DNA of 32,000 bases, from assembly GCA_028713935.1 (NCBI GenBank), contig JAQTNI010000010.1, positions 1,171 to 33,170 of the forward strand, given 5' to 3'. Positions within the stretch are counted from its first letter, which is position 1; every line of letters starts with the position of its first letter. The position numbers were made by a program, and so were the translations under genes. The notes below the pieces were generated by a model. The model ran no database searches and was not told where the DNA came from. It worked only from the letters and a program-made list of their open reading frames with translations. This DNA is from Candidatus Iainarchaeum sp. (GTDB taxonomy: Archaea > Iainarchaeota > Iainarchaeia > Iainarchaeales > GCA-2688035). Positions 1 through 32,000 of the stretch are shown one piece after another.

Positions 1-2484
1 TTGTCCGTCGCCATCTAAATCTGCAACTGTTGTTTGGCGCGAGGTTTTTTGTTCATTAAATAGTACTTGACCATTATCATCAAACAAAATGCCGTCCGCA
101 AACAATTCGTTTTGTCCATCTTGATCGACATTGACAAAGAATAGCGATTCTGCCCTGTCAACGAAACTTGTGTTGCTACCGGAAATGTCGAGGTTGTTTT
201 GTCCTTGATAGTCAAACAAAAAAGAGGCAAGGGCAAGTGTCTCAGGATACGGGGTGTCTATGTCGCCAGCAATATCCATTGTGGTAGTGCCCCGAAAGTT
301 CCCAATATTGATTGTTGTAAGAGCACTGTTATTGGGAGTTTGTATTGTTTTTGGCCATCCCGGTGCATAATTATCATTGTTAATAAAGGCATTTCCAATC
401 ACTAGATATTCCTCAAATGATTCTTCATTTTGCGGGGTAACCGTGACTCTATAGACTTCCCCGGTGCTTTCTGGATTGGCAAAGTCAATTGTCAGGGCAT
501 CGGCTTGTGGCTCGCCAGAAGAAAATTCCCTGAAATAAATTAATTCCCAAGCTAAGTCTTGTTCTTTGAAATCATATGATGAAAAAATAGCTCTGTCAAT
601 TTTCACCATTGATTGATTTGGGTTATATCCTACAGAATAGGTTAATGTAAAAGGCTCGCTTTCATAGAAATCAGTTGATAATTCAGCTTCTATAACAGGG
701 ACAATTCCGTGATACTGAACTGCCAGTAGACCATCTACCATTCCCACGCCCTCTTCTATGAACGGGTTATTGTAACTGACTGCAGTATGTTTCAAGAGGG
801 ATTTAATTTGGAGCGGAGACCAATCCGGGTGCTGTTGCTTTAATAATGCAGCTATGCCAGCCACATGAGGCGAGGCCATTGATGTCCCCGATATTCCTAC
901 ATGGCTTTCATCAAGGCAACGATAATCTGACCATGCATCATCAAATTCTGCAGCACAAATAACAGCCCCTGGGGCAGACAAATCCGGTTTTAACACGCCA
1001 TATTTCCCTGGGCCACGAGAACTAAAACCAGTAATTTTTCCCGTTGGAGGATTAATATCGCCCCAGTATAGTCCATCATAATTTTTTTTGAATCCGGCAC
1101 CAACACTAATTGCGTTCCTTGCTACGCTCGGTGAACAATTTGCCGAATGATGGGTTCCTTCCGGATAATTAATATTTCTACACACAACATTTCCGTAAGG
1201 CCCCGAATTGCCTGCAGATACTACGGCAATAATGCCATTCTCTACGGCATTGTCAACCGCCAAACTTAGTGGGTCATCTGCACCCCCAATTCCTCCCAAA
1301 CTAAGATTAATTACATCTAAAATATCATTTGGATCATCCTCTTCAGGATCAATTCCATAAATATATCCATCTCCATCCACATCAAATGAGCGGTCAACAG
1401 CCAGAATTATATTTTCCGTGTAGCCACTACCAGAAGAATTAAGAACTTTGTAGGCATAAATGTTAGCTTCTGGTGCGACTCCTTTCAGGATTCCGTTTCC
1501 GGCTGCAGTTGCAGCCACGTGGGTGCCATGCCCCATGTCATCTATTGGGTCAGCATCATTGTTTACAAAATCCCAACCCCCCAAGACCTTGCATCCCAAA
1601 CCAATGCAACCGCCTAAGTCCGGGTGGGTATAATCCACTCCCGTATCAATGATTCCAATGCGGATTCCTTTTCCAGTTAGGCACTGACGGTGAGGCAGAG
1701 ATTTTTCTGTTGTTGGGTTATCTCTTTGAATAGGTATTGGATTTTCCGCTTCCATCAAGCACAAGGAACCGTGCCTATTTAGTTTCCAAACATCGTTTGC
1801 ATTAATAAGGGGAACTGAGTCCATGAGCATTGCATAAACTGTCGCGTTTGGATATACCTCTACCCCCCCTGGCAATTGGTTGAGCAAGTTTTTTACTATT
1901 GCCTCTTTTGGAATAAACATAGTATTCAGCATATTTACTGTTTTGTGAACTTGGTTGCTTGAAACACCCAAGAGGGTAAGCAATCGTTCTTGTTCGGCTT
2001 TTATCTTATTTTTGTGGGCTTTAAGGGAGAAGGTTAAATTTTTTTCTAGTTCTTCGGCTTTTGAAATGTTTTCGACAATGCCTGTTTTTTTTAATCCCTC
2101 AATCTGCTGTTTCGTTTTTTGATTTTTTTCTAATATACTTTCGAATCCAAGCCTTTGGTCTATGAGAATTATTCCATTGTTTCCTTCGGATTGCAGGAAA
2201 TTATAAATAGAATCCTCGCTTCTCAAATTAATTGTTGGCGCAATATCAATTAAAGAATTTTGTTTTGGAATCAAGTTCTTTGGTTCTGTAGCAACAACAT
2301 CACTTGGTGTTTTTTGGGTTACCTCAAATACAGGAGCAGGATTTGTAGTTTGTGCCCCTTGAAAAGGCACAGTAAGAAGGACTGAACCAGAGTTCAGGTT
2401 CAATGCAGTTAAGGCAATTCCCGCAACAACAATAATGCCCACAATTAGAAAAACAGCAATTCCTGCCTGGGCATTTGAATTCAT
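1..2484 (-). CDS. Membrane-anchored subtilisin-like serine protease (peptidase S8); the 3' end runs off the left window edge
   Basis: Absent from the supplied ORF track because it is open to the window edge. Reverse-strand translation from ATG 2484-2482 stays open for all 828 codons down to position 1. The N-terminus [28 protein letters not shown] is a TM anchor. S8 triad motifs occur in canonical order: [17 protein letters not shown] (Asp), [14 protein letters not shown] (His), [23 protein letters not shown] (Ser). The C-terminal part carries Asp/Gly repeats ([25 protein letters not shown]). Confidence 0.85.
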
Positions 2485-2506
2485 GAAAAAGAAAGGCACA
2501 AACTAC

Positions 2507-2515
2507 TATTTAAAT
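2507..2515 (-). promoter_or_regulatory. TATA-box-like element upstream of the subtilase start
   Basis: The reverse strand reads CATTTAAATA, about 23-31 nt upstream of ATG 2484. This fits an archaeal promoter with a very short or absent leader. Confidence 0.35.
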
Positions 2516-2517
2516 GT

Positions 2518-3258
2518 TCAGAGTATCATGTGCGCTAGCCTGAATTGCATGCTGCTTGGGCCTATTGAATAGGAAATTTTCATTGGAGAATCCGTTTTCA
2601 TTTCCAGAAAGAGCTTTTTGTCCGAGTCTGCTTCCTTTATTATGTTCTGCAAAAAATTCAGGGAGTATTTTGAAATTATTTCTGATTTTTCGGGTTTTTC
2701 AAGGTTTTTTATGGAAGTGACTTTTGCCTGCTTGAGAGAGGCTTTAACTGCACCCGAACTGCCCTGCGATTCAATTGAAAAACAGGAATTTTTTATTTTA
2801 AAAACAGCGCTGCTTCCGAAAAGAGCTGCGTCTTTTATTGCCTCTTTAAGTATGCGCGAATTGATTTCAACTTTTGCGTCAAATTTTGTTTCGGGAATGT
2901 TTATTTCCTCTTCATTGATGTCAATCAAAGGCAGGGAAAAATTTCTCGTGGTTTCTCCGTCAAAGGAAAGCAAAAGCTCTGATTCTGTAAGGTCCATTGA
3001 AAGCTTGTCTTCGGGCATTGCCCTTCCCATTATTTTGCCCAATTCAACCAAGTCAACGCCTACAAGGGTCGGTTCAATTGAATACTTGTCAAAAACTGTT
3101 TTTGGAAGGTCAAATTCCACAAAAACAACCTGGCTTGGGTCAATTGCCTTGAAAAAAATCCCTGAATCTGAAAAATGAATGTTTCCCTCTGAAATAAAGC
3201 TTGAAATCGAGTCAATTGCCTTTTTCCAGGGAACAGTGTTTTTCAGTTCAATTGCCAT
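2518..3258 (-). CDS. pcn: DNA polymerase sliding clamp PCNA, divergent paralog 1
   Basis: 246 aa, typical PCNA length. The layout is PCNA-like throughout (WKKAIDSISSFISEGNIHFSDSGIFFKAIDPSQVVFVEFDL ... SLPLIDINEEEINIPE ... KYSLNFLQNIIK). The C-terminus FRLAHMIL deviates from the usual LAPRIE-type tail. Confidence 0.8.
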   Translation of the reverse strand: MAIELKNTVPWKKAIDSISSFISEGNIHFSDSGIFFKAIDPSQVVFVEFDLPKTVFDKYSIEPTLVGVDLVELGKIMGRAMPEDKLSMDLTESELLLSFDGETTRNFSLPLIDINEEEINIPETKFDAKVEINSRILKEAIKDAALFGSSAVFKIKNSCFSIESQGSSGAVKASLKQAKVTSIKNLEKPEKSEIISKYSLNFLQNIIKEADSDKKLFLEMKTDSPMKISYSIGPSSMQFRLAHMIL

Positions 3259-3309
3259 TCGGATTGCCTCTTACCTAATTGGCGCATAAATATTATTTAA
3301 ACGTTTCCT

Positions 3310-4632
3310 GTGGCAAAAGTTTTAATGCAAAAAAACCAAAAAAAGAAAATAGTATTATTCATGCCCCGGCCTTCAGAACACGGCTATTATCTGGGCTTGC
3401 CGCTTGCATTGATGGAAATTTGCTCTCTTGTTGACAAAAAAAAGTTTTCAATAAAAATAATTTCAGCAAACCCAAATTCCGATTATGAAAAGGAAATCCG
3501 CAATGCAATTGACGAAAATACCCTTCTTTTTGGCGTAAGCTCAATGACAGGCTATCAGATAAAAAGCGCAATTGGGGCAATCAAAATTGCGCGCAAAAAA
3601 AATCCTTTTATTCCTGTTGTCTGGGGCGGATACCATTGCTCCTTATTGCCAGAAGAAACCCTGAAAAGCGAATTTGCTGACATTGTTGTTGTTGGGCAGG
3701 GCCAGAGGCCTTTTGCAGAGCTTGTGGAAGCGCTTTTGGAAAAAAAAAGCCTTGGCGCAATAAAGGGAATTGCCTATAAAAACAGGGGAAAAATAACAAT
3801 CAATCCATGCAGGGAGCCTGAAGATGTAAACAATTTTCCTGACATTGATTTTTCCCTTGTTGATGTTGAAAAGCATGTAATTCCTGTTGAAGGAAAAAGA
3901 TACATTAACCTTTGCACTTCTTATGGCTGCCCGCACAGGTGTTCTTTTTGCGTTGAGCCGGTGCTTTCAAAAAGAAAATGGTTCGGCCTGAAACCTGAAC
4001 GTGTCTTAAAACAAATGGAATTCCTTGCTGAAAAGCACAATATCGAGTTTTTTGGATTTAATGACAGCAATTTTTTTGTGGATAAGGAAAGAATAAAAAA
4101 AATTTGTGCCGGGCTTATAAAAAAAAAATTGAAAATCCAGTGGGGAGATGCAAATGGCAGGACAAAGCAATTGTTAATGTATGATGAAAAATTGTGGAGT
4201 TTGATGGAAAAAAGCGGCTGCAAAAGCATCCTCATTGGTGCGGAAGGCGGAAGCCAGGAAATACTGGATTTGATTGACAAGGACACTTCTCCGGAAGAAA
4301 CAGTGAAGCTTGCTGAAACAACGCGCAGGCACAATATTGACGTTGTTTTTTCTTTGATGGCGGGAATACCAAGATTTCCCGATTATCTTAACAAAAAAAA
4401 AGCCGATGAAGGCGTTAAAAAAGAAATTTTTGACATTATGAAAATGCTTGAAAAAAGCCTGCCAGAAAAAAAATACCATGCAATTCTCTTGTTTGTTTAC
4501 ACTCCTTATCCCGGCAATCCTTTGTTTGAAACAAGCAAAAAGCTTGGCTTTAAGGAGCCGAAAACTCTGGAAGAATGGGCTGATTTTGAAATTGTTGCAA
4601 ACAATGTTCCCTGGGTTTCAAAAAAAAAATAA
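3310..4632 (+). CDS. B12-binding-domain radical SAM protein
   Basis: Has an N-terminal Rossmann-like B12-binding region and a CxxxCxxC radical SAM cluster motif (CTSYGCPHRCSFCVEP). GTG at 3310 is the first start; ATG 3325 or 3361 are alternatives. The ORF ends at TAA 4630-4632 directly after an A-run. Confidence 0.8.
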   Translation: MAKVLMQKNQKKKIVLFMPRPSEHGYYLGLPLALMEICSLVDKKKFSIKIISANPNSDYEKEIRNAIDENTLLFGVSSMTGYQIKSAIGAIKIARKKNPFIPVVWGGYHCSLLPEETLKSEFADIVVVGQGQRPFAELVEALLEKKSLGAIKGIAYKNRGKITINPCREPEDVNNFPDIDFSLVDVEKHVIPVEGKRYINLCTSYGCPHRCSFCVEPVLSKRKWFGLKPERVLKQMEFLAEKHNIEFFGFNDSNFFVDKERIKKICAGLIKKKLKIQWGDANGRTKQLLMYDEKLWSLMEKSGCKSILIGAEGGSQEILDLIDKDTSPEETVKLAETTRRHNIDVVFSLMAGIPRFPDYLNKKKADEGVKKEIFDIMKMLEKSLPEKKYHAILLFVYTPYPGNPLFETSKKLGFKEPKTLEEWADFEIVANNVPWVSKKK

Positions 4633-4836
4633 GCAATTTCACAGCAATTAATGGATTTTGTTTTTCCCTATGCCTGCGATTATTAAAAAGAAAAGCACAT
4701 TGAAAAATTCGGTTTTGTGCAGAACGCCTTTCACAAAACGGCCTTATGGAGATGGAAACACAATTTTTTTGCCTTTCCAATTGAACATGAAATGCTAAGG
4801 CTTTTCAGGAAGGCAAGGGCAAAAGCGGAAAAATGA
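4633..4836 (+). pseudogene. In-frame 3' continuation of the radical SAM ORF, interrupted by TAA codons
   Basis: In the same frame as 3310..4632, the sequence after TAA 4630-4632 reads AISQQLMDFVFPYACDY. A second TAA follows at 4684-4686, then KEKHIEKFGFVQNAFHKTALWRWKHNFFAFPIEHEMLRLFRKARAKAEK and TGA 4834-4836. From memory, this text resembles C-terminal tails of this radical SAM subgroup. Confidence 0.35.
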
Positions 4837-4858
4837 AACTTTGAGAAATGAAATCGTG

Positions 4859-5074
4859 TCAAATCATTTTGAAGAATTCTTCTTTTTGCATTTTCAAGTC
4901 TTGCTTGATTATTTTTGTTAAAAGCTTGATTTTGATTTCTTTGTGCATTGGCACTAATGTTGTTCTTCCATCCGGATGTTCAAAGAAAACATGAGAGCCT
5001 TTTTGCCTTATTTCTTTGAATCCGAGTTTGTGCAAGGCATCGAGAACCTTGCGGAGCTTGACGGAATTAGGCAT
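4859..5074 (-). CDS. hicA: HicA-family toxin (mRNA interferase)
   Basis: From internal ATG 5074: MPNSVKLRKVLDALHKLGFKEIRQKGSHVFFEHPDGRTTLVPMHKEIKIKLLTKIIKQ. This matches the HicA/YcfA signature (LxKxGF..RQKGSH....H..G....VP.H). It overlaps the hicB stop by 8 nt. Confidence 0.8.
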   Translation of the reverse strand: MPNSVKLRKVLDALHKLGFKEIRQKGSHVFFEHPDGRTTLVPMHKEIKIKLLTKIIKQDLKMQKEEFFKMI

Positions 5075-5291
5075 ACACTGAAACCTTTTCAACGGAAACA
5101 AAACCTGTTTTTTGCTTGTTTTCCCTTTCCTCTTCAATTTCCAGGCATAATTCTATTGCTTCCTTAATATTTGCCAAAACTTCTTTTTTTGTCTTGCCCT
5201 GGGTATGGCAGGCATGCAAAGCTGGAACATCTGCAATAAACCAGCCATCCTCGTCTCTTTCAATAATAACATCAAAAGTCTTTGCTTTCAT
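5067..5291 (-). CDS. hicB: HicB-family antitoxin (UPF0150 fold)
   Basis: From ATG 5291: MKAKTFDVIIERDEDGWFIADVPALHACHTQGKTKKEVLANIKEAIELCLE. This is the typical HicB N-terminal domain. It lies immediately upstream of hicA and overlaps it. Confidence 0.8.
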   Translation of the reverse strand: MKAKTFDVIIERDEDGWFIADVPALHACHTQGKTKKEVLANIKEAIELCLEIEEERENKQKTGFVSVEKVSVYA

Positions 5292-5447
5292 ACAATCCAC
5301 CAATAAAATAATGCATCGATTCCAATAAAAAAGTTTTGAATCCCATCCAGGCAAACAGCAAAAATGCATCATCAAAGAATTGGAATAAAGGCAACTGGCA
5401 AACTGAGCCTGAAAAGACTTTTATATTCTTGTTGCGATTAGTTTGAT

Positions 5448-6041
5448 ATGTTCAAGCCGAATACTGAACAGAAAAAACTGATTCTGCAAATCGGGAAAGC
5501 CGCAAGGGAAGTTTGGAAATGGGAAAATTTGTGGGTTTTTATAGACTCTGAATCCCAAAGCGGGGCATTGCAACAATTCGGAGGTGAAGCACATATTGAC
5601 CCTGAAAAAGCAAGGTTGCATCCCTTGGGAAAAAAATTATTATATTTAAAGGATTTATTCAAAAAGCGCGCAAAGTTAGCATCTAGCAATTTTAAATCTT
5701 TAGCTGAAAATGCCAAAATGGCAGGAGTGCCTTTATCACTAATCGACAAAATTTTTGAAACAGTTGGCAACAAGAGTGCAATGCCAACCATGGAAAAATT
5801 GTTTTCTTTTGTAAGGAAAGTGGTTGAACAGCCTGAATTGTCAAGGGCTGCTGCAATCAAAGGGCTGCGTGATGCAATCAGGAATGCAGACCCGCGCTTT
5901 GTTTCACAAAGGGAAATCAACCTGCTGGCTGACAGCCTTGCAGCGCTTGAGAGCAAGCCTGTTAAATACACGCCTGCTCCGCATGTTGCAGAATATTTGG
6001 AATTGAGAAAAAGAGTGCAGCAGAAGCGCAGGCGGGTTTAA
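5448..6041 (+). CDS. Hypothetical basic helical protein (family member P1)
   Basis: 197-aa ORF with protein-like composition. The competing antisense ORF 5438..5971 is Ser/Leu/Ala-rich noise. No recognisable domain. It shares an LGK motif and a C-terminal TP....AE..EL.KRV-type helix with ORFs at 22455, 28957 and 29588. Confidence 0.5.
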   Translation: MFKPNTEQKKLILQIGKAAREVWKWENLWVFIDSESQSGALQQFGGEAHIDPEKARLHPLGKKLLYLKDLFKKRAKLASSNFKSLAENAKMAGVPLSLIDKIFETVGNKSAMPTMEKLFSFVRKVVEQPELSRAAAIKGLRDAIRNADPRFVSQREINLLADSLAALESKPVKYTPAPHVAEYLELRKRVQQKRRRV

Positions 6042-6784
6042 TCGCTTTCAATGCGTGGCGCCAAAAAGTAAGTGATTTTTGCTTCGCCTATGCTGTATTT
6101 TATTTGCACTGGCGCATTTGTCTTGAGCTTCAATTCTATTTCTGAGTCTGATGAAGGCGCTTTGAGCATGTCCTGCAAATAGTCAAGTGGAAACATGCTG
6201 CTTGTTTCTTTTGTTGTTTTTAATTCTACAAGATTTTTTCCGTCTTTTTTTGTTTTGTTGTACAAGTTGCCTTTGCTCGAATTTGCTTTTACATAAAAAT
6301 CTTCTTTTGTTGCGCCCAGGGAAACATGGGTGCTTATCAATGAGGCGTCTTTCAGGGCGTCTTGAATAATGCCTGCCTTGATTCTGATTTCAGTGTCAAA
6401 TTCTATTTTTGGGTTTGGAAGCTCTGCAGTTGAGATGTCAATCAGGGGTATTTCAAAGTGCCTTGTTGATGCGCCTTCAAAGGTTACATTTAACCTGCTT
6501 TTGTCTTCATCCAGTTCAAGCACAAGTGAATCGTTTGCTTTTGCCCTGTTCATTACCTGCCCGAAATAGGAAAGGTCTATCCCGATTTTTGTTTTTTCTT
6601 TTACATCATACTCCTTGAAGGCTTTTTTGTCAATTGCAAAGTCAACCATTGAAATCTGCGAAGGGTCTGTTGCCTTGAGGGAAAGCCTGTTTTCGTCAAG
6701 CAAAAATTCTGCTTCATCAATCAGCACAGAAATTGCGTCAATGCATTTCTGGAAATCAACTGCTTTTTCAAAAATTATTTTCAT
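6038..6784 (-). CDS. pcn: DNA polymerase sliding clamp PCNA, canonical paralog 2
   Basis: From ATG 6784: MKIIFEKAVDFQKCIDAISVLIDEAEFLLDENRLSLKATDPSQISMVDFAI ... FEIPLIDISTAELPNPK ... MFPLDYLQDMLK ... ITYFLAPRIESD. It has the canonical PCNA C-terminal LAPRIE tail. Confidence 0.88.
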   Translation of the reverse strand: MKIIFEKAVDFQKCIDAISVLIDEAEFLLDENRLSLKATDPSQISMVDFAIDKKAFKEYDVKEKTKIGIDLSYFGQVMNRAKANDSLVLELDEDKSRLNVTFEGASTRHFEIPLIDISTAELPNPKIEFDTEIRIKAGIIQDALKDASLISTHVSLGATKEDFYVKANSSKGNLYNKTKKDGKNLVELKTTKETSSMFPLDYLQDMLKAPSSDSEIELKLKTNAPVQIKYSIGEAKITYFLAPRIESD

Positions 6785-6896
6785 AATTATCACAATTAAT
6801 TTTAAGGGCAATTAAGCTGAACTGAGAATTAAAATTGGAAAATTATTAATAAACTATGTTTTGGATGGCTGCTGAAATGCCCCTTGCACTGAAAAT

Positions 6897-7760
6897 TCAG
6901 CATATTCCTTTGAAGTCTGGCGGGAGTTTTCCTTTTGCAATCAGGCTGAATAAATCGTCAAAGAGCCAGAGTTTTGCGCAGCCGATTGCGGGGATTTGCA
7001 GGGCTGAAATTCCCTGAAGAGAGGATATTTTTACTGGGTAGAGTGTTATGCAGGGTTTTTCTGTTTCAACATACACAGTGTTTCCGTTTGTGGTTGTTGA
7101 TACTTTTCCACAGTCCTGGTCAATTGTGGGGTTGTTCACTGAATCGCCTTTTGTAAGGATGTAGTCCCCGTCCTGAACATGAATTTTGGCTACTGCCCTG
7201 TGAATTATCGGGATTTGTGAAAGCTCCGAGAAATAAACAATAATGCTTCCTGTTTTTGTTATTTGTATTTCCTGGCCTGAACTGAACTTGATTTTATTCA
7301 GTATGAAGCCTGCTGTTGTTTCGCTTGTCTTTGAGTATTCCGGGACTGCAAATTCTGAAAAAGGAATGTTCTGCAGTGTTGGCAGGTTTAGGCTTGCTTC
7401 TTGCGCCTGTATGTTTTGCGTGTTTGCGCCGAACAAGGCAATTACATCTCCCCTGTGGTATACTGGCTCCATGCTTCCGCTTACAACAATCACCATTGGC
7501 GAGGAAGTTCCAAAAGCAATGCCCAGTCCCGTGTAAATCAGCCATGCAAAAACAAAGGCGGAAACAAGGTAAATTCCTGTGCTTATCCACTCGTTTTTTG
7601 AAGGATTGATTTTTGGCATGAGGAATAAATCCACATAGGTAAAGGGGTCTATCCATTTTAATTTTCCGTGGATTTTTTTAAGCGCGGAAACAATTCCCTT
7701 TTCTGGTTTTTCCTGTGCACCAGGGAAAGGCAGATTTTTTTTGTTGTTCTTGCTCACCAA
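6897..7760 (-). CDS. Signal peptidase I, archaeal/eukaryal Sec11-type (S26B), with a long C-terminal extension
   Basis: TM segment followed by VVSGSMEPVYHRGDVIALFG (catalytic Ser box) and IIHRAVAKI (His box). The start is TTG 7760 or the adjacent GTG. Confidence 0.8.
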   Translation of the reverse strand: MVSKNNKKNLPFPGAQEKPEKGIVSALKKIHGKLKWIDPFTYVDLFLMPKINPSKNEWISTGIYLVSAFVFAWLIYTGLGIAFGTSSPMVIVVSGSMEPVYHRGDVIALFGANTQNIQAQEASLNLPTLQNIPFSEFAVPEYSKTSETTAGFILNKIKFSSGQEIQITKTGSIIVYFSELSQIPIIHRAVAKIHVQDGDYILTKGDSVNNPTIDQDCGKVSTTTNGNTVYVETEKPCITLYPVKISSLQGISALQIPAIGCAKLWLFDDLFSLIAKGKLPPDFKGIC

Positions 7761-7799
7761 AAAAACCCCATAATAATAAGAAAATCCTGCCTTTTAACA

Positions 7800-8363
7800 C
7801 TATTTGGGCCTTGTGCTTTCCCCGATTGTAATGCCCGAAGCAATCAGGTGTGCCAGCCTCACTGGTTCTGGCAGGTTGCTGTGCAGAATTGTTTTTTGCA
7901 GGGCAGTTTTTGCTTCCTGTTCTGAGCATCCGTAAAACTGGAAAAAAAATTTTTTGAATTTGTGGATTTCGCCTGCCTCCTGCACAAGCAAAAAGCGTTT
8001 TTTGAAATTTGAAACTTTTTTAAGTGCAGAAATGAATTTTTCCATTTTTGGGTGGCTTCGGAAAACAAATATTACTGGAATTTTTGTTTCTTCAAAAATT
8101 TTTTTTACGGCTGGAATGTTGGAGGCTGCAAAATTTTTTCCGCTGAGCAACAGGAAAGAAACCTGCCCCGAGAATTTTGTTTTTTTTGCCATCCAAATTA
8201 TTTTTTTTGTCGAATCAAACCCGTCGACCCTGATTTTTGTGGAGAGAATCCCTTCCACTGTGTGGCCAAACCTGTAAACAACTCCAACAAGGATTGTCTG
8301 CGTTTTTGTCCTTGGCCTGAAAAAACCGTCATCAATTCCAAGTGCGCGCAGAAAAGGTTTCAT
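7800..8363 (-). CDS. DUF99/UPF0215 family protein
   Basis: From ATG 8363: MKPFLRALGIDDGFFRP...ILVGVVYRFGHTVEGILSTKIRVDGFDST ... LPEPVRLAHLIASGI. This is the typical DUF99 pattern, recalled from memory. Confidence 0.65.
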   Translation of the reverse strand: MKPFLRALGIDDGFFRPRTKTQTILVGVVYRFGHTVEGILSTKIRVDGFDSTKKIIWMAKKTKFSGQVSFLLLSGKNFAASNIPAVKKIFEETKIPVIFVFRSHPKMEKFISALKKVSNFKKRFLLVQEAGEIHKFKKFFFQFYGCSEQEAKTALQKTILHSNLPEPVRLAHLIASGITIGESTRPK

Positions 8364-8392
8364 TTGCAAAGGCCTTTGCAAAAAAAAGAGAA

Positions 8393-8671
8393 TTAGTCTT
8401 TTAATGCTTTTTTAAATGCCTCTTCCAGTTCTTCAAGGTTAGAGTCAATTGTTTTTATTGCATCCTGCAGTGCTTTTGCGGCTGTTTTGCCGTCTGTCTT
8501 TACAATGAATTTTGTGTCATTGTCCTGCGGATGGTTCAAAGTGCAGGCAACAAATTCAACCTTGGGATCATTGGCCAGGGCTTCCTTTAAAATGCCTGAA
8601 AAAGTATGCCTTTCCCCTTTTATCATGAATTCAAGGGAATCCTTTTTGTTTTCCAAAACCTCTATTTCCAA
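8393..8671 (-). CDS. rpoL: DNA-directed RNA polymerase subunit L (Rpo11)
   Basis: 92 aa: EIEVLENKKDSLEFMIKGERHTFSGILKEALANDPKVEFVACTLNHPQDNDTKFIVKTDG. This is the RpoL/Rpb11 signature. TTG start, preceded by a GGTG Shine-Dalgarno-like motif. The neighbour is csl4, a conserved archaeal pairing. Confidence 0.8.
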   Translation of the reverse strand: MEIEVLENKKDSLEFMIKGERHTFSGILKEALANDPKVEFVACTLNHPQDNDTKFIVKTDGKTAAKALQDAIKTIDSNLEELEEAFKKALKD

Positions 8672-8745
8672 AGCAACACCTCAAAAAAATTTATTCATAA
8701 AAATAAATTGTTTCCTTTTCTTGGACAACTTGTTTATCCCCAATT

Positions 8746-8861
8746 CAGGATTCTTTCTTTTGGGCACCTTGCACTTTTCTTCCTTGTGAAGCAAAGCTTC
8801 ACGAGGCCTCGCAAACCGCAAGGTTTGCAAGGTCTTGCAAAGAAAGAAAAGGGCGGACCTC
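8746..8861. repeat. Intergenic structured element, copy A (polypyrimidine arms, inserted hairpins, polypurine arm)
   Basis: Layout: CAGGA-TTCTTTCTTTT (8751-8761), GGGCACCTTGCAC, TTTTCTTCCTT (8775-8785), then an inner segment of about 53 nt, then AAAGAAAGAAAA (8839-8850), then GGGCGG. The inner segment holds perfect hairpins GTGAAGC-AAA-GCTTCAC (8786-8802) and GCAAACC-GCAA-GGTTTGC (8811-8828), plus the palindrome CGAGGCCTCG. The outer parts align with copy B at 27371-27434. Confidence 0.6.
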
Positions 8862-8885
8862 AAAAAAATTTTAGAAAAATTATAA

Positions 8886-9464
8886 TTACAATTCTGCAGT
8901 TTCTTGAAGAGCAGGCTGTGACTCGTATTCTGAGGAAAGCTTGCGGGTTTCTGAATTTCCACAGCTGGTGCATTTCAAGCCCCTGCCAGAAAGCTGCAAA
9001 GGATGCCTGCATTTGCTGCAAAAAGCCTTTATCACTCCAAGTTCTGCTTCGTTTGTCCTAAGGTCAATTCCCCATGGCTTTGCTTCAGAAACCTTGGCTT
9101 TTACAAAATCGCCTATTTTGAATTCCTGCTTCAAATTCTCAATGTATTCCCTTGAAACATTTCTCACGGGAAGCATTGCATAAGAACTGCCAACAACCTG
9201 CCTTTCTGAAGCGCTTTTCAGCGAGGACAATTCTATTGAAACAGAATTTGTCCTGACAAGATTTACAATGCCAAAAACAATGCTGCCAACCGCAATCGGG
9301 GCAAGCACTTTTGCCTTTGCAATTGAAATCACTTTTCTCTTTGTGTCCTCACTTGGCTTTCCAATGGAGTCTGAAAAAATGTCTCCGTTTTCTTCAAAAG
9401 TATTTTCGCCTTTTGAAAATTCCTCTTCAGTAGCCAAAAATTCACCTGGCAAAGAACATTTCAT
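8886..9464 (-). CDS. csl4: Exosome complex RNA-binding protein Csl4 (S1 domain plus zinc ribbon)
   Basis: S1-like segment GDFVKAKVSEAKPWGIDLRTNEAELGVIKA, followed by the Zn-ribbon CSKCRHPL...CTSCG. Adjacent to rpoL, as in many archaea. Confidence 0.78.
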   Translation of the reverse strand: MKCSLPGEFLATEEEFSKGENTFEENGDIFSDSIGKPSEDTKRKVISIAKAKVLAPIAVGSIVFGIVNLVRTNSVSIELSSLKSASERQVVGSSYAMLPVRNVSREYIENLKQEFKIGDFVKAKVSEAKPWGIDLRTNEAELGVIKAFCSKCRHPLQLSGRGLKCTSCGNSETRKLSSEYESQPALQETAEL

Positions 9465-9559
9465 AAAAAAACCTCAAAAATAGGAAAAAGATTAATAATT
9501 CAGCTTTCCTCATTCTCTAATATAATAATTATAAAATCACAAAATATTTAAAGCCACCC

Positions 9560-9583
9560 TTTCTTTTTCTTTAAAGAAAGAAA
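9560..9583. repeat. Polypyrimidine/polypurine palindrome, copy C of the AAAGAAAGAAA motif
   Basis: TTTCTTTTTCTTT immediately followed by AAAGAAAGAAA, flanked by CCC...GGG. It sits in the divergent csl4 / SpoIIM-like intergenic region. The 11-mer AAAGAAAGAAA occurs only three times in the window, all intergenic. Confidence 0.5.
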
Positions 9584-9590
9584 CTCGGGA

Positions 9591-10490
9591 ATGATTTGTA
9601 TGGTTCTGGAAACGCTTTTCACTGCAAAAACAATCCACAGGCATCCCCTGCTAATGGTGCTTCACGCAATAATAATGAGCAGCATTGCAATGTTCATAGC
9701 ATACTATGTTTTCAGGGAAAACTCGAGCTGGCTAGGAATAGCGTTTTTCACAATCGGCCTTATTCCCCTAATGGAAACACTTTTGAAGCACGAGGAAAAA
9801 AAAGAAGCAAGGCATCCCGGCTTTGCCCCTACCTTCCTTGCAAGGCATTTTAACATACTCCAGGCATTTGCATGGATTTTCATTGGCCTGATAATCAGCT
9901 ATGCCTTCTGGTACTCAGTGCTGCCAGTGGAAATGGAAAAAAACATTTTTTCTGCCCAGGAATCAAGCTTAACCCAGATAGGGCAGTTGAAAAGTGATCT
10001 GTCAGGAGAAGGAATGTTTGCTGCGGAAGAAAGCCCCTGTGGAAGAAACGCTTTCTGCTGGTTTGAAGCAATTGCAATAAACAATGCCTCTGTGCTTGCT
10101 CTTGCAATAATATTGTCAATTGTTTTCGGGGCAGGGGCGATTTTTTTGATTGCCTGGAATGCTTCAATAATCGGAGTTGTAATCGGAAAAGATGTCCTTG
10201 CGCTTGCAGCAAGCTATACCCAGTTTGGATTGTTCAATGGGCTAATTGCTTTTTCACACGGCATGTTTAATGCATTAGGCCTTGTTCCTCACGGCTTGTT
10301 CGAAGCATCTGGCTATTTCATTGGAGCAATTGCAGGCGCAATAATTGGAATAATGATTACAAAAAGGCATTATTACAGGCACGAGCCTGGCACAATTGCA
10401 AAAGATGCCTTTCTCCTGGTAATAACTGCTTTTGCCTGCATTGCAATAGGCGCGGCAATAGAAGCACTTGTGATTGTTTCAAGCTTTTGA
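9591..10490 (+). CDS. SpoIIM/DUF95-like integral membrane protein
   Basis: Multi-TM protein with the family-typical segment FEAIAINNASVLALAIILSIVFGAGAIFLIAWNASIIGVVIG. Confidence 0.6.
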   Translation: MICMVLETLFTAKTIHRHPLLMVLHAIIMSSIAMFIAYYVFRENSSWLGIAFFTIGLIPLMETLLKHEEKKEARHPGFAPTFLARHFNILQAFAWIFIGLIISYAFWYSVLPVEMEKNIFSAQESSLTQIGQLKSDLSGEGMFAAEESPCGRNAFCWFEAIAINNASVLALAIILSIVFGAGAIFLIAWNASIIGVVIGKDVLALAASYTQFGLFNGLIAFSHGMFNALGLVPHGLFEASGYFIGAIAGAIIGIMITKRHYYRHEPGTIAKDAFLLVITAFACIAIGAAIEALVIVSSF

Positions 10491-10555
10491 ATCGCATAAT
10501 GCTCCAAACCAAAAATAGTGAAATACGCCGAAATACGATTAATCACTTTTTTTAT

Positions 10556-10774
10556 TTATGCTGTGGCTTTTGCCGGAATTGTTTCAAAGCTTATTTTTTG
10601 AAAGGCCTCTTTTGGAAGATTTTCTGAAACATCCAAAATTTCTAGGCCGATTACTTTTCCTTTTTTGTCCAAGTCTAAAATAAAGCCTTCTTTTATTTCG
10701 TCACTTTCAAAATAAGGCTCTTCGCTGAAACGAATGTAAATCGCGTCAGCTTTTGCATCGAATTTTACTCTCAT
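10556..10774 (-). CDS. DUF2283 family protein (putative antitoxin partner of DUF4258)
   Basis: MRVKFDAKADAIYIRFSEEPYFESDEIKEGFILDLDKKGKVIGLEILDVS matches the DUF2283 pattern (YD.E.D.LYI.....S.E....I.D.D..G...GIEIL). Its start overlaps the upstream stop as ATGA. Confidence 0.75.
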   Translation of the reverse strand: MRVKFDAKADAIYIRFSEEPYFESDEIKEGFILDLDKKGKVIGLEILDVSENLPKEAFQKISFETIPAKATA

Positions 10775-11028
10775 TCTTTCACCACATATTTTTCAATTCT
10801 TGTTGTTTTGTAAGCGCTTAGCACTACAAAGTCAGAGTTCTCTATTACATATATTACTCTCAACAAAAATTTAAAGCCCTTTGCCTGAAAAACTTTCTGC
10901 GCAATCTTCCTGTTGTTTTTGGAGTCAACAATATTATCGGGGTTTAGCAAAGTTTCTTCAACCTGCTTTTTATCCAACAAGCGCTCCTTAATTTGATTCT
11001 CAGCATGGGCTTCAAACTTTATTCTCAT
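10771..11028 (-). CDS. DUF4258 family protein (putative toxin)
   Basis: From ATG 11028: MRIKFEAHAENQIKERLLDKKQVEETLLNPDNIVDS...FLLRVIYVIENSDFVVLSAYKTT. This is DUF4258-like (HA..R..ER.I....V...), and it is paired with DUF2283. Confidence 0.7.
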   Translation of the reverse strand: MRIKFEAHAENQIKERLLDKKQVEETLLNPDNIVDSKNNRKIAQKVFQAKGFKFLLRVIYVIENSDFVVLSAYKTTRIEKYVVKE

Positions 11029-11243
11029 AAAAACCGCTCTTTCCAAATTTTGCTTGTTCGGATTATTTTTGCTTTTTCAAAATAACTTCTTTTTGGAACC
11101 AAATTTCCGCTGTTCGTTCTTGGAAAAATTTTGATCTGCTGCGTTACGCTGGGCTGAGTAAATCCAGGTGATTGCTGGCAAGTTATTCTTTGGCTATTCC
11201 CATTGCTTAACAGCTTTTTCCAATTGTTTAGACAAATCAGCAA
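11025..11243 (-). CDS. Possible small HTH-like protein at the head of the DUF4258/DUF2283 pair
   Basis: 72-aa ORF with a TTG start. Its TGA stop overlaps the DUF4258 ATG as ATGA. The segment SPGFTQPSVTQQIKIFPRTNSGN loosely resembles the XRE-type HTH pattern (G.SQ.TIS..E.G). It overlaps the 3' end of the upstream gene by 50 nt, so the real start, if any, is uncertain. Confidence 0.25.
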   Translation of the reverse strand: MLICLNNWKKLLSNGNSQRITCQQSPGFTQPSVTQQIKIFPRTNSGNLVPKRSYFEKAKIIRTSKIWKERFL

Positions 11244-11601
11244 TATCTTTGTAGTAAATTATTTTCTTTGTGCAGGGAATTCCAGCAATCATTTTGGATG
11301 GTTTGATTCCTTTTTTGCAAAGTGCAATGCAGGGAATGCCATGTTCCTGCGCCATTTGGAATTCCATTCCAACTCCAATAGACGGGCTTGAAACCTCGCC
11401 AATAAACAAATCACAATCAGTTATGGTTTTATATGTGCGGCCATAAAATTCTTGGGGGCTTTCCTTTGAATTCCAAAAATCGGGATATGTTCCAATGACC
11501 TTATCAAAATGTTTTTTGCATAGCTTTGTTAGGTGCCTATAAATGGGAAGGTAACTTTTTCCAAACAAATGAATCGGCCCAAAAACATAAACTTTGCTCA
11601 T
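11194..11601 (-). CDS. Nucleoside 2-deoxyribosyltransferase-like protein
   Basis: 135 aa. MSKVYVFGPI...CDLFIGEVSSPSIGVGMEFQMAQEHGIPCIAL matches the NDT/Rcl-family core (D..IA.....PS.GV..E...A...G.P). Confidence 0.6.
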   Translation of the reverse strand: MSKVYVFGPIHLFGKSYLPIYRHLTKLCKKHFDKVIGTYPDFWNSKESPQEFYGRTYKTITDCDLFIGEVSSPSIGVGMEFQMAQEHGIPCIALCKKGIKPSKMIAGIPCTKKIIYYKDIADLSKQLEKAVKQWE

Positions 11602-11652
11602 TTACTATCCCGACTTAATATTCAATTAGGCCAAGCTGGATTTGAACCCACA

Positions 11653-12618
11653 TTATTTTTCAAGTATTTTTTTCAAAGCCGGCTTGTATTTTTTGAATAG
11701 TGATTCAAGTTCATCTGAATCTTTAAGGGTTGCCCGGCTTGCAAGGGTTCCGCCGATTGCTTCCGCAAGCTTTGTTAATTCCATAGGAAAAAAGAATTTT
11801 GTGCTTCTTCCCTCGCCAAGCTTTTCAAGCGCCCTGATATAGTAATATGCAAGCGCCTTGTCTGACAATTGCTCTGCGGCTGCTTTTACTGCTTCTATTT
11901 CAAGCTTGTGGGCATCTGCAAGCTGGCTTCTTGCAAACTTTTGCTGTTCAGCGGCTTTCTGATTTGTCAATGCATCTTCAAGTTCTTTTGGAATTTTAAT
12001 GTTTGAAATCTGGACAGCCTCAACAGTTACTCCCCATGCCTCGGCAATTTTTTCAATTTCGGAAAGGACACGCTTGTTGAATTCAGAAATATTCGTGATC
12101 AGCTCTGTAAAACTTAATGTTCCTGAAACATCTCTCACTGTTGACTTTACAAATTCCTCTGCCGCCTTTTCATAATCCTTTATTTCCACTACACTCTTGA
12201 CTACTGACTGGTTGTCTGGCTTTACATACAAATAAATTATTGCATCAATTGTGAGGACAATCTTGTCGGAAGTGATTACTTCCTGGGGAGGAATGTCAAT
12301 TGTGTGGGTTCTCAAATCAACTATTTTGAAGGATTCAATTATTGGCAAAACAAATGTCCAGCCAGGGCCTCCCACACGCACTACTTTTCCAAACCTGTAA
12401 ATTACTGCCCTTTCATATTCTTTCAGAGTCAGGAGAAAATCGTATCTCCAAATAAGAAAGCCCAGAATAAAAAGAATTGAAACTGAAAGCAGGATATATG
12501 CAAAAAAAGTCATGTTTGTAAACGCCAAATAAATAATTGTGATTATCAGGACAATTAGGAGCAGGAAAATTCCCTGCTTTATTTTGTGCGATTCCACATT
12601 TGAAAATCTTTTTGTCAC
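11653..12618 (-). CDS. SPFH/band-7 (stomatin/prohibitin-like) membrane protein
   Basis: N-terminal TM helices, then EYERAVIYRFGKVVRVGGPGWTFVLPIIESFKIVDLRTHTIDIPPQEVITSDKIVLTIDAIIY (SPFH core) and a coiled-coil tail. GTG start. Confidence 0.85.
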   Translation of the reverse strand: MTKRFSNVESHKIKQGIFLLLIVLIITIIYLAFTNMTFFAYILLSVSILFILGFLIWRYDFLLTLKEYERAVIYRFGKVVRVGGPGWTFVLPIIESFKIVDLRTHTIDIPPQEVITSDKIVLTIDAIIYLYVKPDNQSVVKSVVEIKDYEKAAEEFVKSTVRDVSGTLSFTELITNISEFNKRVLSEIEKIAEAWGVTVEAVQISNIKIPKELEDALTNQKAAEQQKFARSQLADAHKLEIEAVKAAAEQLSDKALAYYYIRALEKLGEGRSTKFFFPMELTKLAEAIGGTLASRATLKDSDELESLFKKYKPALKKILEK

Positions 12619-12701
12619 AAAAAAAACCTGCTTTGTACAAACACTTGGTACGATAATCCTTTAATTGTTAAATATAAATACTTAATTGAGTATATATTAT
12701 T

Positions 12702-13958
12702 TTGGTAGCAACAAACGGTGGTTTTTTGGAAAAAATCCTGATTATTTGCGTTGACAGGGACAATGATTTGGGCAGAAAAACAGACGTGCAAGGCCCTGTC
12801 ATTGGACGGGAACCAAACCTGAAAGCGGCTTCAAAGCTCGCCCTTGCAGACCCCACAGAGGCGGATGCAAACTGCATTTTTGCAGCAGTAAAAAAATTTG
12901 ACGAATTAAAGGCAAAATTTCCCAACCTTGAAATTGCAACAGTAACAGGCATTGGAAAATCCGGATTTGAATCCGACAGGGAAATAAGCAGGCAGCTTGA
13001 TATTGTGCTGGAAAAATTTCCTGCTGAGGGGCTTGTGCTTGTAACTGACGGAGCAGAAGACGACCAGGTATTGCCAATCCTGCAAAGCAGGTCGAGAATT
13101 GTTTCAAAAGAAACCCTGATAATAAAACAGGCAATGGAAATAGAATCAGCTTTTTTCACTGTAAAAGAAGCCCTGAAAGACCCTTACATTGCAAGAATTG
13201 CATTTGGATTGCCTGGAATTGTATTGCTGTTTTACGCATTGACATACATTTACGGGGCACAGGCGCTTTTCATACAGGGCTTAATGCTAATAGTGGGGAT
13301 TTACCTTCTCCTGAAGGGGTTTGGCATAGAAGAAATAGCAATTTCAAGCCTGAGAAGGGTTACAAAGGGAATTTCTCTGCAAAGAATAAGCTCCTTGTTT
13401 TACATTGGGGCTTTTTTCATAATTGCTTTCGGCGCATACACTGCGTTCAATAATTTTGTTGGCATTCAAATGACAGACCTGCTTCTGGATTCAGTGAGCG
13501 TAATCCATTCAACATACATTTTCGTGGTTTTAGCGGCAATGAGCATGATAATAGGGAGAATACTTGATTTGCTGCATTTCAAAAAAGCATATCTGATAAG
13601 AAGATACCTGTTTACTGGTGTTTCAATAATAATGGTCTGGTTTGTATTGGACGCGGGAACACTTGTTTTTCTCAGGCAGGCAGACCTTGCATGGTTCCTA
13701 ATGACTTTAATAGGAAGCTTTGCAATACTGCTGGTTTCTTTCAGGGCACTAAGCATAATGGACATAAAAAAGAAAATAACAAAATTATTGATTGGATTGC
13801 CTGTTTACAACAAGGAAGGCAAATGGCTTGGCAAAGTTGAAAAAATCAACAAGGCCAAAAACACAATTGCATTTGTTGATTCAAAAACAAAAGACCTAAA
13901 GGAAATCCCGAAAGAAAAATTCAAAATGAGAGAAGGAAGAATACTGCTTATGCAGTAG
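12702..13958 (+). CDS. DUF373 family archaeal membrane protein with a C-terminal PRC-barrel-like domain
   Basis: ILIICVDRDNDLGRKTDVQGPVIGREPNLKAASKLALADPTEADANCIF is the DUF373 N-terminal signature. Several TM helices follow. The tail is IGLPVYNKEGKWLGKVEKINKAKNTIAF. Confidence 0.7.
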   Translation: MVATNGGFLEKILIICVDRDNDLGRKTDVQGPVIGREPNLKAASKLALADPTEADANCIFAAVKKFDELKAKFPNLEIATVTGIGKSGFESDREISRQLDIVLEKFPAEGLVLVTDGAEDDQVLPILQSRSRIVSKETLIIKQAMEIESAFFTVKEALKDPYIARIAFGLPGIVLLFYALTYIYGAQALFIQGLMLIVGIYLLLKGFGIEEIAISSLRRVTKGISLQRISSLFYIGAFFIIAFGAYTAFNNFVGIQMTDLLLDSVSVIHSTYIFVVLAAMSMIIGRILDLLHFKKAYLIRRYLFTGVSIIMVWFVLDAGTLVFLRQADLAWFLMTLIGSFAILLVSFRALSIMDIKKKITKLLIGLPVYNKEGKWLGKVEKINKAKNTIAFVDSKTKDLKEIPKEKFKMREGRILLMQ

Positions 13959-14093
13959 CTTTTCTAATGCTGATTTCAATGCGGCGATTAATCAAGACAA
14001 AAAAATGGAGCCATAAGCGCTGTCACGTAACAGCTACTTGCACCAATCCGGAAAAAACTTCTTAAAAGGCGTACACGAAAGCGAATCGCATTA

Positions 14094-14411
14094 TTGAAAA
14101 GACAGAATGAAATGATAGAATTGAATCGCCTAATGGAACTCGGCAACGTACGAAAAGAAGCTGCCAAAACAAAAAGGTTTAAAGAATTTCGAGAGCGATC
14201 ACCCGACGAATACAAAGAGTATGTGGAAAAGTTGGGTCGTGACCCGATAGAAGTTGCCGAATTTTTCCGCCGTGTATCCGGAAAATTCCAAGAAGAATTA
14301 GGCGAAAGAGGGAGCCGCTTTCAACACCGCGTTGAACGTTTGCAAGCTCGCTTAAAACAATTGGAAGAAAAAAAGCCTCTTCCAACGTTTGAAAGGAAAG
14401 AAAAAAAGTGA
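14094..14411 (+). CDS. Hypothetical highly charged helical protein (P2)
   Basis: 105-aa Lys/Arg/Glu-rich ORF. The frame is open from 14031, where upstream codons read NRKKLLKRRTRKRIALL without a canonical start. Arg is encoded mostly by CGN, unlike the AGR-dominated neighbours. Confidence 0.4.
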   Translation: MKRQNEMIELNRLMELGNVRKEAAKTKRFKEFRERSPDEYKEYVEKLGRDPIEVAEFFRRVSGKFQEELGERGSRFQHRVERLQARLKQLEEKKPLPTFERKEKK

Positions 14412-14457
14412 ATCTCTTCTAGTTCATTTTTAAATAAATTACAGACTATCAGCGCCC

Positions 14458-15111
14458 TTAAATTTTTTGGCTTGTTTTTTTTGCATCCTCAAGAAAAGCC
14501 TGGATTCCTTTTTCTGTCAGGGGATGCTTAATCATTTTTTGCAGGACATCAAAAGGCACTGTTGCAATGTCAGCACCAAGCTTTGCTGCTTCCGCAACAT
14601 GCATCGGGTGCCGAATGCTTGCAACAATTATTTTGCATTTCAAATTATAAGCCCTGAACACCTGGACAGTGTCACGGATTAACTGCATTCCTTCTTGCCC
14701 TACATCATCAAGCCTGCCTATGAAGGGGCTGACAAAAGAAGCGCCTGCTTTTGCTGCAAGAAGAGCCTGGTTCACTGAAAAAACAAGGGTTGCATTTGTC
14801 CTTATTCCTTTTTTGCTCAATTGTTTTATGGCTTTCAGGCCTTCTGAATTCAAGGGAATTTTTATTACAACATTTTTGTGTATCTGCACAAGTTTTTCAG
14901 CTTCTGCAGCCATTTTTTGTGAATCGTCAGTGCAGAGCACTTCGGCGCTAATTGCCCCGTCAACAATTGAGCAGATTTCCCTGACTGTTTCCTTGAAATC
15001 CTTTCCTTCCTTTGCAATGAGAGAAGGATTTGTTGTTACTCCGTCAATTACCCCCCAAGAATTTGCCTCTTTTACCTGTTCAATGTTCGCGGAATCCAAA
15101 AAAAGCTGCAT
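14458..15111 (-). CDS. tal: Transaldolase / fructose-6-phosphate aldolase (short TalC/FsaA type)
   Basis: From ATG 15111: [36 protein letters not shown] ... [18 protein letters not shown] ... TNATLVFS ... SPFIGRLDD. These are diagnostic short-transaldolase motifs, including the Schiff-base Lys in IKIP. Confidence 0.88.
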
Positions 15112-15186
15112 CAAATCCACCAAAAAAACAATAATTAGCATTTGAGGGCACATTAATTAAAAAAACAATGCATCTTATTTTCAAAA

Positions 15187-15486
15187 ATGGCGTTAAAAAT
15201 TCTTTCCAGGGCCAGGCAAGGCCTGCTGAATTCACAATTGGGGGTAAGGAATTACATAAGAAGAAGGACGAAACGAAAATTATTCAGAATGCTTGCTGAA
15301 AGAAAGCGGCTTATTGCAGAAGGCAAAAGCACAAGCCGGATTAATGAGAAAATAGGTGTTTTTAGGAAGAACATGGATAATGAATCTGTGCATGCTGTCG
15401 CAAAACTCTGGCTTTCCCCCTTGAAAGACGTGAGAGCTGCAAGAAAAATCAGGAAAGAACTGATGGGGAAAAAATTCCCAAAATAA
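15187..15486 (+). CDS. Hypothetical very basic protein (P3)
   Basis: 99-aa Arg/Lys-rich ORF (IRRRTKRKLFRMLAERKRLIAEGK). No recognisable domain. Confidence 0.4.
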   Translation: MALKILSRARQGLLNSQLGVRNYIRRRTKRKLFRMLAERKRLIAEGKSTSRINEKIGVFRKNMDNESVHAVAKLWLSPLKDVRAARKIRKELMGKKFPK

Positions 15487-15509
15487 TAATGTGGGCATTT
15501 AAAATTTTT

Positions 15510-16928
15510 TTATACTTGAACTGGCTTTGAAATTTTTTCCTTTATTTTTGGGATTTCTTTCAGGACTTTTTCCAGGGAATCCAAAAAAGAATTTTTTTTC
15601 TGGCCTGTTTCAAAAGCATTCTTCAAAACATCATTCAGGTTGCTTGCGGGGATAATTTTTATTTTTGCAAGCTCGCTTTTTGGCAGCACCACATCAAGCA
15701 TGTTTGCCTTTGGAATAATCACTTCCTTGAAGCCAGCAATTATTGCTGCCTGCACTTTTCCTGTTACACCGCCAACCGGCAAAACTTCTCCGCGCACGCT
15801 CAGGCTTCCAGTCATTGCAAGGCTTTGTTTTATTGGAATGCCTTCAAGCGCGCTGATCACTGCTGTTGCAACTGAAACGCTTGCGGAATCCCCTTCCACC
15901 CCTTCATAAGTCTGCAAAAATTGTATGTGCAAATCCCTTGTTGAAATGTCCTTTCCTGAAAGCTTTTTTATCAAAGCGGAAACGTTCTGCACTGCTTCTT
16001 TTGCAATTTCCCCAAGCTTTCCTGTTGGAATCAATTTTCCCTCTGACCTGCTTGAAGCTGGCGCAATTTCGGCTTCAATTGGCAGAATCATTCCTGCAGA
16101 GGTATCACTCATGACTGCAAGGCCGTTTACTCTTCCGATTGCAGCGCCCTTGCTTAAATAAACATCATAATCTTTTTTCATTTCAATCATTTTGTCAACC
16201 ATCTGCTGCTCCAAGGTGCGCGCAGACATTTTTGCCTGGACAATGTCTTCAATAAGGACAATGGAATGGCCTTTTTCCTTTGCAATATCGCCTGCTGCCC
16301 TAACCAGCCCGCCCAAATCCCTTAATTTCAAAGTCAATTTGTTTTTGTGGTCTGCCCTTTTTCTTGCCTCAAAAATAATTTCTTCAATTGCTTCCCTTGA
16401 AAAATGCGGGATTTTTCCATCTTTCTTGACTTCCTGGGCAACAAACTGCACAATCTTGTGCCTGTTTTCCTCTGTGTCAGGCATGTCAGTATTCATGTAA
16501 AGCTCATAGCCATAACCCCTGATTCTTGAGCGCAAAGCAGGATGGACTTTTCTTAGGTCCTTGTAATTGCCAGCTGCAACCAGGACAAAATCGCATGGAA
16601 CAGGATCTGTCCTTGTCATTGCACCGCTGCTTAATTCGCTTTGCCCAGTAATTGAATATTTTTTTTCCTGCATTGCAGTCAATAATTCCTGCTGTGCCTT
16701 TGGCGATAAAGTTGCAATTTCATCAAGAAACAAAACTCCACCTGAAGCGCGGTGAATCATTCCAGGCTCTACCCTTAAATGAGCAGGAGTCCCAAGGCCT
16801 CCGGAATTATGAACAAGAATGTCTTCTACAAAAAGGTTTCCTGTTTCAGTCGTAACATTATACACATGCCCCTTGAAAGGCAATTTTGAAACTTTTGCAG
16901 AAACAGGCTTAACAGTTTTTTCGCTCAT
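15510..16928 (-). CDS. lonB: Archaeal LonB protease C-terminal half, preceded by a C-intein
   Basis: From ATG 16928 (or TTG 16967): [41 protein letters not shown], then [30 protein letters not shown] (Walker B), the rest of the AAA+ module, and the Lon protease domain ([20 protein letters not shown] with catalytic Ser; [10 protein letters not shown] with Lys). Confidence 0.88.
16806..16928 (-). mobile_element. Split-intein C-fragment (IntC) fused to the LonB C-extein
   Basis: Intein blocks F/G: [22 protein letters not shown], ending in the canonical HN. The +1 nucleophile Ser follows (codon 16805-16803). It is 41 aa from ATG 16928, a typical IntC length. Confidence 0.8.
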
Positions 16929-16950
16929 AAGAATATCACGCTTGAAAAGG

Positions 16951-16963
16951 TTAAAATAATTAT
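16951..16963 (-). promoter_or_regulatory. TATA-box-like element for independent transcription of the LonB C-half
   Basis: The reverse strand reads ATAATTATTTTAA, centred about 29 nt upstream of ATG 16928. This supports ATG 16928 as the start of a leaderless or short-leader transcript. Confidence 0.4.
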
Positions 16964-17030
16964 GCAAATTGAAGAATGCACTAATAGTTACTGAAAAGAT
17001 ACTATGGATTTAATAAAAACAAATTGAATT

Positions 17031-17660
17031 TTGCAAAATGATTTTTTGGCGTTTAATCAAACCCAGATTAGGTTAATAAACGGGTTTGCAGATTCTTTAT
17101 TGCATATGAACATCGAAAGCATTTTTTGGCTTTTTGTTGTTTTGTGGTTCAGTATTTTTGCAATTTTAATATTTTTATTTCCTTTTTGTTATGGAAATAC
17201 TTTTGCTTTTTTAACGAACCTAAGAAAAAAATCCGAATGGGCAAAATTTGAAAAAAAACGAGAAACGCAGTGGGGCTATCAAATAATTTTCAATACCCGC
17301 GGCATGTCTCCGATTCTGCTTAACCTATTTATAATCTATTGTATTTATGCTTACCAACCTGAAATCTCGGGTGCATTAATATTCTCGTTTATCCCTCTGC
17401 TGTTTTGTTTTTTAGGTTTTTTCGCAGCTATCAAAATCAAGCCCGAAACATTGGAGTTCAAACAGCGGAAAGAGTTTCTTTGGCCAGGTAATTATGCACC
17501 AACTGATTATTTTCCAATAAAAAGCAATTCCAAAAAATACAGTTTGCCATGGTTTGCAGTTGAACTAAGCTCATTCCAATTTAAACAATACCTTATAATC
17601 AGCACAATTCTCGGAATAATATTAATGGTTTTATTTGGTGGTTTTAGATTGTTGGGATAG
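17031..17660 (+). CDS. Hypothetical multi-pass membrane protein inside the fractured lonB locus
   Basis: 209-aa ORF (TTG 17031; first ATG 17106) in a very AT-rich stretch, where long ORFs are unlikely by chance. It has 4-5 hydrophobic helices (IFWLFVVLWFSIFAILIFLFPF, ILLNLFIIYCIYAY, ALIFSFIPLLFCFLGFFAAI, LIISTILGIILMVLFGGF). It converges on the endonuclease gene and overlaps it by 30 nt. Confidence 0.5.
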   Translation: MQNDFLAFNQTQIRLINGFADSLLHMNIESIFWLFVVLWFSIFAILIFLFPFCYGNTFAFLTNLRKKSEWAKFEKKRETQWGYQIIFNTRGMSPILLNLFIIYCIYAYQPEISGALIFSFIPLLFCFLGFFAAIKIKPETLEFKQRKEFLWPGNYAPTDYFPIKSNSKKYSLPWFAVELSSFQFKQYLIISTILGIILMVLFGGFRLLG

Positions 17661-18818
17661 TAAAGAACATAGGATAGCGTCCATCTTGTATTCCCGCGCT
17701 TTTTTGATTTCTGCTTCAAGCCTTTGCTTTTTGTCTGAAGCGTAGCGCAGCGGAAAGTTTTCGTTGAATTTTATTATTTTTACAAAGTGCGTTTGGAAGA
17801 AGATTCTGTAACAGCAGCTCTTGTGCCCGTCCTTTCGCAGGATTATTTTGCCTATTTCTTTTCTGAGATTTGGAGTGCAAGTTAAGCCAACAGAAGCGCA
17901 AAGATTCTTCAAATCTCCAAGATACTTTCTATGCTGTTCTTCGAGCGCATCAATTTTGCTTAAGCCCAAAGAAAAATTTGTGAAGCGTTTTGTCCAGTTC
18001 CAGCGTTTGTCTCCGCGAAAGCTTGGCACGGAAACTTCTGAAGAAAGCAAACCATCCAAAAAAGCAATTTTCAAATGTCTTGGCAAATCAAAAACAAACT
18101 TTGGCAAAGTGTAAATTGTTGAAACCTTGTTCCCAACAGGAGTGCCCAAAGCAACAAAAAACCTGATAACATTTCTGTCAAAAGTTCGCATATTCCACGA
18201 ATGCCCGTATTCCCCGCCTTCAACCATATTGGTTTTTCCTGAAACAAAAGGAAAAATCTCCAGCAAATCTTTTTCCCACAAGTCAACGTCATCTTTTATG
18301 GAAGAAATGAAAGCCATTGTGTTAAGTCTTTTGTCAATGCCACCATCCCCAAACAAGGTTCCCAAAATTCGCAATATTTTTTCGCAATTTTTGTGATTTG
18401 TATTGAACGGCAAAAAATTTGCTTCTTTAAGTTTTTCAACAGTTTTTAATGGCAAAGGAATTGCTTTCTTTGCGCCTTTAGTGTGCCACCATCTTGTGCT
18501 GCCCTGAGAAATACCAAGCAATGTTGCACAGTGTTTATAGCCAATTTTTGGATTTTCTTGTATCAATTTTTGGTATTCCTTGTATTTTTGGCAGGAGTTT
18601 TTGTCTTCTTTCGCATAAGTATTGATTATGTCTTGTCCATCAACCAATAGCATAGGGCTCAAAGAAACCCTGCTTTCTGAATTTAAATTCGCTTCTGGAC
18701 AGCGGGTTTCCGCTGAACGGTTTTCAATTTTTTTATTCATCGCAAATCGCCTCGTAAAATTTTTTCTGAGACGTCTTGCGAATTTTGGAGGCATTAAATC
18801 CTTTGCACCAGCATTCAA
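17631..18818 (-). CDS. Free-standing LAGLIDADG homing endonuclease (double-motif)
   Basis: Two LAGLIDADG motifs about 100 aa apart: ILRILGTLFGDGGI (around residues 148-161) and KIAFLDGLLSSEVSV (around residues 249-263). An HTH-like N-terminal region is present (YKHCATLLGISQGSTRWWHTKG). TTG start 18818; alternative ATGs at 18794 and 18740. Confidence 0.8.
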   Translation of the reverse strand: MNAGAKDLMPPKFARRLRKNFTRRFAMNKKIENRSAETRCPEANLNSESRVSLSPMLLVDGQDIINTYAKEDKNSCQKYKEYQKLIQENPKIGYKHCATLLGISQGSTRWWHTKGAKKAIPLPLKTVEKLKEANFLPFNTNHKNCEKILRILGTLFGDGGIDKRLNTMAFISSIKDDVDLWEKDLLEIFPFVSGKTNMVEGGEYGHSWNMRTFDRNVIRFFVALGTPVGNKVSTIYTLPKFVFDLPRHLKIAFLDGLLSSEVSVPSFRGDKRWNWTKRFTNFSLGLSKIDALEEQHRKYLGDLKNLCASVGLTCTPNLRKEIGKIILRKDGHKSCCYRIFFQTHFVKIIKFNENFPLRYASDKKQRLEAEIKKAREYKMDAILCSLLSQQSKTTK

Positions 18819-18905
18819 AATTCAAGCGTGCAAAGGTTTAAGCCGAGAAAATTCGAGTCGAAAGAAAAAATTGAGAGGCGATTTTATTGCAATAAAGAAA
18901 AAGCG

Positions 18906-19922
18906 TTATCTGTGAACAATCGCCAGAATTGTTTCTTTTATTTCAAGCTGCAAAAGCTTGTCCCAAAACTTGATTTTTGAGGCTTCCTTGCTATTGCCTG
19001 AAGTGAAAACTTTATGCTCGGGAGTAAGCGCAATTGTTTTGTTCCCTGCATTAAGTTCTACAAGTTCTCCGTCAAAAGGTTGCCTGTTTAATGAAAGAAT
19101 TCTTGACAAAACAACTTTTCCGTCCTTTTGTCCAAGAGTAAAAATCTTTTCTTCCGCTGGCAGCATTATTGCTTCATGACCTTTTTCATTTCTAATAATT
19201 TCTTTGCCATACTTTGCATATATTTCGCTCCAGAGCTCTGCAAAAGGTTTTTCAACAAAGCTTTCTCCTTTTTGGACGTACAAATTATTGAAACCCAGAT
19301 GGCACTGGAGCGGATCATGGCGAACATCACCAAGCAGGCTTCCTGCCCTTGCGCCTGTTGCTTCAATAAAAGGGGCGGTTTTTTTTCCTGAATTGTCAAC
19401 AAGCAGTTTTGGGGTGCGCTTGCTTTCCCTTGTTTTCATTTGCGAGCCGAGAACCAGGCCAACAAACATAAATGCCCCCATCAGCATAAGTGCCGCAAAA
19501 ATTATGTCGGAATACCATTTCAAATACCAAAAAACCCATGCAAGCAAAAACCAGCCCATTGGCAATAAGAAGCCCATCAAGCGCATGTTATCGTCTTCTT
19601 TCTGCGCATCAAGCCTTGCCTTGTGGACAATCTTTTTTCCATCGCCTGCTTTCACTGCTTTTACGTGCGGATTGTTCTGGTCAGAGCCGTTTGGAAGAAT
19701 CAGGATATCCTGCAACTGGCTTAATGGCAGAATTTCCGCCATTGCCTGCGCAAGCATGCTTTTTCCAGTCCCTGGAAGGCCGACAAGCAGAACATTTCTT
19801 TTTTGCGCCGCGGCTTTCTGGATTATTTCAACGCTTTTTTCCTGCCCAACAATCTGGTCAATAAGGCGTTCCGGAACAGGAATCTCCGCAGTGCTTTTCC
19901 AGTCTTTTTTTTCCTTTGCCAC
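18906..19922 (-). CDS. lonB: Archaeal LonB protease N-terminal half, ending in an N-intein
   Basis: The N-terminus reads IDQIVGQEKSVEIIQKAAAQKRNVLLVGLPGTGKSMLAQAMA (Walker A). The LonB-specific membrane insertion follows (FLLPMGWFLLAWVFWYL, IIFAALMLMGAFMFVGLVLG). The extein then ends at GSLLGDVRHDPLQ (residue 206). Residues 207-338 are intein-like, followed by TAA. Confidence 0.88.
   Translation of the reverse strand: MAKEKKDWKSTAEIPVPERLIDQIVGQEKSVEIIQKAAAQKRNVLLVGLPGTGKSMLAQAMAEILPLSQLQDILILPNGSDQNNPHVKAVKAGDGKKIVHKARLDAQKEDDNMRLMGFLLPMGWFLLAWVFWYLKWYSDIIFAALMLMGAFMFVGLVLGSQMKTRESKRTPKLLVDNSGKKTAPFIEATGARAGSLLGDVRHDPLQCHLGFNNLYVQKGESFVEKPFAELWSEIYAKYGKEIIRNEKGHEAIMLPAEEKIFTLGQKDGKVVLSRILSLNRQPFDGELVELNAGNKTIALTPEHKVFTSGNSKEASKIKFWDKLLQLEIKETILAIVHR
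18909..19304 (-). mobile_element. Split-intein N-fragment (IntN) fused to the LonB N-extein
   Basis: Starts with Cys207 (TGC 19304-19302): CHLGFNNLYVQKGESFV (block A). GNKTIALTPEHKVFT supplies the TxxH block B. 132 aa, then a stop. There is no endonuclease domain and no C-terminal HN in this ORF. Confidence 0.8.
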
Positions 19923-20041
19923 AACAACACCAAAAAAATAGAATTGGCTGCCTATACAATAATTAATTTCCTAAAAAGCTTAAAAAGAGAATTGGTTTAA
20001 CAATCGAAACAAGGCGCTTTCCATTCTGAAACAAGCAATTA

Positions 20042-20995
20042 TTATAGCTTGCCAGTGCTTCCAAAATCCTTCATTTTTTGCACAAAAATTTTTTCAATTG
20101 CGCTTCTTCCCTCTCCAAAATATTCGCGCAAGTCAATCGCCCCATTGTAATCGTGAACTTTTTGCAGCATTGCCCCCATGAAAGCGAGGCGCGCATCAGT
20201 GTCAATGTTTATTTTGCAGATGCCAAAAGAAATTGCTTTTTTTATTTGTAAAATCGGCACTCCCTGCGCTTCTGCGCCAATGTTCAGGCAGAATTTCCTG
20301 CATTGTTCAACTGTTTCTTTTGGAACAGAAGAAGCGCCATGCAGCACCAAGGGCATTTTTGGCAATAATTTTCTTGTTTGCTTGACAATTTCAAGTTTCA
20401 GGGAAGGATTGCCTTTGAACTTGTATGCCCCGTGAGAAGTCCCGATTGCAATTGCAAGCGCATCAATTCCTGTTTCTTCTGCAAATTGTTTTGCTTCTTC
20501 AGGGCTTGTCAGATGAGCAGAAGCAGAAGCTGAATCTTCAATTCCGCCCAGTGTGCCGATTTCGCCTTCAACGGAAATTCCCTTGCTGCGCGCAAACTCA
20601 ACAACTTTTTTTGTAATCGCGGAGTTTTCGGAAAAATCCCTTGCAGGGTGCTTTCCTGAAAAATCTTTTTTTTCATAATTGATGCTTGCGTCAATCATTA
20701 CTGAAGAAAAGCCGAGTGAAACTGCTTTTTTGCAGTCGGAAAAATTCCTTCCATGGTCTAAATGCAGTGCAAAAGGAATTTTGGAAAATCTTGCGCGTGC
20801 AAAAACAATGCTTGGCAATAAATCAGAGGAATATTCAAGCGCGCTCGGGGTAATTCCAATTATCACTGGGCTTTTTGATTTTTCAGCAGCTGAAAAAACA
20901 GCCTGCACCATTTCCATTGAATTCACATTAAATGCGGGGACAGCAAATTTTTTTTCCAATGCCTTGTGCAGCAAAGAATTAAGCGAAACAAGCAT
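20042..20995 (-). CDS. fba: Class II fructose/tagatose-bisphosphate aldolase
   Basis: From ATG 20995: MLVSLNSLLHKALEKKFAVPAFNVNSMEMVQAV ... PFALHLDHG ... IAIGTSHGAYKF ... LVLHGASS. These are class II (metal-dependent) aldolase motifs. Confidence 0.85.
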   Translation of the reverse strand: MLVSLNSLLHKALEKKFAVPAFNVNSMEMVQAVFSAAEKSKSPVIIGITPSALEYSSDLLPSIVFARARFSKIPFALHLDHGRNFSDCKKAVSLGFSSVMIDASINYEKKDFSGKHPARDFSENSAITKKVVEFARSKGISVEGEIGTLGGIEDSASASAHLTSPEEAKQFAEETGIDALAIAIGTSHGAYKFKGNPSLKLEIVKQTRKLLPKMPLVLHGASSVPKETVEQCRKFCLNIGAEAQGVPILQIKKAISFGICKINIDTDARLAFMGAMLQKVHDYNGAIDLREYFGEGRSAIEKIFVQKMKDFGSTGKL

Positions 20996-21065
20996 AATAA
21001 TCGGATAGATAAGGCACAAACAGGTATAAAAGAATTATTAAAAAAACGAGGCGAATTTTAAAATA

Positions 21066-21464
21066 TCAGATTGGCCTTGGCTTCTGCCTTGGCCTCCGCG
21101 GAAAACTGCGCCTTGGCCCTGAAAACGAAAAAGGCACTGGCGGCCTTGACTTACGCAACCACGTTCCATGCCCTCTTATCGCAACTTTTGGATTTGCTTC
21201 CTTGAAAATAGCTTCAACTGCTTCAGCAAGCCCTTTCACAACGCTTGGAGACCTGTGCGAAATGCTTACGGAATCAAACATTACAGTATCCCCTTGGATA
21301 TGGTATGTGGCATTTCCGATTGCAGGATACGGCGCATGAAGGCTTCTTTTTGCTGAAATTGCACGAATTATTATCTGGCGCCCGCTAAAAGCAATCACAT
21401 AAGAAGCTCTGCCCAATTTTATTGATTTTTTGCCTTTCAGGTAATCCATATCAAGCAATAACAA
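21066..21464 (-). CDS. Hypothetical protein with an Arg/Pro-rich C-terminal tail
   Basis: 132-aa ORF; the probable start is ATG 21449 (MDYLKGKK...). No recognisable domain. The tail is RKSRPPVPFSFSGPRRSFPRRPRQKPRPI. Confidence 0.45.
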   Translation of the reverse strand: MLLLDMDYLKGKKSIKLGRASYVIAFSGRQIIIRAISAKRSLHAPYPAIGNATYHIQGDTVMFDSVSISHRSPSVVKGLAEAVEAIFKEANPKVAIRGHGTWLRKSRPPVPFSFSGPRRSFPRRPRQKPRPI

Positions 21465-21518
21465 GTATCTGTTCTCTTATTTAAACTTTTACAAGCATTA
21501 TTTTTTCAGTGAGATATA

Positions 21519-22421
21519 ATGAAGATAATTTTTTTGGGAACCTCTTGCAGCAATCCCACTGTGGAAAGGAATCTTTCCGCAACCGCAATTCAGTTTGAGG
21601 GAAAATGGTTTTTGTTTGACTGCCCAGAAGGGACGCAAAGGCAGATGATGCAGAGCGGAGTTTCCTACATGAAAGTGCAGGCAATTTTTTTCAGCCATTT
21701 CCATGCAGACCACTTTTTGGGTTTTCCAGGCCTGGTGGCAACAATGAGCATGCATGGCCGTGACACTCCCCTTTATGTTTTCGGCCCGAAAGGGACTGAA
21801 GAGCAAATCAGGAAAAGCCTGAACCTTGCAATGATGCGGAAAGACTTTGAAATAATTGCAAAAGAAGTCAGGAAGGGAAAAATTTATGAGGAAGAAAAAT
21901 TAATTGTTGAAGCCTTTCCCTTGAAGCACGAAGTGCCATGCGCAGGGTTTGTTTTCAGGGAAAAAGACAAGCCAGGAGAATTTCAGAGAAAAAAAGCCCT
22001 GGACTTGAAAATTCCTGAAGGCCCTTTATGGAGCAAATTGCAGAAAGGCATTTCAGTAAAAGTCGATGGAAAAGTTTTCTCTCCGCAGCAGGTAATGGAT
22101 TTTTCAAAAGGAAGAAAAGGAAAAAAAGTTTCAATTGTAATGGACACACTGCCAAGCGAAACATACTTTGAAGAAATAATGGATTCAGATGTTTTGGTGC
22201 ATGAAGCGGCTTTTTTGGAAAGCCAGAGGGAACGGGCAAAAGAAACAAAGCACTCAACTGCATTTGAAGCCGGAAAAGTCGCGGAAAAAACAAGGGCAAA
22301 ACAGCTTGTTTTAACGCATTTAAGCCCGCGCAACAAGGACAATGCACAGATTGAAAACGAGGCAAGGCAGTCGTTTGCAAATGTAATTGTTGCAAAAGAC
22401 CTGCTGGAAATGGAAATATAA
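21519..22421 (+). CDS. rnz: Ribonuclease Z (tRNA 3' endonuclease, metallo-beta-lactamase fold)
   Basis: MKIIFLGTSCSNPTVERNLSATAIQFEGKWFLFDCPEGTQRQM ... FFSHFHADHFLGFPGL (HxHxDH) ... VLTHLSPR. 300 aa, typical of short-form RNase Z. Confidence 0.85.
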   Translation: MKIIFLGTSCSNPTVERNLSATAIQFEGKWFLFDCPEGTQRQMMQSGVSYMKVQAIFFSHFHADHFLGFPGLVATMSMHGRDTPLYVFGPKGTEEQIRKSLNLAMMRKDFEIIAKEVRKGKIYEEEKLIVEAFPLKHEVPCAGFVFREKDKPGEFQRKKALDLKIPEGPLWSKLQKGISVKVDGKVFSPQQVMDFSKGRKGKKVSIVMDTLPSETYFEEIMDSDVLVHEAAFLESQRERAKETKHSTAFEAGKVAEKTRAKQLVLTHLSPRNKDNAQIENEARQSFANVIVAKDLLEMEI

Positions 22422-22454
22422 AGTTTGTTTACAAATAAATGGAAGGTTTTTTTG

Positions 22455-22934
22455 ATGGGCAGCAGTAGAAAACCTGTTTCATTTGGCCAAGTGTGCGCCA
22501 AGCTGGTCAGGCGAAAATACAAACTTCCGAATGCGCAAACATTCAATATTGATTGTGAAATCGGCAGGTTCTTTAATGAAACCAGCAGATACAAAACTCA
22601 GGATGCATTAATAGCAGGATTAGGAATAGACGAAGCAACTTTCAGGCGCAGGGGAAAGGCTGTTGCAGGCATTCTTGAAAGGCAACTGGAAAGAGAGGTA
22701 AGGGATGCACTTTATAGGCTTGGCAAGGGAACTTCCACAGTACACAAAGAAAAGTTTCGCAAACAGAACCTTAAAACCTCACAAAAAACTTTTGGAAAAA
22801 CGCTTGAAAGCAATTCCAGGCAGAGGGGAAGGATTGCCTTGGCAAACAGGATAATAAACAAGAATGCGGATTTGCATCCTGAACAATTCAATGAAAAAAT
22901 AATTCCTTTGGTTAGAAGAATACTCGGGGTTTAG
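22455..22934 (+). CDS. Hypothetical basic protein (family member P4)
   Basis: ATG 22455 (the track gives TTG 22425): MGSSRKPVSFGQVCAKLVRRKYKL... It shares an LGK motif (ALYRLGKG) and the C-terminal HPEQFNEKIIPLVRRILGV with P6 and P7. Confidence 0.45.
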   Translation: MGSSRKPVSFGQVCAKLVRRKYKLPNAQTFNIDCEIGRFFNETSRYKTQDALIAGLGIDEATFRRRGKAVAGILERQLEREVRDALYRLGKGTSTVHKEKFRKQNLKTSQKTFGKTLESNSRQRGRIALANRIINKNADLHPEQFNEKIIPLVRRILGV

Positions 22935-22942
22935 GCGATAAT

Positions 22943-23674
22943 TTGAAAGTTGTTGTTCTTGCAGCTGGAAAAGGCATAAGAATGAAGCCCTTGACTGATG
23001 AAAAGCCAAAGGCAATGGTTGAACTGAAAGGAAAGCCTCTCCTTGAAAGAAGCCTTGAAGGGCTTAAAGAGGCTGGCGCTTCTGAAATCTGCCTTGTTGT
23101 TGGCTATTTGAAAGAGCAGATAAAGGATTTTTTTGGAAACAATTTTCAGGGAGTGCCTGTGTTTTATGTTGAACAAAAAGAGCAGCTTGGAACAGGCCAT
23201 GCTTTTCTGCTTGCAAAAAAATTCTGCGGAAAAGAAAATTTTTTGGCTTCCTATTGCGACCTGGTTTTTGAAGGCAGGTTCATAAAAAGCTTTTTTGAAT
23301 TTGCTGAAAAAAATTCCGGAAAGTTTTATGCTGTTGTTGCAGTAAGAAAAGCCAGTGATGTTTCAAAATTCGGGCTTGTGGAAACAGATGGCTGCATAGT
23401 AAAAAATCTTGTTGAAAAGCCAAAGCAGAAAAAACCAGGCCTTGTGAATGCGGGACTTTACTGGTTTTCCCCGAAAATTTTTGATGAGATTGAAAAAGCA
23501 AAAAAGTCCCCAAGAGGAGAAATAGAAATTACAACTCCACTCAAAAAATTGGCAAGCCAAAAACGGCTTGGCTGTTTTGAAGTGCAGGGAAAAAGCCTTG
23601 ACATTGGCACAAAAGAAGAACTGGAAAAAGCGGAAAAAGAATTTGGCGGGAAGCTGATAAAAAAATCAAACTGA
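22943..23674 (+). CDS. Sugar-1-phosphate nucleotidyltransferase (NTP_transferase family)
   Basis: MKVVVLAAGKGIRMKPLTDEKPKAMVELKGKPLL is the GxGxR..P.T...PK signature. Also LGTGHA and EKP motifs. TTG start. Confidence 0.8.
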   Translation: MKVVVLAAGKGIRMKPLTDEKPKAMVELKGKPLLERSLEGLKEAGASEICLVVGYLKEQIKDFFGNNFQGVPVFYVEQKEQLGTGHAFLLAKKFCGKENFLASYCDLVFEGRFIKSFFEFAEKNSGKFYAVVAVRKASDVSKFGLVETDGCIVKNLVEKPKQKKPGLVNAGLYWFSPKIFDEIEKAKKSPRGEIEITTPLKKLASQKRLGCFEVQGKSLDIGTKEELEKAEKEFGGKLIKKSN

Positions 23675-23714
23675 AAAGAAAAAAGCGGGCAATTTGAATT
23701 GAGGTTGTGCTATT

Positions 23715-24440
23715 ATGGCGAAGTTTTTCAATATTCGGCGGCTATTCCAATGGAGAAATAAGACTAAGCTGGCTTCACCGGAAAGCAATTTGCCTTTGCC
23801 GAAAATAAAAACTACCAAAAGAAGAACACTGGCATTTTCCCCTAAAATAAAACAATTTGTGAAACAACACCGAGGGGTATTAATCCCTTGCTTTCAAATG
23901 ATTCAGCAGCACTTGAAAGAATTAAGAGAAGGAATTCCCATAGCAAATAAAGAAACAGGAGTAAAAATTGAAAGAGCTGCCACAGGCGGGTATTGTGGGA
24001 ATGTAAAAATAGTGACTGTTAAAGTACAGGCGAGTGGAAAAGAATTTTTTGTAACAGTTGATGACAACCCAGATGGTGCCAAACAAGTATTAAAAAACCT
24101 TGAAATTGCTGAATCTCGTTTAGAAACAATTGAACATCGCATTGGAAAATACTCTGTTCAATTAATAAAACCTCATTTGGTATATGCACATTCTATTGCA
24201 CCTGGAACTACAAACCAAACTGTTTTTTGGGTAACAAATTTCTATTCCCCGAAAGAGGTAATGCAAGTGTGGGAAACTCGAGGAAAGCTGCGGCAGAGCC
24301 TTTATGCCGCATTAACACAATTAAAAATGCAAGGAACCCTACTGCCATCTGTTACAAATACCTTTTACAATAGAAAAACAAGAGAAATTCTTATTTATGA
24401 CATTGAAGACTACCCATTTCCATTTATTAGAGAGAAATAG
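23715..24440 (+). CDS. Hypothetical protein (P5)
   Basis: 241-aa ORF with mixed alpha/beta-type composition. It has a Gly-rich segment ATGGYCGNVKIV and a late ILIYDIED segment, faintly reminiscent of kinase-like folds. This is not enough for an assignment. Confidence 0.5.
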   Translation: MAKFFNIRRLFQWRNKTKLASPESNLPLPKIKTTKRRTLAFSPKIKQFVKQHRGVLIPCFQMIQQHLKELREGIPIANKETGVKIERAATGGYCGNVKIVTVKVQASGKEFFVTVDDNPDGAKQVLKNLEIAESRLETIEHRIGKYSVQLIKPHLVYAHSIAPGTTNQTVFWVTNFYSPKEVMQVWETRGKLRQSLYAALTQLKMQGTLLPSVTNTFYNRKTREILIYDIEDYPFPFIREK

Positions 24441-24530
24441 ACAAAAAAAATCGCTTTTGTTTAGGATGACTTGGAAAAAAAATTGTTGCTTCGCAAAATG
24501 GTTCAAGCACAAAACTAAGGAAAGAAACAG

Positions 24531-25223
24531 TTAAAATTTGAATTTCTTTTTTTCGCCGGGTTTCATTACGACTACTTTTGTTTTTAAGACGCTTTGCTCT
24601 ATTTTTTGCTGGAATTCTTTCGGGTCCTGCTGGATCATTTTGAAAGTATTGTAATGCATTGGCACTGCAAAGCTTGGCTTCATTGTTTTTACTGCGCGGA
24701 TAGCGTCAACGCAATCCATTGTCATTTCACCGCCAATCGGCAAAAGAGCAATGTCAGGCTTTATGCCTGAAAAATCATCAAGCAGGTCAGTATCGCCTGC
24801 ATGGTAAACGCTTGTGCCGTTCTGCTTCACCAAAAAGCCCAGAGGGTAAAAACTGTTCGGGTGATGCGCAGGAGTTGCTGTAATGCTTGTGTCTCTCAGC
24901 ATAATTGTCTGATTCATTGCAATGGGATGCCCCAAATGCTTTGGAAGATTGAGCTCTCCAAGGATATCGTCGTGTGCAACAACGCAGGCGTTCTGCTTCA
25001 CTGCAATTTCCTGTATGAGTTTCTTGTCAAAATGGTCAAAATGCTCGTGCGTTACGAGAATAAGCGAAGTTTTCTTAAAGTCTTTTTTTGTTGCGGCACA
25101 GCCAACAAGCCTTTTGAAACTCGGGTCCTTGCAGTCGGAATTGATATAAGGGTCAATCAGGACATCGCCCTTGGGAAATCCTATTTTGAAAAAAGAATGA
25201 CCGAAATATTGGATTTCAACCAT
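24531..25223 (-). CDS. Metal-dependent hydrolase, UPF0173-type metallo-beta-lactamase fold
   Basis: MVEIQYFGHSFFKIGFPKGDVLIDPYI ... LILVTHEHFDHFD (HxHxDH) ... VYHAGDT ... AVPMHYNTF. Confidence 0.8.
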   Translation of the reverse strand: MVEIQYFGHSFFKIGFPKGDVLIDPYINSDCKDPSFKRLVGCAATKKDFKKTSLILVTHEHFDHFDKKLIQEIAVKQNACVVAHDDILGELNLPKHLGHPIAMNQTIMLRDTSITATPAHHPNSFYPLGFLVKQNGTSVYHAGDTDLLDDFSGIKPDIALLPIGGEMTMDCVDAIRAVKTMKPSFAVPMHYNTFKMIQQDPKEFQQKIEQSVLKTKVVVMKPGEKKKFKF

Positions 25224-25403
25224 GGGCTCACTAAAGATACTTCTGCGAAAGACAATTTAAAAAGAGGTAAGTCAATTTTGCTTTCAGAAGGCTGCATTCA
25301 AAAAAAAAGCGAAAACTGCCCCCAAAGAAAAAAAAGCAGTTGCGAACATAAAAAAAAGGTTTATTAAATAAATTCGCATTATTAATTACATTATCAGCTG
25401 AAT

Positions 25404-26219
25404 TTGATTGGTGGAAAATTGAAAAAAAAATTTGTTTTTGCATTTTTGATTGCAATTCTTTTTTTTGTGTGCCCTGCGGGCGCCCAGTATTATACAATAA
25501 GCTCGCACAGCATAGACATTTCCATTGATGAAGATGGTTTTGCCCTGATAAGCGAAAAATTTTACCTGCAATTCCCCAACGAATTCCAATTGCAGGATTT
25601 CCTGAAAAAAAATGCGCAGATAGGGATAAGCCTTGACAGTTGGAAAACATTTGACAGCAGGATACACACTTATGTTGGAAAAGAATCAGAACTCAACAGG
25701 GCAGAAGTGAATTTTGTTGACAGCACCAGTGGAAAATACCTTGAAATAAAGTATTCCCTGAACACGCCAATTGCGGATAAAAAAGCTGAAACCAGCAGGC
25801 TCATTGAATTTTCACTGCAGAACAAGGCATTTGACCAGTTTTTACAGGGCGGAGTCCTGATAATGCCGGAAAACACAACAATAACAGTAAAACTGCCGAA
25901 TTTTGCAGAAATACAAAGCCCTGTAAAACCGGAAGGAACAATAAGCGCAAACCAGGTTACCTGGCAGGGCTACAAAAGCACAAATGTACTTGAACTTAAT
26001 TATGTCCTTGTAAAGCAGATTGCAAGCATAAGCCTGCTTGACAGTGCAAATGCGCTTGTAAAAAGCCCATTGTTTATCCTGTTTGTTGCGGCAATAGCGG
26101 CAATAATAATAGTGGCTGCAATAAAAAGAAAAAAAATTTCTGAAAAAATAGAAAACTTTTTGGTTGAAAACTCAGAGCTTGGCGGAAAAGAAGAAATAGA
26201 ACAGCAAGAAGAAGAATAA
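25404..26219 (+). CDS. Secreted protein, C-terminally membrane-anchored, unknown function
   Basis: Signal-peptide-like N-terminus (KKKFVFAFLIAILFFVCPAGAQ), C-terminal TM helix (LFILFVAAIAAIIIVAAI) followed by KRKK, and an acidic tail. TTG start. Confidence 0.55.
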   Translation: MIGGKLKKKFVFAFLIAILFFVCPAGAQYYTISSHSIDISIDEDGFALISEKFYLQFPNEFQLQDFLKKNAQIGISLDSWKTFDSRIHTYVGKESELNRAEVNFVDSTSGKYLEIKYSLNTPIADKKAETSRLIEFSLQNKAFDQFLQGGVLIMPENTTITVKLPNFAEIQSPVKPEGTISANQVTWQGYKSTNVLELNYVLVKQIASISLLDSANALVKSPLFILFVAAIAAIIIVAAIKRKKISEKIENFLVENSELGGKEEIEQQEEE

Positions 26220-26280
26220 AGATATTAACTAATTCCAGTTAACCAATATGTTTAAATAGGTTTTTTGGCCTGCTTATTTA

Positions 26281-26625
26281 ATGCTTTTTGAATTCTTTAG
26301 CCACCTGATTAGCCTTGACCTGGCATGGATTATAGGCCTTATTATGGGCAATCTGCTCTGGCTTTTTTTGCTTGCCGCCTATGTTTTCATTACACACGAA
26401 GGAAAAAAAGTGTTCTGGGGCTTTATTTTTCTTGTAGGCTCAATCTGGATTGTGCTGGATATCTTCGGAGTGTGGCGCTTTGAAATGTCCCCTATCTGGT
26501 TGTTCCTTGTTTTCGCAATCGCACTTGATTTTTTTATTGCAAACACTAACTGGGAAAAGCACAAGCTGACCTTTCTTTTGGTGTTTTTCTTTGGAACCTC
26601 AATTCTCCTGGGAGTGTTAGGGTGA
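26281..26625 (+). CDS. Small integral membrane protein
   Basis: 114 aa with 4 hydrophobic helices. Its stop overlaps the next ORF's start (GTGA). Confidence 0.45.
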   Translation: MLFEFFSHLISLDLAWIIGLIMGNLLWLFLLAAYVFITHEGKKVFWGFIFLVGSIWIVLDIFGVWRFEMSPIWLFLVFAIALDFFIANTNWEKHKLTFLLVFFFGTSILLGVLG

Positions 26626-26810
26626 AAAAAATGGAAGAAGAGAAAAAAACAGAAGGCCAGAGAATATTGAAGGCACTGGAAAATTCAATAATAATAACTG
26701 TGTTCCTTGTGCTGGCTGGCTGGCTTTTTGGATTGGGATTTTATTTTGGAGAAATGGTTTCAACAATGGGCTTTGCGCTTATTTTCCTGTTTTTGTATGG
26801 CACAAGGTAA
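26622..26810 (+). CDS. Small membrane protein
   Basis: 62 aa (ATG at 26631). Charged N-terminus, then two hydrophobic helices. Coupled to the upstream ORF. Confidence 0.4.
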   Translation: MKKMEEEKKTEGQRILKALENSIIITVFLVLAGWLFGLGFYFGEMVSTMGFALIFLFLYGTR

Positions 26811-26817
26811 AAAAAGG

Positions 26818-27318
26818 CTATCTGGTTTTTTTCAGGGCAGAATCGCAGATGTCGCAGCGCTTTTCTTCTGTTGTGTTTGGGAATTCTTTGGCGCAGTTTG
26901 AGCAGACTGTCCTGAAAGAAATTGTTTTTGAAATTTTTCCCTGGATTATCGGTTCAAAGGGAATTTCCAATAACAGGCAAAAATTTTGTATGCTATAATC
27001 ATCAGTAACCACTGTGAATGCTTCCGGCATTTCCCTGAATTCCACTGCAAGCGCAATGATTGAAAGGTCTGCGCTGCTCAGCCTCTGAAAGCCGCTTTGC
27101 ATTGTTTTTCTTGCAACCCAGCCGACTGTTTCGGGTTTTGGGTCAAAAACAGAAATCAATTGCCTTTGCAGGGCTGATTCCAAGAGGCTTTTGCTTCTCA
27201 AATCCTTTATTTCCCAGACTATTTCAGAGGTTGTTGCATAAGCAAACTCTTCCTTGAAGGAAAAATTGAAGTCATTCAGGACAGCGGAACTGTCCAATAA
27301 GAGAACTTTTTTTGGCAT
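26818..27318 (-). CDS. nob1: Nob1-like PIN-domain endonuclease with a C-terminal zinc ribbon
   Basis: From ATG 27318: MPKKVLLLDSSAVLNDF (PIN acidic start) ... VVTDDYSIQNFCLLLEIPFEP ... CSNCAKEF....CDICDSAL (Zn ribbon). The 134 codons upstream in the track ORF (to 27720) look like antisense/low-complexity read-through. Confidence 0.75.
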   Translation of the reverse strand: MPKKVLLLDSSAVLNDFNFSFKEEFAYATTSEIVWEIKDLRSKSLLESALQRQLISVFDPKPETVGWVARKTMQSGFQRLSSADLSIIALAVEFREMPEAFTVVTDDYSIQNFCLLLEIPFEPIIQGKISKTISFRTVCSNCAKEFPNTTEEKRCDICDSALKKTR

Positions 27319-27370
27319 AAAAAAACACTTTTTTGATACAACAAAAGAGAAATACTGCTTATTACAAGTC

Positions 27371-27434
27371 CAGGATTTCTTTCTTTTTGGCAACCTACAT
27401 TTTTCTTTCTTTTGCAAAGAAAGAAAAAGGCGGG
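27371..27434. repeat. Intergenic structured element, copy B (compact triplex-capable form)
   Basis: Layout: CAGGA; Y1 TTTCTTTCTTTTT (27376-27388); 11-nt linker; Y2 TTTTTCTTTCTTT (27400-27412); loop TGC; R AAAGAAAGAAAAA (27416-27428); GGCGGG. Y2 is the exact reverse complement of R. Y1 is the exact mirror of Y2. Confidence 0.65.
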
Positions 27435-27502
27435 TATTAAATAATTCTTTGCTTAAATAGTTAATTAAATATTGGTGTTTAGTGCAGTGTAAGTGATGTT
27501 TC

Positions 27503-28960
27503 ATGGATTTGAAGGCAATCGCGGCATCGCTCAGCGAAATTGAAAAAAAAGCCCTGAAGGCAATCGGCTCTGAAGAGAGTTTTTCCTTTGAGGAAATTGC
27601 AGGCAAAAGCGGGCTGCAGATTGATTCTGTCAGGAGGGCAATGGGCTGGCTTGCGGAAAAAAAGCTTGTTGAAATAAGCGAGGAAAAAAAATTTGAAAAA
27701 AGGCTCACTGAAAAAGGCAAAATTTACCTTGAAAAAGGCATGCCTGAAGAGGTTTTTTTGGATTGCCTTGAAAAAATTGGCGGAACAAGCGATTTTGAAG
27801 AATTGCAGAAAAAAACCTTTTTGCCAAAAGAAGAATTTGGGTTTGCGCTTGGCTTTAACAGGAAAAAAAATTTTGTAGTAATTTTGAAAGGCGAAAAGCC
27901 GCGCATACAATTGACTGGGCTTTCAAAGGAACTCCCCCCTGAAAGCGGAAAAGAACTTTTGGAAAAAATCGAGGAAAAAAAACTTCTTGAAAGGGAAAAA
28001 TTTTTGGAATTAAGGGAAAGGGGAATTGTTGAAGAAATTGAAAAAACAGCGAGAAAAGCAAGAATCAATGAACAGGGAAAAAAAGCGCTTGAAGCAATTG
28101 GCAGTGCAAAGGAACGCGCTTATAATATCCAGGGCGCTGTCCCGGAAATTTTTATTGGAAAAAAACAGCCTTATGTGAGGTTTCTGCAGGGCATAAGGAG
28201 AAAGCTCACTGAACTCGGCTTTGTTGAAATGGATTCCCCTGCCATAGTGCAGGAATTTTATAATTTTGATGTCTTGTTTCAGCCCCAGAACCATCCCGCA
28301 AGGCAATGGGCCGACACTTACCAGTTAAAACAGCCAAAATTTGGCGCGCTTCCCCCTGAAAAAATTGTTGAAAAAATAAAGGCTGCACATGAAAATGGTG
28401 CTGGCACAGGAAGCAGGGGCTGGCAGTACAAATGGGACATTGAAATCGCAAAAAAGCTCATGCCTGCAGCGCATGCCACTGCGCATTCAGCAAGGCAGCT
28501 TGTGAAAGGCGTTAAAGTTCCCGGAAAATATTTTTCAATTTCGCGCTGTTACAGGCCGGACATTGTCGATGCAAAGCACCTTATTGAATTCAACCAGATG
28601 GATGGAATAATTATTGACGAACAAATGAATTTCAGGAAATTACTGGGAATGTTAAGGCAATTTGCAGTTGAATTTGCAGGAACAGAAAAAATAAAATTTG
28701 TTCCAAGCTATTACCCTTTCACAGAGCCAAGCTGCCAGTTGAATGTAAAGCACCCGGAGCTCGGATGGATAGAGCTTGGAGGAAGCGGAATTTTTCGGCC
28801 TGAATTAACCTTGCCTTTAGGAATAAAACAGCCAGTGCTTGCCTGGGGCCTTGGAATTGACAGGCTTGCAATGGTAAAGCTTGGCATAAAAGACATAAGG
28901 CAATTGTTTTCAGACGATTTAAACTGGCTGAGAAAACAACCAATGGCGGCGATTGAATGA
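27503..28960 (+). CDS. pheS: Phenylalanine--tRNA ligase alpha subunit (archaeal type)
   Basis: 485 aa. N-terminal winged-helix repeats, then the class II core: FQPQNHPARQWADTY ... HATAHSARQL ... YFSISRCYRPD ... FNQMDGIII ... SYYPFTEPS ... GSGIFRPE ... WGLGIDRLAM. Confidence 0.92.
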   Translation: MDLKAIAASLSEIEKKALKAIGSEESFSFEEIAGKSGLQIDSVRRAMGWLAEKKLVEISEEKKFEKRLTEKGKIYLEKGMPEEVFLDCLEKIGGTSDFEELQKKTFLPKEEFGFALGFNRKKNFVVILKGEKPRIQLTGLSKELPPESGKELLEKIEEKKLLEREKFLELRERGIVEEIEKTARKARINEQGKKALEAIGSAKERAYNIQGAVPEIFIGKKQPYVRFLQGIRRKLTELGFVEMDSPAIVQEFYNFDVLFQPQNHPARQWADTYQLKQPKFGALPPEKIVEKIKAAHENGAGTGSRGWQYKWDIEIAKKLMPAAHATAHSARQLVKGVKVPGKYFSISRCYRPDIVDAKHLIEFNQMDGIIIDEQMNFRKLLGMLRQFAVEFAGTEKIKFVPSYYPFTEPSCQLNVKHPELGWIELGGSGIFRPELTLPLGIKQPVLAWGLGIDRLAMVKLGIKDIRQLFSDDLNWLRKQPMAAIE

Positions 28961-29514
28961 GTCCAAAACGTTACCGCCCTCCTCGAATATTACGCATGAG
29001 TGATGCTATCAATGCATTAACAAGTAAAGGGCTAAATACTTCTGACGCTGACATGGTGGTGCGCAAACTTCACACACGACATATTGGCCCCCAACGAGCA
29101 CTCCTATTTCTCATGCAACACGCGACACCAGAAGAGCTAAGAAAAATCGCACAACAAGGCCAGACAATGGGAAAACAGCGAACTCCGATCACACAGCCAC
29201 ACCAAAGCCTTGCAAATTTTGTGCTTCACATGGCACTGGGCAAAATTTCCCAATTGCACGCAAGCCAATCCGGGGCTGGAAAGTTCTACAAATCGCTTCA
29301 AGAAGGAATTGCAAGCAAATTAGGTTTTGTGGACATCACGCCGCTTGTCACAGACAGACTCAGACCCAGGCATAATCCTGCATTGTTTCAAACATTTATC
29401 CGCTTGGAGCGAGAACTCCTTCTGCACGAAAAAACAGGCAGGTTATTGACGCCTGAAGGAATAACCGCGCAAGAAAGATTTTGGAAATTTGTTCAACAGA
29501 GTATAAAAGAGTGA
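28957..29514 (+). CDS. Hypothetical protein P6, inserted between pheS and pheT
   Basis: Its ATG overlaps the pheS TGA (ATGA at 28957-28960). 185 aa and a paralog of P7: shared M.PK..RP start, KGL....D.D, P.RAL....PEELR, ALGKI, DI.P, and a C-terminal TPE....E.F helix. Arg codons are mostly CGN (10 of 16 by my count), against AGR-dominated neighbours. Confidence 0.55.
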   Translation: MSPKRYRPPRILRMSDAINALTSKGLNTSDADMVVRKLHTRHIGPQRALLFLMQHATPEELRKIAQQGQTMGKQRTPITQPHQSLANFVLHMALGKISQLHASQSGAGKFYKSLQEGIASKLGFVDITPLVTDRLRPRHNPALFQTFIRLERELLLHEKTGRLLTPEGITAQERFWKFVQQSIKE

Positions 29515-29587
29515 AAAAAAAGCTTTCTTTAGAAATAAGCAAAAAAGGTTTGGAAATGCTTGCAAGAAAAAAAGCAAGGGTGATACT

Positions 29588-30121
29588 GTGAGGCCAAAAA
29601 TCAGGCCACTGGTTCAGGCAAGAGAAAGCGCAGTGGCTCTTTACAGAATGGAAAAGGTTATGCAAAAAACAGGTTTGCAGCAAAGAGACTTTGATTTTTT
29701 GCTGCAGGCTTTAAGGCCTGAAAACCCTGGGCAAACAAGGGCATTAAACGGAATTCTTGCAAGCCTGCCAGCTGAACAATTAAGGGGGCTTGCAGCAAAA
29801 TTGCGCGCAGGGCAAACAACCAGGAACCAGATATTGCCAAGGAAATCTTCTGAACACGCTTTGGGAAAAATCCGGAGTCTGGCTCCGGGCACATTTGGAA
29901 AAGAACTTTTAACATTAAAAACCAGATACAAAATGGGTTACAGGGACATAATCCCTGAAGCTGTGCGCAGGGCAAGCCATGTATATCTTTCGCGGGGAGA
30001 ACGCGCGGATTTTGACAGGGCAAGCAGGGTTTTGATAGAAATGGAAAGACAGGGAAAAAAAGGGACTCCTGAATTCAGGGAAACTGAAAAAATTTTTCGC
30101 AGGATAGTAAAACATTTATAG
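29588..30121 (+). CDS. Hypothetical protein P7, tandem paralog of P6
   Basis: GTG start preceded by GGGTGA (29578-29583). 177 aa. The stop TAG 30119-30121 lies 9 nt before the pheT ATG, inside an AGGTGA Shine-Dalgarno-like motif. Confidence 0.55.
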   Translation: MRPKIRPLVQARESAVALYRMEKVMQKTGLQQRDFDFLLQALRPENPGQTRALNGILASLPAEQLRGLAAKLRAGQTTRNQILPRKSSEHALGKIRSLAPGTFGKELLTLKTRYKMGYRDIIPEAVRRASHVYLSRGERADFDRASRVLIEMERQGKKGTPEFRETEKIFRRIVKHL

Positions 30122-30130
30122 GTGAAAAAA

Positions 30131-31774
30131 ATGCCTTCTCTTGAAATCAGCAAAAAAGATTTGGAATCCCTTGCAAAAACAAAATTTGCCTCAAAGGAAA
30201 AGCTTGAAGAGGCATTGGAGTTTGCAAAATGCGAGCTTGATGCAATTGAAGGCGACAAGCTTGCCATTGGAGTGAGCGATACAAACAGGCCTGATTTGTT
30301 AAGCGCAGAAGGCATTGCAAGGGAAATAAGAAGCCATTATTCAAAAGAAAAAGGAGTGCCAAAATACAAAATAACAAATTCCAGTGTTTCGCTTATTGTT
30401 GACAAAAACATTGAAAAAATCCGGCCCTGCATTGCAGCCGCAATAGTGAAAAAAGTGAATGTAACAGAAGAATTTTTGGCGCAAATGATTCAATTGCAGG
30501 AAAAGGTTTGCCTGACTTTTGGAAGAAAAAGAAAAGAAGCAGCAATCGGCCTATATGATTGGTCAAAGCTGAAAGCGCCAATGCATTACAAGGCATTCAG
30601 GCCAAAAGAGCTGAAATTTATTCCGCTTGATTACAAGGCAGAAATGGACCTGGAAGAAATTTTGCTTGAGCACCCAAAGGGAAAAGAATACGCGCATCTC
30701 CTCAAAGGATTCGAAAAATATCCCATTGTAATTGACAACGAGGGAAAAGTCGCTTCAATGCCGCCGGTTATTAATTCACAGGCAACAGGCAAGGTTTCTG
30801 AAACAACAAAAGAGCTTCTTGTGGAAGTGACAGGCCATAAACAGGAAACAGTGAACACTGCGCTGAATGTAATGGTTTCAGCGCTTGCAGAAAGAGGCTT
30901 TGATATTTATAATGTGAAAATAAAATATCCGGGCAAAAGCATTGTTACTCCGGATTTTTTGCCAAAAAAAATTGATGTAAAAATTGAAAGCATAAAAAGG
31001 CTTTCAGGATTAAGCCCCAGTGAAAAGCAGATTATTGAATTGTTTGGAAAAGCGCGTTACAATGCAAGGAAAAAAAAAGGCTTTTTTTCCTGCGAATACC
31101 CTGCTTACAGGCAGGATGTTTTGCATGAAGTTGACGCAATTGAAGACCTGCTGATAAGCATTGGATATAACAAAATAACGCCTTTGCCTGTTGAACTTGC
31201 TTGCGTTGGCGCAGAAAGCAGGGAAACAAAAATCATGGATTCTGCAAGGGAAATTTGCACAGGGCTGGGCTTGCAGGAAGCACTGACTTTTACAATGACA
31301 AGCAAGGGAAAACAACTGCAAAAAATTTTCCTTTCCGAAAAAAGCCTTGTTGAAATTGCAAACCCTGTTTCGGCTAACTATGAAATTTTCAGGCAAAGAA
31401 TCCTGCCAGAGCTTCTTGATTTTTTCGGGAAAAACAAGAACTGCGAATATCCGCAAAAAATTTTTGAAATTGGAAAATGCTTTGAAACAAATGAAGGGCT
31501 TGAAACAAAAACAAGGGAACCGATAAAACTGTGCATTGCAATAAGCGGAAAAGAAGCCGAATTCACTTTAATCAAATCAATTTTGGATGCTTTTTGCAAA
31601 AACATGGGCCTTGAATATGAATTGCGCGAATCCGAACTGGCTTTTTTGGAAAAAGGAAAACAAGGAGAAATTCTTATTGGAAACAAAAAAGGATTTATAG
31701 GCGAAATCAATAGAAAGGTACTGCAGAATTTTGGATTGGAAATGCCGACAGCCGCATTGGAAATTGAATTGTGA
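30131..31774 (+). CDS. pheT: Phenylalanine--tRNA ligase beta subunit (archaeal type)
   Basis: From ATG 30131 (the track gives GTG 30122): MPSLEISKKDLESL... About 547 aa, the archaeal PheT length, with B3/4 and B5-like regions and the C-terminal catalytic-like domain (YPAYRQDVLHEVDAIEDLLISIGYN, IANPVSANYEIFRQRILPELL). Confidence 0.9.
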   Translation: MPSLEISKKDLESLAKTKFASKEKLEEALEFAKCELDAIEGDKLAIGVSDTNRPDLLSAEGIAREIRSHYSKEKGVPKYKITNSSVSLIVDKNIEKIRPCIAAAIVKKVNVTEEFLAQMIQLQEKVCLTFGRKRKEAAIGLYDWSKLKAPMHYKAFRPKELKFIPLDYKAEMDLEEILLEHPKGKEYAHLLKGFEKYPIVIDNEGKVASMPPVINSQATGKVSETTKELLVEVTGHKQETVNTALNVMVSALAERGFDIYNVKIKYPGKSIVTPDFLPKKIDVKIESIKRLSGLSPSEKQIIELFGKARYNARKKKGFFSCEYPAYRQDVLHEVDAIEDLLISIGYNKITPLPVELACVGAESRETKIMDSAREICTGLGLQEALTFTMTSKGKQLQKIFLSEKSLVEIANPVSANYEIFRQRILPELLDFFGKNKNCEYPQKIFEIGKCFETNEGLETKTREPIKLCIAISGKEAEFTLIKSILDAFCKNMGLEYELRESELAFLEKGKQGEILIGNKKGFIGEINRKVLQNFGLEMPTAALEIEL

Positions 31775-31783
31775 GGAAAAATC

Positions 31784-31951
31784 ATGAGACTTCCGAAAGA
31801 CAAAAGGGCTGTTCTAACTGCCATGTTCCAAAAAGGAAAGACTGCAAAATGGACTGACAAGAGAATAGCTACTTGTAGAGTAGTCAGACATTTGTCCGTT
31901 TTGTTAGCCGAACATTTGTCCGCTTTTGAATACATAATTGCTTCTTGTTAA
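31784..31951 (+). CDS. Possible small ORF (55 aa) coupled downstream of pheT
   Basis: ATG 31784 lies 6 nt after GAGGA. Sequence: MRLPKDKRAVLTAMFQKGKTAKWTDKRIATCRVVRHLSVLLAEHLSAFEYIIASC. It is below the track's length cutoff and contains an 11-nt direct DNA repeat. No family recognised. Confidence 0.3.
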   Translation: MRLPKDKRAVLTAMFQKGKTAKWTDKRIATCRVVRHLSVLLAEHLSAFEYIIASC

Positions 31952-32000
31952 AATACTTTTTGTTGAAGTAAACGCTGGCTGGCGTTTGCCAGCCGAGCGG

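Follow-up and report, generated by a model that had tools for sequence, protein, structure and literature searches.

The lonB gene of a DPANN archaeon of the Iainarchaeia (Diapherotrites) appears to carry a mobile fractured-gene cassette: the two halves of LonB would be rejoined by protein trans-splicing, a free-standing endonuclease would promote homing, and the cassette would have originated by fission of an intein. We assign this joint reading a probability of roughly 85%. The window, the 32-kb stretch of DNA analysed here and to which all coordinates refer, derives from a cellular archaeal chromosome. Its lonB is split at ...GDVRHDPLQ/SGGLGTP... by a 2,499-bp insert equivalent to 833 codons, which lies in the AAA+ module and leaves Walker A and the membrane anchor on one side and Walker B on the other. 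The insert contains an N-terminal intein fragment (IntN), a LAGLIDADG endonuclease gene, an opposite-strand open reading frame (ORF) with four transmembrane (TM) segments, and a C-terminal intein fragment (IntC) (Table 1).

Table 1. Positions of the lonB halves, the cassette and its parts within the window
Feature	Position	Strand	Basis or remarks
lonB N-half gene, 338 aa + stop (N-extein, then IntN)	18906..19922	-	ORF; TIGR00764 positions 3-238
N-extein, residues 1-206 (Walker A GLPGTGKS, membrane hairpin, end ...GDVRHDPLQ)	19305..19922	-	alignment; identity to L011
Whole cassette	16806..19304	-	missing from orthologous syntenic locus L011 (blastn synteny alignment); collinear with L002
IntN, 132 aa	18909..19304	-	Cys1 codon 19302..19304; block B TPEH 19014..19025
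TATA-like box AATTTAAA	18682..18689	-	about 28 nt 5' of endonuclease ATG; putative promoter
LAGLIDADG homing endonuclease gene, 340 aa from M56	17631..18653	-	ORF of 395 codons, 17631..18818; other upstream starts 18740, 18818
Cargo gene, ~184 aa, 4-TM near-orphan membrane protein	17106..17660	+	mechanical ORF of 209 codons, 17031..17660
TATA-like box TATTTTAA	16951..16958	-	-30..-23 from C-half ATG; putative promoter
lonB C-half gene, 472 aa + stop (IntC, then C-extein)	15510..16928	-	TIGR00764, Pfam
IntC, 41 aa	16806..16928	-	terminal Asn codon 16806..16808; Ser+1 codon 16803..16805
C-extein, 431 aa (Walker B, lid, Lon protease domain with GDSAS serine and VGGVTGK lysine)	15513..16805	-	motifs read from translation

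The interrupted lonB gene

An earlier note on this DNA, made from the sequence alone, had proposed that two separate ORFs encode the N- and C-terminal halves of LonB, and profile searches bear this out. The N-half matches positions 3-238 of the NCBIfam LonB model TIGR00764 and the C-half positions 192-606 (654.6 bits; cutoff 516.6), and Pfam recognizes a P-loop in the former and Lon_C, LonB_AAA-LID and AAA domains in the latter. Apart from the split, the exteins are ordinary LonB by the TIGR00764 profile. The N-half is 100% identical to an NCBI protein from a metagenome-assembled genome (MAG) of 'Candidatus ainarchaeum sp.'. Full-length homologs of 330-390 aa, not counting the window's own protein, number at least 119.

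The boundaries of the insert are fixed by comparison with an uninterrupted lonB at an orthologous locus, L011, which is syntenic with the window over ~18.5 kb and lacks exactly the cassette. The blastn alignment between the two is broken at 19306/16802. The L011 protein reads ...DPLQ/SGGLGTP... without a break, so that the exteins abut at Q206/S, and shares 95.6% identity with the N-extein and 95.3% with the C-extein. This is the check that the note had called for, and it confirms the predicted junction, DVRHDPLQ/SGGLGTPAH, exactly; the ORF listing likewise reproduces all of the ORF positions. The three minus-strand ORFs share one common frame and are separated by a TAA, then a TGA, and then numerous stops, and thus by more than one nonsense codon. 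The cassette-bearing locus L002 is collinear with the window over 4.4 kb at 83% nucleotide identity. The TATA-like box that had been noticed before the C-half is also conserved: about 16 loci have a CCTATTTAAT-type box at constant spacing 5' of the C-half ATG.

The intein halves, the endonuclease and the cargo gene

When IntN and IntC are fused, a Pfam Intein_splicing match spans the join and covers profile positions 20-155 of 155. Fused halves match Intein_splicing in 15 of 17 family members and Hint in 10 of 17, the window's own fused intein scoring 27.9 bits on Intein_splicing, below the curated cutoff of 35.8 bits. A profile of the family searched against the PDB returned intein structures only, including MJ0781 (2e-9), NrdJ-1 (2e-6) and the VMA inteins. 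IntN begins with Cys or Ser and has an invariant TPEH (25 homologs); in IntC, blocks F/G are almost invariant, and the terminal Asn and Ser+1 are invariant (19 loci). Both the profile matches and these conserved splicing residues uphold the proposal that the two fragments consist of intein blocks. Judged from these features, IntN and IntC are complementary parts of one class-1 intein, split at the canonical endonuclease-insertion point.

The endonuclease consists of an HTH-like N-terminal region followed by two LAGLIDADG motifs, with D103 (18345..18347) and E206 (18036..18038) invariant. Its AlphaFold2 model has a pLDDT of 94.8, and all 46 of the Foldseek matches to the PDB at E<=0.001 are LAGLIDADG endonucleases, among them I-Tsp061I, E-DreI, I-DmoI and the TliVMA and PI-TkoII inteins, in line with the double-motif enzyme that had been described. 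The window's protein has no Pfam match of its own, and LAGLIDADG_3 is found in 7 of 19 homologs. The family comprises 112 proteins, mostly free-standing, several of which carry the JGI label Lon-like. The presence and strand of the gene stand as first described, but its start should be revised: conservation among homologs and the TATA-like box, which recurs across loci as GATTATAAA/AATTTAAA 22-28 nt 5' of the ATG, favor M56 (ATG 18653) over M27, the NCBI call.

The opposite-strand multi-TM ORF is also present as reported, with a different start, most likely M26, the residue to which the first residue of its nearest relative aligns. Only 3 relatives were found among 1.84 billion representatives, and searches of Pfam and NCBIfam gave no matches. 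A distant relative lies on an unrelated contig. The ORF is open in the window and in L002, with 80% amino acid identity and a dN/dS of 0.47. It is one among many differing cargo genes that lie between lonB halves.

Recurrence, selection and probable continued movement

The locus is not a singleton. Among 80 species-level Iainarchaeia/DPANN loci, 29 have LonB broken at this position, and in 20 of them the two parts flank the endonuclease gene; the architecture is kept, with stops in the same place, down to 45% identity. The same gene order is found in independent assemblies from many studies. N-halves stop 124-138 aa past the junction, at TAA, TGA or TAG, the endonuclease ORF may lie in any of the three frames, and intervening genes, some of them in opposite orientation, put 0.1 to 3 kb between the pieces. 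Other forms at the site are contiguous, two-piece (with the endonuclease on IntN), endonuclease-less, cargo-laden or dispersed; no mini-intein was found at the LonB site among the 80 loci. Contiguous one-ORF inteins occur in L029 and L032, and their endonuclease domain is 29% identical to the free-standing enzyme across ~330 aa that take in the HTH region. In Woesearchaeota/Nanoarchaeota, about 45 proteins carry N-extein, IntN and endonuclease on one polypeptide, and in the one example checked the next, overlapping gene encodes IntC and the C-extein. The contiguous and two-piece forms have Thr1 as first intein residue. L047 and L076 look like an unlinked stage of the split.

Between the window and L002, dN/dS is 0.081 for IntN, 0.096 for the endonuclease and 0.23 for IntC, and 0.083 and 0.095 for the N- and C-exteins. 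These ratios show that both intein halves and the endonuclease are under purifying selection, and since IntN and the endonuclease resemble the exteins in this respect, the element is not decaying.

Inteins and exteins have partly separate histories. Split and empty alleles are interspersed in the extein tree; L018 and L004 have N-exteins that are 96% identical and IntN only 58% identical, L023 and L021 have N-exteins at 66% and IntN at 89%, and over 351 pairs the correlation of IntN with N-extein identity is r = 0.45. Of the 20 informative sites that follow the junction most closely on its 3' side, 13 group with cassette-bearing L002 (background 26%, p = 2e-4, a value to be read in light of the tract length having been chosen after seeing the data). 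The best L002-like stretch of the whole gene begins at the junction (scan p = 0.02), with L002-like sites clustering again about 1 kb downstream. Between the window and L002, dS is 0.44-0.88 in the cassette and 1.07-1.62 in the exteins, values near saturation. The scattered occurrence of the cassette, the mismatch of intein and extein histories and the co-conversion-like tract indicate that the whole cassette probably still moves by homing. The endonuclease would cut intein-free lonB alleles, and repair would copy in the whole cassette, which would account for all three of these patterns.

Proposed splicing, origin and relation to known systems

As the cassette cuts the gene for LonB in two, the protease would have to be rejoined after translation. 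The halves would be made as separate translation products, and IntN and IntC would pair into a HINT fold and trans-splice through an N-S acyl shift at Cys1, transesterification to Ser+1, cyclisation of the terminal Asn and an O-N shift, yielding a 637-aa LonB. Alternatively, the intein halves could serve only as a docking module, with LonB assembling without a peptide bond. Such non-covalent rescue of an endonuclease-broken gene has a precedent in phage Aeh1 NrdA, whose fragments are reported to be held by interaction domains from a mobile element (PMC3045599), and the penultimate His is missing in a few relatives of the window intein (VKN, VCN). Yet docking would not call for residues needed only in catalysis, and the residue-1 nucleophile, TPEH, terminal Asn and Ser+1 are all conserved; moreover, a hexameric ATPase with otherwise ordinary exteins would have an unspliced HINT domain of ~173 aa in its AAA+ module, separating Walker A from Walker B. 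We therefore consider docking improbable and trans-splicing the better reading. More improbable again is a dead or dying lonB, left by decay of an old intein while a protease is supplied from elsewhere. The common frame of the three minus-strand ORFs is what a once-contiguous intein gene would leave, and the endonuclease gene is disrupted in L013, L020 and L022; against this stand the dN/dS of 0.08-0.10 in both exteins, IntN and endonuclease, the recurrence of the split with the same stop position in 29 species-level genomes, and the conserved boxes 5' of the C-half. No further Lon gene was found in the window, the 32 kb to which that search extended. Finally, the sequence is a MAG contig, and the N-half and endonuclease ORFs lie in one frame just two stops apart, as might be expected of a chimeric assembly or of a contiguous intein gene read via recoding, frameshifting or translational bypass. 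This we find scarcely credible given the identical gene order in independent assemblies, the collinearity with L002, the use of all three stop codons and all three frames, and the other genes between the pieces.

Fission of a full-length intein is the most likely origin of the cassette, because the homology of the free-standing endonuclease to the in-frame domain of contiguous inteins at this site extends along the entire protein; a two-piece intermediate, with the endonuclease still on IntN, would survive in Woesearchaeota. The order of this series is not taken from a rooted phylogeny. In the model published for fractured genes (Dassa et al., PMC2677866), a foreign free-standing endonuclease gene would instead have invaded a mini-intein, and the contiguous forms would be secondary fusions. 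The promoter-like boxes at the endonuclease and at the C-half are as that model predicts. However, the enzyme is of the LAGLIDADG type usual inside inteins, its homology to the contiguous and two-piece forms includes the HTH-like region, its small family has no relatives that we could find on viral contigs, and the surveyed loci lack a mini-intein. We regard invasion as unlikely, and less likely than fission.

The inferred fission product resembles other split inteins in several ways. Naturally split inteins with unlinked halves are known from cyanobacterial DnaE and Nanoarchaeum equitans PolB. As in these, the window intein is split at the endonuclease-insertion point into a long IntN and an IntC of only ~35-45 aa, and an essential protein is rebuilt by trans-splicing, as would be the case for LonB. 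Unlike them, its halves are linked, about 2 kb apart, the endonuclease is kept, and the host protein is different; unlike DnaE, its family lacks net charge complementarity between fragments (IntN mean +1.6, IntC mean +1.8).

[quoted passage not shown] There too, a split intein breaks a conserved enzyme gene, with separate expression signals for the downstream half. In contrast to those loci, the present gene encodes a protease on a cellular archaeal chromosome, its LAGLIDADG enzyme is homologous to the intein's in-frame domain, extra cargo genes have accumulated, and neither a conserved hairpin at the endonuclease gene nor viral relatives were found. Ten contiguous LonB inteins are listed from Euryarchaeota with no sign of any split (Novikova et al., 2016, PMC4760082); the likeness is one of host protein family, and a contiguous DPANN LonB intein used as query returned no Thermococcales proteins. 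Non-canonical inteins of actinobacteriophages, mostly unsplit, have out-of-frame or antisense endonuclease ORFs (bioRxiv 10.1101/2025.01.02.630785). They share the separate encoding of endonuclease and splicing domain and the evidence of continued transfer, but include no LonB, archaeal or cargo-bearing example. Our literature search found no report of a LonB, archaeal or LAGLIDADG fractured gene, in keeping with the note's view that such a cargo-bearing LonB example was undescribed. An archaeal chromosomal LonB fractured gene with a LAGLIDADG enzyme may thus be new. Beyond what the note could see, the layout proves common across DPANN archaea, evolves under purifying selection and apparently remains mobile.

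The divided lonB gene and its uninterrupted counterpart

The lonB gene of the window is in separate pieces. The four ORFs described in an earlier note, two lonB halves, a middle ORF and a membrane ORF on the opposite strand, were all found at the positions tabulated below. When searched against TIGR00764, the NCBIfam equivalog model for archaeal LonB, the N-half matched model positions 3-238 and the C-half positions 192-606, the C-half alone passing the cutoff (654.6 bits; cutoff 516.6), and together the halves cover positions 3-606 of 608. Pfam places a P-loop in the N-half and AAA, LonB_AAA-LID and Lon_C in the C-half, bearing out the LonB identity claimed for both, and the motifs GLPGTGKS, VLFLDEI, GDSAS and VGGVTGK can be read from the translation. 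The full LonB kit (Walker A, membrane insertion, Walker B and the Ser-Lys protease domain) is present across the halves, with Walker A and the membrane anchor on one polypeptide and Walker B on the other. No second Lon gene was found within the 32-kb window, nor were any tRNAs or known RNA families.

Scanning one genome per species yielded 80 related loci (designated by L numbers), onto all of which six pieces of the window locus were mapped. In one of these, L011, a Candidatus Iainarchaeum MAG syntenic with the window over ~18.5 kb at 79-87% nucleotide identity, the exteins are 95% identical to those of the window and the N-extein abuts the C-extein at Q206/S (slashes mark splice or insertion points). 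Because the nucleotide alignment of the two lonB genes breaks at 19306/16802, L011 lacks exactly the 2,499-bp segment that we call the cassette, and the intein insertion is precise and in-frame relative to this intein-free homolog. The empty site in L011 reads CGCCATGATCCTCTACAA/AGTGGCGGCCTTGGCACTCC, encoding ...DPLQ/SGGLGTP..., so the proposed extein junction does correspond to contiguous LonB. Among the 80 loci, about 48 have no intein at this site, Ca. Iainarchaeum andersonii being one of them. Elsewhere, three window segments that do not align to L011 break the synteny, and therefore further indels or gene replacements separate these close genomes.

Coordinates of features in the window and in related loci
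Feature	Locus	Position	Strand	Size or remark
lonB N-half	window	18906..19922	-	338 aa
lonB C-half	window	15510..16928	-	472 aa
Middle ORF (endonuclease)	window	17631..18818	-	395 codons
Assigned endonuclease start	window	18653	-	ATG, M56; 340 aa
Membrane ORF	window	17031..17660	+	209 codons
Probable membrane ORF start	window	17106	+	ATG, M26
Cassette	window	16806..19304	-	2,499 bp
Core of C-half TATA-like box	window	16951..16958		TATTTTAA
TATA-like box of endonuclease gene	window	18682..18689		
Segments not aligning to L011	window	13957-15510, 22427-22943, 23645-24525		
Endonuclease truncated, frameshifted or with in-frame stops	L013	9287-9505		
Same	L020	3735-4898		
Same	L022	3470-4478		
Same	L031	681-1826		
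Two-piece LonB	L083	6001-9401		
Divergent N-half	L047	1-975		
Divergent N-half	L076	1331-2311		
LonB apparently in three pieces	L013	10724-13857		
LonB apparently in three pieces	L018	13178-16364		
C-half ORF with second intein	L004	6214-9192		
Cargo between halves	L009	4953-5759		
Cargo between halves	L016	3856-5037, 5387-6478		
Cargo between halves	L020	5047-5907		
Cargo between halves	L022	5400-6710		
Family without Pfam match	L009	4025-4708, 5962-6663		~230 aa
Family without Pfam match	L014	12321-13043		~230 aa
Family without Pfam match	L024	12633-13331		~230 aa
Family without Pfam match	L026	12232-13038		~230 aa

All three minus-strand ORFs of the window share one reading frame; the insert is exactly 833 codons long, and the N-half, endonuclease ORF and C-half are all in-frame (15510-19922). 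This shared frame could be a relic of a once-contiguous intein ORF, or it could be chance (~1 in 9); in L002, the closest cassette-bearing relative, the three genes lie in three different frames. Readthrough or recoding of a contiguous intein was considered and rejected, as two stops follow the N-half (TAA at its end and TGA 29 codons on) and many lie in frame after the middle ORF. Across loci, the N-half stop may be TAA, TGA or TAG and the endonuclease ORF may lie in any of three frames relative to the N-half. Thus, the use of all three stop codons and the varying endonuclease frame exclude readthrough or recoding.

The C-half has its own ATG, and the TATA-like box previously noted upstream of it proved to be conserved: nearly every C-half has one 22-30 nt upstream (CCTATTTAAT), which in the window is ATTATTTTAA. 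This matches the geometry of archaeal promoters, and would be the arrangement expected for a leaderless or very short-leader mRNA. A similar box recurs 22-28 nt upstream of the endonuclease ATG across loci, and together with homolog conservation it led us to place the start of this gene at M56. The membrane ORF also has a box, TTAATAAA, ~27 nt upstream of its ATG. No RNA hairpin ahead of the endonuclease gene proved to be conserved across 17 loci; the window has a 6-bp inverted repeat there (cagcgg/ccgctg). Over 4.4 kb the window and L002 align collinearly with 83% nucleotide identity, and substitution rates between them show that the intein halves and the endonuclease are constrained as much as LonB itself.

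Substitution rates between the window and L002 (Nei-Gojobori)
Segment	dN/dS	dS
N-extein	0.083	1.62
IntN	0.081	0.88
Endonuclease	0.096	0.66
IntC (41 codons)	0.23	0.44
C-extein	0.095	1.07
Membrane ORF	0.47	0.24

Intein halves and the endonuclease between them

The N- and C-terminal intein halves (IntN and IntC) sit on separate polypeptides, each fused to its extein, and the split point is the canonical endonuclease-insertion point. In each of 25 full-length N-half homologs, the N-extein ends LGDVRHDPLQ and the next residue is Cys or Ser. At this first intein position the window has Cys207, the split loci have Cys or Ser (29/29), and the contiguous and two-piece forms described below have Thr. 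Block B TPEH is invariant (25 and 17 aligned sequences), and every N-half stops 124-138 residues into the intein. On the other side, the blocks F/G that precede the C-extein are nearly invariant in 19 loci. Neither the terminal Asn nor the +1 Ser varies; most loci have His in the penultimate position, with K, C, A or S replacing it in a few. Fused to each other, the window halves give a Pfam Intein_splicing match that spans the join (positions 20-155 of 155, E 2.4e-6), with a score of 27.9 bits that lies under the curated cutoff of 35.8. At the family level, fused pairs match Intein_splicing in 15 of 17 cases (best E 2.2e-9) and Hint in 10 of 17, and a profile of these pairs retrieved only inteins from the PDB (MJ0781, 2.1e-9; NrdJ-1, 1.7e-6; and two VMA inteins). 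Blocks A, B and F/G and the profile matches thus agree with the original assignment of the two pieces as intein halves. Electrostatic complementarity between split-intein fragments is typical, not obligatory; charge complementarity of the DnaE kind was not found between IntN and IntC (mean net charge +1.6 and +1.8, respectively), and IntC is basic only in its N-terminal linker.

Based upon these features, the two LonB halves would be translated separately, and IntN and IntC would assemble into a HINT fold. Class-1 splicing would then join Q206 to Ser+1, via a Cys1 thioester, transesterification to Ser+1, Asn cyclisation and an O-N shift, to yield a 637-aa LonB. Without splicing, the AAA+ module would have a HINT domain within it. 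The interpretation put forward in the earlier note is supported as a whole, with trans-splicing as its predicted step.

The window endonuclease has no Pfam match, and NCBIfam RtcB_rel_intein, which describes the endonuclease part of intein-containing RtcB, matches it at 5e-18. LAGLIDADG_3 was detected in 7/19 homologs (best E 4.7e-5), and the sequence profile of the family found no match in the PDB. In an alignment of 37 sequences, two motifs are invariant, LGTLFGDGG and AFLDGxLxSE (AFLDGLLSSE in the window), with the acidic residues D103 and E206 respectively, and an N-terminal HTH-like region is conserved. An AlphaFold2 model built from 37 homologs (pLDDT 94.8, pTM 0.90) was used for a Foldseek search of the PDB, where all 46 matches at E<=0.001 were LAGLIDADG enzymes, including I-Tsp061I (2e-8), E-DreI, I-DmoI and the endonuclease domains of the TliVMA and PI-TkoII inteins. 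Motifs and fold search agree on the double-motif LAGLIDADG gene that had been read between the halves, and the model indicates that the middle ORF is a monomeric homing endonuclease with a predicted pseudo-dimeric alpha-beta-beta-alpha-beta-beta-alpha fold. The family is small, with 112 members in a database of 5.8 billion sequences, almost all of which are free-standing proteins of 320-390 aa. No relatives turned up on viral contigs in IMG/VR, and a viral origin or vector was accordingly rejected. In four loci the endonuclease gene is truncated, frameshifted or has in-frame stops (table), which fits decay after fixation in a homing cycle, though sequencing errors are also possible.

Forms, cargo and apparent mobility of the LonB intein

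At least 119 further full-length homologs of the N-half were found, down to 48% identity and mostly labelled Candidatus Diapherotrites. The gene is split at the site in 29 of the 80 species-level loci. Twenty of these have halves that flank the endonuclease gene (disrupted in L013, L020, L022 and probably L031), three have both halves and no endonuclease (L004, L009, L016), and in four the contig ends before the state can be seen (L003, L006, L017, L025). The remaining two, L047 and L076, are labelled Micrarchaeota; their N-halves are divergent (45-54% identity) and terminate in IntN. As neither an endonuclease nor a C-half lies in the following 8-10 kb, their halves may be unlinked, like those of DnaE and N. 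equitans PolB. Two loci (L029, L032) have a contiguous one-ORF intein, whose endonuclease domain is 29% identical to the window enzyme over ~330 residues, including the HTH-like region. A search with this contiguous DPANN LonB intein returned ~45 Woesearchaeota/Nanoarchaeota protein clusters of 670-740 aa that combine N-extein, IntN and endonuclease domain in one ORF, and no Thermococcales proteins. Such a two-piece LonB, with the break at the same site and the endonuclease in-frame on a 680-aa N fragment, occurs in L083, a 1-Mb Woesearchaeota contig, and among proteins P0238-P0287. In L083, the one two-piece case checked, the intein begins at ...DPFQ/T, the endonuclease domain is the last part of the ORF, and the next gene, overlapping by 4 nt, encodes a 39-aa IntC (...GILAKN/SGGLGTP) and then the C-extein; the penultimate residue of two-piece inteins is not His. 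A related intein thus occupies one LonB site in contiguous, two-piece, three-gene, endonuclease-less and unlinked form.

Some loci carry a second intein. In L013 and L018, LonB is apparently in three pieces, broken at the same place in both genomes: the ORF beginning with the first IntC next encodes a 71-aa middle extein and then, at ...AVP/C, enters a second intein, consisting of IntN and an in-frame LAGLIDADG domain followed by a stop, and a third ORF holds the second IntC (...VVHN/CDFVLVAAG) and the remainder of LonB. With LonB in three pieces, two trans-splicing steps would be needed. In L004, a second, contiguous LAGLIDADG intein lies in the C-half ORF 13 residues after the first site (...HLRVE/CVTAD...GVLIHN/CGLIHK...), placing two inteins nearly adjacent in the AAA+ segment. 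Finally, L027 (JAFCCG010000016.1) is labelled 'Chloroflexi bacterium' and has an archaeal split LonB cassette with a layout nearly identical to that of L022; the public record was probably binned or labelled wrongly.

The membrane ORF of the window is also open in L002 (80% amino acid identity). It remains a near-orphan, with no Pfam or NCBIfam match and only three relatives among 1.84 billion representative proteins; a distant relative lies on a small contig of unrelated content. Four hydrophobic segments can be seen in the protein by inspection, and its start is probably internal to the ORF, because the first residue of the closest relative aligns to M26. The membrane ORF is one instance of a wider pattern: elsewhere the pieces are ~0.1 to 3 kb apart, and genes found between the LonB halves encode a Pol-beta/NTP_transf_2 nucleotidyltransferase, AAA_14 (+DUF4143) ATPases, a Bro-N protein and a TPR protein. 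A ~230-aa family without a Pfam match (MAGLFAHVWIA...DDYFFGAIAPDIRY...AGYETHLIVD) lies between endonuclease and C-half in several genomes, twice in L009. The interval between the halves acts like a small hot spot for insertions.

On the N-extein tree, split alleles are intermingled with empty ones, and several very close pairs differ in state (window/L011, L012/L080, L016/L057-58, L021/L078). Intein and extein are also discordant: N-extein and IntN identities are 96% and 58% for L018/L004, 87% and 44% for L006/L024 and, in the opposite direction, 66% and 89% for L023/L021, with r = 0.45 over 351 pairs. In a three-way comparison, the window exteins side with L011 at 74% of informative sites overall, whereas of the 20 informative sites nearest the junction on its 3' side, 13 group with L002 (p = 1.9e-4, for a tract length picked post hoc). 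The best 20-site window in the whole gene starts at the junction (scan p = 0.02), and a second cluster of L002-like sites lies further downstream; the sites beside the junction look like a co-conversion tract. Between the window and L002, dS is lower in the cassette (0.44-0.88) than in the exteins (1.07-1.62), values that are near saturation. Taken together, the patchy distribution, the discordance and the co-conversion-like tract suggest that the cassette is mobile by cleavage-driven homing. The endonuclease would presumably cut empty lonB alleles, and repair would copy the whole cassette, cargo included, into the break.

Origin and relation to known fractured genes

The cassette could have arisen in two ways. 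We favour fission of a full-length intein as the likelier origin, because the free-standing enzyme is homologous to in-frame domains at the same site and because the two-piece form survives. It is also possible, though less likely, that a foreign endonuclease invaded an existing mini-intein, as in the model of Dassa et al. (2009). A more far-reaching interpretation, to which we give a probability of roughly one half, is that LonB site a in DPANN archaea holds a single intein lineage in every stage of split-intein genesis: contiguous, two-piece with the endonuclease on IntN (Woesearchaeota/Nanoarchaeota), three-gene fractured (Iainarchaeia, including the window), endonuclease-less, cargo-laden and unlinked. 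The fractured cassette would then still be homing actively, taking passenger genes between genomes inside an essential gene. If true, split inteins can arise by stepwise fission of full-length inteins in cellular chromosomes, and the pairing of a split intein with an endonuclease can serve as a small mobile island that transports cargo.

Fractured genes were described from 26 metagenomic loci of inferred phage origin, affecting eight types of DNA synthesis/repair enzymes, with GIY-YIG or Vsr-like endonucleases and, in 15/16 cases, an RNA hairpin just upstream of the endonuclease start (Dassa et al., 2009; PMC2677866). [quoted passage not shown] Unlike those loci, it lies on an archaeal chromosome syntenic with L011, its host gene encodes the LonB protease, its endonuclease is of the LAGLIDADG type with no relatives found on viral contigs, and the LonB cassettes have no conserved hairpin and have accumulated cargo genes. 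A 2015-16 survey listed 10 LonB inteins, all from Euryarchaeota and none indicated as split (PMC4760082), and a 2025 preprint reported actinobacteriophage inteins with out-of-frame and antisense endonuclease ORFs, in phage only (bioRxiv 10.1101/2025.01.02.630785). No description of a split-intein LonB/LAGLIDADG system was found in the literature searched, the coverage of which was incomplete. The LonB case is a chromosomal, archaeal, LAGLIDADG-bearing fractured gene that is lineage-wide, under selection and apparently mobile, with splicing and homing predicted.

This extends the fractured-gene layout beyond phage DNA-metabolism genes to a cellular archaeal chromosome, a housekeeping membrane protease and LAGLIDADG enzymes, the class normally embedded in inteins. 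The occurrence of contiguous, two-piece, three-gene, endonuclease-less and dispersed forms in one gene family makes the origin of split inteins testable by phylogeny and biochemistry. A large number of new natural split inteins also become available with this family, among them Ser1/Ser+1 variants without a catalytic cysteine; cysteine-free split inteins are sought for protein ligation in oxidising conditions. The varied accessory genes gathering between the halves suggest a previously unnoticed route by which passengers hitch-hike with a homing element. For the organisms themselves, the implication is that LonB activity in many DPANN archaea may depend on protein trans-splicing, and in some genomes on two successive steps.

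Follow-up and report, generated by a model that had tools for sequence, protein, structure and literature searches.

The stretch of DNA analysed here (the window; 32,000 nucleotides, G000:C10:1171-33170) is part of an archaeal genome (G000) of 1.23 Mb with a GC content of 39.7%, which is present as 72 contigs. Between two divergent genes of the window, one for a Nob1-type PIN endonuclease and one for PheS, lies a short non-coding element with three matching arms, referred to as copy B. Its head starts 36 nt from the start of the Nob1-type gene and two TATA-like boxes (at ~27435-27447 and ~27462-27474) lie between the element and the start codon of pheS. An earlier reading of the letters alone (the sequence-only reading) had described this position between the two genes with the TATA-like box of pheS downstream, as can be seen in the sequence. 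The features of the locus are:

26818..27318, minus strand: gene of the Nob1-type PIN endonuclease (PF17146 PIN_6, E = 4.7e-11)
27355..27375, plus strand: head of copy B, CTGCTTATTACAAGTCCAGGA, a diverged form of the genus consensus YTGTTTAYCAAAAGWTYMRGR
27376..27388, plus strand: Y1, the pyrimidine third strand (Hoogsteen arm), TTTCTTTCTTTTT, exact mirror of Y2
27389..27399, plus strand: linker of 11 nt, GGCAACCTACA
27400..27412, plus strand: Y2, the Watson-Crick pyrimidine arm, TTTTTCTTTCTTT, forming a perfect 13-bp hairpin with R
27413..27415, plus strand: hairpin loop TGC
27416..27428, plus strand: R, the purine arm, AAAGAAAGAAAAA, whose exact reverse complement is Y2
27429..27434, plus strand: tail GGCGG(G), 3' strand of a lower stem and end of the element
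27503..28960, plus strand: pheS (PheRS alpha; PF01409, E = 1.1e-76)

The three-arm layout claimed for 27371-27434 is exact, in its coordinates as well as in the relation of Y2 to R (reverse complement) and of Y1 to Y2 (mirror image). All 13 layers have an allowed triplet (T.A-T or C.G-C), and the order of the tracts on one strand, Hoogsteen pyrimidine, Watson-Crick pyrimidine, purine, is that of class IV intrastrand triplex motifs as defined by Holder et al. 2015. In duplex DNA, Y1 and Y2 form a homopyrimidine mirror repeat, 11 nt apart, of the type that characterises H-DNA. Copy B is the sole perfect pyrimidine/purine hairpin of at least 11 bp in the window; the single 13-mer is unremarkable (3 matches with up to one mismatch, 2.06 expected). 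Two short motifs had been taken as a bracket around the arms: GGCGGG is indeed the tail of the element, but CAGGA, directly 5' of Y1, is the end of the 21-nt head that is typical of the genus.

The second copy that had been noticed elsewhere is present in the window as copy A, a type I element (see below) with a long loop and one C:A mismatch; the genome, however, has about 90 copies rather than two. The features around copy A are:

8678..8692, plus strand: upstream copy of a 15-nt direct repeat, ACCTCAAAAAAATTT
8711-8729: older 3'-truncated module, TTTCCTTTTCTTGGACAAC, between the upstream direct-repeat copy and copy A
8730..8856, plus strand: copy A, a long-loop type I element
8730-8750, plus strand: head
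8751-8761, plus strand: Y1
8762-8774, plus strand: linker
8775-8785, plus strand: Y2
8786-8838, plus strand: insert of two hairpins (~53 nt) in the loop
8839-8850, plus strand: R
8851-8856, plus strand: tail
8857-8871: second copy of the 15-nt direct repeat, flush after the tail of copy A

The search of the genome for this architecture and the test of co-variation among copies, both proposed in the sequence-only reading, recovered a repeat family with three co-varying arms. Compact three-arm designs (arms of at least 8 nt, loop of at most 12 nt, linker of at most 25 nt) occur 87 times in the genome, including 37 whose arms have 12 nt or more, and 0 times in five first-order Markov genomes of the same size. 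BLAST, a regular expression for the linker and nhmmer all find copies on many contigs, and a structure-based scan (pure pyrimidine and purine arms of at least 8 nt with a mirror arm upstream) returned 112 loci: 40 clear type I elements, 38 type II elements and 34 variants or chance matches. We estimate that the genome has ~40-50 copies of type I, the kind of copy B, and ~40 of the shorter type II. A MITE-like dispersed repeat had been among the candidates proposed from the sequence alone, and as far as dispersal goes this candidate was well chosen.

Type I elements consist of a head (YTGTTTAYCAAAAGWTYMRGR), Y1 (11-15 nt), a linker (G)GGCAACYTRCA(C), Y2, a loop, R and a tail (G)GGCRG. Their arms are A/T-rich (~85% A/T and ~15% C), and their loops vary freely among copies; some copies have a hairpin of ~50 nt inserted in the linker, others, copy A among them, two hairpins (~53-57 nt) inserted in the loop. 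The head is kept among the copies of the genus and is not conserved in other families of the order. Type II elements consist of a hairpin of 8-9 bp, Y1 (8 nt), CCNNGG, Y2 (8 nt), a loop, R (8 nt) and GCNN, and their linker and tail co-vary as a pair (ccaggg/gcct, ccgagg/gctc, cccagg/gctg).

The repeat is spread over many families of the order. The linker 21-mer (up to one mismatch) is present in 10 of 40 relatives, while a control with the reversed pattern gave 0. An anchored pattern built on the linker core GGCAACYTRCA is present in 30 of 150 genomes of the order, from at least 14 families; when only the 171 genomes of the phylum with a completeness of at least 80% are considered, it occurs in 28, and in 0 of the 12 of these that fall outside the order. 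The exact 19-mer TTTGGGCAACTTACACTTT is present in 41 stretches of GTDB representative genomes, nearly all of them labelled Candidatus Iainarchaeum or unclassified archaeon and including the complete genome CP010424.1 (archaeon GW2011_AR10). All but two of these stretches have the three arms (39 of 41); one of the two is cut by a contig end and the other, with a delta-proteobacterium label, is a chance match. No match to the 19-mer linker was found among the IMG/VR viral contigs.

Whether the third arm is maintained was examined on 81 distinct type I copies from 30 genomes, which were anchored on linker and tail only, with layers counted outwards from the junction of arms and linker. The order Y1, Y2, R on the same strand is found in 81/81. 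These copies carry 40 different arm variants, and Y1 fits its own Y2 in nearly all. Of 1,051 layers, 805 are T.A-T, 148 are C.G-C and 58 are G.G-C, the latter always at the junction; 24 lie beyond the 14 nt that were read upstream and only about 16 are exceptional. Layer consistency is 99.5%, in comparison to 76.3 +/- 1.2% when Y1 is shuffled among the copies, and for C layers the values are 98.6% and 44.9 +/- 2.8%. With one copy per variant, consistency is 100% versus 27.9 +/- 5.6%, and the observed value was reached in 0/5000 shuffles. Thus, the claim that the triplex design exceeds chance or low complexity holds for the family as a whole. Since a mirror repeat cannot be templated by a polymerase, its persistence would imply selection on third-strand pairing. 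Adjacent C residues are present in 0/35 arms (~5 are expected from shuffles), and this suits a pyrimidine-motif triplex at neutral pH, which needs the avoidance of adjacent C+. The exceptional layers have R as the odd strand in 9 cases, Y1 in 5 and Y2 in 2. Among them, T:G (5) and C:A (6) mismatches are equally rare and G:U wobbles are almost absent; an attempt to use wobble bias as a pointer to RNA or DNA, or to the folded strand, was therefore uninformative.

Where the arms have two C residues, as in copy B, Y1 and Y2 can also be aligned directly in a shifted register (11 of 13). A switch between two hairpins, with Y1 and Y2 in competition for R, was therefore put to the test with arm variants whose C spacing is asymmetric, as these distinguish the two relations: 5/5 are exact mirrors and none fits any direct register, and the lengths of the flanking T-runs are mirrored as well. 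These variants exclude the two-hairpin switch.

The junction is part of the design too. Each extra G at the junction adds one triplet, as is obvious from its three forms: TTTT-GGCAAC...ACA-TTTT...AAAA-GGCRG, TTT-GGGCAAC...ACAC-TTT...AAA-GGGCRG and TTT-GGGGCAAC...ACACC-TTT...AAA-GGGGCRG. Linker position 7 and tail position 4 behave like a base pair (T:A 59, C:G 20, T:G 1, C:A 1). In minimum free energy folds by ViennaRNA, which has no energy model for triplexes and returns only the hairpin and a lower stem with Y1 largely free, the 3' half of the linker pairs with the tail. We infer from these sequence features that the GG of the linker continues the third strand, that CAA makes the turn and that CCTACA is the 5' strand of the lower stem paired with the tail. 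In the predicted fold, Y2 and R would form a hairpin that the 3' half of the linker (CYTRCA) and the tail (GGCRG) extend by a short lower stem; Y1 with its G-run would follow the major groove in parallel with R and contribute T.A-T and isolated C+.G-C triplets, followed by 1-3 G.G-C layers at the junction and the 3-nt CAA turn. The complementary strand has the design of a purine-motif (class II) triplex with almost only A.A-T layers, which is the weaker kind, and this favours the plus strand of copy B as the folding strand. Type I elements are thus predicted to form triple helices, in a single strand: either in single-stranded DNA during copying or insertion, or in RNA where the element is transcribed in this sense.

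The spacer between nob1 and pheS was compared with that of G002 (same genus) and G004 (same family); the contig of a further genome, G001, ends inside nob1 and is uninformative. Neither spacer has the element. The sequence of G000 just past the tail of copy B (TATTAAATAATTCTTT...) aligns with the spacer of G002, so copy B is extra DNA directly upstream of a shared AT-rich promoter region, and its gain most probably took place in the lineage leading to this genome. A regulatory role at nob1 or pheS, which had been suggested for the element, finds no counterpart in this comparison: we see no tie to either gene, and the specific link of copy B to nob1 and pheS looks incidental. Copy B would survive here because the seam between the two genes tolerates extra DNA. 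No duplication of its flanks is detectable (score 7, the null level), and it is a well-preserved but otherwise ordinary member of its family.

Insertion is more readily seen at other loci, for which the flanks of 19 copies from G001 and G002 were mapped to G000. The contigs G001:C44 and G000:C15 are a clean pair of filled and empty site: the insert includes the head, the arms and the tail and is flanked on either side by a copy of a ~20-nt target stretch. Within G000, direct repeats flank copies on contigs C55 (34 nt), C58 (34 nt), C52 (36 nt, 100% identical) and C30 (36 nt), as well as copy A (15 nt). The flanking-repeat scores of 7 of 29 copies in G000 are above the 95th percentile of controls made from mismatched pairs, and the 99th percentile of the null is exceeded at 6 of 40 loci in other genomes, where the repeats have 16-39 nt. 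The downstream duplicate begins 0-6 nt past the tail, and directly at it (0 nt) in five of the six significant loci of other genomes. Overall the duplications vary in length between ~12 and 39 nt. Locus L068 has two tandem elements; in the best reading, an identical 24-nt piece with the Shine-Dalgarno sequence and the start of the next gene comes before each of them, followed by a head-like stretch of 15 nt. Type II copies have no significant flanking duplications. An origin of the duplicated flanks of L052 and L058 from CRISPR repeats was considered and rejected, as there is no array.

Copies are also exchanged in place. At G000:C4:41965 and downstream of tRNA-Gly(CCC), the orthologous position in G001 has a different arm variant, with the linker/tail pair switched in concert, and the 5' end of the tRNA-Gly(CCC) intron has a type II element in G001 and a type I element in G000. 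At G000:C5:22531, an older copy has lost its 3' part to a newer, complete one, with the junction of tail and flank unchanged. Upstream of some full copies are arrays of 3'-truncated modules (head-Y1-GGGCAA) with differing Y1 variants, which the case at C5:22531 explains by newer copies replacing the 3' parts of older ones. SINE-like retroposition, to which such half modules might point, was rejected: no reverse transcriptase gene was found, and the half modules are what newer copies have left of older ones.

On balance, we favour the reading of copy B as one copy, of type I, of an insertional (mobile) short repeat of triple-helix type in Iainarchaeia, from an archaeal family that seems not to have been described before. 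Only copies that keep the fold would be propagated or retained. Several observations stand against the mobile reading, among them the lack of a flanking duplication at copy B itself. The duplication lengths (~12-39 nt) are unlike those of a transposase with a fixed stagger, and no mobilising enzyme was identified. Reverse transcriptase, Cas1 and TnpB were not found in the genome, which is 93.7% complete. The genome has a single IS200-type TnpA as well as three tyrosine recombinases, and no copy of the repeat is associated with any of these. The Y1_Tnp gene (G000:C7:22349-22702) is flanked by GC-rich hairpins of its own, for example CGGCGGGCTTTAGCCCGCCG, which are not three-arm elements, and mobilisation of the RAYT/IS200 kind was rejected since the ends of the single TnpA are unrelated. 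Integration of the Cas1/casposase type, suggested by the duplications of 34-36 nt, was rejected for the lack of Cas1 and the variable lengths.

Many copies adjoin tRNA genes. Aragorn predicts 38 tRNA genes, 20 of them with introns, and in 16 of these the intron has 63-176 nt; 14 of the 16 have a three-arm repeat flush at the 5' end of the intron. The orientation is nearly invariant: of the 28 elements that adjoin a tRNA exon boundary, 27 have the hairpin end (R and tail) towards the exon. Of these, 5 adjoin the 5' end of a tRNA and 6 its 3' end, while 14 lie at the 5' side of an intron and 2 at the 3' side. The sole deviating case concerns an element that occupies almost all of its intron, seen from its far end. 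Consequently, the pyrimidine strand is sense upstream of tRNAs and antisense in introns and trailers. At protein-coding genes, the head of a type I element often follows directly on a stop codon, and 10-60 nt then separate its tail from the next start; where the element is reversed, the tail follows a stop codon at a distance of 3-7 nt. For type II elements, tail and stop codon are 2-6 nt apart. Some type I tails have the form GGGGAG just upstream of an ATG and could serve as Shine-Dalgarno sequence. A portable promoter with transcription starting right after the tail was rejected: its TATA position would fall in Y2 or the loop, which fits poorly, and it is contradicted by the mirrored orientation of copies at the 3' ends of tRNAs. 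Survival only at the seams of a compact genome explains much of the abutting, but not the strict tail-first polarity at tRNAs. This polarity and the conservation of the 13-nt linker across families hint at a host-level function or a targeting rule, for which simple selfish insertion does not account.

A more specific version of the mobile reading is possible, and we put it forward tentatively: a mobile element whose propagation depends on the intramolecular triplex and that integrates hairpin end first at the ends of stable RNAs and at gene seams, without reverse transcriptase, Cas1 or TnpB, leaving the ~12-39-nt duplications. Many of the unusually long tRNA introns of Iainarchaeia would owe their length, or their origin, to its activity. 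Its targets would be tRNA 5' ends, tRNA 3' ends and 5' splice sites, perhaps RNA:DNA-hybrid or stem-base junctions.

The same contexts could instead suggest a domesticated cis-acting RNA module, a transcribed hairpin, with or without the third strand, that marks or protects transcript boundaries. As part of a leader, a trailer, an intron or an intercistronic region, it would guide or block processing or exonucleases, or aid termination; copy B would then be part of the nob1 or the pheS transcript, or an insulator of the two. The hairpin flush with the exon in nearly all tRNA-adjacent copies, the regular spacing to stop and start codons, the GGGGAG tails before ATG and the linker conserved over many families would all fit. 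We nevertheless regard it as unlikely. The element is dispensable at the orthologous nob1-pheS spacers, pheS retains a separate TATA-like box between copy B and its start codon, and the compaction of the genome is by itself able to explain why surviving insertions abut functional units. Moreover, the transcribed strand depends on the context, pyrimidine upstream of genes and purine in introns and trailers. In the latter, binding of an A-rich third strand of RNA would not be expected, yet all three arms are kept equally. The near absence of G:U wobbles also speaks against this module.

Searches for known RNA families do not suggest an RNA relative. With Rfam 15, the window has 0 matches at the gathering score and a permissive search of 27300-27520 returned sub-threshold noise only (at most 20.5 bits). 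Separately, RNase P RNA is present at 80 bits, just below its cut-off of 84. The closest RNA analogues are the triple helices of ENE and A-rich tail (MALAT1, PAN RNA), which consist of stacked U.A-U triplets with an occasional C+.G-C; the 3' end of MALAT1 is made by RNase P cleavage beside a tRNA-like structure. The Iainarchaeia elements resemble them in the predicted stack of pyrimidine-motif triplets and in that several copies abut tRNAs. However, an ENE clamps a 3' A-rich tail in a U-rich internal loop, whereas the Iainarchaeia design folds a 5' pyrimidine strand onto a simple hairpin, and its transcribed strand is in most tRNA contexts the purine-motif strand. BHB introns reportedly transpose among archaeal tRNA genes, as Fujishima and colleagues are said to have described in 2010 for Thermoproteales. 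Here too, the introns of different tRNA genes share related modules, but the module is the repeat and not the intron: it is also present outside tRNAs (copy B), it has the triplex design and it lies beside the BHB-forming part.

Full-text literature searches returned no description of the family; nearest to it is work on the bacterial intrastrand triplex motifs PIT, BoxC and TMECO. The PIT motifs were reportedly described by Hoyne, Maher and colleagues in 2000. Four motif classes (I-IV) have been defined and found to be abundant in prokaryotic genomes, and the G/C-rich TMECO folds in vitro and is linked to genomic instability (Holder et al. 2015, PMC4666352). The Iainarchaeia repeats share with these motifs the three tracts on one strand that can fold back into a triplex, the dispersed, intergenic and multi-copy occurrence, the tie to local rearrangement and a complement that carries another motif class (here class IV on the plus strand and class II on the minus strand). 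The differences are considerable: TMECO is short, bacterial, G/C-rich and of class II, with C-G-G triads, whereas the Iainarchaeia family is archaeal, ~85% A/T, has 8-15 triplets with isolated C and, unlike TMECO, a conserved linker/tail stem, a head, three-way co-variation over 40 variants and ~12-39-nt flanking duplications. The BoxC/TMECO consensus (C-G-G triads; stems of the type CCCTC...GGGAGGG) is absent, and the linker GGCAACYTRCA is unrelated to it. The Iainarchaeia elements also lodge flush at tRNA exon ends and within introns, whereas tRNA has 0 occurrences in the text of Holder et al. 2015 (PMC4666352) on TMECO.

A structure in duplex DNA, H-DNA of Y1 and Y2 together with a cruciform of Y2 and R, could absorb supercoils, act as a barrier between divergent or adjacent transcription units or promote rearrangement, as has been suggested for TMECO repeats in bacteria (Holder et al. 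2015, PMC4666352). The homopyrimidine mirror repeat and the inverted repeat are both present, only strict Watson-Crick pairing is tolerated, copies lie in promoter-proximal and intergenic seams, and the replaced and truncated modules recall the instability reported in that work (Holder et al. 2015, PMC4666352). We still hold such a structure to be improbable as the basis of the family, and the H-DNA element proposed in the sequence-only reading falls short as an explanation: H-DNA needs the mirror repeat only and does not by itself account for an R arm kept on the same strand, the spacer of 11-13 nt is long for H-DNA, and the order Y1-Y2-R, the lower stem and the turn point to a fold of a single strand.

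In being short, non-coding, hairpin-forming, mainly intergenic repeats that have many copies, often right after stop codons, and that differ in presence between close genomes, the elements resemble REP/BIME sequences and MITEs. They are unlike both in the conserved third, mirror-image arm. No RAYT-like gene is flanked by inverted copies, as would be typical of REP/RAYT. Terminal inverted repeats, typical of MITEs, are lacking, since head (YTGTTTAYC...) and tail (...GGCRG) have only CTG in common when inverted, and in place of a short target duplication of fixed length there are ~12-39 nt.

A stand-alone gene of a small non-coding RNA, with the head as a weak TATA box and the start near the G of GGCAAC, is very unlikely. 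One copy (C41:324-373) has a canonical TTTAAAATATAA box in place of the head at the same distance, and TATA-like strings precede Y1 in other families. However, the head TGTTTAYCAAAAG is unlike the usual promoter motif of the genome, TTATTTAAATATT, read from the upstream regions of tRNAs; copies in tRNA introns would fire antisense into the exon, and on these grounds the head was rejected as a promoter. With a start in the linker, moreover, Y1 would not be transcribed and its co-variation would have no explanation; the tail is not followed by a terminator, and no Rfam family matches. Plain low-complexity sequence, at odds with the arm shuffles and the 0 designs in Markov genomes, and the two-state hairpin switch deserve hardly any credence.

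For the mobile repeat that we favour, the interest lies in the family itself rather than in copy B. Natural sequences that demonstrably preserve Hoogsteen pairing are rare, and here 40 independent arm variants keep it; the family is thus a clean natural system in which to ask whether triple helices form within single molecules in cells, and at which places. With ~90 copies in 1.2 Mb, which fill tRNA introns and sit flush at tRNA ends and gene seams, it seems to shape the genome architecture of these ultrasmall archaea. For the annotation of DPANN genomes, the family accounts for tRNA introns that are oddly long, introns that seem to be duplicated and promoter cassettes that recur, and its turnover with unusually long flanking duplications hints at an archaeal insertion or repair pathway that has not yet been described.

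Copy A, a type-I three-arm triplex repeat, has a 15-nt direct repeat on its two sides, at 8678-8692 and at 8857-8871, and upstream of copy A lies an older, 3'-truncated module, TTTCCTTTTCTTGGACAAC (8711-8729). Its loop carries two additional hairpins, common to the copies on contigs C55 and C58 of the source genome (G000). Three further copies in this genome have the tail GGGGAG, not GGGCAG, and the linker GGGAAAC. The positions are:

Window 8730-8856: copy A, type I
G000:C6:10424-10485: copy with GGGGAG tail
G000:C28:3065-3135: copy with GGGGAG tail
G000:C52:6066-6126: copy with GGGGAG tail

Because an ATG follows 10-19 nt past the tail in two of these three copies, GGGGAG may double as a Shine-Dalgarno sequence. 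A tandem pair of type-I elements is found in L068, a DNA stretch labelled Pacearchaeota (JAFCGM010000001.1, ~7250-7360): each element is preceded by an identical 24-nt piece, which includes the Shine-Dalgarno sequence and initial codons of the gene that lies downstream; the real gene begins with a third copy of this piece. The arrangement suggests repeated insertion at one site.

An identical 19-nt linker with matching arms is also present in metagenome-assembled genomes labelled by NCBI as belonging to other DPANN groups:

L080 and L081 (JAGVVW01): loci labelled Aenigmatarchaeota
L050: locus labelled Nanoarchaeia
L073: locus labelled Nanobdellati

Either these labels are loose, or the type-I element crosses phylum borders.

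The second repeat family, type II, has approximately 38 loci in G000 (for example C1:26568-26600 and C41:1374-1406), and no flanking duplications were detected for these. In type II repeats the arms are 8 nt long, the CCNNGG linker and the tail co-vary, the junction has a G.G mismatch, and a hairpin that likewise co-varies lies upstream; the tails are located 2-6 nt away from stop codons or are flush with tRNA exon ends. Introns of 63-176 nt are present in 16 of the 38 tRNA genes of G000, all outside the window (contigs C1, C2, C5, C7, C12, C23, C24, C27, C28, C32 and C41), and 14 of these 16 genes have, flush at the 5' end of the intron, a three-arm repeat that belongs to type I, to type II or to a variant. 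In tRNA-Glu(CTC), the AGAG partner for the anticodon-loop CTCT is still provided by the final 19 nt of the intron, which suggests that the repeat inserted adjacent to a short original BHB intron. The tRNA-Arg(CCT) intron has a type II repeat inside, and this tRNA gene adjoins a transposase gene:

G000:C7:22349-22702 (locus L041): single IS200-type Y1 transposase gene; no tnpB; GC-rich hairpins on its flanks

A long duplication is also seen at the pheS-pheT cluster of the window:

29511-29573: 63-nt stretch directly after the stop of the ORF 28957-29514
29588-30121: ORF of 177 aa, no Pfam match
30122-31774: pheT (PheRS beta)

The 63-nt stretch shares 83% identity with the start of pheT, over its first 63 nt (30122-30184), and the 177-aa ORF lies between the two copies, which looks like a gene-sized insertion with a long direct duplication at its flanks. 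As this signature is the same as that around the triplex repeats, insertion or repair in this lineage may generally involve long duplications.
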